A stretch of 59,001 nt of DNA, filler included. It is 4 parts of 4 records of this genome, joined end to end, with 100 filler letters (N's around TTAATTAATTAA, not from the genome) between each part and the next. Parts side by side here need not be neighbours in the genome. Positions count along the whole stretch, not along the records: positions 1 to 25,165 come from SRR2962707_4747; 3 more parts are not named here. One strand, given 5' to 3'. A model generated the notes under the pieces. It saw only the letters and a list, made by a program, of their open reading frames with translations. It was not told the origin of the DNA and did no database searches. The position numbers were made by a program, and so were the translations under genes. Below, one piece after another: positions 1 to 59,001 of the stretch. The first letter of the stretch is position 1. Each line of letters starts with the position of its first letter.

Positions 1-1
1 C

Positions 2-703
2 GAAATGGGCGGCAAGAACCCGACCATCGTGCTCGACGACGCCGACCTCAAGGTGGCCGTCGAAACCGTGGCGCAGTCGGCCTTCTTCTCGACTGGTCAG
101 CGTTGCACCGCGTCATCGCGCGTGATCGTGACCGAAGGCATCCACGACGCATTTGTCGATGCCCTGTGCGAGCGCACCAAGAACCTGCGTGTCGGCGATG
201 CCCTGGCCAAGGACACCGAAATCGGTCCTGTGGTCGATCCGGGCCAGCTCAAGCAGGACATGGACTATATCGAGATCGGTCAGTCCGAAGGCGCGACGCT
301 GCGCGTGGGCGGCAATCGGGTCAATGCGGCAACGGAAGGCTACTTCCTGCAGCCAGCGCTGTTCACCGACGCCACCAACGACATGCGCATCAGCCGCGAA
401 GAGATCTTCGGGCCGGTGGCCTCGGTCATTCGCGCCAAGGACTATGATGAAGCGCTGGCCATGGCCAATGACACCGAGTTCGGTCTGTCGGCCGGTATCG
501 TGACCACCTCGCTGAAATACGCCACCGACTTCAAGCGCAATTCCGAAGCCGGCATGGTGATGGTCAATGTGCCCACCGCTGGCGTGGACTTCCACGTGCC
601 ATTTGGGGGTCGCAAGGGCTCGAGCTATGGCCCACGCGAGCAGGGCAAGTACGCGGCCGAGTTCTTCACCGTGGTCAAGACGGCCTATACCGCCGCCGGC
701 TAA
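2..703 (+). CDS. Aldehyde dehydrogenase, C-terminal part (2,5-dioxopentanoate/alpha-ketoglutaric semialdehyde dehydrogenase-like); 5' end outside window
   Basis: ALDH motifs EMGGKNP (catalytic Glu), GQRCTA (catalytic Cys), EEIFGP and PFGGRKGS; the frame is open from base 2. Confidence 0.9.
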   Translation, partial: EMGGKNPTIVLDDADLKVAVETVAQSAFFSTGQRCTASSRVIVTEGIHDAFVDALCERTKNLRVGDALAKDTEIGPVVDPGQLKQDMDYIEIGQSEGATLRVGGNRVNAATEGYFLQPALFTDATNDMRISREEIFGPVASVIRAKDYDEALAMANDTEFGLSAGIVTTSLKYATDFKRNSEAGMVMVNVPTAGVDFHVPFGGRKGSSYGPREQGKYAAEFFTVVKTAYTAAG

Positions 704-728
704 TCGCCATTGCGGTTTTAGAACGACC

Positions 729-760
729 AGCCCTCGCAGCATCACGCTGTGGGGGCTTTT
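729..760 (+). terminator. Probable intrinsic terminator between convergent genes
   Basis: Stem AGCCCTCGCAGC / GCTGTGGGGGCT (with G-U pairs), 5-nt loop, followed by a T run. Confidence 0.6.
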
Positions 761-766
761 GCTGGG

Positions 767-1186
767 CTATCGACGCTGGGTCAGTGCCATGCCAGCCAGA
801 ATGAGCACCACACCCAGGCTGCTGGCCCAGAGCGTGGTGGGGACATTGCGCAGCAGATCGAGCGCGACGCCGGAAACCATCTGGCCGCTAATGACCAACA
901 GGGCCGTGTTGGCCGCGCCGATGCGGGCGATCAGCCAGCTGCCGGCAGCCACAAAGACAACGCCAATGGGGCCGCCCACATAGGCATGCCAGGGCGCGTC
1001 AGCGGCGCCGGGCGGGACCAGCCCGCCAATGATGAGTCCCAGCACGCTGAGGGCGACAAAGCCCACCAGATGGTTCCAGAACGAGGCAATCAGCGGGGCG
1101 GTCGACAGGGCAAGTCGACCATTGATCTGGCGGCTAAGGCTGACCAGTGCCCCGGCGGTAAGGGCAAAGAAGATGGGCAGGATCAT
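767..1186 (-). CDS. Small DMT-superfamily transporter (YdcZ/DUF606 type), subunit 2
   Basis: 139 aa with five hydrophobic segments; INGRL, WHAYVGG and GQMVSGVALD motifs; 4-nt overlap with the upstream paralogue. Confidence 0.85.
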   Translation of the reverse strand: MILPIFFALTAGALVSLSRQINGRLALSTAPLIASFWNHLVGFVALSVLGLIIGGLVPPGAADAPWHAYVGGPIGVVFVAAGSWLIARIGAANTALLVISGQMVSGVALDLLRNVPTTLWASSLGVVLILAGMALTQRR

Positions 1187-1659
1187 GCGCCTCTCCCGAA
1201 CAGGATGATCAGGGCGCTACCGGCGACAATCAAAGCCAGCGCCGCCATATCGCGGGCCGTGGGGCGGCGGCGGGGCATGCCGAACAGTCCCCAGCGATCG
1301 GCGGCAAGGCTGAACACAACCTGACCGGCCAGACCCAGCGCCAGCGTGCCGGACAGGGCCAGGGCGGAGTTGACGGTGGTGGAGGTCAGAATGACGGTGA
1401 GGGCGCCCGATATGCCGCCCAGATAGGCCCAGAGTGGCGCCTTGCCGGACGCGACGGGCGCGCGCGGGCGCCGATACAGCACGGCAAGCATGATGATGGC
1501 GGCCACGGTGCCGGTCCCATGGGCGGCCCAGGAGGAAAATAGCGGGTTGCCGTAATGGGCCAGCTGGCCGTTGAACAGGACCATCAAGGTGAGCAGGCCG
1601 CCGGAGAGGAAGGCGGCCAGCACATGGAGCGGATTGAGCCGCTGGGTGGTGGTAGTCAT
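1183..1659 (-). CDS. Small DMT-superfamily transporter (YdcZ/DUF606 type), subunit 1
   Basis: FNGQL, PLWAYLGG and GQVVFSLAADRWGLFG motifs; start placed at ATG 1659 (MTTTTQR), since the longer ORF overlaps the aminotransferase. Confidence 0.85.
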   Translation of the reverse strand: MTTTTQRLNPLHVLAAFLSGGLLTLMVLFNGQLAHYGNPLFSSWAAHGTGTVAAIIMLAVLYRRPRAPVASGKAPLWAYLGGISGALTVILTSTTVNSALALSGTLALGLAGQVVFSLAADRWGLFGMPRRRPTARDMAALALIVAGSALIILFGRGA

Positions 1660-1712
1660 GCAAGGTCCGAATCGTGGTGAGGCGTGGCCAAAACTAGCAT
1701 GCCTGATCCGCT

Positions 1713-2924
1713 TCAATGCACGTTGACAGCCCGCGCCATGGCCTGACGACCGAGCAGTTGGCAAAGCTTGAAAATGCCCAGCTCGATCTGGGCCTCGTCG
1801 GCCAGCGAAAAGCTTAGCCGCAGGGTGTTTCGACCCGTGCCGTCGGGGAAGAAGGCGCCGCCGGGCACAAAGGCGATGTCTTCGCGAATAGCCTGCGAAA
1901 GCAGGGCACTGGCGTCGATGTGCTCGGGCAATTCGAGCCAGATGAACATGCCGCCATCAGGCTTTTTCCAGCGCACGGCGGTGGGAGCATAGCGCTCCAG
2001 CGCGGCCAGCATGGCATCGCGCCGTGTGCGATAGACGCTGCGAATGGCGGTTACCTGCGCATCATAGCTGCTGGTGGCGACATGGTGCATGACCATCTGG
2101 TTGACGGTTGAGGTGTGCAGATCCGCGCTCTGCTTGAGCATGGCAAGTTTGCGGATCAGGGCTGTGGGGCCGCAGACCCAACCAATGCGCAGGCCGGGTG
2201 ACAGTGTCTTGGAAAAGGTACCGCAATAGAGCGTGCGGGTAGCCTCGACAGGGCCATTGGCGGCGTCGAGTGCGGCAATGGCGGGCAGGGCCTCGCCATC
2301 GTAGCGCAGGGCCGAGTAGGCGGCGTCTTCGACGATGATGGCATTGAGTGCACTGGCCTGTTCGAGCGCTTGCTGGCGGGCAAGGCGGCTCATGGTGAGG
2401 CCTGTCGGATTGGCGAAATCGGGCACCATATAGAGCAGGCGCGGGGCGTCGTCGCCCAGCGGATGGGGGGTGTCGAGTGCGGCAAAGCGGGGCTGGTAGG
2501 CGGAAAAGGCCTGCACGGCGCCCAGATAGGTGGGGCGGGCGGTGACTACGGCGCTGCCGGGATCGATCAGTAATTTGCCAATCAGATCAAGCGCCTGCTG
2601 GGAGCCGGTGGTGATCAGGATGTTGTCTGCCGTGGCCGGTACGCCCTGGGACTGCATATGGCTGGCCAGCCACTGGCGCAGCGGCGCGTAGCCTTCGGTG
2701 GTGGAGTATTGCAGGGCTTCGCGCGCCACCTGGGGGCCGCCAAATGCTTCGTGGCAGGCGGCCTGAAAAGCGGCGAGATTGAATAGCGCCGGGTCCGGAA
2801 TGCCGCCCGCAAAGGAAATCATCGACGGCTTGCCGACCAGCTTGAGCAGCTCGCGAATTTCGGAAGCCTTGAGGGTCTGGGCGCGTATGGCGAGGCGAAA
2901 ATCGGGCTGGGGCATTTGTACCAT
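1713..2924 (-). CDS. PLP-dependent class I aminotransferase (2-aminoadipate transaminase/LysN-like)
   Basis: SEIRELLK, ISFAGGIPDP, PDFANPTG, EDAAY, GTFSKTLSPGLRIGW (PLP Lys) and LRLSFS. Confidence 0.9.
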   Translation of the reverse strand: MVQMPQPDFRLAIRAQTLKASEIRELLKLVGKPSMISFAGGIPDPALFNLAAFQAACHEAFGGPQVAREALQYSTTEGYAPLRQWLASHMQSQGVPATADNILITTGSQQALDLIGKLLIDPGSAVVTARPTYLGAVQAFSAYQPRFAALDTPHPLGDDAPRLLYMVPDFANPTGLTMSRLARQQALEQASALNAIIVEDAAYSALRYDGEALPAIAALDAANGPVEATRTLYCGTFSKTLSPGLRIGWVCGPTALIRKLAMLKQSADLHTSTVNQMVMHHVATSSYDAQVTAIRSVYRTRRDAMLAALERYAPTAVRWKKPDGGMFIWLELPEHIDASALLSQAIREDIAFVPGGAFFPDGTGRNTLRLSFSLADEAQIELGIFKLCQLLGRQAMARAVNVH

Positions 2925-2940
2925 CCGTCAGTGATATGAC

Positions 2941-2980
2941 TGATACAATCACTTCATTATTGTTATGTCAACTGTATTGA
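2941..2980. promoter_or_regulatory. Putative MocR-family operator upstream of the aminotransferase
   Basis: TGATACAAT at 2941-2949 plus inverted CTGTATTG at 2972-2979 in an AT-rich patch; the same 9-mer recurs at 3646-3654. Confidence 0.5.
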
Positions 2981-3115
2981 CCTTGTTGCGAGGAGGCCGT
3001 AGGAATCACCCTCGGATGCGGTGCTGTATCCGCCGCTGTGCTGGCGTTTTCGATGTCGGGGCGGGGTTTTCAACATTGTAACACTGCCTGTGTGGGCGGG
3101 GATTGGGAGACGGCG

Positions 3116-3523
3116 ATGAGTTTTGTATCGGAATATGCAGTGGCGGCGCCTGCGGTTGCCGTGGCGCATTTTGGCCAGCGGCTGGCGCTAGAGACTGACT
3201 GCGCTGATGTGCAGGCGTGCCTGGCGGCTGGCGATGTGGATTTTGTGCTGCTCCATGTGGTGGGCTCGGATGCTGCCTTTGCCCGCCGACATGTGCCGGG
3301 TGCCCTGCATCTGCCGCATCGCCAGATAAATGCTGAACGGATGGCGCAATGGCCTGCAGACACGCTGTTTGTGGTGTATTGCGCGGGGCCGCACTGCAAT
3401 GGTGCTGACCAGGCAGCGTTGAAGCTGGCGCGGCTAGGACGTCCGGTCAAGCTGATGATTGGCGGACTGACAGGCTGGGCCGATGAGGGTTTTGCCTTTG
3501 GGAGTGCTGTCGAGGCGGTGTGA
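3116..3523 (+). CDS. Single-domain rhodanese-like protein
   Basis: HVPGALHLP and VVYCAGPHCNGA active-site loop; GGAG RBS before ATG 3116. Confidence 0.88.
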   Translation: MSFVSEYAVAAPAVAVAHFGQRLALETDCADVQACLAAGDVDFVLLHVVGSDAAFARRHVPGALHLPHRQINAERMAQWPADTLFVVYCAGPHCNGADQAALKLARLGRPVKLMIGGLTGWADEGFAFGSAVEAV

Positions 3524-3640
3524 CAGGTTGGGTCAACTGGTTGACAGACTGTGCACACTGAGCCTCGTCCCAGGGCCGATTGTGCTGCGGTTTGGGGGCG
3601 CATGGACAATGGCAGTGGCGGGTATGATAGTATCAGCATA

Positions 3641-5005
3641 ATGAGTGATACAATATCAGAAAACAGCAATACAATGCAGCTTGATGATAGTGACCTGCCG
3701 CTGCATGAGCGGCTGGCCAATGCCGTCGAGGCGGCGATAGCGACCGGGCAGTTCCAGGCAGGGTCACGCCTGCCGACACACCGGCAATTGGCACAACAGT
3801 TTTCGGTATCGATTGGCAGCGTGACGCGGGCGATTGATACGCTGAGTGCCCGTGGCGTGGTACGCGGCGAGATCGGGCGCGGCACGTTCGTGCTCGAGCA
3901 GGGCGATAGCGATGATGGTGGTGTGGTGGACCTGACGGTCAACGCACCGCCGCCCGTGGTGCCGCTGGCGCGGTTGAACGAAGCGAGCCTGATGGCCAAT
4001 CGTCAGGCGCTGGGGTTGGCCCATGGCGGCTATGTCGACCCCAGTGGGACCGAGCGGCAGCGCGCCGTGATCGCTGACTGGCTGAGCCAGAGCCGGACCG
4101 CGCTGAAGGCCGATGATATCCTGTTGTGCAACGGGGCCCAGCAGGGGCTACATCTGGCCTTTGCCGTGCTGCAGCCGCGCTCCAACATCATCCTGACAGA
4201 AACGGCAACATTCCCCGGCGCCCTGGCGGCGGCGGCCAATCTGGGGATGAGCATGGCGCCGGTGGCCATTGATGATGAAGGCATGTTGCCCACCGCACTG
4301 GCACAGGCGCTGGAAACCAGCGGTGCGCGGATCATCTATACAACGCCGGTGTGCCAGAACCCTCTGGGGTTTGAGACGGGGCCAGCGCGGCGGCGCGAAC
4401 TGGCGGCAATCGCCCGGCGCTATGACGCGATGATCATCGAGGATGATATTTACGGGGTCTATGCGGCCAAGGGGCGACTGACCTATCGCGAGCTGGCGCC
4501 CGAGCGGGTGTTTTATGTCACCAGCCTGTCCAAGAGCGTGACGCCGCTGGTACGCGAAGGGGTGATCGCGCCGCCGCCCGAACTGATGGCGGCCGTGCGC
4601 AAGCGGCTGCGGGCCGAATGCTGGGGGTTGCCGCCCTATATTGGCGAACTGGCCGCCGCGATGATCGAGACGGGACTGGCGGGCGACGCCGCATCGGCCC
4701 TGCGCGAAGAGGCCCGCGCGCGCGTGGCGCTGACCCAGGATTTGCTGGGACTGGATGCTGTGCCGATGCCCGATGGCGCACCGCATGTGTGGCTGGCCAT
4801 GGACCCTCTCAAGGCCGAGCAGTTCGCCCGCCGCGCCAGCGAAGCCGGGGTGCGCATCACCCCGCCTTCGGCCACCCAGGTCGGCGAGGCGCCGGTGAGC
4901 GGGGTGCGGCTCTGCATCATGGCCCCCGCTGCCCGCGCCACACTGACCCGGGCTCTCAAGATCATTGCCGGGATACTGGGCAGTGACGAGGATGTGGTGG
5001 TTTAA
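3641..5005 (+). CDS. MocR/GabR-family regulator (GntR wHTH + aminotransferase-like domain)
   Basis: GSRLPTHRQLAQQFSVSIGSVTRA...GRGTFV HTH, then NGAQQG, QNPLG, EDDIYG and SLSKS; start is 3641 or 3674. Confidence 0.88.
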   Translation: MSDTISENSNTMQLDDSDLPLHERLANAVEAAIATGQFQAGSRLPTHRQLAQQFSVSIGSVTRAIDTLSARGVVRGEIGRGTFVLEQGDSDDGGVVDLTVNAPPPVVPLARLNEASLMANRQALGLAHGGYVDPSGTERQRAVIADWLSQSRTALKADDILLCNGAQQGLHLAFAVLQPRSNIILTETATFPGALAAAANLGMSMAPVAIDDEGMLPTALAQALETSGARIIYTTPVCQNPLGFETGPARRRELAAIARRYDAMIIEDDIYGVYAAKGRLTYRELAPERVFYVTSLSKSVTPLVREGVIAPPPELMAAVRKRLRAECWGLPPYIGELAAAMIETGLAGDAASALREEARARVALTQDLLGLDAVPMPDGAPHVWLAMDPLKAEQFARRASEAGVRITPPSATQVGEAPVSGVRLCIMAPAARATLTRALKIIAGILGSDEDVVV

Positions 5006-5195
5006 GGGCGCGGCGGCTGGAGCCGCGCTGCAACCTAGTGTTCACGGCGTGGCTGGCTTCAGCGACCACCGCAATTCGGCGCACAGCATTGGCTTTGTTT
5101 CGCTGATAATCGACGCGGCATAAAACCGCTCTTGGGTGGGTGTCCATTGGAAGGGACCGGCGCCCGTCAGGTGCGGATAATGAGCAGCGGAGTGC

Positions 5196-5660
5196 CTAAA
5201 CGTCGTCCGGCGGTTGTTCAGACGCACTTCCCGGCGTTTTTCCGCCCAGAGCGTCGCGCAATTCCAGAGTGATTTCGGCAAGCTCGCGTGCCTTTTCCGG
5301 ACCGATTGCGTTCTCAATGACATCGTCAATGGCGCGCCAGGCCGCGCGAATCTGATCGAGCAGGTCACTGCCCTTTTTCGACAGTCTGAGCGTGTTGCTG
5401 CGAATGTCGTGGCGATCGACTTCGCGCGTGATGAAACCGGCCGCCACCAGCCGTGCCGTCATGGTGCTCATGCTGGCCGGGGAGACATCGAAGGCCCGGG
5501 CAAGTTCGACCTGCGACGCGCGGCTCATTCTGGCGAGAGCATCGAGGATGCGTGCCTGTCGCGGCTTGATGCCAAGCGGCGCAAGCTGATGATGGAGGCG
5601 GTCCTCGATGAGGTCTGCGGAATGCAGCAGGTAGTGCAGGCGAAGGCTGTCTGATTGCAT
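5196..5660 (-). CDS. MarR-family transcriptional regulator
   Basis: QARIL...SQVELARAFDVSPASMSTMTARLVAAGFITREVDRHDIRS winged HTH; start placed at ATG 5660. Confidence 0.88.
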   Translation of the reverse strand: MQSDSLRLHYLLHSADLIEDRLHHQLAPLGIKPRQARILDALARMSRASQVELARAFDVSPASMSTMTARLVAAGFITREVDRHDIRSNTLRLSKKGSDLLDQIRAAWRAIDDVIENAIGPEKARELAEITLELRDALGGKTPGSASEQPPDDV

Positions 5661-5666
5661 GGGTAT

Positions 5667-5682
5667 AGTTAGTATGCTAACT
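5667..5682. promoter_or_regulatory. Putative MarR operator palindrome
   Basis: AGTTAG-TATG-CTAACT inverted repeat 7 bp upstream of the marR start, in the divergent marR/YHYH intergenic region. Confidence 0.65.
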
Positions 5683-5802
5683 GTCACGTAACGGCAAGAG
5701 GAGCGCGGGGTGCAATCGGCGTGCAATGTCCGGCCTTCAATATACAAGAGACGGCTTACTTTCGTGAGCTTCCTGGCCACTGCTCTGCGAATTTGGAACA
5801 TC

Positions 5803-6975
5803 ATGCAAAAAACCAACCAAGCGATCCGTACTCTACTGCTTGCTGGCGCGTTCACGACGCCCGGTATTGCCGCCGCGCACAGCGACATGGCCAGTTTCGA
5901 CGCCGCCATATTCGTCGAGCAGCCGGTCACCGTGGAGTGCATGCTGGACAGTGGCGCTGCCGCGAGTTGTCACGAGTTCACGGTGCGCTATTTGCCTAAG
6001 GGTCTCGAGATTGGACCATTTTGTCCTGCTACCCTGGACGACGTCGGGGGCATCTGGCAGTGGACCGGCGAGAATGGCGGGCTCTACCGCGTAGATGCTG
6101 CGTTCCTGCATATGCTCGATGATCTGGGCTACCGCTTCTTTGACGATGACGGCACCGTCCATGTGGTGGATATCGCGACCGAGCAGCCAAGTGTCGATCA
6201 TGCCTGCATCAATGTCTCGGCCGACGAGACTGTCACCATCACCATGCGCCTTCCGGTCGATCCGGTCATGGCAGAAACCCCAACTGCTCTGGGCGTGGTT
6301 GGCAAGGTCGGCATCGCGCTTGATGGCGTGCCGATCTTCTCGGATGCCCCCAGCATTCAGCAGACTGGCCATATGCCCGCACTTGATACCTGTGGCGGCC
6401 ATATCGATCCCGGCGGCTGGTATCACTGGCACGCCACCTCGACCGATATCGACACGGTCTTTGAAGCCGAAGACGTGGCGGCCCAGTGCGGCCTGGAACA
6501 GGACAGCGCTGCCCTGTTCGGATATGCCTTTGATGGCTTCCCGATGTATGGCAGCGCCGAGGCCGATGGATCTTCCCCGGTAGCGCTCGATGACTGCAAT
6601 GGCCATGTCGGGGTGACGGCGCTGGGCGAGACCTATCACTACCATTCTTCCAAGGAATTTCCGAACCTGCCGGCCTGTCTGGTTGGCGTTCAGGCGCAGG
6701 ACAATTTCTCGACTACGGCAAGTGCCGGGGTCGGCGCGACCCAGGCTGGTGAGGGCGGTCGCAACGAGCCGCCACGTCCAACCGATGGTGGCCAGGGCGG
6801 GGCGCCTGCCGGCCTTGACGCGGCAGCTGCAACGCTGGGGATCACCACCGAGGCGCTGATGGATGCCCTGGGAGACGCCCAGGGCGGTCGCCCTGATCTG
6901 GCCGCAGCTGCAGCAACTCTTGGTATTACCGAAGGCGAGCTGAGTGCCGCCCTGCCAGCGCCGCCTATGCAGTAG
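5803..6975 (+). CDS. Secreted YHYH-domain protein 1
   Basis: Signal peptide (…PGIAAA-H); GIALDGVP, LDTCGGH, WYHWH, GYAFDGFPMYG, LDDCNGH and YHYH motifs; duplicated C-terminal AAAATLGIT helix. Confidence 0.85.
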   Translation: MQKTNQAIRTLLLAGAFTTPGIAAAHSDMASFDAAIFVEQPVTVECMLDSGAAASCHEFTVRYLPKGLEIGPFCPATLDDVGGIWQWTGENGGLYRVDAAFLHMLDDLGYRFFDDDGTVHVVDIATEQPSVDHACINVSADETVTITMRLPVDPVMAETPTALGVVGKVGIALDGVPIFSDAPSIQQTGHMPALDTCGGHIDPGGWYHWHATSTDIDTVFEAEDVAAQCGLEQDSAALFGYAFDGFPMYGSAEADGSSPVALDDCNGHVGVTALGETYHYHSSKEFPNLPACLVGVQAQDNFSTTASAGVGATQAGEGGRNEPPRPTDGGQGGAPAGLDAAAATLGITTEALMDALGDAQGGRPDLAAAAATLGITEGELSAALPAPPMQ

Positions 6976-7051
6976 ATGGCCGCTGAGCCGTGTATGCGGT
7001 TGTGGGGGTGTCGAACAAAGCATCGATCAGCAGAACGTTAGGACACAGGAT

Positions 7052-8062
7052 ATGAAGATCGCCATTGTCGCCATTGCTGGCTGGATCGCCGCGACAGCGC
7101 CGGGCCTTGCCCAGACTCAGACCCCGGCTGATCGTCTTGAGGAGATCGCCCAGTTCTTTGCTGGTGCCGATATCGTCTCGGGGCCGTCACTTGTGGACTG
7201 CACCTTGTCAGGCGGAACCAAAACCACCTGCTTTCAGCTCACCGTGACGACCGATCCGCAGACCTACACGCCCGGCCCGTGGTGCCCGAGCAACATCTCC
7301 CAGGACGCGTCACATGGCGGCATCTGGCTGGAAGATGGCGAAGTGCACGACGTCGACGGTGCCTTTATTGCCAATCTGGCTGAATTCTATGGCGATACCG
7401 ACTGGCAGTTGTTCGATGCGCAGACGGGCGACATCAATTTTACCGGCACACTGGCGTCGTGTGAGGCCGCTGCGCGTCCCGATGTGGATGCGGCGTACAA
7501 TAATTACTGCGTGCAGTGCCTGCCCGAGTACATGCCTGATGATGCGAGCGTGACCTATGTCATTCCATTGGACCCTCAGCCGGCGGCACGGGCGTCGCAG
7601 ACCGGCATGTCGGGCTCCGGCATCGCCTATAACGGCATTCGTCTGGATGGGCCTGCGCCTGTCGACGCGATCCTGGATGCGCACACCATCGCGCCATTCG
7701 ACGATTGTGGTGGCCATGTCAATTTGCATGTCGGCTACCACTATCACGCCGTCACGACTTGTCTGGATGCGTCACCGGCAACCACGGGGCTGGTGTCTGC
7801 CGGCGCCGCCGCGGAGCACGGCATGCAGATCGGGCTGGCCATGGATGGCTACCAGATATTTTCGCATCTGATGGGCGATGGCAGCGATCCGGCCGATCTG
7901 GACGCGTGCAACGGTCATCAGGCTGACAATGCGTCTTACCACTATCATGCAGGCGAAGCAGGCTCGAACGCTATTCTGGCCTGCCTGATGGCAGAAGCCG
8001 GTTGCGTTAGCGAGGACGCTGATGCGGCGTGCGATGCGTCGGCGCGACCCGGGCGACCGTAG
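7052..8062 (+). CDS. Secreted YHYH-domain protein 2
   Basis: Signal peptide (…APGLA-Q); GIAYNG, FDDCGGH, YHYH, GLAMDGY, LDACNGH and a second YHYH; Cys-rich. Confidence 0.85.
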   Translation: MKIAIVAIAGWIAATAPGLAQTQTPADRLEEIAQFFAGADIVSGPSLVDCTLSGGTKTTCFQLTVTTDPQTYTPGPWCPSNISQDASHGGIWLEDGEVHDVDGAFIANLAEFYGDTDWQLFDAQTGDINFTGTLASCEAAARPDVDAAYNNYCVQCLPEYMPDDASVTYVIPLDPQPAARASQTGMSGSGIAYNGIRLDGPAPVDAILDAHTIAPFDDCGGHVNLHVGYHYHAVTTCLDASPATTGLVSAGAAAEHGMQIGLAMDGYQIFSHLMGDGSDPADLDACNGHQADNASYHYHAGEAGSNAILACLMAEAGCVSEDADAACDASARPGRP

Positions 8063-8247
8063 TCGTTGATCTCACCCGGTTGAGGGCTGGCGGTTGAGCG
8101 TGCCCTAGAATCTGCGCCGGTTTCTGCGCGTCAGGATTGGTTGATACGATCTCCCGTCTGAGCTATGATGTACGTACCTCATTTTTGTGGTGTCCCCAGA
8201 ATCCCAGGCGGGCTCAGAAGGGCGTGAGGGGTGGGGGAGGTATCAAG

Positions 8248-8898
8248 ATGACGTCGTTCGAGATCAAGCCTGAGAGCGTCATTGCAGACGAGCAGTCGCT
8301 TCGGAAGCTGTTTTCCGCGACGCATGAGCTGGCTGTTCAGAAGCAACAGGGCGCGCTCGACGCGCACGCCCAAGCGTTTATTCGGCGTTCGCCGTTCATT
8401 TGCATAGGCACCCAGAACCTGGTGGGACAGGCCGATGTCAGCCCGCGCGGGGATCCGGTTGGCTTTGTCAAAATCCTCGATAAACACACGCTCGCGATAC
8501 CAGACCGGCCCGGCAATAACCGGCTCGATAGCCTAGTCAATATACTCGAGAATCCGCGGGTCGGCTTGTTGTTCATCATCCCGGGATTCGACGATACCTT
8601 GCGCGTGAACGGGCACGGCGTTCTGGTGACCGATCCCGACGTCCTGGAGGGCATGATCGTCAATGGCCGCCCGCCCAAACTGGCGATCGTGGTCAAGGTG
8701 GATGAGGTCTTTCTGCATTGCGCCAAAGCCTTTCGGCGCGCGCAATTGTGGAACCCGGAGCACTTCCAGAACCGCTCGGACATGCCGTCGCTGATCAAAA
8801 TGATCCTGGACCAGTCCAGCGGCGCGCCCAGCGACGCAACCGAGCAGCGCAAGCTCGATGATGATCTAGAAGATGACTACAAGCGCACCCTGTACTGA
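8248..8898 (+). CDS. Pyridoxamine 5'-phosphate oxidase-like FMN-binding protein (MSMEG_1061 type)
   Basis: DVSPRGDP, IPDRPGNNRLDS, LRVNG and HCAKAFRRA motifs; GGAGG RBS before ATG 8248. Confidence 0.88.
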   Translation: MTSFEIKPESVIADEQSLRKLFSATHELAVQKQQGALDAHAQAFIRRSPFICIGTQNLVGQADVSPRGDPVGFVKILDKHTLAIPDRPGNNRLDSLVNILENPRVGLLFIIPGFDDTLRVNGHGVLVTDPDVLEGMIVNGRPPKLAIVVKVDEVFLHCAKAFRRAQLWNPEHFQNRSDMPSLIKMILDQSSGAPSDATEQRKLDDDLEDDYKRTLY

Positions 8899-8938
8899 CT
8901 GGCGGTGCGGTGCTGCCGCCCGTCCGGTTGGCAGCTGG

Positions 8939-9589
8939 TCATGATGGGGCATCTGCACCGGTCAATGCGGCCTGGTTGAGGTAGCTGCGGCACATCTGGG
9001 CCAGTTGATCGCGGACATCATTTTCAAGGTCTGCCGGGAGGCGACGTTCGAAGACGTTGCGGACGGTGCCGAAAATCACCGCCAAAAGCGTGGTGTTGAC
9101 CAACGGCAGATCGGCGAAGCGGGCATCGGGGGCCGTGCTGAACATCGCGATGGTGGCGGTATCGACGCGCTGCGCGAAAGCGGCGATCAGGGCGTCATTG
9201 TCGAGTTCAACCGCGGCGCGATAAAGGGCGCGGGTGACGTCGCTGCGCTCGGTCTTGGCGGCCCAGTAAGTGTTCACCAGAGCATCGACCATTTCAGCGA
9301 TGGGGACGCCTGCGTGCTGGCTGCAGGCTGTCTCGATCCTGTCAGCGACCATGTCGAGATAGCGCTCGTTGAGGGCGTAGAGCAGCGCCTGCTTGTGGGG
9401 GAAGTACTGATACATGGTGCCCACAGATACACCTGCACGGTCGGCGACGCGGGTGGTGGTCAGGCGGTTGAGACCCTGGGCCAGCAAAACCTGAATAGTG
9501 GCTTCGAAAATGGCGTCGAGCGTGACCATCGAGCGCGCCTGAAGCGGCTTTTTGCGGGCAGCCAGATGGCCCGGAGTGGTGGTGGCCAT
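8939..9589 (-). CDS. TetR/AcrR-family regulator
   Basis: RKKPLQARS...LTTTRVADRAGVSVGTMYQYFPHKQAL HTH. Confidence 0.92.
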   Translation of the reverse strand: MATTTPGHLAARKKPLQARSMVTLDAIFEATIQVLLAQGLNRLTTTRVADRAGVSVGTMYQYFPHKQALLYALNERYLDMVADRIETACSQHAGVPIAEMVDALVNTYWAAKTERSDVTRALYRAAVELDNDALIAAFAQRVDTATIAMFSTAPDARFADLPLVNTTLLAVIFGTVRNVFERRLPADLENDVRDQLAQMCRSYLNQAALTGADAPS

Positions 9590-9660
9590 ATGCGAATCCT
9601 CAAGATGAATGATCCTTCATATAATCGGCTGCATCAACAGAACAATGTGAAAGATTACGC

Positions 9661-10392
9661 ATGACCAACACGCAACGCATTGCGCTTGTGACCGGCGCCA
9701 ATAAGGGGATCGGGTTTGAAATTGCCCGCCAGCTCAAGGCGGCGGGTGTCACCATTATCGTAGGCGCCCGCGATGGTGAACGTGGCAAGACGGCGGCTGC
9801 AGCGCTGTCGAGCACGGATGAGCAGGTCGCGTTCATCCAGATCGATGTGACGGACGCAGCCAGCATTGGGGCCGCTGCGGCCGAGATCGAGGCCCGGCAC
9901 GGGCGGCTGGACATCCTGATCAACAATGCCGGGATCGTCGACGCGGCAGACGGCCCGCCCAGCGTGTCGGATATCGATGCGGTGAGACGGCTGATGGAGA
10001 CCAATTTCATCGGCGCGCTGAGCGTGACCCAGGCCATGCTGCCGCTCTTGCGCAGGGCGCCGGCCGCCCGGATCGTCAACCTGTCCACGACATTGGGTTC
10101 GCTGACGATCAATGGCGACCCCAGCTCGCCCTATTATGAGGCCCGGCTGATTGGCTACAACGCTTCGAAAGCGGCGCTGAACATGCTGAGCGTGCAACTG
10201 GCCGCAGAGCTGGCGGGAAGCGGAATCGCGGTCAATGCGGTGGCGCCGGGCTATGTCAAAACCGACCTGACGGGGCATGCCGGCTTCATGAGCGCTGAAG
10301 AGGGCGCCAGGCTGCCGGTGCAATATGCCTTGCTGGGTGCAGACGCGGTCTCCGGGCGCTTTGTGGCGCCAGACGGGGAAACACCCTGGTAG
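9661..10392 (+). CDS. Short-chain dehydrogenase/reductase (carbonyl reductase-like)
   Basis: TGANKGIG, NNAG, YNASK and PGYVKTDL; divergent from the TetR gene. Confidence 0.92.
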   Translation: MTNTQRIALVTGANKGIGFEIARQLKAAGVTIIVGARDGERGKTAAAALSSTDEQVAFIQIDVTDAASIGAAAAEIEARHGRLDILINNAGIVDAADGPPSVSDIDAVRRLMETNFIGALSVTQAMLPLLRRAPAARIVNLSTTLGSLTINGDPSSPYYEARLIGYNASKAALNMLSVQLAAELAGSGIAVNAVAPGYVKTDLTGHAGFMSAEEGARLPVQYALLGADAVSGRFVAPDGETPW

Positions 10393-10431
10393 GAGCGGGC
10401 TGATCCAGCTGGGCGGGTGGTGGCTGCCCGC

Positions 10432-11784
10432 TCAGGCTTGCGCGGCGCGCCTTGGCTCGTTTTCGACGCGGTGCTCGAAATCAGCCAGGGCCATGGGCCG
10501 ACCGTAAAGATAGCCCTGGAACTGGGTGCAGCCGGCCTGAGCGAGCAGGGTATGCTGTTCCATGGTTTCGACGCCTTCGGCCAGCACGTCGTGATCGAGA
10601 TCGTGGCCGATGCGGATGACGTTCTTGACCAGCGAGGTGCTCTGGCTGGTGCTGGCGGCGTCCTGAACAAAGCCGCGGTCAATCTTGATTTGCTGGATGG
10701 GCAGCCGGCGCAGATAGGACAGGGACGAAAAGCCGGTGCCGAAATCATCGAGCGAGATGGTGATGCCCAGCGCGCGCAGGCGGTGGAGGCGGGCGATCAC
10801 CAGCTCCATATCGGTGACCAGAATGCTCTCGGTCAGTTCTAGGATCAGCTGACGCGGGTTGGCGCGGGTCTTGACCAGCGTGTCGCGCACAAAATTCTCG
10901 AAATCGGCATGCATGAGCTGGCTGGCGCTGACATTGACCGACAGGGTGAGGTGCCGAAATTGGGGAATCTTGCCCCATTGCGCCAGGGTGTAGCAGCCTT
11001 TTTCGAGCACCCAGCCGCCAATGGCGATCATCAGGCCAAGCTTTTCGGCCTGCGGGATGAACTCGATCGGCGATACCGTGCCGCGTTGCGGGCTGTTCCA
11101 GCGCAATAGCGCCTCGGCGCCAATGGTGGCGCGGGCCAGATCGACCTGTGGCTGGAAAACCAGCTGGAACTCGTCATTCCACAGCGCGGCCATCAGATCG
11201 CGGCTGAACCTGTCCTTGCGGACAAACTCGGCCTGCATGGCATGGACGCTGGCTGCCAGCAGCGTGGTGGCGAAGATTGCATTGGCCCAGGTGCCGCCCA
11301 CGCGCAGCGTGTCGGGCATGGTCAGGACATAGGGGGAGGCCAGCGGTGCGCTGGCGAGCACGACAAAGGCCAAAAGGCACAGGCCGATCAGGGCGAGCTG
11401 GATGCGCGAATTCTCGCGCTGGTAATTGAGATAGCCCAGAGCGGCGATTACCAGCAGATAGAGATGGCTGACGCGGGGTACCTCGGCAGTGGGAACATCG
11501 AGCACCAGGCCCATGATGATGGCGATGAGCATCAGGGCGGCCTGAGCGGCCAGAAGGCCGAAGGTGAGATGGCCACGCCGGATCAAGCCATAGATGGCCA
11601 GCCCGGTGGCAATGATGGCGATGTCCAGCGCCACCACGCCCCACCAGCCGATGACCGCAAAGACTACGGCCCAGCCCAGACCAATGGCCGCTATGGCCAG
11701 CGAGCCATAGCGATAGGCAACGACCATTCGGGTTGAATAGTGGCTGCTGGCTGCCGAAGAGGGGCCTAGCGCTGATCTTGCCAT
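10432..11784 (-). CDS. Membrane-anchored EAL-only c-di-GMP phosphodiesterase
   Basis: About six TM helices, then EALLRW, NVS, ELTES, DDFGTGFSSL, KIDR, EGVE and QGY; start ATG 11784 with GGAG RBS. Confidence 0.88.
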   Translation of the reverse strand: MARSALGPSSAASSHYSTRMVVAYRYGSLAIAAIGLGWAVVFAVIGWWGVVALDIAIIATGLAIYGLIRRGHLTFGLLAAQAALMLIAIIMGLVLDVPTAEVPRVSHLYLLVIAALGYLNYQRENSRIQLALIGLCLLAFVVLASAPLASPYVLTMPDTLRVGGTWANAIFATTLLAASVHAMQAEFVRKDRFSRDLMAALWNDEFQLVFQPQVDLARATIGAEALLRWNSPQRGTVSPIEFIPQAEKLGLMIAIGGWVLEKGCYTLAQWGKIPQFRHLTLSVNVSASQLMHADFENFVRDTLVKTRANPRQLILELTESILVTDMELVIARLHRLRALGITISLDDFGTGFSSLSYLRRLPIQQIKIDRGFVQDAASTSQSTSLVKNVIRIGHDLDHDVLAEGVETMEQHTLLAQAGCTQFQGYLYGRPMALADFEHRVENEPRRAAQA

Positions 11785-12023
11785 ACATGCTCCGAGCGCG
11801 GCATCAGGTGACGCCATGGTGCACGATAGCGGCGGCGTTGTTAAGAACACGTGTGCCGGCCTGCGCTGTGGCGGGGAGGTTCTGCCTGGTATGCGCATCA
11901 ATCGACGCCGGATATGGAACGAGCATTGACCCGGTTCGTTGGTGTGCTCACGGTTGCAGCATTCGGCCCCGCGTCGTTGCGCCAAGCGACTGAATTCCCC
12001 TGATGACAAGAGGTAACAAGCCG

Positions 12024-12701
12024 ATGAAAATTCTCATGGTTCTGACATCGCACGACCAGCTGGGCGACACGGGAAAAAAGACCGGCTTCTGGCTCGAAGA
12101 ATTTGCAGCGCCCTATTACGTGTTCAAGGATGCGGGCGCCGAGGTTACGCTGGCGTCGCCCAAGGGCGGGCAGCCGCCGATCGATCCATCCAGCGATGCG
12201 GAAGACGCCCAGACCGAAGCAACCAAGCGCTTCAAGGGGGATACCGCGGCGCAGCAGGATCTGGCCCACACCACCACGCTGGCGGATGTTTCGGCCGATG
12301 GTTTTGACGCGATCTTTTACCCGGGCGGCCATGGTCCGCTATGGGATCTGGCCGAGGATGCCCATAGCAAGGCGCTGATTGAAGCCTTTGCCGGCAGTGA
12401 CCGCCCCGTGGGGGCTGTGTGCCATGCCCCCGCCGTATTCCGGCATACCCAAGGCCAGGACGGAAAGCCTCTGGTATCGGGCAAGACGGTGACCGGTTTC
12501 ACCAATACGGAAGAAGAAGCGGCCGGCCTGACCAAGGTGGTGCCATTTCTGGTCGAAGACATGCTCAAGGCCAATGGCGGTGAGTACCAGAAGGGCGCTG
12601 ACTGGGCCTCGTTCGTAGTGACCGACGGCAAGCTGGTGACCGGGCAGAACCCGGCTTCATCAGAAGAAGCTGCACGCAAGCTGCTGGGCCTGCTGGGCTA
12701 G
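12024..12701 (+). CDS. DJ-1/PfpI (Hsp31-like, type 1 glutamine amidotransferase domain) protein
   Basis: TGFWLEEFAAPY, PGGHGP, AVCHAP nucleophile elbow and TGQNPAS. Confidence 0.92.
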   Translation: MKILMVLTSHDQLGDTGKKTGFWLEEFAAPYYVFKDAGAEVTLASPKGGQPPIDPSSDAEDAQTEATKRFKGDTAAQQDLAHTTTLADVSADGFDAIFYPGGHGPLWDLAEDAHSKALIEAFAGSDRPVGAVCHAPAVFRHTQGQDGKPLVSGKTVTGFTNTEEEAAGLTKVVPFLVEDMLKANGGEYQKGADWASFVVTDGKLVTGQNPASSEEAARKLLGLLG

Positions 12702-12708
12702 AGGCAAT

Positions 12709-12735
12709 CGGGGAGGCCGGATGACGGCCTCCCCG
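12709..12735. terminator. Bidirectional terminator hairpin
   Basis: Perfect 11-bp stem CGGGGAGGCCG / CGGCCTCCCCG between convergent genes. Confidence 0.75.
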
Positions 12736-12752
12736 TTGTTAATGAGACGCTG

Positions 12753-13289
12753 TTAGAGCGCGCCCTGATACTCGCCGCGCGCCGGGTAGTCGTTCTTGAT
12801 GGCGAAATCGAGTGCGGAGACCAGCTCGGCGAAGTGCGGGCGCACGAAGGGCATGGTCTGGACCGAGCCGTAATACAGCGTCTGGCCGGGCGAGACCAGG
12901 AACAGGCCGGGTTCGGAAAACAGGGCTGGTTCTTCGATACCGATCGAGGTCTTGCCGCGCGAGGTCGAGATATAGAGGCCCCATTCGCGGGCCTTTTCCA
13001 ATGACAATCCGTAGCCGATCTGCAGCTTGCTGGCGCCGATCTTGTCGGCCATTGCGCGGGCGCGTTCCTCGGTATCGGTGCTCAGGGCGATAACCGAAAC
13101 GCCGCGCTCGGCGAAGTCGTCGATGCGGGACTCCAGATCCTTGAGGTAGTTGGCGCAGATGGGGCAGTGCAGGCCGCGATAAAAGCAGACGACCGTACCG
13201 CGTTCTGCCTGCGCCTCGGAGAGGTTGAAAACCCCGTTGTCCAGGGTCTGGACGGAGAGGTCAGGGGTTTTCTGGCGGGGCATCAGCAC
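12753..13289 (-). CDS. AhpC/TSA peroxiredoxin-like protein
   Basis: FYRGLHCPIC (CxxC), FSEPGLFLV and YPARG; GTG start with GGAG RBS. Confidence 0.88.
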   Translation of the reverse strand: MLMPRQKTPDLSVQTLDNGVFNLSEAQAERGTVVCFYRGLHCPICANYLKDLESRIDDFAERGVSVIALSTDTEERARAMADKIGASKLQIGYGLSLEKAREWGLYISTSRGKTSIGIEEPALFSEPGLFLVSPGQTLYYGSVQTMPFVRPHFAELVSALDFAIKNDYPARGEYQGAL

Positions 13290-13378
13290 GGGCAGTCTCC
13301 TTGAAGGGGTTATAGCTTGCCATGGTGATAGCCGATGTTATGATATGAAAAATCCTAAAAAAAAGATCGTAACGCCGA

Positions 13379-14146
13379 ATGCAGCCTCTGGATCGTCTAT
13401 CCGCCCTGATGGCGCGGTTTGAACTGAGTGTCACGGCAACCGAGATTGCCCAAGGCAATCTGCTGGTGCTGGCGGATGCCCAATCGGGCTGCGCAACGCG
13501 ACTGATCCTGCGGGCGAGCGGTAGCGTGGCCGGGTTCGATACAGGTGGACAGAGCGTATTGCTGAGCGCCCGGGTGGATTGGGGCGGTACCGATAATCCC
13601 CTGCTGACCGCCTTGCCCGAGACGTTGGAACACGCGCTGTGCGACGACGATGAAATCAAGCTGCTGACCCAGTTGCTGGTGGACGAACACAAGGGGGCGC
13701 GCTGCGGCTCCAAATCGGTGATCAATCGTCTGGGCGAGGTGCTGGTGGTGCGCCTGCTGCGCCGCCAACTGGAAGCGGGCAGCCTGCGTGTTGGATTGCT
13801 GGGCGGGCTGGCCGACAAGCGGCTGAGCCGCGCTATCGTGGCCATGCATGAGCGGCCCGAGCGGGTGTGGAGCGTAGATGATCTGGCCGAGATTGCCGGG
13901 CTATCAGTCAGCCGGTTTGCGCAATTGTTTAAGGCCGCCGTCGGGCAAAGCCCGCTGAGCTATCTGCGCAAATGGCGTCTGGTGCTGGCCAAGCAGGACA
14001 TTGAGCGCGGTGACCGGGTATCGAGTACGGCGTTGCGCTATGGCTATGGCTCGTCGGAAGCCATGAGCCGGGCGTTTTACCAGCAATACAGGATCAAGCC
14101 GGTGGCCCTGCGCAAGCAGATGGCCGAGGGGCTGGCGCGGCCATAG
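13379..14146 (+). CDS. AraC-family regulator with cupin-like N-terminus (RclR-like)
   Basis: AMHERPERVWSVDDLAEIAGLS...GQSPLSYLRKWRL...GYGSSEAMSRAF double HTH. Confidence 0.88.
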   Translation: MQPLDRLSALMARFELSVTATEIAQGNLLVLADAQSGCATRLILRASGSVAGFDTGGQSVLLSARVDWGGTDNPLLTALPETLEHALCDDDEIKLLTQLLVDEHKGARCGSKSVINRLGEVLVVRLLRRQLEAGSLRVGLLGGLADKRLSRAIVAMHERPERVWSVDDLAEIAGLSVSRFAQLFKAAVGQSPLSYLRKWRLVLAKQDIERGDRVSSTALRYGYGSSEAMSRAFYQQYRIKPVALRKQMAEGLARP

Positions 14147-14212
14147 CCGGGACCAACGCGGCGCGGTTCTGACAAAAACCGTGTGTAGCGCGCTGTCTGG
14201 CACGATCCGACA

Positions 14213-14252
14213 TTGACATGTTTCTATGTGCACTTTAATGCATGCATTAATG
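14213..14252 (+). promoter_or_regulatory. Promoter with a perfect palindromic operator (copy 1)
   Basis: TTGACA at 14213-14218 followed by TTAATGCATGCATTAA at 14235-14250 over the expected -10 region. Confidence 0.7.
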
Positions 14253-14281
14253 AAGTCGATGAGCTTGAGGGCGTGTTTGCA

Positions 14282-15322
14282 ATGGGAATGACGAAGACAG
14301 TTGTATCGATCGAGGGCGAGAGCTTTTTGGTCAATGGCGAGGTGCTGCATCAGGGGCAGAGCTATAAGGGCCACAGCATTGAGGGCCTGTTGTTCAATTC
14401 GCGCATGGCCAATGCCATGTCGGACGATGAGAACCCCAGCACGCGTGGCGTATGGGCCTATCTCGATGGTCCGTTTTCGGCCGAGTGCAATGTCAGCGAG
14501 TTCATCGCCCAGCTGCCCGAATACAACCGGCACGGGCTCGATGCGGTGTGCATCAACATGCAGGGCGGCAGCCCGCAGGGTTATAGCTGGGTGCAGCCCT
14601 GGGAAATCACGGCGTTCAACGCCGATGGTTCGATCAAACCAGCCTGGCTGGAGCGTCTGGACCAGATCATCACCGCCTGTGACGAACTGGGCATGGTTGT
14701 GGTGCTGGGCCTGTTCTACTGGAAGCAGACGCGCGTCTTCAAAGACGAGGACGCGGTCAAGGCAGCGGTCACCAATACGGTCGACTGGCTGGCCGAGCGC
14801 GGCGCGCGCAATGTGATCATGGAAATCGGCAATGAGGTCGACCTCAAGTTCGCCCATGAGATCATTGAGGCGGCGCGTGGCGATGAGCTGATCAAGCTGG
14901 CGCAGTCGCATTCCGAAGGGCGGTTTGACACGCCGGCCAAGCGCCTGCTGGTCAGCACCAGCCTGGCATTCCCCAACCAGCCGACTGATGCGCATATGGC
15001 CTGCGCCGACTTCCTGTTGCTGCATGGCAATGCCACGCACCACCCTGACAGCGTGCGCCTGCTGGTGTCGCGCTACCGGGCGAACCCGGCCTATCGCGGC
15101 CAGCCGCTGGTGTTCAACGAAGACGACCATTTCGATTTCGACAAGAGCGACAACAACATGCTGGCAGCCATCGAGATGCATGCTGGCTGGGGCTATTTCG
15201 ACTACCGCATGAGCCGCGAAAACTACGAATATGGCTATCAGTCGCTACCCGTGGACTGGTCGATCTCGACCGACCGCAAGAAGGGGTTCTTCAACCTGCT
15301 CAAGCAGGTCACCGGCAAGTAG
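14282..15322 (+). CDS. Cytoplasmic clan GH-A-like (TIM-barrel) putative glycoside hydrolase
   Basis: MEIGNE (NE acid/base-like) and PLVFNED (nucleophile-like) motifs, WLERLDQIITACDELGMVVVLGLFY helix-strand pattern, no signal peptide; family assignment is inference. Confidence 0.6.
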   Translation: MGMTKTVVSIEGESFLVNGEVLHQGQSYKGHSIEGLLFNSRMANAMSDDENPSTRGVWAYLDGPFSAECNVSEFIAQLPEYNRHGLDAVCINMQGGSPQGYSWVQPWEITAFNADGSIKPAWLERLDQIITACDELGMVVVLGLFYWKQTRVFKDEDAVKAAVTNTVDWLAERGARNVIMEIGNEVDLKFAHEIIEAARGDELIKLAQSHSEGRFDTPAKRLLVSTSLAFPNQPTDAHMACADFLLLHGNATHHPDSVRLLVSRYRANPAYRGQPLVFNEDDHFDFDKSDNNMLAAIEMHAGWGYFDYRMSRENYEYGYQSLPVDWSISTDRKKGFFNLLKQVTGK

Positions 15323-15337
15323 GCTGAAGCATCTGTC

Positions 15338-15646
15338 ATGGCCTATGTCGTTGTCGTTGATCTGACACTCGCGCCCCAGCATCGGGGGGATTTCATGCCC
15401 CTGATGCTGGCCAATGCCACAGCCTCGCTCGCCCATGAGCCCGGCTGTCGGCAGTTTGACGTCTGTGTGTCCGTGCAGGACGCCAATAGCGTGCTGCTCT
15501 ACGAAGTCTATGACAGCGCCGCCGCTTTCCAGACACATCTGGAAAGCCCGCATTTCCAGAGTTTTGACCAGAATAGTGCCGCCATGGTGACCCACAAGAG
15601 CGTGCGCAGCTACCTGTTGCCGGATACATCGGCGGCAGGCGCATGA
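15338..15646 (+). CDS. ABM/LsrG-like dimeric alpha-beta barrel protein
   Basis: EPGCRQFDV, LLYEVY and AFQTHLESPHF motifs. Confidence 0.88.
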   Translation: MAYVVVVDLTLAPQHRGDFMPLMLANATASLAHEPGCRQFDVCVSVQDANSVLLYEVYDSAAAFQTHLESPHFQSFDQNSAAMVTHKSVRSYLLPDTSAAGA

Positions 15647-16929
15647 GGCTGGGGGTCATTGCCGACGATTTTACCGGCGCCAGCGACATTGCCAATGTCA
15701 TTGCCCGGACCAGCGGGGATGGACGGGCATTGCGGGTGGCGCAATATTTCGCGCTGCCCCAGCAACCTGCCGATGATGCCGTCGATGTTGGCGTCGTCTC
15801 GCTGAAGTTCCGCTCCCTGCCGGCTCAAGAGGCGGTCGCGCAAGCGCTGTCTGCGCTGAAGTGGCTGCAGGCGCAGGGCGCAAGCCAGATCATCTACAAA
15901 TACTGTTCAACTTTTGACTCCACACCGGCAGGCAATATCGGCCCGGTGGGGGAGGCACTGGCGGCAGCGCTGCAGGTCAAGGGTGTTGTGGCCTGTCCGG
16001 CGTTTCCGCAAACCGGGCGCACGGTCTATCAGGGCCATCTGTTCGTGCAGGGAAAATTGCTGCATGAATCGGGCCTTGAGAACCATCCGTTGAACCCGAT
16101 GACCGATGCGTATCTGCCGCGCTGGCTGGCGCAGCAGACGCAAAGCCCGGTGGGGTTGATTGATCGTTCCAAGATCGTTGCGGGGGCGGCGGCAGTTGCG
16201 GCGGCCCTGGGTCAGGCCGCAGCGGAAGGGCAGGTGCTGGTCATCGCCGATGCCATTGATGATGGCGATCTGGAGGTGCTGGCGCAGGCGGTGGCTGACG
16301 CGCCCCTGGTCACAGGCGGTTCGGCAATCGCGGCGGGTCTGGCGCGGGCGCATATCAGGGCCGGTGGCGGCAAGCCGAGCGGCACGCTGGGCGTGGGCAT
16401 CCAAGGTCCTGCCGTGGTCCTGGCGGGCAGCTGCTCGCGCGCAACACGAGAACAGGTCGCGCAATTCAGCGCAGACCATCCTGCATTGCTTGTTGAGGCC
16501 GCCGCGCTGATGGGCGGGCGGATCACGCCCGAAGACGCGTTGGCATTTGTGAAGGCCCAGGGCGGTCGGACCCCGATCATCTATTCTTCAGTAGCGCCCG
16601 ATCTGCTCAAGCAGGTGCAGACACAGTTTGGCGGCGCTGTGCTGGCCGAGCGGCTGGATCGTTTCTTTGCCGATACGGCGCGGCTTGTGGTGGCCAATGG
16701 CGTGCGGCGGCTGGTGGTCGCGGGTGGTGAGACCTCGGGGGCGGTTGCGTCCAGTCTGGGGCTCACCGACGTCGAGATTGGACCCGAAATAGCGCCCGGC
16801 GTACCGGTGCTGGTGGCGCAGGGTGAAACGCCGCTTGCTCTGGCGCTCAAGTCGGGCAATTTTGGCACCGCCGATTTCTTCGCACGAGCGCTCGATCTGA
16901 TGGCGCACCCAGAACAGGATCCGAGATGA
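15643..16929 (+). CDS. otnK: 3-oxo-tetronate kinase (four-carbon acid-sugar kinase family)
   Basis: ADDFTGASD, KYCSTFDSTPAGNIGPV, HPLNPMTD, GSCS, GGETSG and LKSGNFG. Confidence 0.88.
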   Translation: MRLGVIADDFTGASDIANVIARTSGDGRALRVAQYFALPQQPADDAVDVGVVSLKFRSLPAQEAVAQALSALKWLQAQGASQIIYKYCSTFDSTPAGNIGPVGEALAAALQVKGVVACPAFPQTGRTVYQGHLFVQGKLLHESGLENHPLNPMTDAYLPRWLAQQTQSPVGLIDRSKIVAGAAAVAAALGQAAAEGQVLVIADAIDDGDLEVLAQAVADAPLVTGGSAIAAGLARAHIRAGGGKPSGTLGVGIQGPAVVLAGSCSRATREQVAQFSADHPALLVEAAALMGGRITPEDALAFVKAQGGRTPIIYSSVAPDLLKQVQTQFGGAVLAERLDRFFADTARLVVANGVRRLVVAGGETSGAVASSLGLTDVEIGPEIAPGVPVLVAQGETPLALALKSGNFGTADFFARALDLMAHPEQDPR

Positions 16930-17561
16930 GCCAAGCCGAGCTACGAGCGCAGATTGTCGAGTTGTCGCGCTCCCTGTTTGAGCGTGGCTATTCCGTGGGC
17001 TCGTCGGGCAATATCAGCGTGGCAGTTGAGGGGGGCGGCTTTCTGGTGACGCCAACCAATAGCTGCCTGGGTCGGCTTGATGTAGACGCGATCTCGCTGC
17101 TCGACGCGGACTGGAACCATATCGGAGGCGATGCGCCATCCAAGGAAGTGTTTCTGCACCGCGCTTTTTACGAATCCCGGCCCGGCACGGGTGCGGTGGT
17201 GCATCTGCATTCGACCTATGCCACGGCGCTATCGTGTCTGAGTGATACCGACCCGTCGGACTGCATTCCGCCGATCACACCCTATGTGGTGATGCGCGTG
17301 GGGACGGTGCGAATGGTGGATTACGCCATGCCGGGTGACCCGGTGACCGGCGATCTTATTCGCGGGCTCGATGGACAGGCGGCAGCGGTTCTGCTGGCCA
17401 ATCATGGACCCGTGGTGGCTGGCGCCAATCTGACAGCGGCGGTCTATGCGGCCGAAGAGCTGGAGGAAACGGCCAAGCTGGTGTTTCTGATGCGTGGTCT
17501 GGCATCACGACAGTTGACGGCCGAGCAGGTGGCGGCGCTGAACGCGCGGTTCAAGCGCTAG
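16926..17561 (+). CDS. otnC: 3-oxo-tetronate 4-phosphate decarboxylase (class II aldolase family)
   Basis: GSSGNIS, TPTNSCLG, PSKE, HLHS, TPYVVMRVG, LANHGPV and EELEETAKL; ATGA overlap with otnK. Confidence 0.88.
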   Translation: MSQAELRAQIVELSRSLFERGYSVGSSGNISVAVEGGGFLVTPTNSCLGRLDVDAISLLDADWNHIGGDAPSKEVFLHRAFYESRPGTGAVVHLHSTYATALSCLSDTDPSDCIPPITPYVVMRVGTVRMVDYAMPGDPVTGDLIRGLDGQAAAVLLANHGPVVAGANLTAAVYAAEELEETAKLVFLMRGLASRQLTAEQVAALNARFKR

Positions 17562-17562
17562 G

Positions 17563-18288
17563 CTAGATCTGGGTCAGTCCGAGCCGTTCAAGCAATTCGA
17601 CCAGCATCTTGCCGGCACGCCGCCGATGCTCTTCGTGGATGGCGCGGGCTTCCTGCGGTTTGCCATCGATTATGGCCTGCACCATGGCCTCGTGCTCACG
17701 GTTGGAGTCGGTGGGGGTGGGCCGCAGGCGCAAGGTGAGCAGACGGGCGCGATGGGCCTGATCCCATAGCTGGGCGACCATCTGGATCAGGCGCTGATTG
17801 CCGCTCAATTCGACCAGGGTGAGGTGGAACCGCTCATCGGCAGCAGCCCAGGCCTGCAGGTCTTCCTGCTCAAGCGCCTTGTCCATGTCGCGGACGGGAG
17901 CCTGCAGGGCCGAAATCTGGCGATTGCTGAGGCCACGCTGCGCCACGGCTTCGGCGGCGGCGCCTTCCAGGGCCGTCATGATTTCATAGATATCGCGCAT
18001 GTCATCGGCGGAAATCGGCAGCACGCGCATGCCGTGTCGCGGCCGGATTTCGACAATGCCTTCCTGACGCAGGCGCACCATGGCCTCGCGTACAGGGGTG
18101 CGGCTCATGTTCAGCCGGGCGGCTGCTTCGAGCTCAAGCATCTGTGCGCCGGCAGGCAGGGTGCCATCCAGAATGAGCTGCTTGAGCTGCACATAGGCCT
18201 GATCAGCCTGACTGCTGCGATCCGCCGGCTTGCCGGGGGCGTCAGGCCGCAAAGACGGCGATCGTTCGGCCTTGCTGATCTGACTCAT
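17563..18288 (-). CDS. GntR/FadR-family regulator (FCD domain)
   Basis: LNMSRTPVREA HTH; ADERFH, SGNQRL and SNREH FCD motifs. Confidence 0.92.
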   Translation of the reverse strand: MSQISKAERSPSLRPDAPGKPADRSSQADQAYVQLKQLILDGTLPAGAQMLELEAAARLNMSRTPVREAMVRLRQEGIVEIRPRHGMRVLPISADDMRDIYEIMTALEGAAAEAVAQRGLSNRQISALQAPVRDMDKALEQEDLQAWAAADERFHLTLVELSGNQRLIQMVAQLWDQAHRARLLTLRLRPTPTDSNREHEAMVQAIIDGKPQEARAIHEEHRRRAGKMLVELLERLGLTQI

Positions 18289-19279
18289 AGACGGCGTCCT
18301 CTATCCGGAGATTGTTCAAGTATGCGGCGGCCAGGTTTACAGGGGGCAAATCGCCCAACAGGCTATCTACAACTGCGCGTTGTAACCGAAACACGCAGTC
18401 ACCGCCAAAATCTTCGTCGCGCCAAGTGTAAGGCAGCGGCTGGGACTGGTTGGTGCCTAGTCTGCGAATACTGATTTCACCGTCGCCATTCAAAGCAATA
18501 CTGCCGTACTCGGCCTCGATCAGCATTTCGCCCATGGTCAGCCGGCGGTTTTCCGCAGGGTGATCGGACAGGCGGTTGGCGTCCAGGGTGGCCAGTACGC
18601 CATTGTCCATTTCAAGCACGACCAGCCCGGCATCCTCGCCGGCAATGACCGGATTGAGGCGCCGCAGCTTGGCCGAGACCGTGCGGACCTCACCGAACAG
18701 GAAGCGGAACACATCGACAATGTGAATGCCGGTTTCGTGAACCATGAAGCGCTTCATGTCCCGGAAATAGGGCTGGCGGGCCAGATAGGCATCGGGGCCG
18801 CCACCATCGCCCGGGCGCAGCCGGAAGGTGGCGCTGAACACGGCGCCGAGCTCGCCGCTGGCCAGCAGCATGCTGATGGCGTGATACCAGGGCTGGAAGC
18901 GGAAATTCTCGTGTACGATCAGCTTGATGTCGGCGGCGCGGGCGATCTCCACGGCCTGTTCAGCGGTGGCCAGATCGTCGCAGAAGGGCTTTTGGCAGAT
19001 GACGTTGATACCGCGTGCTGCGGCAGCCTTGATGGCCTGCAGATGCACGGCCGGGGGCGCGATGACATCGAGCAGGTCGATTGTCACATTGTCGAGCATG
19101 GCGTCGAGCTGGTCGTAGGCCTGCCCGATCTCGAACTGCCCGGCTGTCTGTTGGGCGAGCGCTGCATCGCGGTCGCAGGTTGCGACCAGCGTGACTTGAG
19201 GTATCCGCCGCCAGGCGCGGTGGTGAAACTGGCTGAAATAGCCATTGCCCAGCGTGGCGACCCGCAGCTTTTGCGTCAT
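18242..19279 (-). CDS. Gfo/Idh/MocA oxidoreductase, D-apiose dehydrogenase-like subfamily
   Basis: GNGYFS, ICQKPF, VHENFRFQP, QPYF, GIHIVD and RLNPVIAGED motifs. Confidence 0.85.
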   Translation of the reverse strand: MTQKLRVATLGNGYFSQFHHRAWRRIPQVTLVATCDRDAALAQQTAGQFEIGQAYDQLDAMLDNVTIDLLDVIAPPAVHLQAIKAAAARGINVICQKPFCDDLATAEQAVEIARAADIKLIVHENFRFQPWYHAISMLLASGELGAVFSATFRLRPGDGGGPDAYLARQPYFRDMKRFMVHETGIHIVDVFRFLFGEVRTVSAKLRRLNPVIAGEDAGLVVLEMDNGVLATLDANRLSDHPAENRRLTMGEMLIEAEYGSIALNGDGEISIRRLGTNQSQPLPYTWRDEDFGGDCVFRLQRAVVDSLLGDLPPVNLAAAYLNNLRIEDAVYESDQQGRTIAVFAA

Positions 19280-20376
19280 GCGTATTCCTGTTCCAATGCG
19301 GCTTCGACTGCGTCGGCAATGGCTGATGTGCCATCCTTGCCGCCGATTTCATAGGGCGCAAGGCCAGCCTGGAAGGCGCGGTCGACGGCATCACGCAATT
19401 GGCGGCCGGCAGCAAGTGCGGCGGGGTTGGTGTAGCGGGTGCCCAGCCATTCGAGCATCATGGCGCCCGACAAGATGGCTGCGGTGGGGTTGGCCATGCC
19501 CTTGCCGGCGATATCGGGAGCCGAGCCATGGCTGGGCTGGAACACGGCATTGTTGATGCCGATATCGGCGGAGGGTGCAAAGCCCATGCCGCCCATCAGG
19601 CCCGCTCCCAGATCGGACAGGATGTCGCCGAACATGTTCTCGGTGACCATGACGTCAAAGGCCCATGGCTTCTTGATCATGTTGAGGGCGGTGGCGTCGA
19701 CATAGGCGTGTTCCACCGCGATGTCAGCGAAGCCGGCATGGCGTTCATCGAAGATCTTGCGGAAGAAGGCCAAGCTGGCAAACACATTGGCCTTGTCGAC
19801 GCAGGTCAGGCGACCCGGGGTACCGGTCTTCTTGCGCTCGCGGGTATAGGCAAAGGCGAAGTCGAACAATTGCTCGCAGATGGCGCGGGTAATCACCATG
19901 GTATCGCGGGCTTCGCGATCATCGATCACGACGCCTTCATTGCGCAGGGCGAACAGGCCTTCAACCGATTCGCGGATGAGCACGAAATCGATATCGGCGC
20001 CGCGTGCATCGCTGAGTGCACTGGGAATGCCGGGAATGGAGCGGATCGGCCGCACACCGGCAAAAAGCTGAAATTCGGTGCGCAGGTCAAGCTGGGGCGC
20101 GATTTCGGTACCGTCGGGATAGCGCAGTTCGGGCCAGCCCATGGCGCCCAGCAGGATAGCGTCGGCGCTGCGGCAGCTGTCCATGGTGGCATCGGGCAGG
20201 GCTTCGCCGGTCTTTTGATAGTGCAGGGCACCCGCATCGCAGTGTTTGAAGCCGAGCGTGAAGCTGTCCGAGCGCGATGCCAGTTGTTCAAGGAGCCGGA
20301 CGGTCGGCGCGATAACCTCGACACCAATCCCGTCGCCGGGGAGAACTGCAATCTCGAAATGTGTCTTGGTCGTCAT
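19276..20376 (-). CDS. Isocitrate/isopropylmalate/tartrate dehydrogenase-family enzyme (atypical)
   Basis: PGDGIG, VDKANV, NMFGDILSD and HGSAPDIAG; RESVEGLF has Phe where the family has a catalytic Tyr; start ATG 20376. Confidence 0.9.
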   Translation of the reverse strand: MTTKTHFEIAVLPGDGIGVEVIAPTVRLLEQLASRSDSFTLGFKHCDAGALHYQKTGEALPDATMDSCRSADAILLGAMGWPELRYPDGTEIAPQLDLRTEFQLFAGVRPIRSIPGIPSALSDARGADIDFVLIRESVEGLFALRNEGVVIDDREARDTMVITRAICEQLFDFAFAYTRERKKTGTPGRLTCVDKANVFASLAFFRKIFDERHAGFADIAVEHAYVDATALNMIKKPWAFDVMVTENMFGDILSDLGAGLMGGMGFAPSADIGINNAVFQPSHGSAPDIAGKGMANPTAAILSGAMMLEWLGTRYTNPAALAAGRQLRDAVDRAFQAGLAPYEIGGKDGTSAIADAVEAALEQEYA

Positions 20377-21374
20377 GTTCTGTCCAACGCTGAAAGAAGG
20401 GGGCCGATGTCGTCCCCGTAATGAATCGGCGGCAGTCCCCTGACGGGCGTGTCTGTCGCGATGATGCGGTCGCCCAGAAGGCAACCAAGGAAAGCGGTGC
20501 GCATGTCCGGGCCGCCAAAGGCGAGCGAGGAAATGTTGCGCAGGGTTCTGGCGGGTGAGCCGTCCAGGTGTGGACGCGCCATGCGGTGGTTCTGGAAGGC
20601 GTCCTCAACCGTGGCGAGGTGCTCGGGGTCGCTCTCCTCGAGCATGCGCTCGACGCCCTCTGGTGCGACCCGGATAACGCGATTGGAGACGATGCTGGTG
20701 ATCCACAGCCCGCCGGTTTGATCGAGGACCAGACCATCGGGGAAGTCACCGGGGCCCAGCTGCGCCATGGTCTGCGGATCAGAGAGGGTGGCATCGGCCC
20801 CTACTGCAAAACGGGTGACGCGGCGGGCGAAGGTCTCGTTTACATAGGCAAAGGCGCCATCAGCCGAGAAAGCCAGCTCATTGGTATAGCCCAGGCCATC
20901 GGCAACAATGCGGGCAGCCCCATTCTCGATGACCGCGATAAAGCCGGTATTGGCGTCGGGGCGATAGTCATCGGCGCGCGGCACCTTGCGCGTGGAAACA
21001 GTGAACCAGATGCGGTCGGCGCGGTCGCGAATGACGAAATTGGCGGGGGGCAGGGGCACGCCATCGATGTGGGTGCATAGCGCTTCGCTGCTGCCATCGG
21101 GGAACAGGCGGAATATGCCGCCGGTCTCGGCGCCCAGATGGGCCACCAGAAAGCTGCCGCCGGGTTCGAGCGCAATGCCGTTGGGACGCAGCTCGATTGG
21201 ACTATCGGCGAATTGCACGCGACGCACGCTATCGTCAGCATCGACAATGGCCACACCACCGGCACCCTGCCAGTCCGAACAGAACAGTAGCCCTGACTGG
21301 TGGCTCAGCACGCATTCAGGCCGGACCAGGCCGGTTCCATATGTACGGGTTATGTTGAGGCGACCAGTGAGCAC
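20373..21374 (-). CDS. SMP-30/gluconolactonase-family protein
   Basis: RPECV, PNGIAL, YTNELAFS, YVNET, FPDGL and SSLAFGGPD beta-propeller motifs. Confidence 0.88.
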   Translation of the reverse strand: MLTGRLNITRTYGTGLVRPECVLSHQSGLLFCSDWQGAGGVAIVDADDSVRRVQFADSPIELRPNGIALEPGGSFLVAHLGAETGGIFRLFPDGSSEALCTHIDGVPLPPANFVIRDRADRIWFTVSTRKVPRADDYRPDANTGFIAVIENGAARIVADGLGYTNELAFSADGAFAYVNETFARRVTRFAVGADATLSDPQTMAQLGPGDFPDGLVLDQTGGLWITSIVSNRVIRVAPEGVERMLEESDPEHLATVEDAFQNHRMARPHLDGSPARTLRNISSLAFGGPDMRTAFLGCLLGDRIIATDTPVRGLPPIHYGDDIGPLLSALDRT

Positions 21375-21398
21375 GATTAGTCCCGAATTGCGGTTTCA

Positions 21399-21414
21399 AT
21401 AACGTATGCATAAA
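21399..21414. promoter_or_regulatory. Degenerate operator (copy 3) upstream of the lactonase operon
   Basis: ATAACGTATGCATAAA, 13/16 identical to copy 2. Confidence 0.5.
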
Positions 21415-21551
21415 CACAAAGGCAGGGGCGTGCAAGCTGAACATTTTTGTAGGAGTTTGGCGCTGGTGGGGCGCGTTCCGCTAGAAAATATCGATAAATT
21501 ACAAGTATTTATGCTGTCTTTGCGGCCGTAAGCGTTTATATGACAACTGTC

Positions 21552-21581
21552 TTGACGTGCACAATAATGAATGCATTAATG
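21552..21581 (+). promoter_or_regulatory. Promoter with operator (copy 2) upstream of the ABC transporter
   Basis: TTGACG-N17-ATTAAT enclosing ATAATGAATGCATTAA; 21557-21581 matches 14228-14252 at 22/25 positions. Confidence 0.7.
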
Positions 21582-21670
21582 CGGCATGTTGGCCTGTGAG
21601 GCTGCGTGGGGTCGAATGTGACCCGCCGCCCGCCACATGGCAAAAATGCCAATTCTGAGGGAGGAAACCA

Positions 21671-23008
21671 ATGTTTGATTTTACCAGTGGCAAGCCTGCG
21701 AAGGGACGCAGTCTGCAGCGCCTCAAGCTTGCCTTGATGTCGTCGGCCCTGCTGGGTCTGGCGGCAAGTTCTGCCGCCACGGCACAGAATATCTCGTTCT
21801 GGACACAGCCGCAGGGCGAACTGCTCGGCTACCAGGATCTGTTTGGCGAATTCGCCAATGAGTTCAAGGCTGAATCCGGTGTTGATGTCTCGGTCGAGGT
21901 CATCAACTGGGGCGTGGCCTTCAATACCTGGCTGACCGTTGCCCAGGGCGGCGCGGCACCTGACTGCGCCGATATGTACTGGCTGCACTCCTATTCGGGT
22001 ATCGGTGGCGACAAGTACGGTCCGATGCCGATCAATGAATACCGCGATCAGTGGCCAAATCTGGAAGATGAATTCTATCCGGGCAGCCTGCAGGATGTGC
22101 AGTGGGCCGGCGATTTCTACGGTATTCCGTGGCGCGTCGATATCCGGCCCCAGATGTACAATACCGAGATGTTTGCCGAAGCTGGTCTGAGCGCAGCGCC
22201 AGACACCTGGGCTGAAATCGTCGAGATGGCCAAGGCACTGACGGTGCGCGACGACAATGGCAATGTAACCCGCTGGGGTTTCTCGGCTGGTCCGAACAAC
22301 CCAGCCCAGACCCTGTTGCCCTATTACTGGCAGGCTGGTGGCGCGATTCTGAGCGAAGACGGCACCCAGGCCAATATCGATAATGAAGCGATGCGCACGG
22401 CGCTGAAGTTCCTGCAGGACTTGGTCTGGGAACACGAAGTGATGTCGCCGGAATCCTTCGAGAAGGGCGTCGATCCTCTGGACGGCTTTGCATCGGGCAC
22501 GGTAGCCATGGTTGGCAGCACCCCGATCGCCTGGGCTTCGCAGATGGAGCGGGAATATCCCGAGCTCGATGGCAAGTGGGCGATGGCGATCAATGCCATG
22601 GGTCCGGTCAATCGCGACTCCTATAGTGGCGCCGGTTACTGGGGCGTGCTGCGTGGCACCGAGAATGTCGACGCCTGCGTGGACTGGATCAAGTTCCTGT
22701 CACGCGAAGAAAACATGCAGCGTCTGAGCGAATTCAGCGGTGCAGCCAGCCCGCGCCGTGCGGTGATGTCATCGGCATCGTGGTCCGACAGCCAGTGGAA
22801 GGTTGCTGCAGCCGAAACGCTCGACTATGGCCACACTTCCCAGCATGCGACCTCGGTGTGGGGCGCGCTCGCCTCTCCAGAGCCCGGCGCTGTGATCTAT
22901 GATCTGGTGTATTCCACCGTGATCGTGCGCGAAGATATCGACGCTGCTGTCGAACAGGCTCAGGCTCGGCTGCAGGAAGAACTCGATCGGGCCAATCGCC
23001 CACAGTGA
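21671..23008 (+). CDS. Carbohydrate ABC transporter substrate-binding protein (CUT1)
   Basis: Signal peptide (…SAATA-Q); YGIPW, YNTEMFAEAGL and PDTWAE; GAGGA RBS. Confidence 0.9.
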   Translation: MFDFTSGKPAKGRSLQRLKLALMSSALLGLAASSAATAQNISFWTQPQGELLGYQDLFGEFANEFKAESGVDVSVEVINWGVAFNTWLTVAQGGAAPDCADMYWLHSYSGIGGDKYGPMPINEYRDQWPNLEDEFYPGSLQDVQWAGDFYGIPWRVDIRPQMYNTEMFAEAGLSAAPDTWAEIVEMAKALTVRDDNGNVTRWGFSAGPNNPAQTLLPYYWQAGGAILSEDGTQANIDNEAMRTALKFLQDLVWEHEVMSPESFEKGVDPLDGFASGTVAMVGSTPIAWASQMEREYPELDGKWAMAINAMGPVNRDSYSGAGYWGVLRGTENVDACVDWIKFLSREENMQRLSEFSGAASPRRAVMSSASWSDSQWKVAAAETLDYGHTSQHATSVWGALASPEPGAVIYDLVYSTVIVREDIDAAVEQAQARLQEELDRANRPQ

Positions 23009-23016
23009 TCCTCCCA

Positions 23017-23045
23017 GGGCTGGCGCGGTCATGCCGCGCCAGCCC
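23017..23045 (+). other. Intercistronic stem-loop after the SBP gene
   Basis: Perfect 12-bp stem GGGCTGGCGCGG / CCGCGCCAGCCC; typical stabiliser or attenuator of SBP mRNA. Confidence 0.65.
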
Positions 23046-23077
23046 ATTTGACTGACACGAAGTGACGGATCGCGCTG

Positions 23078-23977
23078 ATGAATCGCCAGAAACTCGTCTT
23101 TTGCTACCTCATGGTGACCCCGGCGCTGCTGCTGACGGCGGTCCTTGGCATCTATCCCATGGTCTTCTCGCTCTGGATGGGCTTTGTCGAATACGACCTG
23201 CTGCGCATCCAGGACTTCGGGACCCCCTTTGTCGGTCTCGACAATTACATTCATGTGTTTTCCGATCCCAAATTCGTGCAGACGGTGGTCAATACCGTGC
23301 TGTTCACCGGCATTGCCGCCGGCGGGGTGGTGGTGATCGGCCTGCTGGTATCGCAGGTGCTCAATGCCGAGTTCCGGGGACGAACCGCGTTGCGCATGCT
23401 GTTCTGCGTGCCCTGGTTTGTGCCGCCCGCGGTGGCGTCGGCGATCTGGATGTGGCTGCTCAATACTGAACGCAGCCCGATCAATTTCCTGCTTCAGGAC
23501 ATGGGCCTGACCACGGGCAACATCAAATTCCTGACCGATCCAACGGCCTGGGGGCCGTTCAGCATTCCCATGCTGGCGATTTCAGCGGTGCGTATCTGGA
23601 ACGGTCTGCCATTCGCGATCATCTTTCTGCTGGCCGCGCTGCAGTCGATCCCCAAGAGCCTGTATGAAGCCGCCGAAATGGATGGCGCCACGCTGCTGCA
23701 ACGCTTCTGGTTCGTGACGCTGCCCATGTTGCGTCCGGTGCTGGTGATCCTGATCACGCTGCTGGTGATCGGTGGGCTGGGATCGTTTGAAATCAACTAC
23801 ATCATGACCGGTGGCGGGCCGCAGAACCTGACCAACATCATGGCGGTCTATTCCTATCAGCAGGGCTTCTCGTTCTTCCGCTTCGACCTGGCGTCGGCGG
23901 CGAGCGGGGTGATCCTGATCCTGACCGGGTTTGTCTGCGTGTTCTACATCCGCGAACAGGTCAAGAGAGCTCAATAA
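23078..23977 (+). CDS. Carbohydrate ABC transporter permease
   Basis: FVGLDNY and the EAA loop LYEAAEMDGA; TGGGP. Confidence 0.92.
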   Translation: MNRQKLVFCYLMVTPALLLTAVLGIYPMVFSLWMGFVEYDLLRIQDFGTPFVGLDNYIHVFSDPKFVQTVVNTVLFTGIAAGGVVVIGLLVSQVLNAEFRGRTALRMLFCVPWFVPPAVASAIWMWLLNTERSPINFLLQDMGLTTGNIKFLTDPTAWGPFSIPMLAISAVRIWNGLPFAIIFLLAALQSIPKSLYEAAEMDGATLLQRFWFVTLPMLRPVLVILITLLVIGGLGSFEINYIMTGGGPQNLTNIMAVYSYQQGFSFFRFDLASAASGVILILTGFVCVFYIREQVKRAQ

Positions 23978-24861
23978 TGACCGCTGCCATCGTCGACCTT
24001 CGCCGCCGTATCAGCAATATGGCCCCATCGGATCTGCTCACGCGCTTCGTTGTGCTGGTCATCTCGACCGCTGTGCTGATCTATGTGCTGATGCCCGTGT
24101 TCTGGATGCTCAAGAGCTCGTTCCAGACCACGGCGGAAATCCGCGCCATGCCGCCCGTATGGTTGCCCAGCGCGCCGTCCTTTGACCCCTATGTGACAGC
24201 CAACAAGCTGATCCCGGTCTGGCGCTATCTGGCCAATTCGCTGTTCGTGTCGGTCACCGCTGCGGTGATCTCCACGGCGATAGCAGCGTCAGCGGCCTAT
24301 GTGCTGGCGCGGTTCCGGTTTCCCGGCGCTACGCTCATTCTGGTGCTGATCCTGCTGACCAATCTGATCCCGCAGATCACCCGCGTGTTTCCGATCTATT
24401 TCTTCATTCAGGATCTCAAGCTGATCAACACCTATGCCGGGCTCATTCTGGCCTATGTCAGCTTCTCGGTGCCCTTTGCGGTGTTGCTGTTGCGCGGCTA
24501 TTTTGAAACCAGCGCGCCGCCAGAACTGGAAGAAGCGGCCATGATCGACGGGTGCAGCCATTTCTCGGCATTCTGGCGCGTGATCATTCCGGTGTCGCTG
24601 CCCGGTATTGCCGCGGTTGCCATCTTCACCTTCCTTAATGCCTGGAACGACTTTTTGTGGGCCAGCCTGCTGCTCAGCGATGGTGCGCTCAAGACCATTC
24701 AGGTGGGTATTGGCGACTTTGCCTCTGAAGGCGGCGGTGTGCAGTACATGAACGCGTTCATGGCCGCCTGTGTGGTGACCACAATTCCAGCGCTGATCCT
24801 GTTTGTGTTGATGCAACGCTGGCTGGTCGGCGGGCTGACCGCCGGTTCGGTAAAGAGCTGA
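23977..24861 (+). CDS. Carbohydrate ABC transporter permease
   Basis: [12 protein letters not shown] loop, AWNDFLW and GLTAGSVK. Confidence 0.92.
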
Positions 24862-24922
24862 CGCCTTTTTGGGCAATGGACTGACGAAGCAACCGTTGAG
24901 GCGGTTGAACAAGGAACTGAAA

Positions 24923-25165
24923 ATGGCTGCGATTGAAATCCGCGACGTCAAGAAATCCTATGGATCCGCGCAGGTTCTGCACGGTGTCTCCATCGATATT
25001 GCTGACGGCGAGTTCGTCATTCTGGTGGGCCCTTCAGGTTGCGGCAAGTCGACCCTGCTGCGCATGGTGGCCGGGCTTGAGAGCATTACCGGCGGCGAAG
25101 TTGCGATCGATGACAAGGTGGTCAACGATCTGCCGCCCAAGCAGCGCGACATCGCCATGGTGTTC
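24923..25165 (+). CDS. Sugar ABC ATPase (MalK/UgpC type), truncated by contig end
   Basis: [18 protein letters not shown] Walker A and RDIAMVF. Confidence 0.92.
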
Positions 25166-25265
25166 NNNNNNNNNNNNNNNNNNNNNNNNNNNNNNNNNNN
25201 NNNNNNNNNTTAATTAATTAANNNNNNNNNNNNNNNNNNNNNNNNNNNNNNNNNNNNNNNNNNNN
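25166..25265. other. Artificial contig spacer
   Basis: 44 N + TTAATTAATTAA (stops in all six frames) + 44 N. Confidence 0.98.
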
Positions 25266-25299
25266 GTTTTTGCAGCCGCAAAACGACAAGGAGAACATC

Positions 25300-25572
25300 A
25301 TGAGAAGACATCCGACATCACGTGCAGCGAACCAGCCCACGACCAATCGTCAGGCTCCGATCAAGCGCCCGGAGAAGCTGCCGCTGCTGGATGCAATCTG
25401 CAAGAAACTCAATCAGCGAGTCAATCTGGATGACGAGCAGCGGGTGCTGGGTCTGTATGAGCGGGGCTGGATTTTCAAAGGCGTACTCAGCAATCTGGAC
25501 GGCGCCGAAGCCCGATATGTCCGGGCTCTTGCGACCCGCTACAACTCCTGGATTGCCCGCCAGGTAGCCTGA
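25300..25572 (+). CDS. Small hypothetical protein (LYERGW motif)
   Basis: AAGGAG RBS before ATG 25300; 90 aa with plausible codon usage. Confidence 0.7.
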   Translation: MRRHPTSRAANQPTTNRQAPIKRPEKLPLLDAICKKLNQRVNLDDEQRVLGLYERGWIFKGVLSNLDGAEARYVRALATRYNSWIARQVA

Positions 25573-25606
25573 TCAGACGTGCCGCCAAAGCCGCAGGCTG
25601 AACCGG

Positions 25607-26020
25607 TCAATGATGCCGGTTCAGCCCATCCATCATCGACAGATCACCGCCATGGACCATGGCGTAGTTGTTCACCACATCGTAAATCTTTTCCTGGGAG
25701 TAGGGCTTCACCACATAGCCATTCGCGCCGGCACTGATGGCACGTTGAATACTCTCGATAGAATCGTCTGCGGTGACCAGCACAATATGCTGGTTCTCCC
25801 GAACCTGTTTGAAACGGGTCATCAGTTCGTGACCGTTACCATCCGGCAGTCCCAGATCCAGCAGAATGATCTGGAACTCACTGGCCTCGAACGCCGCCCT
25901 GGCAGAGGCAGCATCTGCACATTCAGACACGCTGGTAGCACCGGCTTTGTAAAGCATGTCGACCAGACGCTCCCGCATCACCGGCTCATCTTCGACCACC
26001 AGTACTCTGAGATCACTCAT
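25607..26020 (-). CDS. Single-domain response regulator (CheY-like)
   Basis: VVEDE, LLDLGLPDGNG (phospho-Asp), VTA and VKPY; no output domain. Confidence 0.92.
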   Translation of the reverse strand: MSDLRVLVVEDEPVMRERLVDMLYKAGATSVSECADAASARAAFEASEFQIILLDLGLPDGNGHELMTRFKQVRENQHIVLVTADDSIESIQRAISAGANGYVVKPYSQEKIYDVVNNYAMVHGGDLSMMDGLNRHH

Positions 26021-26046
26021 TACACTCTCCTGTTCTGTGCCCTGGC

Positions 26047-26592
26047 TCAGTAGGTATCGTTGCCGGTTCGGCGCGGCAAGTCCAGAGGTGCGGGCCCGGG
26101 GCGGACATCAACCGGTTCATCACCGGCGGGCCCGCCATGGTCACCGACGGACGGTGGCGCGGTCACCCGGGTGAGAATATTGGCAATGCTGACTGCCGTT
26201 GTATAGAGGGAAATGGAGACAATCAGCAGTACCGGCTGCACAAAGGCCACAAAGCCCGGAATCTCCGCGTTCCCGGTCATACTCAGGATCAGGATGATGG
26301 CCGGCCCAAGGACCACGAACAGCGTCACGGCAATAAAAAACACAATCCGCTCTTTGTAGCGCCCCAGATCGCGATTGGTCACCAACCCCAGCACAAACTT
26401 GCCGATAGCCAGGCCGGCCAGAATCGCCGCAGCAATACTCAGGTCGGGCCGCATCAGGGACTGGTACAGGTTGCCATCCCAGAGCCGCTGCATGGCAATG
26501 ACAAGAAACGGAAACAGTACGAACAGTATGTCGGCGTATGTGCCATACATCATGCTCAGGGAATAATGTTCCTGTTTTTGGTTATCGCTCAT
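26047..26592 (-). CDS. Four-TM membrane protein of unknown function
   Basis: Four hydrophobic segments; start overlaps the kinase stop by 11 nt; AAGGA RBS. Confidence 0.75.
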   Translation of the reverse strand: MSDNQKQEHYSLSMMYGTYADILFVLFPFLVIAMQRLWDGNLYQSLMRPDLSIAAAILAGLAIGKFVLGLVTNRDLGRYKERIVFFIAVTLFVVLGPAIILILSMTGNAEIPGFVAFVQPVLLIVSISLYTTAVSIANILTRVTAPPSVGDHGGPAGDEPVDVRPGPAPLDLPRRTGNDTY

Positions 26593-29500
26593 TGGCCTGT
26601 TCCTTTGTGGTTTTCGACGACCTCTGGTGACCCTCAAGGGCCCGGTCAATCATGGCGTTCAGGATGGTCAGTTCCTGTCGAATCATCCCCCTCTCTCCGG
26701 GGCTTGAGCGTACAGATCGCTCAAGTATCCCTGCCTGTTCTGTCATCAACGGATAGCCCATGGCCCCGGCGGTGCCCTTGATCTGATGGCTCTCAGACTG
26801 CAATTGCTGCAACTGTCCCTGGGCCAGCGCGGCTTCCATGCGCCGCTTTCGCTCGGCCAGGCTATCGAGGAAACGGTTCACCAGCGGACCAATGTCATCG
26901 TCAACCGCCTCGCCGACCCATTGTTCCACCGGCAGATAGCGATCCAGCAGGGCCTGCAGGTGGGCATGGTCAATGGGCTTGTTCAGCACCCCGTCGCACC
27001 CGGCCTCCAGCAAGGCTTCATTCTCTGCCTGATCACCGGCGGTAAAGGCAATGATCGGCCTCCGGAAGCCCGCCTGGCGCAAAAGCCGGGTGGCCGCAAC
27101 GCCGTCCATGCCGGGCATGTGGCGATCCATAAGCACCAGTTTCACGGTTTCCGACAGGGCCCGGCGAACCGCCTCTTCCCCGTTGGTCACCAGCAAGGGC
27201 TCGGCGCCGGTGCGGCGGAGCATCCGCTCCACCAGCCCACGGTTATCATCGTTGTCTTCGGCCACCAGCACCTTGCCGCTGTATCGGTGACCGGAACCCA
27301 CCGCCGTTTCCGCCGACAACGCCAGGTAACGGGCCAGCACCTCGTAAAAGCGCTGCTTGTCGATGGGTTTGGCCAGGTGATCATTGCATCCCGCCAGACG
27401 ATATTCAGCGATATCCTCGGCCATGACATTGGCCGTAAGCGCAACCACCGGGGTGTTAACACCTGCTTCCCGCAACGCCAGGGTGGCATCCCGGCCATTC
27501 ATCACCGGCATCTGGATGTCCATCAGAATCAGATCGAAGTGCTCGCGGGTGGCGCGCTCCAGGGCTTCCGCGCCATTACTGACATGCACCAGCTCGGCAC
27601 CGGTGCGCCCCACCAGCAACGACACCAGCCGGCGGTTTACATCGTTATCCTCGGCACAGAGGATGCGGCCCGACAACCGGGGCGCCATGACCATGGCAAT
27701 GGCCCGGCGCCGTTGGCTGAATTCCGAGGCATCCCGCAGGAAATGAACCTGCGCGAGTTCACCGGTGCTGATGCACACTTCAAATTCACTGCCTTCACCA
27801 TAGGTGCTGGACACCCGGATATCGCCGCCCAGCAGTTCCGCCAGCCTCCGGGATATACTGAGGCCGAGCCCCGTGCCGCCATACTGGCGGGAAATTGCGG
27901 TGCTGCCCTGGGCAAAGGGGTCAAACAGACGGTCCAGCTGTTCCGGCTTCATGCCAATCCCGGTATCCACCACCCGGGCGTAAAGCTTCTCGGCGTCCCG
28001 ATCACAGCGAATAATCAGGGAGATAGACCCATTTTCCGTGAACTTCAGGGCATTTCCGCACAAATTAATGATAATTTGTCGGTAACGGGTTGGATCGGTC
28101 CGGATCTTCTCGGGCAGGGGATAATCGCAGATGATACTGAAATCCAGGCCCTTTTCCCGGGCCCGGGGGGCGAAGAAGGCACGGATTTCATCCAGCAACT
28201 CCGGCAGATTGACCGGCACCACATCAACATCCAGCTTGTTGGCGTCGATCTTTGAGTGGTCGAGGATATCGTTCACCAGCTCCAGCAGGTGACGCCCGCT
28301 GCGAACCACCGTTTCAGCACTGCTGCGTTTCTCGGTTTCGTTCAGATCCGGGTCCAACAGGGTTTCGCCATAGCCGATGATTGCCGCCAGCGGGGTCCGG
28401 ATTTCATGACTCATATTGGCCAGGAACTGGCTCTTGGCCTGAGCGGAATTCCGGGCCAGCTCTTTTTCCAGCCGCTCCTGCTCCCGCTCCCGCTCGATCT
28501 GCAGGCGCTGATGGCTCTCAGTGGCGTCAATACAGGTGCCTTCGAGATGCATGGGCAGGCCCTCGGCATCATACACCGTGTGCAGGGAGATAGTGGCCCA
28601 GCGTTCCTCGCCCTGACGGGTCAGGTAACGAGCTTCAATACCCTTCACCGTACCCCGGGCCTCCAGTTGCTCGACCACCAGGCGCCGCAACCGCTCATCG
28701 GCAATGCAGGTTTCCAGCACATCCGGGTTTCGCGCCAGCAGCTCACGGCTGCTGCTGTAGCCCAGCAACTCGGCCATGGCCGGGTTGGCGGTTACAAACC
28801 GCCGTTCCGGTGACATCTGGAACACGCCCTCAATGGCGTTATCAAACAGTGACTGGTAACGCCTCAGGTTCGCCAGAGCGCGCTGGTTCCAGGCCAGGGC
28901 CTCGCCCTGAACCTGCTTGATTCGGTCAGCCAGGGCAAAGGAAAACAGGATGATCTGGGCCGTCAGGCCGAACTGTGGCGAATAGCTGGTAAAGGTATTC
29001 AGCGGCAGGTAACCCATCACCGTCAGCGCATAGATACCAAACCCGATCAGGGCCAGGGTCCAGGCAAAGAAATAAGAGCGTGCTGCCGGGTTGTAATAGC
29101 GCCAGGACAGATAACTGACCACAATCAGAATGATACTGAGCAGAATCGAGCCGACCACAATCCATTCCATGGCCACCGAATAGGGCATGAAAAACGACAA
29201 ACCAAAGGTGGTGACGACAGAAGTCAGACATAACCGGAGTACATGATCCAGATCGGGCGAGCGTTGCCGGGTTTCCAGCAGCGAACGGGCCATTAACAGG
29301 CCAAAGAACCAGGTCAGAATAATCTGGAAATGGAGGTATTCCTTGTTGAGCAAGGCTGGCCGGCTATCCAGCAACTGAACCCCGTGCACCTGTTCGGTAC
29401 CGATGAATACCGCCGCACATACCAGGTAGAGCACGTAGTAGATGTTGCTGCGCTCCCGCACCGACACCGCCACAAACAGGTTGTAAGCCAGGATAGCCAG

Positions 29501-30130
29501 GATGGCACCCAGCAGCAGCCCGCGCACGGCTTCGTCGATGGAAACCTTTTCTATGTAATTGTCCGGGTGCCAGAGGGTAATCGGCAGGCGGAAGGTGTTG
29601 GTGTTGGTAATGCGCAGGAAAACCGTGGTGACGGTGTCTGGCGACAATCTGAGCCGAAAGGTCGGGTTTGGCACGGCCAGATCCCGGTCGTCCCAGCTGT
29701 CCAGATACCCGGTCTGGCGTTGTTCCACCAGTTGCCCATCCCGAACCAGATACAACCGAACATCGTCCACCAGTGGCAGCGCCAGCTCCAGTATCCAGTC
29801 CGAGCGGGAGGTCAAACGGCGGGTGCTCAGGTCAAAGCGAGTCCAGTAGGCGGAGCCGGTATAACCGAAGTTGAGTACGCCACCCTGATGACGGGTCAAC
29901 CTGTCCTCGCCTGCGGCGCGAACCTCGTCAATCGTCAGTGACTGCTCAGGATCTTCCAGGTACCAGAGGCACTCGCCCAGATCCGGAATGCTACCGGTGT
30001 TGTGATCCAGCATGATCTGCCCATCCCGGCAGGCATTCTGGGCCTTCGCCACAGATGGCAAAACCAGAACGGCCAGAAACAGGAGCAGAACCACCGTCCG
30101 CACCGGGATATGGGCAAACCGTTGCTGCAA
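26582..30130 (-). CDS. Hybrid sensor histidine kinase: 7TM-DISM2 + 7TM + PAS + HisKA/HATPase + REC + REC + HPt
   Basis: NFGYTGSAYW, FLANMSHEIRTP, NALKFT, DTGIG, GGTGLGL, two MD-x-MP receiver motifs and HQIKG; TTG start at 30130 with GGAG RBS (alternative 30181). Confidence 0.92.
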   Translation of the reverse strand: MQQRFAHIPVRTVVLLLFLAVLVLPSVAKAQNACRDGQIMLDHNTGSIPDLGECLWYLEDPEQSLTIDEVRAAGEDRLTRHQGGVLNFGYTGSAYWTRFDLSTRRLTSRSDWILELALPLVDDVRLYLVRDGQLVEQRQTGYLDSWDDRDLAVPNPTFRLRLSPDTVTTVFLRITNTNTFRLPITLWHPDNYIEKVSIDEAVRGLLLGAILAILAYNLFVAVSVRERSNIYYVLYLVCAAVFIGTEQVHGVQLLDSRPALLNKEYLHFQIILTWFFGLLMARSLLETRQRSPDLDHVLRLCLTSVVTTFGLSFFMPYSVAMEWIVVGSILLSIILIVVSYLSWRYYNPAARSYFFAWTLALIGFGIYALTVMGYLPLNTFTSYSPQFGLTAQIILFSFALADRIKQVQGEALAWNQRALANLRRYQSLFDNAIEGVFQMSPERRFVTANPAMAELLGYSSSRELLARNPDVLETCIADERLRRLVVEQLEARGTVKGIEARYLTRQGEERWATISLHTVYDAEGLPMHLEGTCIDATESHQRLQIEREREQERLEKELARNSAQAKSQFLANMSHEIRTPLAAIIGYGETLLDPDLNETEKRSSAETVVRSGRHLLELVNDILDHSKIDANKLDVDVVPVNLPELLDEIRAFFAPRAREKGLDFSIICDYPLPEKIRTDPTRYRQIIINLCGNALKFTENGSISLIIRCDRDAEKLYARVVDTGIGMKPEQLDRLFDPFAQGSTAISRQYGGTGLGLSISRRLAELLGGDIRVSSTYGEGSEFEVCISTGELAQVHFLRDASEFSQRRRAIAMVMAPRLSGRILCAEDNDVNRRLVSLLVGRTGAELVHVSNGAEALERATREHFDLILMDIQMPVMNGRDATLALREAGVNTPVVALTANVMAEDIAEYRLAGCNDHLAKPIDKQRFYEVLARYLALSAETAVGSGHRYSGKVLVAEDNDDNRGLVERMLRRTGAEPLLVTNGEEAVRRALSETVKLVLMDRHMPGMDGVAATRLLRQAGFRRPIIAFTAGDQAENEALLEAGCDGVLNKPIDHAHLQALLDRYLPVEQWVGEAVDDDIGPLVNRFLDSLAERKRRMEAALAQGQLQQLQSESHQIKGTAGAMGYPLMTEQAGILERSVRSSPGERGMIRQELTILNAMIDRALEGHQRSSKTTKEQANER

Positions 30131-30231
30131 AATGTGATCTCCGCGCGGGTAGCTGCGTGCTTTATCGTTTATTGTCAGCACTCGTCACTTTAGCCGTTCA
30201 CACGCTTTTTCACACCCCGGGGTCACCTGAA

Positions 30232-31323
30232 ATGAGACATTCCTGCCTTTTTGCCGCTGTTTCACTCACGTTACTGACACTCAGCGGGTGTCGGGTCGAC
30301 AGTGGCGGCGATTCCTCGTCGACGTTAAATCCGGCCAATAATGTTGATCTCACCTTCAGCACCTTCGACCTGGCGGATACAGACCGTGCCCCGAATACTC
30401 TGAGCAAAACCCGCTTTGCTGACTTCTATCCCGGTATCGAGCCGAACGGCGCGGACCAGACCGCGGAGTACCAGGCAACGGCTGCCGACATCCGTCGCCA
30501 TATCGACCGGTTTATCGGTGCCGAACCCACCAGCGACGGCAAAAGCTACCGCAAGGTCCGTAACCCTCTCGATCTGATGAATCAGGTGATCAGCGTAGGG
30601 CGCGTTGATAATTTTGATGAAGGGCGGGGCTATATCCGCAGGCGCATTGAAGCCGATGAATCAGGAACCTATAACTCCAGGGCCAACCAGGCCTCCATCC
30701 GATTTACCGATCAGGCTGCAACCCTTGAAAATCGACCTCTGAATGCCCGGGAATGGCGTTATCAGACCCTGGACTGGCGTTACCAGGCTGGCAGCGAAAC
30801 CGGGCATGTTTATCGCACTATCCAGCATGTTGCCCGCAGCGTCGACGCCGAAGACCGGAATAAACAACCACAACTGCTGAGCGTTCTCGCAGGCTCGAGG
30901 TTCAGTGCAGCGTCATTCAGCGCCATTGGCTACAACCAGCCTGAATACGCGACAGCAGACTACGTGTCACGGGATTACGGCGGCATCGAACTGCGCCAGG
31001 AATTCATCGGAACGACCCAGAAAGATACCTTGTATATTAAAAGCCCGGAGCACGCGGTCATCGATTTCAGTCGACACGGCTTCAATATGGAGGACGACAG
31101 CCCGGACTGTCTCCGCATTGAACTGGATTACGGCATGAGCACGGTCCATCTGTTCGTCTCCAACGACGAACCGGCAAGAATTCCGGATCCGGAGGAAGAT
31201 CCAGCCGATTACGAGAACGCCGATGACATTCCAACCGTCAGCAATCCGGCAAACTGTGCCAATCAGCCGGAAACGGAATTCCTGATGTCCTGGAATGCAG
31301 AATCAACTCCTGACCGACAGTAG
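30232..31323 (+). CDS. Lipoprotein of unknown function
   Basis: Lipobox LTLSG-C after a hydrophobic signal; 363 aa, acidic C-terminus. Confidence 0.75.
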   Translation: MRHSCLFAAVSLTLLTLSGCRVDSGGDSSSTLNPANNVDLTFSTFDLADTDRAPNTLSKTRFADFYPGIEPNGADQTAEYQATAADIRRHIDRFIGAEPTSDGKSYRKVRNPLDLMNQVISVGRVDNFDEGRGYIRRRIEADESGTYNSRANQASIRFTDQAATLENRPLNAREWRYQTLDWRYQAGSETGHVYRTIQHVARSVDAEDRNKQPQLLSVLAGSRFSAASFSAIGYNQPEYATADYVSRDYGGIELRQEFIGTTQKDTLYIKSPEHAVIDFSRHGFNMEDDSPDCLRIELDYGMSTVHLFVSNDEPARIPDPEEDPADYENADDIPTVSNPANCANQPETEFLMSWNAESTPDRQ

Positions 31324-31349
31324 CAATCGTCTCTGCAGAACCGGGCCGG

Positions 31350-31577
31350 TTACAGGTCCCAGTTCTGCAGAAAGCCCTTTTTTCGGCAGATCATCCGTTC
31401 GTATGTGGAAATCATGATGGCTGCGTGGGGGGCTTTGGTCAGGCGCAGGGTTTCAATACGACGTTCCAGGCGCTGCACCTCATCGCAGATCTGCTGCTGC
31501 ACGTGGGAACGAACACTGTCGTGCTGATCAAGCTTGACGCTACGCTGCTCAGGCGGGGGAAATTGCGGCTTTTCCAT
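31350..31577 (-). CDS. Small hypothetical coiled-coil protein
   Basis: GAGG RBS before ATG 31577; EVQRLERRIETLRL heptad pattern. Confidence 0.65.
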   Translation of the reverse strand: MEKPQFPPPEQRSVKLDQHDSVRSHVQQQICDEVQRLERRIETLRLTKAPHAAIMISTYERMICRKKGFLQNWDL

Positions 31578-31694
31578 AGTTAACCTCGTCCAATGAGTGT
31601 GGAAAACATCCTTATTGATTGATGCCAAGTGTGCCGAACTGTCAGACAAAGTGCAATTACAATGAACAAGCTTTCACTTTTTTTGACAGATTCT

Positions 31695-31727
31695 GGCGTC
31701 AGGCCTTGAGCGCCAAGGCCTGGCGTC
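31695..31727. terminator. Hairpin downstream of the serine hydrolase gene
   Basis: GGCGTCAGGCCTTG / CAAGGCCTGGCGTC near-perfect stem; weak T tail. Confidence 0.45.
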
Positions 31728-31739
31728 TTAATGAAACGC

Positions 31740-33026
31740 TCAGGCTGCCACCAGTCTCCGCTGGTTTTCCGGCAACACCGGGAACTGTTTGCAGACAGTG
31801 TAGACGAAACGGGCCAGGGCTGGTAAGTGATGGCCCACAATCGGAAAACCGGTGTTCAACAAGCTGACGGAAATGTCCCGGGCCGGGTCCGCCCAGCACA
31901 GTTTATTGATCAGCCCGACATGGCCAAACGCATAACGGCTTTGCTGGCCCCAAAGGCCAACAGGATTGCTGCCCAGCATCATGCCGGCACTGAATCGCAT
32001 GGGCACCAGCATGGTCCTGTCCATCTGCAGTGAGCCAAATTGCTGGATGGCGCGGCGAACCGTGAGTTCGCTGCAGATGCGCTTGCCATCCCAACTGCCA
32101 CCATTGAGCATCATCTGGAAGAAGCGCCCCATTTCTTCGGCCGTGCCGCACAGATTTCCGGCGGGGATCACAGCCTCCTGGAAGCGGGGGTCGTTGGTGA
32201 CTTTCTCCACCGTCCGGATATCACCGCCCAAGGCGCGGTTCACCACCCAAGACACCGGAAACCGGGGTGTCGGCCCGGTCGCATAATTGCTGGCGAGCTC
32301 GTGCAGGTGTTCTGGAGCAATGCCATAGGTAAACCATTTCATCCCCATGGGTCGGCGCAGGTAGCGATCCAGGTAGCTTTCGATAGTGTCGCCGGTTACC
32401 TTTTCCAGAACACGCTGCAACACAAAGCCACCGGTAATGGCATGGTAGGCCACCTTGGCGCCGTCCACTTCGACTGGCTTTGCGGCGCACAGAAGCCGCC
32501 AGATTTCGTCGCGGTCCCAAAGCACGTCGATCGGGGTTTCCCGGGGTATCGCGGGGATACCGCCCCGGTGGGAGAGAATCTGGTGCACGGTAATCGTGCG
32601 CTTGCCGTTACGCGCAAATTCCGGGCAATAGTAGGACACCGGGTCCATCAGGTTGACCAGCCCCTGCTCGGACAACATATGCATCAGTAACGCGGTGACT
32701 GCTTTGGAGGCGGAAAAGAAACAGATCGGGGTGTCGGTGGTCATGGGAATGCGCGGCAACGAGGCCGGATCGTGGGGACCATTACCCCGGGCGTGCCCGA
32801 TCGACCGGTGCAATACCTGCTCACCCCGATAACGCAGTGACAACTGAATACCGGGATGCACACCCGTTCTGTAAAGGGCCTCAACACTGCGCCAGACGGC
32901 TTCGGCGGCATTGCTGTCGAGCCCGACCCGATCCGGATGTTCACCGGCGGTGTCGCGAAATGTCACCGGCTTCAGGTCCCGAGGCACATTACAGGTATGA
33001 AGGGCACGGCGGGCGAGTGAATGCAT
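31740..33026 (-). CDS. Serine hydrolase, beta-lactamase-fold esterase (family VIII/LipE-like)
   Basis: FSASK (SxxK), LSHRGG, AYHA and FGHVG. Confidence 0.88.
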   Translation of the reverse strand: MHSLARRALHTCNVPRDLKPVTFRDTAGEHPDRVGLDSNAAEAVWRSVEALYRTGVHPGIQLSLRYRGEQVLHRSIGHARGNGPHDPASLPRIPMTTDTPICFFSASKAVTALLMHMLSEQGLVNLMDPVSYYCPEFARNGKRTITVHQILSHRGGIPAIPRETPIDVLWDRDEIWRLLCAAKPVEVDGAKVAYHAITGGFVLQRVLEKVTGDTIESYLDRYLRRPMGMKWFTYGIAPEHLHELASNYATGPTPRFPVSWVVNRALGGDIRTVEKVTNDPRFQEAVIPAGNLCGTAEEMGRFFQMMLNGGSWDGKRICSELTVRRAIQQFGSLQMDRTMLVPMRFSAGMMLGSNPVGLWGQQSRYAFGHVGLINKLCWADPARDISVSLLNTGFPIVGHHLPALARFVYTVCKQFPVLPENQRRLVAA

Positions 33027-33097
33027 GATAAACGCCTTATCAGTCTTGTTATTGGTTGGTGCGCCAGAGGTTTTTCGAACGGGGCCGGAAAACGTGA

Positions 33098-34321
33098 CTA
33101 TCTGAAACCATTATGGACTGGCTGAACCGCCTGTGCCATGGCGATACAGTTCCGACCCTGTTTTTTGGCCCGATACATCGCCTTGTCGGCGGCAGCGCAA
33201 AGTGCATCCAGGGTATCGCCATGGTCGGGAAAGACCGCCACGCCAATACTGATGGTCAATCGAATGTTGTGGCCGGATTCCAGGGCCACCGGCTGATTAC
33301 AGACACGCTGGCGCAACCGCTCTGCCGTTTCCTCCGCTTCCGCAACGTCCATTTCTGGCAGAATAAGGACAAACTCCTCGCCCCCGAAACGGCCCAGGGT
33401 ATCAACACTGCGGACGCTGTCCTCGAGCAGACTGCTGATGGAACAGAGCACGGAATCCCCTGCAGCGTGACCCCAGGTATCGTTGATTTCCTTGAAGTGG
33501 TCAAAGTCGATCCACAATAACGCGAGGGGACGGTTGTACCGACGCGCCCGCTCCAGCTCTTCGATCAGCACCCGTGAGCACTCCCGGCGGTTGAGCACGC
33601 CGGTCAGTGAGTCCCGCGTCGCCAGTGCTTCGAGCTCGTTTTCCAGTTGCTTGCGGTCGGAAATATCCAGAATAATGCCCTCAAGCACCATGGTGCCGTC
33701 ATCATCCAGCACTCCGCAGCCCCGCTCCCAGACCCATATCTTCCGTCCGTCCTTGCGGGTAATAGCGTACTCGACGGAAAAAGACTCATCTTTACGGACC
33801 GCCGCTTCCACTTCCTGCGCGACCTGTCCGGCGTCTTCCTCATCCATCAGGGCCGCATAGCTGGTGATTCGATTACGAATCAACTCCTCAGGTTGATACC
33901 CCGTGAGATCGGCACACCCGGCCGATACGAACAACATGGTCCAGTCTTCGTCGGGCAGACAGCGGTAGGCCATACCCGGCAGGTTATCCATCAGCACTGT
34001 CAGCTGTCGTTCACGCCGACGGAGCGCCCGGCGCTGATCAGATTGCAAGGACAGCAGCACGCGGTCCTTGTTGAGCTGGCGCAGAATCACCGTGAACAGC
34101 ACCAGGCCGGTCACCACCACAAACAGGACCCCTTTCCAGGTCTGTACCAACGACAACATGCGGGCATCTGGAAACCAGAGCTCGACGATACGATCCGAGA
34201 AAGTAATCCAGATAAACCCGGCCACCAGATACACCAGTGTTGTCCAAAGCGCACGTCTTCGCGGACTGTGGCTTTCCTTCAGTCGGGTCAGCCCCGGATA
34301 ATCCGGCCGTTCTGGCTGCAT
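33098..34321 (-). CDS. Membrane PAS-GGDEF diguanylate cyclase
   Basis: Two TM helices, PAS (NLPGMAYRC), DFDHFK, RSVD I-site and RFGGEEF. Confidence 0.92.
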   Translation of the reverse strand: MQPERPDYPGLTRLKESHSPRRRALWTTLVYLVAGFIWITFSDRIVELWFPDARMLSLVQTWKGVLFVVVTGLVLFTVILRQLNKDRVLLSLQSDQRRALRRRERQLTVLMDNLPGMAYRCLPDEDWTMLFVSAGCADLTGYQPEELIRNRITSYAALMDEEDAGQVAQEVEAAVRKDESFSVEYAITRKDGRKIWVWERGCGVLDDDGTMVLEGIILDISDRKQLENELEALATRDSLTGVLNRRECSRVLIEELERARRYNRPLALLWIDFDHFKEINDTWGHAAGDSVLCSISSLLEDSVRSVDTLGRFGGEEFVLILPEMDVAEAEETAERLRQRVCNQPVALESGHNIRLTISIGVAVFPDHGDTLDALCAAADKAMYRAKKQGRNCIAMAQAVQPVHNGFR

Positions 34322-34413
34322 GCCAATTTCCTTGTCGCCTCAAGCTTCCTATACAAAAAATAGACAGTTACGGCTCATGTGTCGAGAAGGATTTGCAGTT
34401 TCAGTCGGGATCG

Positions 34414-34437
34414 ATGACACTAAACGTGACATATAAT
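34414..34437 (+). promoter_or_regulatory. Putative promoter/operator of the cytochrome-oxidase-PLP operon
   Basis: Imperfect inverted repeat ATGACAC-N5-GTGACAT abutting a consensus TATAAT at 34432-34437. Confidence 0.45.
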
Positions 34438-34456
34438 CGCGTTATGGATAACAAGA

Positions 34457-34837
34457 ATGAGATTGCACCAGCATCTGCCTCGGGCCGTTGTGGCCACTAT
34501 CACCATCGGCCTGGCTGCCTGTAATGGCGGTCACAGCCCATCCGCTGCCATTCAGGCCCATGCTGCCAACAGCAGCCCGGCGAGCCCGGAACTGGCCGCG
34601 GTTTACCAGCGATCCTGCCAGACCTGTCACGCCCGCGGCACCTCGGATGCTCCCTTGACCGGCCACGGCGAGGCCTGGCAGCCAAGGCTGGCCAAAGGTA
34701 TGGAAACCCTCGTGGATAACGTGGTCTCTGGCATCGGTGGCATGCCACCCTACGGGCTCTGTATGGACTGCAACGCAGAGCAGTTCCGCCAGCTGATTCG
34801 CTTTATGGCCACACCCGCCGAAGCGGAGGACCACTGA
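34457..34837 (+). CDS. sphB: Cytochrome c5-family lipoprotein (SphB-like)
   Basis: Lipobox LAA-C, CQTCH haem motif and GMPPYGLCMDC; first gene of an sphBCD-type triad. Confidence 0.75.
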   Translation: MRLHQHLPRAVVATITIGLAACNGGHSPSAAIQAHAANSSPASPELAAVYQRSCQTCHARGTSDAPLTGHGEAWQPRLAKGMETLVDNVVSGIGGMPPYGLCMDCNAEQFRQLIRFMATPAEAEDH

Positions 34838-34839
34838 CG

Positions 34840-36249
34840 ATGCAACGGCGTCATTTCCTGCAGTTACTGGTCAGCACTGCCATCGCCAGCCATCTGACCG
34901 GTGCCAACGCCAGGGAGAGCGCCTTACCGGCTGCGGGCGAGCCGTCACAAAGTCCTTTGCCGTGGCGAAACTGGTCCGGCTCCCAGACCTGCCTGCCCGA
35001 AAACCGGGTTGCTCCGGCCAACATTGACGAGCTCCGGCATCTGCTGCAGAACTCTGAACATGCGGGGACTACCATAAGGCCCGTGGGGTCCGGGCACTCA
35101 TTCTCGGCCCTGGTACCCACCGACGGCATTCTGATCTCATTGGCGCGCATGACCGGTGTTCTGAGCCACGATGATCAGCAGTGCCAGGCCCGCATCGCTG
35201 CCGGAACCCTGCTCGGGCAGGTGGGCCGGCCGCTGGACGCCATCAACCAGGCATTGTTCAACATGCCGGACATTGATCAACAGGCATTGGGCGGGCTGTT
35301 AGCCACCGCGACCCACGGCACCGGCGCCGGGTTGATGAGCCTGTCCGGCTATGTCGAAGCCCTCACGCTGATGACCGCCGGGGGCGAACTGCTGGAATGC
35401 AGCCGGCACCAGCACCCGGAGATTTTCCACGCCGCCCGGGTTGGCCTCGGCTGCCTGGGCATTGTGACCGACGTGACCCTACAGAACACCCGACCTTACC
35501 GGTTGCGCAAGACCACCAAGTGGCTGCCACTGGACGACATTCTGGATGCTGCCGATGCCCGCGCCGACCAGCATCGCAACTACGAGTTCTATTACATTCC
35601 TTTTTCCGGCATGGGTTTTACCAGCCAGCATGATCTGACCGACGAACCGGTATCGGACACCACCCAGCTGGACCAGAACGACGGCGCCCGGGATCTTCAA
35701 CGGGCGCGGGACTACCTGGCCTGGTCGCCCCGGTTACGCCGGTTGATCCTGGGCGGCTATATCCGCTCCCTGGACAAAGAAGTGAAAGTGGCCGCGTCCT
35801 GGCAGAATTACACCAGCGACCGCAATGTCCGTTTCAATGAAATGGAATACCATTTGCCGCGGGAAAACTGGCAGGCGGCCTTCCGGGAGATTGTTTCTTT
35901 AGTGGAGGCAGAGTTTCCCGAGGTGTTCTTTCCCTTCGAGGTTCGCTTTGTGAAGGCCGACGATGCCTGGCTGAGCCCGTTTTACCAGCGTGATTCCGTT
36001 TCCATTGCGGTACACCGGTTCTTCGAGGAAGACTATCAACCCATGTTCACAGCGCTGGAGCCGATTTTGCTGCGGCACGGCGGCCGGCCCCACTGGGGCA
36101 AGCTCAATACCCTCAAGTCCGGTGATTTCCGGGCCCTGTATCCCAGGTGGCAGGATTTTCAGGAGGTGCGGCGCAGCCTGGACCCGGGCGGGCGGTTTCT
36201 CAATCCTTACCTGGCCGGCCTGTTCGAGACGACGGGGGAGAGCGCGTAA
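34840..36249 (+). CDS. sphC: Tat-exported FAD-linked oxidoreductase, aldonolactone oxidase family (SphC-like)
   Basis: QRRHFL Tat motif, WRNWSG, VGSGHSFS (covalent FAD His), TATHGTG and GRPHWGK. Confidence 0.8.
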   Translation: MQRRHFLQLLVSTAIASHLTGANARESALPAAGEPSQSPLPWRNWSGSQTCLPENRVAPANIDELRHLLQNSEHAGTTIRPVGSGHSFSALVPTDGILISLARMTGVLSHDDQQCQARIAAGTLLGQVGRPLDAINQALFNMPDIDQQALGGLLATATHGTGAGLMSLSGYVEALTLMTAGGELLECSRHQHPEIFHAARVGLGCLGIVTDVTLQNTRPYRLRKTTKWLPLDDILDAADARADQHRNYEFYYIPFSGMGFTSQHDLTDEPVSDTTQLDQNDGARDLQRARDYLAWSPRLRRLILGGYIRSLDKEVKVAASWQNYTSDRNVRFNEMEYHLPRENWQAAFREIVSLVEAEFPEVFFPFEVRFVKADDAWLSPFYQRDSVSIAVHRFFEEDYQPMFTALEPILLRHGGRPHWGKLNTLKSGDFRALYPRWQDFQEVRRSLDPGGRFLNPYLAGLFETTGESA

Positions 36250-36251
36250 CC

Positions 36252-37556
36252 ATGGCCCACAGTGATGCCTTCGTTCGACAACGTCGCCGGCTTCTGCTCG
36301 GCGCCACCGCCCTGGGTGCCGCCGGCGCCCTGGCCTGGCTGCGACCAGAAGCCCGCCGGGACGGACATAACCCCTATTTCCGGGCCCTGGACGCCGCCCT
36401 TTCCAAAGCTGGCCTGGCAACCCCGACGCTGGTGCTAGATCAGGCCAGGCTGGATCACAACCTGTCGGCCCTGAACAGTCACCTGAACGGCGAGTACCAC
36501 TACCGCATTGTGGTCAAATCACTGCCTTCTCTGCCGCTTCTGCAACGGATCATGGCGGCCACCGGCAGCAACCGGCTGATGGTCTTCCACCAACCCTTTC
36601 TTAACACCGTGGCAGAGACCTTGCCTCAGGCGGATGTACTGATGGGCAAGCCGCTTCCGGTGGCCGCCGTTGACCGTTTCTATCAGCAGCTCACATCCAG
36701 TACCAGCGGCTTCCGGCCAGAACAGCAACTGCAATGGCTGGTGGATTCCCGGCAGCGGCTTGAGGCCTATGAAGGTTTCGCCCGGGCACAACAACGCCGG
36801 CTGCGGATTAACCTGGAGATCGATGTTGGCCTGCATCGTGGCGGGTTTACCGAAACCGGTGACCTGGTCCGGGTCCTGACCATGATTGAACGCTCGCCCT
36901 GGCTCAGTTTCAGCGGGTTCATGGGCTACGAACCTCATATCATGAAAGCACCGGGGCCAGCGGCCTGGCTGCGGGACCGGGCCATGGCGCGGTATCAGGA
37001 TTACGTGTCCACCGCCGAGCAACACCTGGGTCGCTCACTGACAGACCTGACACTTAACACCGGGGGGTCCACCACCTATCAGCTCTATCGCGGGCTGTCC
37101 GGCGAGCTGCCCGTGAATGAGCTCTCCGCCGGTTCCGGCCTGGTAATGCCCACGGATTTCGACCTGCCAACACTGTCTGACCACCGGCCCGCGGCGTTCA
37201 TTGCCACGCCGGTCCTGAAGCTACTGGCAAGCACCCGAATTCCCGGTGCACCCGGGCTGGGCAGGCTGCAGGCTCTGTGGAACCCGAACCGGGCCCGCAC
37301 GGCTTTCATCTACGGCGGCAACTGGCCGGCAACGCCGGTGTCACCGGCAGGATTAAGCGATAACCCGGTCTACGGCCGATCCAGTAATCAGGAAATGCTG
37401 AATTTCGCCGATGGGCTCGATCTGGCAGAGGGCGACCGGGTGTTCCTGCGGCCGCACCAGAGCGAATCGGTCTTCCTGCAGTTTGGAGACCTGGCCGTCT
37501 TCGATCCGACCCGGGGAGCGATTACCGACCGCTGGCCGGTGTTCCGGGAAGGATGA
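36252..37556 (+). CDS. sphD: Tat-exported fold-type III PLP enzyme, DSD1/D-threonine aldolase-like (SphD-like)
   Basis: RQRRRLLLG Tat motif, RIVVKSLP (PLP Lys), EIDVGLHRGG, MGYEPH and SSNQE. Confidence 0.78.
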   Translation: MAHSDAFVRQRRRLLLGATALGAAGALAWLRPEARRDGHNPYFRALDAALSKAGLATPTLVLDQARLDHNLSALNSHLNGEYHYRIVVKSLPSLPLLQRIMAATGSNRLMVFHQPFLNTVAETLPQADVLMGKPLPVAAVDRFYQQLTSSTSGFRPEQQLQWLVDSRQRLEAYEGFARAQQRRLRINLEIDVGLHRGGFTETGDLVRVLTMIERSPWLSFSGFMGYEPHIMKAPGPAAWLRDRAMARYQDYVSTAEQHLGRSLTDLTLNTGGSTTYQLYRGLSGELPVNELSAGSGLVMPTDFDLPTLSDHRPAAFIATPVLKLLASTRIPGAPGLGRLQALWNPNRARTAFIYGGNWPATPVSPAGLSDNPVYGRSSNQEMLNFADGLDLAEGDRVFLRPHQSESVFLQFGDLAVFDPTRGAITDRWPVFREG

Positions 37557-37616
37557 ACTCGTTGGCGGCACATGCTTTAATCGGTGCTACGTTCGATCCA
37601 ACCAACAGGAACCGTC

Positions 37617-38087
37617 ATGACCCCCGCAATCAACGCCGCCAAACAGGCCCGGGTGAATTTCATCATTCATGAGTATGAGCACGATCCGGCTGCGGAAAGC
37701 TATGGCGAGGAAGCGGCGGAAAAAACCGGTGCCAACCCGGCCCAGGTGTTCAAGACCCTGGTAGTCAGCCTCGATGGTAAGAATCTGGCGGTGGGCATCG
37801 TACCGGTCACCGCCATGCTCGGTTTGAAACAGATTGCCAAGGCTGCCGGCGCCAAGAAAGCCGTCATGGCCGACAAACAGCTGGTGCAGCGCACCACCGG
37901 CTACGTCTTGGGTGGGGTCAGTCCCCTGGGCCAGAAAAAACCTCTGAAAACCTTCATTGATCAATCCGCCGAAGACTTCGAAACGATCTTTGTCAGTGCC
38001 GGCAAACGGGGCCTGGAAATCGAACTGGCACCCGCCGATCTGGCCCGACTGACCCAGGCCCGGTTCGCTCCGCTGCAACAGGAGTAA
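37617..38087 (+). CDS. ybaK: Cys-tRNA(Pro) deacylase
   Basis: MTPAI, VFKTL, TGYVLGGVSPLGQKK and SAGKRGLEIEL. Confidence 0.95.
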   Translation: MTPAINAAKQARVNFIIHEYEHDPAAESYGEEAAEKTGANPAQVFKTLVVSLDGKNLAVGIVPVTAMLGLKQIAKAAGAKKAVMADKQLVQRTTGYVLGGVSPLGQKKPLKTFIDQSAEDFETIFVSAGKRGLEIELAPADLARLTQARFAPLQQE

Positions 38088-38091
38088 GGGG

Positions 38092-39285
38092 GTGAATCAC
38101 GCCAGCGACCTGATCCTTATCGGTAGCACCCTGCTGCTGGCACTCGCTGCGCACGCCGTGGGCCAGAAGGTACACGTGCCCCGGGTGACCCTGCTGCTGT
38201 TGCTGGGCGCCCTGGCTGGACCGGATCTTCTTGACCTGCTGCCGGATAACGCAGACCAGAGCTTCAGCCTGATTACCCAGTTAACCCTGGCGATGGTGGG
38301 GTTTCTGCTGGGTGAACGGATGTCGGCACCGGATCTCAGGCAGGGAAAAGAAGCGCTGATTGTCAGCCTGGCCGTCACGTTGCTGACCGCCATGGCCGTC
38401 ATCCTGGCGGTCTGGGCCGTAACCGGCAACCTGCCGGCAGCTCTGCTGCTGGGCGGCATCGCCACCGCCACGGCACCGGCAGCGACCCTGGATGTCCTGC
38501 GCGAAGCGGGCGCCAACGGTCCGCTCACCCGGCTGGTGTTTCAGGTGGTCGCCATCGACGATGCCTGGGGCGCCATACTGTTCAGTGTTCTGTTGGTGGC
38601 GGCCGGTCTGTTGCTGGGCAACGGCGACCTGAGCGGCCCCACGGCCATGTTGCACGGGCTCTGGGAAGTGGCAGGCTCGGTGCTGCTGGGTATGGTACTG
38701 GGGTTTCCCATGGCCTGGCTGACCGGGCGGCTACGGCCGGGTGAACCCATGCTGCTGGAATCCGCCGGGTTTGTCTTTGTCGCGGCGGGGCTGGCCAGCT
38801 GGTTTGGCCTGTCGTACCTGCTGACCTGCATGACTCTGGGCATTGTGGTGGCGAACCGAGCCCGACATCACGTTCGGCCGTTCCGTTCCATCGAAGGCAT
38901 TTCCGAGCCCTTCCTGGCACTGTTTTTCTTCATGGCCGGCTACCAGCTCGACTGGCTGGCGCTACCCACCCTCGGTGCGCTTGGCCTGGCCTATGTACTG
39001 GCCCGCATTGGCGGCCGGCTGGCCGGTGGTTACCTGGGCGGCCTGCTCGCCGGCTCCGCTCCGGAAACCCGGCAACGTATCGGTGCCTGCCTGATGCCCC
39101 AGGCCGGCGTTGCCCTGGGCCTCGCCCTGGTGGCCACCGAACGGCTGCCGGAGCTTGGCTACATTCTGCCTCTGGTGATTGGCGCTACGGTGGTATTCGA
39201 GTTGATCGGCCCGCCAATGACGCTGCTTCAGCTACGCAAGGCCGGTGAAACCGGACAGGGCTACCAGGAAGAGCCAGACCAATAA
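38092..39285 (+). CDS. Cation:proton antiporter (Na+/H+ exchanger family)
   Basis: About 12 TM helices; ATAPAAT, VAIDD and PQAGVALG. Confidence 0.88.
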   Translation: MNHASDLILIGSTLLLALAAHAVGQKVHVPRVTLLLLLGALAGPDLLDLLPDNADQSFSLITQLTLAMVGFLLGERMSAPDLRQGKEALIVSLAVTLLTAMAVILAVWAVTGNLPAALLLGGIATATAPAATLDVLREAGANGPLTRLVFQVVAIDDAWGAILFSVLLVAAGLLLGNGDLSGPTAMLHGLWEVAGSVLLGMVLGFPMAWLTGRLRPGEPMLLESAGFVFVAAGLASWFGLSYLLTCMTLGIVVANRARHHVRPFRSIEGISEPFLALFFFMAGYQLDWLALPTLGALGLAYVLARIGGRLAGGYLGGLLAGSAPETRQRIGACLMPQAGVALGLALVATERLPELGYILPLVIGATVVFELIGPPMTLLQLRKAGETGQGYQEEPDQ

Positions 39286-39286
39286 A

Positions 39287-39317
39287 AAACCCGGTGAGCT
39301 TCAAGCGCACCGGGTTT
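39287..39317. terminator. Bidirectional terminator
   Basis: AAACCCGGTG...CACCGGGTTT stem with a T run on the minus strand, between convergent genes. Confidence 0.75.
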
Positions 39318-39360
39318 CGGGGATTCATGCCGGGCCCGTGGCCCGGCTGAAACACTGGCC

Positions 39361-39480
39361 TTACTTCACGGAATCCCGTGCCTCGGCCAGGATCTTGTTG
39401 AACGTGGCGCTCGGCTGCATAACCTCGCACACCTTCTCCATGGGCGGGTGGTAGTAACCACCGATATCGGCCGGATGGCC
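39361..39480 (-). CDS. icd: Monomeric NADP-dependent isocitrate dehydrogenase, C-terminal fragment
   Basis: Manual translation GHPADIGGYYHPPMEKVCEVMQPSATFNKILAEARDSVK* matches the DIGGYY...PSATFN C-terminus; not in the ORF track. Confidence 0.85.
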   Translation of the reverse strand, partial: GHPADIGGYYHPPMEKVCEVMQPSATFNKILAEARDSVK

Positions 39481-39481
39481 C

Positions 39482-39581
39482 NNNNNNNNNNNNNNNNNNN
39501 NNNNNNNNNNNNNNNNNNNNNNNNNTTAATTAATTAANNNNNNNNNNNNNNNNNNNNNNNNNNNNNNNNNNNNNNNNNNNN
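39482..39581. other. Artificial contig spacer
   Basis: 44 N + TTAATTAATTAA + 44 N. Confidence 0.98.
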
Positions 39582-40054
39582 TGGCGATCTGACGTTAACC
39601 AATGCGACCGCCACCCTCAGCGGTTCCGGCACCAGCTACACCGCCGTGCTGACCCCGTCATCGGATGGCGAGGTCAAGCTGTCGGTCGCCGCAGGCACCT
39701 TCACGGATGGGGCGGGCAATGCCAATGCTGTCTCGAACGAGGTGACCATCGGCTATGACAGCACCGCGCCGACGGTCAGCATCGGGGCGTTCACCGGTGC
39801 TGCAAACGGTACCAAGACGGCGGTGATCACCCTGTCCGAGGCCAGCACCGATTTCGCTGTTGGCGATCTGACGTTAACCAATGCGGCGGCAACCCTGACG
39901 GGGTCCGGCACCAGCTATACTGCGGTATTGACGCCATCGTCGGATGGCGAGGTCAAGCTGTCGGTCGCTGCGGCCACCTTTACCGATGGGGCGAGCAATG
40001 CCAATGCCGCCTCGAACGAGGTCACAACCACCTATGACGCCAGCGCGCCCTCCG
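39582..40054 (+). repeat. Intragenic tandem repeat with 279-bp (93-aa) period
   Basis: TGGCGATCTGACGTTAACCAATGCG at 39582 and 39861; CGGATGGCGAGGTCAAGCTGTCGGTCGC also recurs 279 bp apart. Confidence 0.9.
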
Positions 40055-41259
40055 TCAGCCTTTCGACCAGCGCCACCTCGGTTTCCGGTGCAGAGACCAT
40101 CAACGTTGTGGTAACCTTTTCCGAGGCCGTCACAGGCTTTGAGGCCAGCGATATTGCCGTGACGAACGGGTCCGTCAGCACCGTCACAGGCAGCGGCGCG
40201 GCGTATGTCGCGCAGATCATGGCGACGGGGAACGGGAATACCACGGTCTCTGTTCCTGCGGCGGCCGCGACCGACAGCGCTGGCAATAGCAGTACGGCGT
40301 CAAACACGGTCACCATTCAAAACGCGACCGTGGAGAAGACCCAAAAGGCGATCACGCAGTTCATCCAATCGCGCGCCACTCAGTTGGTCTCCAGCCAACC
40401 CAACCTCTCCCGTTTTCTATCCGGCGGTGGCGGGTCTGGCGGATTTGACATGGCCGTGACGCAGGCGGGGGGCAATTTCCATTTCGTCAGCTCCCCTGAC
40501 ACCAATAACGGTCTTTGGCTGCGGCTGAACGGCACCTGGACCAACGAAAACACCAGCAAAACCGAGTATTTTTTCGGCGCTCTTGGCCGTCACATCACGG
40601 TTTCGCCCAACCTTCTGATCGGCGGCATGGTGGAATTCGACCATGTGCGCCAAGAGGATGGCGTTTCAACGCTGGACGGCCAGGGCTGGTTGGCCGGGCT
40701 TTATATGGTGACCCGTGTCCCGAACCATCCGCTGTTTATCGACGGGCGGCTTTTGTACGGGCAAACGACCAACGATGTGTCGCCACTGGGCACCTATACG
40801 GACCGCTTCGATACGGAGCGTTGGCTGGCGCAGGTCAACGTGTCCGGCGAACTTGAGTATGGCGCGACGACGCTGATCCCGTCGGTGCAGGTTAGCTATA
40901 CAACGGATGATCAGGCCGCCTACACCGACGCCCTTGGCAACCTGATCCCGTCGCAGGGCGTCGAGATCTGGCAGGCGGCCATCGGCATCGATTTCAGCCA
41001 CCAGGTCGCGCTGCAAAACAGCGATACCTCACTGGAACTGACCGGCGGGATTGCTGCGATCGGATCATCGACCCGCGGTACCGGCAATGCGGCCAGCGTT
41101 GCCACATCCTATGACGGCACACGCGCCAGACTGAAGATGGGTGCGAACTACACCATGGAAAACGGGGCCAGACTGAGCGTGGATACGTTTTATGACGGCA
41201 TCGGTGTCGCTGACTATGAAAGCTACAGCCTGCAGCTCGGCTTTAACTGGTCGTTTTGA
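39583..41259 (+). CDS. Ig-like repeat adhesin with C-terminal autotransporter beta-barrel; 5' end missing
   Basis: Thr/Ser/Ala-rich Ig-like repeats (TFSEAVTGF, TDGAGN, DSTAPTV); amphipathic barrel ending LGFNWSF. Confidence 0.85.
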   Translation, partial: GDLTLTNATATLSGSGTSYTAVLTPSSDGEVKLSVAAGTFTDGAGNANAVSNEVTIGYDSTAPTVSIGAFTGAANGTKTAVITLSEASTDFAVGDLTLTNAAATLTGSGTSYTAVLTPSSDGEVKLSVAAATFTDGASNANAASNEVTTTYDASAPSVSLSTSATSVSGAETINVVVTFSEAVTGFEASDIAVTNGSVSTVTGSGAAYVAQIMATGNGNTTVSVPAAAATDSAGNSSTASNTVTIQNATVEKTQKAITQFIQSRATQLVSSQPNLSRFLSGGGGSGGFDMAVTQAGGNFHFVSSPDTNNGLWLRLNGTWTNENTSKTEYFFGALGRHITVSPNLLIGGMVEFDHVRQEDGVSTLDGQGWLAGLYMVTRVPNHPLFIDGRLLYGQTTNDVSPLGTYTDRFDTERWLAQVNVSGELEYGATTLIPSVQVSYTTDDQAAYTDALGNLIPSQGVEIWQAAIGIDFSHQVALQNSDTSLELTGGIAAIGSSTRGTGNAASVATSYDGTRARLKMGANYTMENGARLSVDTFYDGIGVADYESYSLQLGFNWSF

Positions 41260-41467
41260 CTGCGGCTTGCTGTGTTTGACGGAGAGTTTAGCGAGGGCTG
41301 AATGGAACTTGTGGAAAGCAGGCATTCAATGGCTGCCGCCCAGAAGCGCGGTGCGTGATTTGCATATGCTGCGACCGCGAGGGTTCCGAGTTTTGTAAAA
41401 GCTGCTGCATTAGTACAATGCGCGGCATTTAAGTTTCTCAAATACCAATCAGCCCCGCTGGTCGAAA

Positions 41468-41755
41468 TTAACGTGCCGATAGGTAATCGGCTGAGACGTA
41501 GCCGCTAATCTTCGGCGCGTCAGCGAGCGAGACGCGACACCACAGCTGGCCTACTTCAGTTACGCAGTCTCGGCGATTGAGCGAGGTTCCTTCAGGCAGG
41601 CCCAAGATCACTTTAAAGCCAAGCCCTGGACCTGCCCGCAGCTTCAGCAGTTCGACCGGTCCAGTGCCTACGACCAAAGTGCGGTCAGAGGCAAAGTTGC
41701 CACAACTTGAGATGAGCATGAAAGCTAGAATAAGGGGAATGGTTCTTCGGTGCAT
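41468..41755 (-). CDS. Small exported bacterial SH3-domain protein
   Basis: LKLRAGPG, WCRV and GYVSADYL; signal peptide or lipobox (ISS-C). Confidence 0.85.
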   Translation of the reverse strand: MHRRTIPLILAFMLISSCGNFASDRTLVVGTGPVELLKLRAGPGLGFKVILGLPEGTSLNRRDCVTEVGQLWCRVSLADAPKISGYVSADYLSAR

Positions 41756-41948
41756 AATCTGACCTCGTTGGCTTCCGTATCAATAGACCGAAATCAGACC
41801 AACGCCTAGTGACCTTCTCCGCACAGCTACTTCGCCGCGCCAAGCTCAACAGCATGTCGCCATTCTCGTCCCCAAACTACCGTCCGAGTTCCGCTTTCCT
41901 TGCGCAACACCTGACACCAATAGTCGCTTACAGGACCTCAATGCCAGA

Positions 41949-42344
41949 TCAATCGCACATTATGGCCGTCGCCTCGATCTCCACTTTGAACTCCTCGCGG
42001 GTGAAGCCGCTCACGATAAGCAGCGTGGAGGCAGGGCGGATCGCGACGCCGGCCAACCACTCATCACGCACAGCCATATAGTCGGTGAAAAAGGCACGGT
42101 CGGTGACAAAGGCGCTGAGCCGGATAATATCAGCGCGGCCACAGCCCGCCTCGTGCAGGATCCCGTCGATGTTGGCAAAGCACTGTTCAGCCTGCTTGCG
42201 CACGTCCGCAGAACAGCTTCCGTCAGGGGCAAGCCCAAGCTGCCCTGAAGTGACAACCAAACAGGACACAGGGCCGGTTTTGATTCCGTGGCTATAATCA
42301 CCAAACGGCGGCGCGAGGGTGGTCGGATTTAGGGCTGTGGTCAT
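41949..42344 (-). CDS. RidA/YjgF-family protein
   Basis: YSHG, SGQLG, VRDEW, PASTL and VEIEA. Confidence 0.9.
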   Translation of the reverse strand: MTTALNPTTLAPPFGDYSHGIKTGPVSCLVVTSGQLGLAPDGSCSADVRKQAEQCFANIDGILHEAGCGRADIIRLSAFVTDRAFFTDYMAVRDEWLAGVAIRPASTLLIVSGFTREEFKVEIEATAIMCD

Positions 42345-42449
42345 GATTGGGAATGCCTTTTCGCGCCAATTTCGAGTCGTCGTGTGATGCCATAAATGGC
42401 TAACACACGTATAGCGCGCACCTAAAACAGAGCGGATTTAAGTTGTTTT

Positions 42450-42466
42450 TGCCCATTACTTGGGCA
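42450..42466. promoter_or_regulatory. NtrC-like binding site
   Basis: TGCCC-ATTACTT-GGGCA, a 17-bp inverted repeat fitting TGC(A/C)C-N7-G(T/G)GCA. Confidence 0.6.
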
Positions 42467-42594
42467 GCTCGATGAGCAACGCGTAAAATTTAACCCAAAT
42501 GGCTCATGACTTTATGAAACCTGTCGATCCTTCTGTGCGTCCCATGTGGGCAACACACTAACGTCGTCTTTGGAATTCACCCTAGGAGACTTTT

Positions 42595-43590
42595 ATGACC
42601 CTCAAGCAATCCGTTGCCTTCGCAACGCTGGCCGCCGTGACCGCAAGCACCGCGATGGCCCAAGACCTTACGCCTGTTTCATTCGGCACCAACTGGTTGG
42701 CCCAAGCCGAGCACGGTGGATTTTATCAATCCGTAGCAGATGGCACCTATGCGGAATGCGGTCTGGACGTCACAATCGTGCCCGGTGGCCCGCAGGTAAA
42801 TAACCGCGCGATGATGTTGGCGGGGCGCATTGATTACCACATGGGTGGCGATCTGTTGCAGGCCTTTACGGCCGCCAAAGAAGGCATTCCTGTCGTTGCT
42901 GTGATGGCGACATTCCAAAAACACCCGCAGGTGATCATTTCCCATCCAGGTCAGGCGGAGACATTCGAAGACCTCAAGGGTTTGACGTTGTTGATCGGCG
43001 ACAACGGATTTGCATCCTACTATCAATGGATGATTGCGGAATACGGCTTCACGGTTGAACAGCGCGAACCCTATACCTTTAACCCCGCGCCCTTTGTCGC
43101 GGACAAAGGGATGGCGATGCAGGGCTTCCTGTCTTCCGAACCCTATGTGATCGAAAAGGAGGCCGGATTTGTTCCTGATATCTTCTTGATCGCTGATGCC
43201 GGATATTCAACCTACGCCACGACCGTCGAAGCGATGGCCGATACGATCGCCGACCACCCCGAACAGGTTGCGTGCTTTGTCGATGGGTCGATCAAGGGGT
43301 GGTACAACTACCTGTACAACGATCACTCCGCAGCCGACGCGATGATCACCGCAGCCAACCCTGACATGACGCAGGACAAGATCGACTTCGCCATTTCGAA
43401 GATGCTCTCAGAGGGGATCGTCGACAGCGGCGACGCGCTTGAGCTTGGGATCGGGGCGATGACGGAGGCGAAGATCGGCGACTTCTACGGCAAGATGGTC
43501 GAGGCCGGCGTCATCGAAGGCGATCTGGATTATTCGTCCGCCTATAACACTAAATTCGTCAACGCGAAGGTTGGAATGGACCTTCGTTAA
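42595..43590 (+). CDS. ABC substrate-binding protein, NMT1/THI5-like
   Basis: Signal peptide (…TAMA-Q); TNWLAQAEHGGFYQ, GGPQVN and SSEP; AGGAG RBS. Confidence 0.9.
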   Translation: MTLKQSVAFATLAAVTASTAMAQDLTPVSFGTNWLAQAEHGGFYQSVADGTYAECGLDVTIVPGGPQVNNRAMMLAGRIDYHMGGDLLQAFTAAKEGIPVVAVMATFQKHPQVIISHPGQAETFEDLKGLTLLIGDNGFASYYQWMIAEYGFTVEQREPYTFNPAPFVADKGMAMQGFLSSEPYVIEKEAGFVPDIFLIADAGYSTYATTVEAMADTIADHPEQVACFVDGSIKGWYNYLYNDHSAADAMITAANPDMTQDKIDFAISKMLSEGIVDSGDALELGIGAMTEAKIGDFYGKMVEAGVIEGDLDYSSAYNTKFVNAKVGMDLR

Positions 43591-43608
43591 ACCACGTCCG
43601 AATTGACT

Positions 43609-43636
43609 GACAGGGGCGACATCCTTCGCCCCTGTC
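43609..43636 (+). other. Intercistronic stem-loop after the SBP gene
   Basis: Perfect 11-bp stem GACAGGGGCGA / TCGCCCCTGTC. Confidence 0.65.
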
Positions 43637-43656
43637 GCTGCCCAAGAAAGCCTCAA

Positions 43657-44463
43657 ATGTCCAATACTTCTTCAATTCCACCCATGGGGCAGCGTGACGA
43701 GCTGTTGCAGATGTCCAACGTCGACAAGGTTTTTAACGGCAACGTCGAGGCCCTCAAGGACCTGAACCTGACCGTAAACCAAGGAGATTTCATATCATTG
43801 CTTGGGCCATCGGGTTGCGGGAAATCCACTGCGCTGCGCCTGATCGCGGGCTTGATACGCCAGACGTCGGGGCAGATCATATGGAACGGCGGGTTGAACG
43901 AAGGCGATCTTGGCGTTGTGTTTCAAGAACCCACGCTGATGCCTTGGGCGACTGTCGAACAAAACGTCTGGTTGCCGCATCGCTTGCGCGGCAAATCGAT
44001 GGACGATGTGCGCGGTGATATTATGTGGGCGCTTAAAATGGTGGGGCTGGAGAACTTTCAGAAATCCTATCCGCGCGAATTATCGGGCGGTATGAAGATG
44101 CGGGTTTCGATTGCCCGCGCACTCGTCACGCAACCGCGGCTGATCCTTATGGACGAACCCTTTGCGGCGCTTGATGAAATCACCCGTCACAAGCTTAATA
44201 ACGATTTGCTGATGCTGCGCGACAAGCTCAAATGCACCGTCATTTTCGTCACCCACTCTGTGTTTGAATCGGTGTTCCTGTCGGATCGGATCGTCGTGAT
44301 GGCAGCGCGGCCCGGTCGGGTGTCCGCCGAAGTCACCGTCGATGCGCCATACCCGCGCACCGAAGAATTCCGCACATCTGCTGATTATGCGGACCTGTGC
44401 CGCAAAGCATCCGACGCCCTGCACGGCGCGATGAACCAACATGGCGAAAGGGCATCAGCATGA
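43657..44463 (+). CDS. ABC ATPase (NitT/TauT family)
   Basis: [26 protein letters not shown] and FVTH. Confidence 0.92.
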   Translation: MSNTSSIPPMGQRDELLQMSNVDKVFNGNVEALKDLNLTVNQGDFISLLGPSGCGKSTALRLIAGLIRQTSGQIIWNGGLNEGDLGVVFQEPTLMPWATVEQNVWLPHRLRGKSMDDVRGDIMWALKMVGLENFQKSYPRELSGGMKMRVSIARALVTQPRLILMDEPFAALDEITRHKLNNDLLMLRDKLKCTVIFVTHSVFESVFLSDRIVVMAARPGRVSAEVTVDAPYPRTEEFRTSADYADLCRKASDALHGAMNQHGERASA

Positions 44464-45311
44464 GCGTGTCAGATATGCAGCCCCCCGTCGTGGACCTTGA
44501 AGAACAGCAATTCGCGCGCGCAAAACGGCGTGAAAACGTCGCAAAATGGGCCTTGCCCGCGATTATGCTGTTTCTGGCGATCTTTTTTTGGGACCGAATT
44601 GTCGTATGGAATGACATTCCCCACTATATTCTGCCGCGTCCCGGTCTGGTGATGCAGACGCTCACCGCAGATTGGGCGATGTTGTCAGACGCACTTTGGG
44701 TGACGCTCAAAATCACGCTTATGGCGCTTGGTGTTGCTGTTGTTGGTGGTGTCGGGCTTGCGGTGCTGTTCACGCAGTCGCGCTATTTCGAAATGGCGTT
44801 CTATCCCTTTGCCGTGATTTTGCAGGTTACGCCTGTCGTCGCGATTGCGCCGCTGATCTTTATCTACGTCGACAACCGCCTTGCCGGATTGCTGTTGTGT
44901 GCTTGGATCGTGGCGTTCTTTCCGATCCTTTCCAACACGACACTTGGCCTTAATTCCACCGATCACAACCTGCGCGACCTTTATAAAATTTACGGTGCCA
45001 CACGCTGGCAACGTTTGCGGTATCTGCAATTGCCAACGGCCCTGCCCTACTTTCTTGGCGGGCTACGGATCGCGGGCGGGCTGTCATTGATTGGGGCGGT
45101 TGTGGCTGAATATGTCGCCGGAACCGGTGGCATCGGGTCAGGCCTTGCGTTCCGCATCCTTGAGGCGGGGTATCGTCTTAATATTCCACGTATGTTCGCG
45201 GCGCTTTTGCTGATCGCCGTCACCGGGGTCGTGATTTTCACACTGGCCTCACTACTCAGCCACGCGCTTTTACACAAATGGCACGAAAGTGCCATCAAAC
45301 GGGAGAATTAA
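44460..45311 (+). CDS. ABC permease (NitT/TauT family)
   Basis: QVTPVVAIAPL, FFPILSNT and GAVVAEY. Confidence 0.92.
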   Translation: MSVSDMQPPVVDLEEQQFARAKRRENVAKWALPAIMLFLAIFFWDRIVVWNDIPHYILPRPGLVMQTLTADWAMLSDALWVTLKITLMALGVAVVGGVGLAVLFTQSRYFEMAFYPFAVILQVTPVVAIAPLIFIYVDNRLAGLLLCAWIVAFFPILSNTTLGLNSTDHNLRDLYKIYGATRWQRLRYLQLPTALPYFLGGLRIAGGLSLIGAVVAEYVAGTGGIGSGLAFRILEAGYRLNIPRMFAALLLIAVTGVVIFTLASLLSHALLHKWHESAIKREN

Positions 45312-46591
45312 TGGAATTTTGCGTTTTGCCCAGCGGCGCGAAGACACTTCGAAATGTCACCATACCGGCCTGTCTTATCGGTCAAAACGGTGATCTAATA
45401 ACCACTGACCTCACCATCAAAGATGGTATGATTACATCAACGGACGCTGGGCAACCGGCCGAAACTGTAATCGAAATGAACGGCGCAATGGCCTTGCCAT
45501 GCTTTGTCGATATGCACACGCATCTGGACAAAGGGCATATCTGGCCGCGCGCGTCCAACCCTGACGGGTCGTTCATGGGGGCGTTGACGACAGTACGCGA
45601 AGACCATGCAAACTGGACCGCGGCAGACGTAGAGGCACGGATGGATTTCGGCTTGCGGTGCGCCTATGCTTACGGCACCAAGGCCATTCGCACCCATATC
45701 GACAGCGCCGATGAGCTTGCAGTGTCGTCCTTTGGCGTGGTGGCGAAACTACAGAAAAAATGGGCGGGCAAGGTCGCATTGCAGGCGTCATGTCTGGTCG
45801 CCATTGACCGTGTGTTCCGCGACAAGGACATCTTTCACGAGGTTGCCAAACTTGTCGCAGATACGGGGAATGTCCTGGGCGCAGTGACCTATCCGGTGCC
45901 CGACTTGCAAGACCGCCTTAACGACTTTTTCCACTTCGCACAAAAATATGACCTCGACGTGGATTTTCACGTGGACGAAACCAACGACCCGACTTCAGAC
46001 ACCCTGCGTACAATCGCTGAAACGGTGCTTGGACTTGGGTTCAAAAACAAGGTCACCGTGGGGCATTGCTGTTCGATTTCTGTGATGCCTGATGACGTCG
46101 CAGCCGAGATAATCGCGCTCGTCGCCAAGGCAGGGTTGCATGTCGTGTCCCTGCCGATGTGCAACATGTACCTGCAAGACCGCGAAGCCGGTCGCACCCC
46201 GCGCTGGCGCGGCGTCACGATGGCGCATGAATTAAAGGCGGCAGGCGTCAACGTATCGTTTGCTTCCGACAACACCCGCGACCCTTTCTATGCCTATGGT
46301 GATCTCGACATGATCGAAGTCATGCGCGAAGCCACGCGGATTTGCCACCTAGATCACGGGCGAACCGATTGGCCCACGTCTTTTGTCACCAATCCAGCAC
46401 GTGCCTGCGGCTTCGAAACGCCAAGCCTGAAGGCTGGCACACCCGCCGATCTGATCCTGTGCAGTGCACGCACATGGACCGAGTTTTTCTCTCGTCCTCA
46501 GTCGGATCGCATCGTTTTGCGAAACGGTGATCCGATCGACCGCACCCTACCGTCCTATACAGAACTCGACATGATTGTGAGCAAGCCATGA
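45311..46591 (+). CDS. Cytosine deaminase-like amidohydrolase (possible pterin deaminase)
   Basis: DMHTHLDKGH, RTHID, FHVDE, GHCC and SDNTRDPF metal-site motifs. Confidence 0.85.
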   Translation: MEFCVLPSGAKTLRNVTIPACLIGQNGDLITTDLTIKDGMITSTDAGQPAETVIEMNGAMALPCFVDMHTHLDKGHIWPRASNPDGSFMGALTTVREDHANWTAADVEARMDFGLRCAYAYGTKAIRTHIDSADELAVSSFGVVAKLQKKWAGKVALQASCLVAIDRVFRDKDIFHEVAKLVADTGNVLGAVTYPVPDLQDRLNDFFHFAQKYDLDVDFHVDETNDPTSDTLRTIAETVLGLGFKNKVTVGHCCSISVMPDDVAAEIIALVAKAGLHVVSLPMCNMYLQDREAGRTPRWRGVTMAHELKAAGVNVSFASDNTRDPFYAYGDLDMIEVMREATRICHLDHGRTDWPTSFVTNPARACGFETPSLKAGTPADLILCSARTWTEFFSRPQSDRIVLRNGDPIDRTLPSYTELDMIVSKP

Positions 46592-47994
46592 CCCCCAATA
46601 TCGCCGACGCTAAAGCCGAACTGTCCCATCTGGATATGGAACAAAACCCTGCGACCGTGCGGAACAAGTCGCGTGATTTCTTCTGGTACTCACCGGTGTT
46701 GAAGGATGCGATGGATCACCTTGAAGCCGACTTTGTGATCAACGCAAAATCCGAAGACGAGATCATCGAGATTTTGCGTGTCTGTTACGCCCACGATGTC
46801 CCCGTGACCATGCGCGGCGGTGGCACAGGCAACTATGGCCAAGCCATGCCGCTTGCGGGGGGCTGCGTGATCCATGTCGCAAAAATGAACAAGGTCAAGG
46901 AAATCGGCGCGGGCTACGTCGTGGTCGAACCCGGTGCAGTGATCAAAGAGCTCGACGAGGAACTGAAAGAGAAAAGCGGCCAAGAATTGCGGATGTTTCC
47001 ATCGACCTATTCGCAGGCGACCATCGGTGGGTTTATCGCTGGCGGTTCGGGGGGGTGCGGCTCTGCTACTTGGGGTGCGTTGCGTGATATCGGCAACATC
47101 AAGCGCCTGCGCGTCGTCACGATGGAGGCTGAACCACGGGTTCTGGAATTCACCGGCGAAGAGCTCCACCGTGTGTCTCATGCTTATGGCACCAACGGCA
47201 TCATCACTGAATTGGAACTGCCCTTAGCCCCCGCCTATGACTGGACGGAATTGTTCGTGCGGTTCGACACCTTCCGCGCGGCGACTGAGTTTGCAGGTGC
47301 CGCCACCGCCGAGCCCGGAATTTTGGTTAAGCTCGCGTCGGTTTACGCGGCCCCCATTGCGCATGCCTACTTTCAACGGGTCAAACCCCATGTCACCGAA
47401 GACGACCATCTGGTCGGTCTGATGGTCGCGCCTCACAATATGGACGGGTTGGTGACTTTGCTCGAACGCTTTGCCGGTGGCAATGTGATCTATCGTTCTG
47501 ACGACGTCACATGGGACCGCCATCCCGGTCCCATGTATGAATTCGGCTGGAATCACACGACATTGCGGGCAATGAAGTTCAACAAGGGCCTGACCTATTT
47601 GCAGGTCCGCTATGGTAGCGACATTGAAAAAGTCATGGCCGCCTACGAGACCTTTAAGGGCAAGCTACACATGCACCTTGAGGTGATGCGCGACGGTGCG
47701 GGAATTTCGTTTGCCGGGCTGCCAATTGTGGAACCGATGGACAAATACGCGCTTGATCAACTGGTCGCAGAGCATGAGGCGATGGATTGCATGATCTTCA
47801 ACCCGCATCGTTACACGCTTGAAGAAGGCGGGCGGCAATCTACGGATATGCGCCAGCTTGATTTCAAACGCGAATCCGACCCCAAGGGGCTTCTTAATCC
47901 CGGCAAGATGATTGCGTGGGACGAACCGGATTTCGATTACGCTGATATGTATTCGTACAAAAACATCCGCGCCAAGCCAGAGGCCGCCGAATGA
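46588..47994 (+). CDS. FAD-binding oxidoreductase (VAO/PCMH fold)
   Basis: RGGGTGNYGQ, ATIGGFIAGG, HAYGTNGII and DPKGLLNPGK. Confidence 0.9.
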   Translation: MTPNIADAKAELSHLDMEQNPATVRNKSRDFFWYSPVLKDAMDHLEADFVINAKSEDEIIEILRVCYAHDVPVTMRGGGTGNYGQAMPLAGGCVIHVAKMNKVKEIGAGYVVVEPGAVIKELDEELKEKSGQELRMFPSTYSQATIGGFIAGGSGGCGSATWGALRDIGNIKRLRVVTMEAEPRVLEFTGEELHRVSHAYGTNGIITELELPLAPAYDWTELFVRFDTFRAATEFAGAATAEPGILVKLASVYAAPIAHAYFQRVKPHVTEDDHLVGLMVAPHNMDGLVTLLERFAGGNVIYRSDDVTWDRHPGPMYEFGWNHTTLRAMKFNKGLTYLQVRYGSDIEKVMAAYETFKGKLHMHLEVMRDGAGISFAGLPIVEPMDKYALDQLVAEHEAMDCMIFNPHRYTLEEGGRQSTDMRQLDFKRESDPKGLLNPGKMIAWDEPDFDYADMYSYKNIRAKPEAAE

Positions 47995-48590
47995 CGGCAG
48001 CATCACCCAAAGGACGCGTATTGGTCCTTTTCGCCCATCCTTGCCCCGAAAGCTTTAATGCTGCGATGCATGACGTCGTCGTGCAAACGCTGACCAAATC
48101 GGGCTGGGACGTTGATGATTGCGACCTCAACAAAGAGGGGTTTCAGCCTGTCCTGACCGAGGTTGAACGGCGTGGTTACCACAAGGAACCCGAGAACATC
48201 GAACCTGTTCGGCCTTACGTTGAACGCGTCAAAGCGGCTGATGCTATTGTCATGGTTTTTCCGGTGTGGAATTTTGGGTACCCCGCGATCCTCAAGGGTT
48301 TCTTGGATCGTGTTTTCCTACCTGGCATTTCGTTCAAATTGGTCGATGGAAAGGTGCGGCCCGGCCTGACCAACATTAGGAAGCTATATGCCTGTACGAC
48401 ATATGGCGGCACCCGTTGGCGCGCCATCCAGAATGCAGATCCACCCCGCAAAACAGTGACCCGCGCGGTATGGTACGCCTGTGGCATGCCGCAGAAAAAA
48501 TACATCGGTCTTTATGATATGAACCGAAATTCCGAGGCGACGCTTAAGGCGCACCTTGAACGGGTTCGCCGCGAGATGGAGGCGTTTTAG
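47991..48590 (+). CDS. Flavodoxin-2 NAD(P)H:quinone oxidoreductase, paralogue 1
   Basis: AHPCPESFN and FPVWNFGYPAILKGFLDRV. Confidence 0.9.
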   Translation: MTAASPKGRVLVLFAHPCPESFNAAMHDVVVQTLTKSGWDVDDCDLNKEGFQPVLTEVERRGYHKEPENIEPVRPYVERVKAADAIVMVFPVWNFGYPAILKGFLDRVFLPGISFKLVDGKVRPGLTNIRKLYACTTYGGTRWRAIQNADPPRKTVTRAVWYACGMPQKKYIGLYDMNRNSEATLKAHLERVRREMEAF

Positions 48591-48592
48591 CA

Positions 48593-49192
48593 ATGAAAGC
48601 GCTGGTCGTGTACTGCCACCCCCGCGAAGGTTCCTTTAATGCTGCGATCTGCGATTTGGTCATTTCAGAGCTGAAGGCAAAGGGCGTCGAGTATCGCTTG
48701 CGTGATCTCTATGCGGAGCGGTTCGATCCAACGTTGTCCGCGCATGATCACGAGGTCTATGAGACAGTTCCCGAAAACCGTACGCGCGTGGATCGCGACT
48801 GTCGTGATCTGGAATGGTGTGACGCGCTGATCTTTATCTATCCGACGTGGTGGTACGGGTTGCCCGCAATGCTAAAGGGCTGGTTGGATCGTGTGATGGT
48901 TCCCGGGGTGTCGTTCATCATGCCCGATACCGATGGCGGACTAATCAAGCCAGGCCTGACGCATATTACAAAGCTGGGCGTTTTCACGACCTGTGGCGCG
49001 TCCCGATGGCTTACGTTCTTCGTCGGGGCACCGGGCAAACGTACGCTGTTGCGTGGGGTTCGTTTGCTGCTGGCAAAACGGTGCAGGACCAGGTTTGCAG
49101 CACATTTTTTGATGGACAGCTCCACGCCTCAAACCCGCGCAGCACATCTTGATGTTGTCAAAACCCGTCTTAACCAACTTATTCATGCGTAA
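48593..49192 (+). CDS. Flavodoxin-2 NAD(P)H:quinone oxidoreductase, paralogue 2
   Basis: CHPREGSFN and YPTWWYGLPAMLKGWLDRV. Confidence 0.9.
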   Translation: MKALVVYCHPREGSFNAAICDLVISELKAKGVEYRLRDLYAERFDPTLSAHDHEVYETVPENRTRVDRDCRDLEWCDALIFIYPTWWYGLPAMLKGWLDRVMVPGVSFIMPDTDGGLIKPGLTHITKLGVFTTCGASRWLTFFVGAPGKRTLLRGVRLLLAKRCRTRFAAHFLMDSSTPQTRAAHLDVVKTRLNQLIHA

Positions 49193-49210
49193 CGCACAGG
49201 AAATCTAACT

Positions 49211-50137
49211 ATGGACATACCTGTCTTAGACTGGAGCCGTTTTACGAGCGGCGATGACCCTGCAGGCCTTGCGGCTGATTTGGGTCAAGCCTGCCGAGAG
49301 ACCGGTTTTTTCGTCATCAAGGGACACGGTATTCCCGAAGATATGATCACGAATGTCTTTGCGATGGCCGACAGGTTCTTTGCGCTTTCCACTGCCGAAA
49401 AAGAGGAAATCGCCATATCGAAAAATCCGCATAATCGCGGGTGGGCGCAGTTGGGCAGCGAGGCGTTGGATGAAACATCCGGCCTGAAAGATCGCAAGGA
49501 AGCATTTAACGTCGGGTTCGACTTACCCCCCGATGATCCGCGCGTAATTGCGGGTGATCCGTTTCGGGGCGTGAACGTCTGGCCCAACGTGACTGGATTC
49601 AAGGACGTCATGCTAGAGTATTACGCCCGCGTCCTTACCCTTGGTCGCGCATTGCATCGCGCGTTCGAGACGGACTTGGGGCTGCCGCCTGGCTATTTCG
49701 AACCGCATTTCACCGAACCTATGGCGACTCTGCGGGTGTTGTCATACCCCGCCGCCCCGGATGGCAAGGGGATCGGCGCGGGGGCGCACAGCGATTACGG
49801 GTCGGTCACGCTATTGATGACCGATGGTGTTGCTGGCCTACAGGTCAAGCCGCGCGGGGGTGACTGGACGTCCGTGCCCCACATCAATGGCGCATTTATC
49901 GTCAACATCGGGGATTGTCTGATGCGCTGGTCCAACGACATCTACGTGTCGACCCCACACCGCGTATTGCCCCCCAAAACCGCCCGGCGATCTATCGCGT
50001 TCTTCCTTGATCCTAACCCCGACAGCGTCATCGCTGCGCTGCCAGGCACGGGACCCGCCAAACACTCACCCATAACGGGCGCGGACTATCTGCGCGCGCG
50101 CCTTGATGCCACCTACAAGCCGGAGCCTACACAATGA
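49211..50137 (+). CDS. 2-oxoglutarate/Fe(II) dioxygenase (isopenicillin N synthase family)
   Basis: GFF, HSDYG (HxD), STPHRV (His) and RRSIAFF (RxS). Confidence 0.92.
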   Translation: MDIPVLDWSRFTSGDDPAGLAADLGQACRETGFFVIKGHGIPEDMITNVFAMADRFFALSTAEKEEIAISKNPHNRGWAQLGSEALDETSGLKDRKEAFNVGFDLPPDDPRVIAGDPFRGVNVWPNVTGFKDVMLEYYARVLTLGRALHRAFETDLGLPPGYFEPHFTEPMATLRVLSYPAAPDGKGIGAGAHSDYGSVTLLMTDGVAGLQVKPRGGDWTSVPHINGAFIVNIGDCLMRWSNDIYVSTPHRVLPPKTARRSIAFFLDPNPDSVIAALPGTGPAKHSPITGADYLRARLDATYKPEPTQ

Positions 50138-50925
50138 GACGCCTAGACTGGTCCGAATTCCGCACAACAGAATTCGCCGATTTCGACCCCGAAAAAACCA
50201 TCGCAATTTTGCCCACTGCCGCCATCGAACAGCACGGGCCGCACCTGCCTGTCGGGGTGGACACGTTCATCAACAAAGGGATGCTTGCCCGCCTACGCGA
50301 GACTTTGCCCGATGACATCACTGTTCTGATCCTTCCTGTTCAGGCTGTCGGTAAATCCAACGAACACATCCACGCCAAAGGCACGCTGACGTATACCGCC
50401 AAAACAGCACTCGACGCATGGACGGAAATCGGCCTGTCCGTGGCGCGCGCCGGCATCAAAAAGATGGTGATCGTCAATTCCCATGGCGGTAACCTTGATC
50501 TGATTTCCATTCTGGGCCGCGAGTTGCGGGTGCAGGCAGGTATGATGGTGGTTAAGTGCCAATGGGGCAATTTTGGCAAACCCGAAGGGATGTTTTCCGA
50601 TCAAGAGAACAAATTCGGGATCCATGGCGGTGACTATGAAACCTCGTTGATGCTACATTTCAAACCTCACCTTGTGGACATGGCGCAGGCCAAAGATTTC
50701 CGTTCAACCGCAGAAACCGCGCCCATCTCGCCGATTGGGCCCGTTAATCTTGCCTGGGTTTCCAAAGACCTGAACGTGGCCGGCACCGTTGGCGAAGCTC
50801 ACCTTGCCACGGCCCAAAAAGGAAAAGCAACCTGTGAACTTCAGGTGGCGGGTTTCATCGACATGTTGGCGAATTTGCGTGATCTCCCGACAGATGGGTA
50901 TGCCCGCACAATCCCGGAGAGTTGA
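50134..50925 (+). CDS. Creatininase-family cyclic amide hydrolase
   Basis: EQHGPHLPVGVD, SNEH, NSHGGN and HGGDYETS. Confidence 0.92.
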   Translation: MRRLDWSEFRTTEFADFDPEKTIAILPTAAIEQHGPHLPVGVDTFINKGMLARLRETLPDDITVLILPVQAVGKSNEHIHAKGTLTYTAKTALDAWTEIGLSVARAGIKKMVIVNSHGGNLDLISILGRELRVQAGMMVVKCQWGNFGKPEGMFSDQENKFGIHGGDYETSLMLHFKPHLVDMAQAKDFRSTAETAPISPIGPVNLAWVSKDLNVAGTVGEAHLATAQKGKATCELQVAGFIDMLANLRDLPTDGYARTIPES

Positions 50926-51120
50926 ACCGCAAAATTGCGCCTTCGCGGTATGTCTGGTCAAACCCTCGTGCGCACTGAATGCTGTAATGAGGGACCGAAT
51001 GCGAATGACAGATTCACGCCCATCCCGATGATCTCGGCAGTCGGCCCAAAGCCACCGCCCGAGCCAAGGGCACCCGTGTGAGTTCTAATAATGGTGGGAT
51101 CTCTTTGTTTTATGTATAGC

Positions 51121-51150
51121 TGTTGGATGTCACTTAAAACTGACCCGGTA
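51121..51150. mobile_element. Terminal inverted repeat of a probable IS21-family insertion sequence at the contig end
   Basis: TGTTGGATGTCACTTAAAACTGACCC resembles IS21-family ends (TG-initial, ...AAAA(C/T)TGACCC, as recalled for IS1326); the contig breaks right after it. Confidence 0.65.
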
Positions 51151-51250
51151 NNNNNNNNNNNNNNNNNNNNNNNNNNNNNNNNNNNNNNNNNNNNTTAATT
51201 AATTAANNNNNNNNNNNNNNNNNNNNNNNNNNNNNNNNNNNNNNNNNNNN
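51151..51250. other. Artificial contig spacer
   Basis: 44 N + TTAATTAATTAA + 44 N. Confidence 0.98.
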
Positions 51251-51301
51251 CTCGCTGACGCCACCCCAACGCTCCCTGGCATTACGGCAATTATCCAACA
51301 T
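51251..51301 (-). CDS. rsd: Rsd/AlgQ anti-sigma70 regulator, N-terminal fragment
   Basis: Manual translation MLDNCRNARERWGGVSE with GGAG RBS; lies downstream of dsbB as in pseudomonads; not in the ORF track. Confidence 0.85.
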
Positions 51302-51342
51302 GACGCCTATCTCCGGTTACCGCGTTCTGGTTTGATTTCTGT

Positions 51343-51374
51343 TGTATCGAAACTCAAGTGTATCGAAACTCAAG
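51343..51374. repeat. Exact 16-bp tandem duplication
   Basis: TGTATCGAAACTCAAG x2 in the dsbB-rsd intergenic region. Confidence 0.9.
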
Positions 51375-51406
51375 TTACCCCATGCCAGCGGTCGGTCGCA
51401 ACCGTT

Positions 51407-51913
51407 TCATCCCTGTATCCATTCCGGCTTTCTTGGGGGCCGGAACAGCATCACCAGGCCGACAATCACCAGCAACAAGAAAAAGATGGCCGTCCAGCCA
51501 GGAATACTGAGCCCCAGGAAACGCCAGGTCACTTCGGCGCAATCGCCCGTGCCTTTCAGCGCCGTGGTCAACACCTCCATCCAGGGCAACACATCCAGCA
51601 TGTAATCCACCGATGGCCCGCAGGCCGGCACCTGATCCGCCGGCAGGCTTTGAAGCCACAGTTGTCGGCCCGCCATCGCCAGGCCAGCACCGGCGCTGAC
51701 AGACAACAATAACCCATAGACCCTTGCACCGAACCCATGGGGGCCATGGAGCGCTGCCAGGAGGCTGACGATGCCAGCGGCCATAAAACCGAATCGCTGC
51801 AGCCAACACAGAGGACAGGGCTCCAACCCCATAACGTGCTCCATGTAGAAGGCCACGCCAAGCAGCCCGGCGCACAGCAGGAATATCAGAAAGAAAACGG
51901 CTCTGGAGTTCAA
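51407..51913 (-). CDS. dsbB: Disulfide bond formation protein B
   Basis: LEPCPLCWLQR, VPACGP and GTGDCAEV; four TM helices; TTG start. Confidence 0.95.
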   Translation of the reverse strand: MNSRAVFFLIFLLCAGLLGVAFYMEHVMGLEPCPLCWLQRFGFMAAGIVSLLAALHGPHGFGARVYGLLLSVSAGAGLAMAGRQLWLQSLPADQVPACGPSVDYMLDVLPWMEVLTTALKGTGDCAEVTWRFLGLSIPGWTAIFFLLLVIVGLVMLFRPPRKPEWIQG

Positions 51914-52074
51914 AGGGGTACCTCGGGTTAACGTTCAGGTCAGTCTGTCGCCCGCCTTGGGCGGTAAAGCATCGGATGCTGCAACCGCGCATCGAGCCTG
52001 CTATTCTCCCAGCATCAGGTGGCGGCTGCGTGCGCCCAGCCACTTAACCTTAAACCAATACGAACTTCAAGCCT

Positions 52075-52527
52075 ATGACACTTAAGCCAAAGTACCTTCT
52101 GCTGGCCCTGTTTTTTGCCTTTCCCCTGGCTCCAACCGCCTTTGCCCAAGAGGAAGAAGGGGGAGACGAGACACAGGAAGAGCAGGAAAAGGAACCAGCC
52201 ATCACGGACTACATCGAAATGGATCCGCCCTTTGTCACCCACGTGGGGGACCCGGGCACCAAACTGACCTATCTCAAGGCAGCGGTTACCATCAGGGCGT
52301 CGAAGGAAACCACCCGTCCGGCGGTGGAGGCACACATGCCCAGGCTACGTCATGAGCTGGTGATGCTGTTCGGGGAGCAGACTGACGCGGAACAGCTGTC
52401 CTCGACAGAGGGACAGCAGTCGCTGCGTGAAGAGGCCACGAAGAGAATAAACACGGCCCTGGAAGAGCAACAGACCGGTGAGAGCATTACCGGTGTGCTG
52501 TTTACGGAGTTCGTTGTACAGAAGTAA
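52075..52527 (+). CDS. fliL: Stand-alone FliL-family protein
   Basis: PPFVT, HMPRLRHELVMLF, EGQQSLREEA and VLFTEFVVQ. Confidence 0.8.
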   Translation: MTLKPKYLLLALFFAFPLAPTAFAQEEEGGDETQEEQEKEPAITDYIEMDPPFVTHVGDPGTKLTYLKAAVTIRASKETTRPAVEAHMPRLRHELVMLFGEQTDAEQLSSTEGQQSLREEATKRINTALEEQQTGESITGVLFTEFVVQK

Positions 52528-52563
52528 TACAACGGCCGGGTGAGCAGGCGGCAAGCACAGGTA

Positions 52564-52776
52564 TCAGGCGATGCGGGAGAACAGGTCGTCGACCGGCCGC
52601 GCCTCATTGGTAACCTGTTCAGCGTCTTCCCATCCTGCTTCCCAGGCGGCAACAACAACTTCTCCGCGATAGGGACAGCGGCTGCGTTCCATGCCCATAG
52701 AGGCGGCCATATAGCCCTGGCGATAGGCTTTATTCAGGGACTCAACATCCCACCCTAACTTGATGTCTCTGGCCAT
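52564..52776 (-). CDS. Ribosome modulation factor-like protein (divergent)
   Basis: AYRQGY-A---G-----CPY--------WEAGWEDA matches the RMF pattern; GGGAG RBS before ATG 52776. Confidence 0.75.
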   Translation of the reverse strand: MARDIKLGWDVESLNKAYRQGYMAASMGMERSRCPYRGEVVVAAWEAGWEDAEQVTNEARPVDDLFSRIA

Positions 52777-52908
52777 ACCGGTTCTCCCTTTACCTGTAGC
52801 CACCATCAGATGCTGTCACTCTGCTTACAGAAATTAACAGCGCTAACCGAAGCTGACAAACGTTAATTACGTTTCTGTGCGACAGGTCCGGGGAGAGTGT
52901 GACGCCCG

Positions 52909-52929
52909 ACCGGGAGGGGCACTCCCGGT
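52909..52929 (-). terminator. Hairpin directly after the gshA stop
   Basis: ACCGGGAG / CTCCCGGT 8-bp stem; no clear U tail. Confidence 0.4.
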
Positions 52930-54483
52930 TCAGGATTGCAGGTATTGCTCCAGGAATTCTCCGAATGGCTGGTTTTCGGCTTGCTCCATTTCATCCTGCT
53001 CGGAAAGCGAATCAGCGGTCATTTTGTCAAACGCCGCCATCACATCCGGCGACAGCCCTTCCCCTCGCAGCGTTTGCTGGTGCTGCCTGGACATTTCCAG
53101 CCCCCATTCCCGATGACCCATGCCGGAAGCCTCCATGGCTTCAAGCACCTTCGCTGAAGGTAACTCACGCGGATCGTCGAGCTTGGCACGCTGGTCATCC
53201 AGCGCTCGCCGATAGGTGGAATCTCCGTTCAAGCTGTCCAACTGTTCTGCAAGGGGGGCAAGACGGTCCATCAGGGCAATGGCAGCGTCACCGACCCGGC
53301 CGCGTTCACCGGAGCGACAGATCGTCAGGTCCGGATTCCGGCCCCTAGCCACCACATCCTGGTAATTGTCATCCAGGCGATCGCATTCGTCATCGTCAAT
53401 TCGGGGGCTGTCTGACAGCAGGCAATCCAGCAGGAACAGGTCAAGAAAATCGATCTGGCTTTCGTTAACGCCAACCGGGGAGAACGGATCCAGGTCCAGG
53501 CAACGCACCTCAATGTACTCCACGCCCCGTGACTCCAGGGCTTGTATCGGCTTTTCCCCACGCTCGGTGGTGCGCTTTGGCCGCACGGCGCTGTAGTACT
53601 CGTTCTCAATCTGCAGCACGCTGGTGTTGATCTGGATGAATTCGCCGTCGCGCCGGGTTCCCATCTTTTCGTAAGCTGGCCACGGGGTATGAATCGCCCT
53701 GAACAGAGTGTCGGTATAGGTCTTCAGTTCATTGAAACAGATATTCAGCGATGCCTGAGCGTTGTTGTGATAGCCCAGGTCGCCCATGCGCAGCGATGTG
53801 GCCTCGCGGCCATACCAGGTATCATCGCCGAACCTGCTCAGGTCATGACGTACACCCGCCACAAAGCTGGCATCCAGCGCCGGAGAAGCGCCGAACAGCA
53901 GCATCAGCATCCAGCTGCGACGACGGAAATTGCGGATCAGCCAGAAATACTGGTCCGACTTGAAGTCCTGCAGGCTTTGTTGGTTACCAAGGGCGTCCTG
54001 CCAAAGCCTCCAGAAACTGTCAGGCAGCGACAGGTTGTAGTGGGCGCCAGCAATGCTTTGCATCATGCGACCGTAACGCACGGCCAGCCCCTGGCGATAC
54101 ACATGCTTCAGGCGACCGATATTGGCAGTGCCATACTCGGCAATGGGAATGCTCGCGTCGCCGTCCAGCTCACACGGCATACTCGCGGCCCAGAACACCT
54201 CATCCCCAAGATTGCACTGAACGAAGCGATGGGTATCCCGGAGCGAATCGAGCATCCCTCGCGTGGTATCGAACACCGGGGTAATCAGCTCCAACAAAGC
54301 TTCGGAGTAATCCGTGGTGATACGGGGATGAGTCAGTGTGGAACCCAGCGAGCGGGGGTGCGGAGTCTGTGCGATAAAGCCGTTGCGATCGACCCGCAGG
54401 CCTTCTTTCTCAACGCCTTTTCGAAATCCGGCCCATTGGTTGGCCGTGAACTGCTGAAAAAGCTGATGGCGGGATTCACCCAT
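52930..54483 (-). CDS. gshA: Glutamate--cysteine ligase
   Basis: GVEKEGLR, ITTDYSEALLELITP, SMPC, LFGASP, SLRMGDLGY, LQIENEYY and YIEVRCLD. Confidence 0.97.
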   Translation of the reverse strand: MGESRHQLFQQFTANQWAGFRKGVEKEGLRVDRNGFIAQTPHPRSLGSTLTHPRITTDYSEALLELITPVFDTTRGMLDSLRDTHRFVQCNLGDEVFWAASMPCELDGDASIPIAEYGTANIGRLKHVYRQGLAVRYGRMMQSIAGAHYNLSLPDSFWRLWQDALGNQQSLQDFKSDQYFWLIRNFRRRSWMLMLLFGASPALDASFVAGVRHDLSRFGDDTWYGREATSLRMGDLGYHNNAQASLNICFNELKTYTDTLFRAIHTPWPAYEKMGTRRDGEFIQINTSVLQIENEYYSAVRPKRTTERGEKPIQALESRGVEYIEVRCLDLDPFSPVGVNESQIDFLDLFLLDCLLSDSPRIDDDECDRLDDNYQDVVARGRNPDLTICRSGERGRVGDAAIALMDRLAPLAEQLDSLNGDSTYRRALDDQRAKLDDPRELPSAKVLEAMEASGMGHREWGLEMSRQHQQTLRGEGLSPDVMAAFDKMTADSLSEQDEMEQAENQPFGEFLEQYLQS

Positions 54484-54499
54484 GAATGACTCCTGCTTG

Positions 54500-54528
54500 A
54501 ATGGCCGCCGGGAACACCGGCGGCCATT
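54500..54528. other. Stem-loop between tex and gshA
   Basis: Perfect 12-bp stem AATGGCCGCCGG / CCGGCGGCCATT just upstream of the gshA RBS. Confidence 0.6.
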
Positions 54529-54551
54529 ACGGTAGTGTGTAGCGGCGCGGG

Positions 54552-56882
54552 TTAACGGCCGTCTTTGCGGGCCGACGCCAGAGCCTGTGCCAGCGCTCCG
54601 GCCATGGCACCCTTTTGCCCGCTGTCTGCGCCCTTGTGGCGGTCATTTCTTGCGGAAGGTTTGCCACCTTTACTGCTGGAGCCGGCGCGGTTGTCGGATT
54701 TCTCCCCGGGCTGGTCATCCATACGCATGGAAAGCGCAATCCGCTTTCTCGGGATATCAACGTCCATCACTTTCACCTTGACGATATCCCCTGCCTTGAC
54801 CACTTCCCTCGGATCTTTAACGAAGGTATTCGACAACGCAGAGATATGCACAAGGCCATCCTGATGGACGCCGATGTCCACGAACGCGCCGAAGTTGGTC
54901 ACGTTGGTGACCGACCCTTCCAGCACCATGCCCGGCTTCAGGTCATTGAGGGTTTCCACTCCCTCCTCGAAGCTGGCAAAGCGGAACTCCGGCCGGGGGT
55001 CACGGCCCGGCTTTTCCAATTCCGTAATAATATCCTTTATGGTCGGCAGACCAAACTGTTCGGTGACATAGTCCTGCGGGTTCAACGAGCGCAGGAAATC
55101 GGCGTCGCCGACGATACCTTCAATCTTGCGATTGTTCTGGCGGGCAATAGCCTCAACCACACCATAGGCTTCCGGGTGCACCGACGAGCGGTCCAGCGGA
55201 TTGTCGCCCCCCGCAATGCGAAGGAAACCGGCCGACTGCTCAAAGGTACGATCACCAAGGCGGGACACTTTAAGCAACTGCCTGCGATCACGAAACACGC
55301 CATTCTGGTTACGAAAATCGACGATGTTCTGGGCAATACTCTGGTTCAGGCCGGACACCCGTGCCAGCAGGGGGATGGATGCGGTGTTGAGATCCACACC
55401 AACACCGTTAACACAGTCCTCCACCACGGCATCCAGGCTGCGGGCCAGCTGCACCTGAGACACGTCGTGCTGGTACTGCCCCACACCGATGGACTTGGGT
55501 TCGATCTTCACCATTTCCGCCAATGGGTCCTGCAATCGGCGGGCGATGGAGACCGCCCCGCGAATGGTCACGTCCAGGTCCGGCAGTTCGCGGGAGGCGA
55601 ATTCAGAGGCGGAATAGATCGAAGCACCGGATTCGCTGACCACAATCCGCGCCAGCTTCAGCTCCGGGTAACGCTTGCTCAGGTCCGCGACCAGCTTTTC
55701 GGTTTCGCGGGAGGCCGTACCGTTACCAATGGCCACCAGTTCAATGCGGTACTGCCGACACCAGCTCGCCAACTGTTCAATGGACTGATCCCACTGGTTG
55801 CGGGGCGCGTGCGGGAAAATACCACCGTGCCCCACCACCTGGCCGGTGCCGTCGATGATGGCAACCTTCACACCGGTGCGCAGGCCGGGGTCCAGCCCCA
55901 GTGTGGCGCGGGGGCCCGCCGGCGCCAGTAACAGCAGATCCTTGAGGTTGGCGGCAAACACATTGATGGCCTCGGTTTCTGCCGCTTCCCGCACCTGGGC
56001 CATAAGGTCGGTTTCGATCTGGGTGGACAGCTTTACGCGCCAGGTCCAGCGCACCACTTCCGACAACCAGCGGTCGGCCGCACGGCCGTTGTCACGGATA
56101 TGCCAGCGCGCGGCAATACGCTGTTCCGCCGGATGGGGCTGGCGACGGTCGTCTTCCGCATCGCCAACCACAATGGAGTAGGTAAGCACGCCTTCATTGC
56201 GCCCCCGGAGGATGGCAAGCGCACGATGGGATGGCACCTTTTTCAGTGGCTCGACATGGTCGAAGTAGTCGCGGAACTTGGCACCTTCATTTTCCTTGCC
56301 GTCCACCACGGTGACCTTGAGCTGCCCCTGCTGCCAGATAAAGTCACGCAGCTCACCCAGGAGTTCCGCATCCTCGGCAAAGCGTTCCATCAGAATGTAG
56401 CGGGCACCATCAAGCGCGGCCTTGGTGTCGGTAACACCGGCCTCATCATTGATATAGCCTTCCGCTGTGCTCTCTGGCTCCAGCGTGGGGTCGTCATACA
56501 GGGCATCGGCCAGGGGCTCCAGACCGGCTTCACGGGCAATCTGCGCTTTGGTTCGGCGCTTGGGCTTATACGGCAGGTAGAGGTCTTCGAGGCGGTTCTT
56601 GGTGTCCGCCGAATCGATGCTGGCACGCAGTTCATCGGTCAGCTTGCCCTGCTCCTCAATGCTGTTGAGGATCGTGGAACGACGGTCTTCCAGCTCTCGC
56701 AGATAACGCAGGCGGTCTTCCAGGGACCGTAACTGGCTGTCATCGAGCGAACCGGTGACTTCCTTGCGATAACGGGCAATAAAAGGAACGGTGGCGCCAC
56801 CGTCCAGCATTTCAACGGTGGCATTCACCTGCTGTTCACGAACACCCAGTTCGTCAGCAATGCGCCTGATGATACTGTTCAT
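54552..56882 (-). CDS. tex: Tex-family RNA-binding transcription accessory protein (YhgF)
   Basis: [27 protein letters not shown] and S1 domain [18 protein letters not shown]. Confidence 0.97.
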
Positions 56883-56929
56883 GCAACCTCATCTGATGCT
56901 TACGAGTCAAAGCGCAAAGGTACAGCGGC

Positions 56930-58666
56930 TTATTGCTGCAGGCAAGCAGCGCGGCTACGGTTGTCCAGGAATTGCACAAGATCTGCCCATGGCATGGGGC
57001 GCGCGTAGTAGTAACCCTGAATTTCATCACAGTGTTGCTGGCGCAGGAACTCCAGTTGTCCTTCCGTCTCCACCCCTTCCGCCACCACGCTGATTTGCAG
57101 GCTGTGAGCCAGGCTGATAATGGCACGGATGATATGCTCGGCGTCGGCAGACTGCCCCAACTCCTGAACGAAAGACTTGTCGATTTTCACGAGGGATATA
57201 GGCAGGTGCTGAAGATTGCTGAGTGAGGAGAACCCGGTTCCGAAGTCATCCAGGGCAAAACTGATACCCAGTTGATTGAGCTCCCGCAGACATCGCTGGG
57301 CATATTCCGGGTCATGCATCATGGCGCTTTCCGTAAGCTCCAACTCCAACAGACTGGTGTCGATATTGGCATTGAAGATAATGCGGAAAATGGTTTCGGT
57401 CATCTTGCGATCATGGAACTGACGGAACGAAAGGTTCACGGCAAACACCAGCCCCGGGTGCCCGAGGTCTGAACACTCCTGCAGACGCTTGCAGGCCTGT
57501 TCAATCACCCAGTAGCCGATAGGAACGATCAACCCGCTGCGCTCAGCCACTGGAATGAATTCGTCCGGCCCCACCAACCCCCTTTCCGGATGATTCCACC
57601 GGAGCAGGCACTCCACCCCCCGAACTTCCTCCGACGCGAGGTCGATACGCGGCTGATAATACACTTCCAGCTCATTGCCCCGCAGAGCGTTACGGAGATC
57701 CGCCTCCAGGCGCAGTTGGTATCCGGCCGTTATGTGCAACTGACGATCGTAAAACCGGTAACTGGTACCTGGGTCGCGCTTGGCTTCAAACATGGCTCGG
57801 TTGGCACGTCGCAGAAGGTTTTCCGGGCTGTCACCCGCTTCCGGGTAGGTGGCCACACCGAGGCTGGCGCTGACGACGACATTCTGGCCGTCAAGGCTGA
57901 ATGGTTCACCCATCGCAGTCACGAGCTTGCGGATGATCTGGGTAATATCCAGGGAGTCTTCCACTTTCTCGACAATGATCGCAAACTCGTCGCCGCCAAT
58001 ACGCATCAGCGAATCCACTCGCCGCAGATTCTGTCGCAGCCGTTCCGCCAGCTTCAGCATGATCTGGTCACTCTTCTGGTAACCGAAGGATTCATTGAAG
58101 CTGCGGAAATCATCCAGGTTGATGTGCAACAACGCCAGCCGCTGGCTGGCACGCTCGGCCCTCAGCAATGCCTGTTGCAGGCGATCGAAGAACAGGTCAC
58201 GGTTGATAAAACCACTGGCCACTTCCCGGCCCAACTGGCCGTGAGCGGACTCCGAAAGCTGCTGCCGATACCAAAGACAGCGTACCGCGCGGCGCAGCCC
58301 CCACTCTTCCAATGACTGGCGACTCAGGTAGTCCGAAGCGCCATTGGCAAGCAGGTCAACAGCACGCTCGGAGGCTGGCTCGGCACTCAGTGCCAACACC
58401 GGTTTCTCATTGCTGGACACGGACAGGTACTGCAGGAAAGCGTCTTCGGAACCGCCATGAAACACACAGTCCCAGAGGATAACGTCAAAATGGGTATTGC
58501 GAATCAGATCATCGCAGTCGATAAGATCCGGGCACCAGGTCAGGTCCGGTTCCATTTCACAATCACGTGACAGGAGCGCACCCAGCCAGAGAAAATCCGC
58601 ATACTCCGGCGTCAGCACCAGCAGCCGTACATGGCTGGGATTGGGTTGTTTTACTGCCAGGGTCAT
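56930..58666 (-). CDS. REC-like/GGDEF/EAL c-di-GMP signalling protein
   Basis: Degenerate receiver domain, RIGGDEF, ECLLRW, ELTES, DDFGTG, EGVE and QGY. Confidence 0.92.
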   Translation of the reverse strand: MTLAVKQPNPSHVRLLVLTPEYADFLWLGALLSRDCEMEPDLTWCPDLIDCDDLIRNTHFDVILWDCVFHGGSEDAFLQYLSVSSNEKPVLALSAEPASERAVDLLANGASDYLSRQSLEEWGLRRAVRCLWYRQQLSESAHGQLGREVASGFINRDLFFDRLQQALLRAERASQRLALLHINLDDFRSFNESFGYQKSDQIMLKLAERLRQNLRRVDSLMRIGGDEFAIIVEKVEDSLDITQIIRKLVTAMGEPFSLDGQNVVVSASLGVATYPEAGDSPENLLRRANRAMFEAKRDPGTSYRFYDRQLHITAGYQLRLEADLRNALRGNELEVYYQPRIDLASEEVRGVECLLRWNHPERGLVGPDEFIPVAERSGLIVPIGYWVIEQACKRLQECSDLGHPGLVFAVNLSFRQFHDRKMTETIFRIIFNANIDTSLLELELTESAMMHDPEYAQRCLRELNQLGISFALDDFGTGFSSLSNLQHLPISLVKIDKSFVQELGQSADAEHIIRAIISLAHSLQISVVAEGVETEGQLEFLRQQHCDEIQGYYYARPMPWADLVQFLDNRSRAACLQQ

Positions 58667-58809
58667 TAAGAAGCGTCCCGTTCCTCGTGATCAAACATCT
58701 CCGTTCCCTCAAGAATAGCTGATAGATCGTCAAGGTACAGCATGTCTGCCTAGTGTAGAATGTTTGCTTCCCAGGTTATCTCGGAATTTCCCGGATTGGC
58801 GCAATTATT

Positions 58810-59001
58810 GTGAACAAGCTCAACCCCCGACAGAGTGAAGCCGTCCGCTACGCGGAGGGTCCTATGCTGGTACTGGCTGGTGCCGGCAGCGGTAAGACCA
58901 GCGTGATCACCCGCAAAGTGGCTTATCTGATCGAACACCTTGGCATTCCAGGGCGTCATATCGCCGCCGTGACCTTCACCAACAAGGCCGCGCGCGAAAT
59001 G
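58810..59001 (+). CDS. rep: ATP-dependent DNA helicase Rep, N-terminal part
   Basis: Manual translation [12 protein letters not shown]...[22 protein letters not shown]...[15 protein letters not shown] start; not in the ORF track. Confidence 0.92.

Follow-up and report, generated by a model that had tools for sequence, protein, structure and literature searches.

A Clade of Isocitrate/Isopropylmalate Dehydrogenase Homologs with Phe and Gln in Place of the Catalytic Tyr and Glu, and Its Possible Place Upstream of OtnK and OtnC

Gene Organization of the Locus

The window, i.e., the whole 59-kb stretch of DNA that was analyzed, carries a gene for an Iso_dh-family enzyme whose neighbors are sugar-acid genes, with no leu-operon context (Table 1). 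Overlaps of 4 bp between start and stop codons join the lactonase, Iso_dh and Gfo/Idh/MocA genes of the minus-strand operon, and the ABM, OtnK and OtnC genes of the plus-strand operon are joined in the same way. Neither the minus-strand location of the Iso_dh gene nor the ABM gene had appeared in the preliminary description of this DNA. Both OtnK and OtnC score above their equivalog cut-offs, which identifies these two members of the Otn module in the window. The Gfo/Idh/MocA protein has its closest solved structure in 5uhw (2e-43), an Agrobacterium radiobacter oxidoreductase; 5UI9, from the same set (5uhw-5uib), is mentioned in one paper as an Agrobacterium radiobacter oxidoreductase used for molecular replacement (PMC7535918).

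Table 1. Genes and key codons of the locus, in window coordinates.
Feature	Coordinates	Strand	Remarks
GH-A clan (GH5/GH140-like) cytoplasmic protein	14282..15322	+	First gene of plus-strand operon
ABM-domain protein, 102 aa, candidate ketol isomerase	15338..15646	+	PF03992, 64.5 bits; stop overlaps OtnK ATG
OtnK, 3-oxo-tetronate kinase (DUF1537 family)	15643..16929	+	NF043035, 498.5 bits (cut-off 350)
OtnC	16926..17561	+	NF043034, 294.1 bits (cut-off 250)
GntR/FCD regulator	17563..18288	-	PF00392, PF07729; last gene of minus-strand operon
Gfo/Idh/MocA oxidoreductase	18242..19279	-	PF01408/PF22725/PF02894; ATG overlaps Iso_dh stop (ATGA)
Phe/Gln-type Iso_dh enzyme, 366 aa	19276..20376	-	PF00180, 292.6 bits (gathering score 27); ATG at 20376, TGA at 19276
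CAG codon, Gln280 (Tt IPMDH Glu270 position)	19539-19537	-	
TTC codon, Phe142 (catalytic Tyr position, Tt IPMDH Tyr139)	19953-19951	-	
SMP-30/gluconolactonase-type lactonase	20373..21374	-	PF08450, 87.6 bits; stop overlaps Iso_dh ATG
ABC (CUT1-type) sugar transporter, divergent	21671..24861	+	PF01547, PF00528
ABC binding protein	21671-23008	+	
ABC permease	23078-23977	+	
ABC permease	23977-24861	+	

The start codon of the GH5-like gene was inferred from 346-aa homologs. This gene accompanies the Phe-type Iso_dh gene in loci L050 and L051 and shares contigs with the closest homologs of the latter. The protein model matches GH5 mannanases (Z 22.6) about as well as it does a GH140 apiosidase (Z 22.5), and the protein was dropped as a guide to the identity of the sugar because this tie does not discriminate. 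Similarly, the ABC binding protein of the window (best match 5ysb, 2.4e-24) and the Agrobacterium CUT2 binding protein (best match 2ioy, 4e-23) were too distant from their matches to inform on the substrate.

A Clade Marked by Phe and Gln

Residues of the Phe-type enzyme were paired with those of Thermus thermophilus (Tt) IPMDH by phmmer alignment to Tt IPMDH chains, with numbering from the 1dpz chain. Phe142, the last residue of the motif RESVEGLF (residues 135-142), aligns with Tyr139, and Gln280 of the motif FQPSHGS (residues 279-285) aligns with Glu270. Among the aligned catalytic residues these are the only two replaced: the Arg triad (R99/R109/R135, corresponding to Arg94/104/132), the Lys (K195, Lys185) and the three Asp residues (D227/D251/D255, Asp217/241/245) are all kept. 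The alignment thus agrees with the preliminary description, which had read Phe for Tyr in RESVEGLF and FQPSHGS in place of EPxHGS, with the substrate arginines, Lys and metal-binding Asp residues retained. The nucleotide-site motif HGSAPDIAGKG.ANP is identical in the two enzymes, including the segment APDIAG, whose Asp-Ile we take to be the determinant of NAD specificity in IPMDH. The Lys-Tyr pair is regarded as universal among metal-dependent β-hydroxyacid oxidative decarboxylases, and the Tyr is, as Aktas and Cook reportedly set out in 2009, the acid that protonates the enol. For the Glu position, the title of PDB entry 4wuo describes an E270A mutant of Tt IPMDH.

Both motifs, in the form RES.EGLF and FQ[PA].HG, were present in 120 of the 120 best database clusters (63-92% identity), so the exchanges of Tyr for Phe and Glu for Gln are not due to chance or sequencing error. 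In an alignment of 189 sequences, the catalytic pattern RRRYKDDDE occurred 79 times and RRRFKDDDQ 72 times; Tyr and Glu were each found in 100% of the canonical sequences (n = 73), and Phe in 100% and Gln in 95% of the clade members (n = 73). A tree of the same 189 sequences placed 82 of the 83 Phe sequences in one clade, apart from LeuB and TDH/DmlA, and the question raised in the preliminary description, whether the Phe defines a clade, can be answered affirmatively. Judged from these alignments, the Phe/Gln pair marks the clade and is no mere quirk. Other clade-specific positions are R85, D88, G89, E91, Q95, G107, L121, A203, L231, D271 and W310, with Arg85 100% conserved; all three substrate arginines are conserved across the clade as well. 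None of the clade-specific positions in this comparison holds a newly conserved Tyr, His or Lys. Basal relatives with Tyr and Gln read RENxEGxY, as DmlA does.

The distribution of the Phe type is patchy: of 201 genomes sampled from the class, 17 carry it. In a literature search that covered few subscription papers, no description of a Phe-type clade and no link of an Iso_dh enzyme to OtnK or DUF1537 was found. Several fused representatives proved unrelated to the question, i.e., P0257 (M20 peptidase), P0244 (fungal transcription-factor domain), P0189 (GntR), and P0242 and P0270 (IDH C-terminal domain). An apparent 709-aa Iso_dh-GFO fusion in L014 was rejected as an out-of-frame open stretch upstream of the GFO gene, in which Pfam detected GFO domains only.

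Relationship to LeuB and TDH/DmlA

None of the NCBIfam equivalog cut-offs was reached by the Phe-type enzyme. The LeuB model TIGR00169 gave 247.4 bits against a cut-off of 353.2, and the model for TDH/D-malate dehydrogenase, TIGR02089 (TTC), gave 265.8 bits against 470.4; these models thus place the enzyme in neither family. In the tree it lies outside the clade that contains E. coli LeuB and the LeuB of G001 (support 0.995), the genome with the nearest ortholog (99% identical), and E. coli DmlA sits in the opposite half. That nearest genome has its LeuB as a separate gene, which scores 448.2 bits against the cut-off of 353.2.

An AF2 model of the Phe-type enzyme (pLDDT 96.4) superimposes on Tt IPMDH (2y41/4f7i) with a TM of 0.89 to 2y41, an rmsd of 1.8 Å and 38% identity, and on TDH of Pseudomonas putida (3flk) with a TM of 0.90; its predicted fold can confidently be called canonical. 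The differences from Tt IPMDH are local: Tyr139, Glu270 and Asn102 are replaced by Phe, Gln and Gly, and the loop bearing Glu87/Leu90/Leu91 has three fewer residues and a more polar composition. TDH and E. coli DmlA have loops of similar length to those of the Phe-type enzyme but keep the Tyr and Glu. TDH can oxidize (+)-tartrate without decarboxylation, which offers a precedent for non-decarboxylating chemistry in the Iso_dh fold. A second likeness is the isocitrate dehydrogenase of Hydrogenobacter thermophilus, also of this superfamily, whose non-decarboxylating reaction is reported to end with the oxo acid (Aoshima and Igarashi, 2008; cited in PMC10176493).

Conserved Neighborhood and the ABM Partner

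Gene content was tallied for 33 long Phe-type loci and, as controls, for 17 loci centered on Tyr-type homologs. A Gfo/Idh/MocA dehydrogenase gene, usually directly downstream, occurred in 20 of the 33 Phe-type loci, a lactonase gene in 20, drawn from three unrelated folds (SGL in 10, metallo-β-lactamase in eight and Amidohydro_2 in two), an LsrG-like ABM gene in 20, OtnK in 16, OtnC in 14 and a GntR/FCD regulator in 19. All 16 OtnK-containing long loci also had the ABM gene, and each of GFO, lactonase, ABM, OtnK and OtnC was found in 0/17 controls. No catalytic Tyr-type paralog stood beside the Phe-type gene in the loci examined. In place of the ABC transporter of the window, other loci carry TRAP (nine), TTT (four) or other ABC systems; every long locus with a TRAP or TTT transporter (12/12) keeps both GFO and the lactonase, and some variants pair neutral-sugar ABC transporters with an aldehyde dehydrogenase. 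Among solved structures, those nearest to the TRAP binding proteins of these clusters are 4pdd, 4pdh, 4nq8 and 4p9k, which PMC11668362 describes, as a group, as binding pantoate or erythronate. The same gene set forms compact islands on annotated plasmids, including those of legume symbionts and marine roseobacters; the annotation of the S. fredii plasmid, consulted for the bean-exudate lead "teu," contained no teu names.

For the ABM protein of the window, the sole NCBIfam match was LsrG (NF007791). Three cluster ABM proteins, the first of them that of the window, scored 27.1, 40.3 and 37.2 bits against a cut-off of 135 and are thus not LsrG by this model. An HMM built from 23 cluster ABM proteins nevertheless gave 62.4 bits for E. 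coli LsrG versus 21.0 for YgiN, and the cluster proteins are, as far as these profiles tell, distant LsrG homologs only. E. coli LsrG is annotated as a dione ketol isomerase ((4S)-4-hydroxy-5-phosphonooxypentane-2,3-dione isomerase). It shares with them the ABM fold, the same length (96 aa) and a gap-free collinear alignment with the motif FDV...LYE.Y...F..H, and its chemistry resembles that of OtnI in transposing a carbonyl and a hydroxyl beside a carbonyl. In contrast to LsrG, the cluster proteins lack an lsr context, and their proposed substrate would be a carboxylate rather than a phosphodione. The ABM protein is a better candidate than the Phe enzyme for the step from a 2-oxo acid or enediol to the 3-oxo acid.

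A Candidate Pathway and Its Alternatives

The canonical tetronate route comprises LtnD/DenD, OtnI, OtnK and OtnC (Zhang et al., 2016, as summarized in PMC13753588). Homologs of OtnI, LtnD and DenD were not detected in the 59-kb window by tblastn with queries from the nearest genome (E ≤ 1e-5, at least 100 aa), and the OtnI and LtnD/DenD members of the Otn module were thus not found there. Among the loci, OtnI occurred in L017 and L024 only and LtnD-like genes in L014 and L038 only, which leaves OtnI in one (L024), LtnD in two and DenD in none of the 16 OtnK loci. Because OtnK loci are nearly devoid of OtnI and LtnD and lack DenD, the Phe-type enzyme very probably replaces LtnD/DenD, one of two alternatives in the preliminary description, and OtnI is dispensable. 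The other proposal, that this enzyme removes the need for OtnI, stands in part: OtnI can indeed be spared, but probably not through the Phe enzyme alone, given the ABM gene in 16/16 OtnK loci. Compared with the canonical pathway, the downstream enzymes OtnK and OtnC are common to both, whereas an Iso_dh fold and an ABM fold stand here in the place of the non-homologous LtnD/DenD and OtnI.

Within the isocitrate/isopropylmalate dehydrogenase superfamily, the Phe-type enzyme belongs to a subfamily of its own, marked by Phe142 and Gln280, and we tentatively regard it as a catabolic acid-sugar enzyme and not LeuB or tartrate dehydrogenase. Equally tentatively, a Mg/NAD-dependent 2-hydroxyacid dehydrogenase of acid sugars, together with an ABM isomerase, may replace LtnD/DenD plus OtnI upstream of OtnK/OtnC. 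An imported sugar would be converted to its acid by the Gfo/Idh/MocA dehydrogenase and the lactonase, or, in other genomes, the acid would be imported via TRAP or TTT systems. The (2R)-2-hydroxy acid would then be bound by the Phe-type enzyme through Mg2+/Mn2+, held by the three Asp residues, and the Arg triad; Lys195 would deprotonate the 2-OH, with hydride passing to NAD+. Since the Tyr that protonates C3 is missing, Tyr-dependent enol protonation would not take place, and the product might leave as the 2-oxo-3-hydroxy acid or its enediol. Were the LsrG-like ABM protein then to shift this carbonyl to position C3, 3-oxo-tetronate or a near homolog would arise, which OtnK would phosphorylate and OtnC decarboxylate to DHAP. 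In this scheme we infer the substrate, regiochemistry, cofactor and ABM role, alongside the observed residue pattern, clade, gene association and OtnK/OtnC families. The variants that pair neutral-sugar ABC transporters with an aldehyde dehydrogenase are in keeping with a series of steps that neither gains nor loses carbon before OtnK.

Several observations weigh against the two-enzyme replacement of LtnD/DenD and OtnI. To our knowledge, the arginines bind a dicarboxylate in every characterized member of the Iso_dh family; with three of them conserved and Arg85 in addition, a monocarboxylic tetronate is therefore not an obvious ligand. If plain tetronate were imported, the GFO and lactonase genes in 12/12 TRAP/TTT loci would be unexpected. 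The nearest genome carries canonical L-threonate and D-erythronate enzymes, among them an LtnD-OtnI-OtnK cluster of the canonical kind that stands apart and has no ABM gene, so that another route for these acids would only duplicate them. Of the 33 long loci, 17 lack OtnK and OtnC, and the clade may thus not have one function. Finally, the ABM proteins score only 27-40 bits against the LsrG cut-off of 135, and ABM proteins are often oxygenases.

Some of these points favor a true β-decarboxylating dehydrogenase acting on a 2-hydroxy-3-carboxy acid sugar, the first alternative of the preliminary description, which we consider rather unlikely. Its substrate would be a dicarboxylate made by GFO and the lactonase from an imported carboxy-sugar or uronic-type acid, e.g., a branched sugar acid with a 3-C-carboxy group. 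Loss of CO2 would yield an enediol(ate) that, with no Tyr to protonate it at C3, would be released and then tautomerized by the ABM protein to the 3-oxo acid that OtnK/OtnC use. The full conservation of the Arg triad, Lys and Asp triad, the extra invariant Arg85 and the shorter, more polar loop are consistent with such a substrate, retention of GFO and the lactonase in all TRAP/TTT loci is expected if a hemiacetal-bearing acid is turned into a dicarboxylate, and steering of the product to the 3-oxo isomer would provide a selective reason for fixing Phe. However, no such substrate turned up in the literature searches, and we know of none of this kind; where neutral-sugar ABC transporters go with an aldehyde dehydrogenase, a second carboxylate has no obvious source, and the solved relatives nearest the TRAP binding proteins form, as far as their source describes them, a monocarboxylate group. 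Still less probable is a direct oxidation of the tetronate 3-OH to 3-oxo-tetronate, with C1 as the β-carboxylate of a β-hydroxyacid frame, in which Phe would block on-enzyme decarboxylation to dihydroxyacetone and the ABM protein would be a mutarotase, tautomerase or oxygenase. This would account for the dispensability of OtnI and explain why the acid needed to finish decarboxylation should be absent, and the SDR enzyme Ltn3D is described as doing the same chemistry in another fold (PMC12994016). Nevertheless, the substrate would lack a metal-chelating α-carboxylate, yet neither the three Asp ligands nor the arginines differ, and both the 16/16 co-occurrence of ABM with OtnK and the likeness to LsrG point to a needed isomerase step.

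Two further readings were considered. An ordinary LeuB or TDH/DmlA isozyme that tolerates the change of Tyr to Phe is suggested by 37-38% identity and TM values of 0.89-0.90 to IPMDH and TDH structures, and JGI calls many homologs "3-isopropylmalate dehydrogenase." Against it stand the scores below every equivalog cut-off, the position outside the LeuB and DmlA clades, the missing leu operon, the bona fide LeuB elsewhere in the nearest genome and the patchy spread, all of which make it highly improbable. Tyr-to-Phe mutants of E. coli IDH, moreover, lose most of their activity. The public name is very probably wrong. A catalytically dead or regulatory paralog, comparable to the non-catalytic subunits of eukaryotic NAD-IDH, could explain the loss of a key catalytic residue, but all other catalytic and ligand-binding residues are conserved across distant phyla, the Phe is invariant rather than drifting, and no catalytic Tyr-type paralog adjoins the gene; we give this reading hardly any credence.

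Implications for Acid-Sugar Catabolism

Routes to 3-oxo-tetronate that dispense with OtnI have been described for Ltn3D, an SDR (PMC12994016), and ApnO, the D-apionate oxidoisomerase with a KARI-like fold and a binuclear metal center (PMC13753588), both published in 2026. As in the route proposed above, a 3-oxo acid sugar is delivered to OtnK/OtnC without OtnI, but the folds and mechanisms, as those texts present them, are unrelated to the Phe-type enzyme; an assignment of the latter as ApnO was rejected on the difference between the KARI-like and Iso_dh folds. Within their accessible text, neither paper mentions an Iso_dh-family enzyme, and the terms isopropylmalate, isocitrate and PF00180 have no occurrences in PMC12994016. 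If the proposed replacement of LtnD/DenD and OtnI is correct, it would add another non-homologous, OtnI-less feed into OtnK/OtnC beside these two, and an LsrG-like ABM protein would gain a role outside autoinducer-2 processing. There is also a smaller chance that the Phe/Gln clade is a natural "half-reaction" β-decarboxylating dehydrogenase whose free enediol is taken over by a dedicated tautomerase of the LsrG type; if so, it would represent a new two-protein division of labor in the Iso_dh superfamily and a new catabolic route for a carboxy-sugar, e.g., a 3-C-carboxy sugar of plant cell walls.

A large natural clade with fixed Phe and Gln and the remaining catalytic residues kept also offers a ready-made test of the role of the Tyr. 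Since plasmids of both legume symbionts and marine roseobacters carry the module, its substrate may matter ecologically. This widespread group of enzymes in sugar-acid breakdown operons probably provides a new way into a known four-carbon acid-sugar pathway.

An Altered Catalytic Pair in an Iso_dh Dehydrogenase

The preliminary description had reported a LeuB/tartrate dehydrogenase (TDH)-family enzyme with Phe in place of the catalytic Tyr, an FQPSHGS motif and retained substrate arginines, catalytic Lys and metal-binding Asp residues. A phmmer alignment to the Thermus thermophilus (Tt) 3-isopropylmalate dehydrogenase (IPMDH) chains, whose printed chain numbers supplied the residue equivalences, confirmed every detail; the strand (minus) had been left out. 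RESVEGLF covers residues 135-142, with Phe142 (TTC, 19953-19951) at Tt Tyr139, and FQPSHGS covers residues 279-285, with Gln280 (CAG, 19539-19537) at Glu270. Arg99/109/135 correspond to Tt Arg94/104/132, Lys195 to Lys185, and Asp227/251/255 to Asp217/241/245. The ATG overlaps the stop codon of the preceding gene, which makes a longer, TTG-started ORF unnecessary. Where Tt has Glu87/Leu90/Leu91, the loop is shorter and polar, which would fit a hydroxylated side chain; the alignment of Gln95 in this loop is ambiguous between two programs.

In this family, the catalytic Tyr is a general acid, and Tyr-to-Phe mutants of E. coli IDH are reported to lose most of their activity. TDH can oxidise (+)-tartrate in a non-decarboxylating reaction, and the NAD-specificity rule for IPMDH rests on a sequence motif.

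The Phe-type protein scores 292.6 bits against PF00180 in Pfam. It falls below the NCBIfam equivalog cut-offs for leuB (247 against 353) and TTC (266 against 470) and far below those of the homoisocitrate and isocitrate models; three further clade members likewise lie under every equivalog cut-off. Its AlphaFold model (pLDDT 96.4, 72-row input alignment) matches closed Tt IPMDH (2y41) with a TM of 0.89 and an rmsd of 1.8 Å, and P. putida TDH (3flk) with a TM of 0.90.

Phe142 as a Clade Marker

RES.EGLF and FQ[PA].HG occur in all 120 of the best database clusters (63-92% identity). The query was aligned with 84 locus-derived proteins, 8 close homologues and 96 representatives, the last drawn from the 150 best at 50% identity after removal of 54 with lengths outside 320-460 aa (n = 189); the two IDH loci, of E. 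coli and of the nearest genome, G001, are not included, as tblastn at 1e-20 found no match in them. At the nine catalytic positions, 79 sequences have the pattern RRRYKDDDE and 72 have RRRFKDDDQ. In a FastTree tree with the two variable columns masked, 82 of 83 Phe sequences fell into a single clade of 107 tips (support 0.917); the check suggested in the preliminary description, of whether Phe marks a clade, gave a positive answer. The lone exception, P0226, was placed within the D-malate dehydrogenase (DmlA) group, and the other half of the tree holds E. coli LeuB, G001 LeuB and E. coli DmlA. A core of 87 tips carries Phe in 80 and Gln in 78, and contains seven non-Phe sequences, some fragmentary. 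Because a small basal sister group (L053, L055, P0129, P0135, P0136 and P0144) keeps Tyr together with Gln, the Gln at the Glu270 position seems to have arisen earlier than Phe. In the Gaiella member of this group (L055), the Tyr/Gln gene comes after a sugar ABC transporter and a PF01370 oxidoreductase.

Comparison of 73 clade with 73 canonical sequences yielded the clade-specific conserved positions R85, D88, G89, E91, Q95, G107, L121, F142, A203, L231, D271, Q280 and W310, of which G107 is Asn in 97% of the canonical set. Another Tyr at the site had been named as counter-evidence; at the sequence level, this comparison revealed no Tyr, His or Lys newly conserved in the clade as a candidate stand-in for the lost residue.

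Gene Context in the Window and Other Genomes

On the minus strand, the order is lactonase, Iso_dh, Gfo/Idh/MocA oxidoreductase (GFO) and GntR/FCD regulator, with 4-bp ATGA overlaps joining the first three. A plus-strand operon, again with 4-bp overlaps, converges on the regulator. By tblastn (E<=1e-5, at least 100 aa), no OtnI, LtnD or DenD homologue was found within the 59-kb window.

Features in and around the Phe-type gene cluster
Feature	Position	Strand	Basis
Phe-type Iso_dh gene, 366 aa	ATG 20376 to TGA 19276	minus	ORF translation
Lactonase, SMP-30/gluconolactonase family	21374..20373	minus	family search
Gfo/Idh/MocA oxidoreductase	19279..18242	minus	family search
ABC sugar transporter	21671-24861	divergent from minus-strand genes	family search
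GH5/GH140-like clan GH-A protein, cytoplasmic	14282-15322	plus	family and model comparison
ABM-domain protein, 102 aa	15338-15646	plus	family search
OtnK	15643-16929	plus	498.5 bits vs cut-off 350
OtnC	16926-17561	plus	294.1 bits vs cut-off 250
Short-chain dehydrogenase	9661-10392	plus	
Flanking membrane ORF, 525 aa, EAL-like C-terminal region	10432-12009	minus	by-eye reading of translation
Flanking hybrid sensor kinase-like ORF, 1199 aa	26582-30181	minus	by-eye reading of translation

The ORF cluster of the short-chain dehydrogenase recurs in 6 of 33 long Phe-type loci. The GH-A protein (346 aa, (beta/alpha)8), encoded first in the ABM-OtnK-OtnC operon, has a weak PF00150 match (27 bits) as its sole family match and more than 5000 homologues, all labelled 'hypothetical'. 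Its AF2 model (pLDDT 89) is about equally close to GH5 mannanases (Z 22.6) and to a GH140 apiosidase (Z 22.5). The gene adjoins GFO-Iso_dh-Amidohydro_2 in two Bryobacterales loci (L050, L051) and is found on the same contigs as the nearest Phe-type homologues; the protein may free the pathway's sugar from a glycoside.

In G001, an orthologue with 99% identity has the same gene arrangement around it. Elsewhere this genome has a true LeuB (448 bits, above 353), a canonical LtnD (435)-OtnI (340)-OtnK (579) cluster, whose surrounding loci, as far as examined, lack an ABM gene, and DenD (386); its Phe-type cluster thus forms a second system apart from the canonical one.

Homologues were found in 80 genome loci, with an identity gap between the clade (at least 46%) and ordinary LeuB (at most 40%). 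By tblastn, the 33 long loci (at least 4 kb on either side) among 54 Phe-type loci, window included, contained GFO in 20, any lactonase in 20 (SGL 10, metallo-beta-lactamase fold 8, Amidohydro_2 2), both together in 18, ABM in 20, OtnK in 16, OtnC in 14, GntR in 19, and the carboxylate-type transporters TRAP and TTT in 9 and 4. ABM accompanied OtnK in 16/16 loci and occurred without it in four more. Around Tyr-type homologues, none of 17 long control loci had GFO, lactonase, ABM, OtnK, OtnC, GntR or TRAP, and TTT gave one match. The Phe-type gene is inherited with GFO, lactonase, the LsrG-like ABM protein, OtnK and OtnC. The usual tetronate-pathway dehydrogenase and isomerase are missing from its clusters: among the loci examined, OtnI-like genes are confined to L017 and L024 and LtnD-like genes to L014 and L038, and DenD occurs in none.

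The clade is patchy: among 201 genomes sampled from the same class, 17 contain a homologue at E<=1e-90. On a Sulfitobacter plasmid, aldolase-otnK-lactonase-ABM-TRAPx3 diverges from Iso_dh-GFO-GntR, with an IS element and an integrase on either side. In a rhizobial plasmid variant (L095, L102, L010, L015), aldehyde dehydrogenase, PF01370 oxidoreductase and HAD type II hydrolase replace GFO and lactonase, and the transporter is of the monosaccharide ABC type. The Agrobacterium plasmid (L095) carries sugar ABC, PF01370 oxidoreductase, GntR, Iso_dh, ABM, HAD-II, aldehyde dehydrogenase, otnK and otnC; the Sinorhizobium fredii GR64 plasmid p64a (L102) has this module without otnK/otnC. Many carriers come from Phaseolus nodules, and a tie to the 'teu' bean-exudate uptake genes is conceivable. 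An apparent Iso_dh-GFO fusion in L014 (9994-12123, 709-aa ORF) was rejected as an artefact, because an open out-of-frame stretch across Iso_dh runs into GFO in high-GC DNA.

An LsrG-Like Partner

The sole NCBIfam match of the cluster ABM proteins was LsrG, far short of the cut-off (27-40 bits against 135). Of 24 collected proteins, one was left out for length; an HMM of the other 23 scored E. coli LsrG at 62.4 bits, gap-free over 83 positions, and the quinol monooxygenase YgiN at 21.0 bits; by BLASTP, 21 of the 23 were nearer LsrG than YgiN. LsrG is annotated as an isomerase shifting a carbonyl and a hydroxyl in phospho-pentanedione, the same reaction type as that of OtnI on 2-oxo-tetronate. 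By homology, the ABM protein is a candidate non-homologous substitute for OtnI.

Proposed Pathway and Rival Readings

In the Phe-type enzyme, the residues for metal, substrate carboxylate and hydroxyl deprotonation are kept and the Tyr is not. A five-step route to DHAP is tentatively proposed, at somewhat less than an even chance. GFO and lactonase, or aldehyde dehydrogenase in the rhizobial variants, would make an acid sugar, whose 2-hydroxyl the Phe-type enzyme would oxidise with NAD+ to a 2-oxo-3-hydroxy acid or its enediol; the ABM protein would turn this into a 3-oxo acid, to be converted to DHAP via OtnK and OtnC. The preliminary reading, in which the enzyme replaces LtnD/DenD or removes the need for OtnI, survives in part: these genes are missing from the clusters, but the isomerase candidate is a separate protein.

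Against 2-hydroxyl oxidation, the Arg triad together with the invariant Arg85 resembles a site for a dicarboxylate. In addition, GFO and lactonase are both kept in 12/12 TRAP/TTT loci, which suggests that the imported acid retains an oxidisable hemiacetal, and canonical genes in G001 already handle L-threonate and D-erythronate. The same three points favour the main rival, in which a 2-hydroxy-3-carboxy acid sugar would be truly decarboxylated and the enediol released; we nonetheless consider this rival unlikely. Direct oxidation of the 3-position is improbable, an ordinary isozyme is very improbable, and a dead paralogue scarcely credible.

In 2026, one group published two papers on routes that do without OtnI and use other folds. 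Ltn3D is an SDR (PMC12994016); ApnO is KARI-like, also accepts D-erythronate and yields DHAP with OtnK and OtnC (PMC13753588). No Iso_dh enzyme is mentioned in the text of the former or in the abstract and the passages of sections 4-6 of the latter, and no tie between Iso_dh enzymes and OtnK or DUF1537 emerged from the literature searched. The Phe-type proteins form a subfamily, mis-annotated and so far uncharacterised, whose catalytic pair is altered; the version of the C4 acid-sugar pathway in which they would act is a new one.
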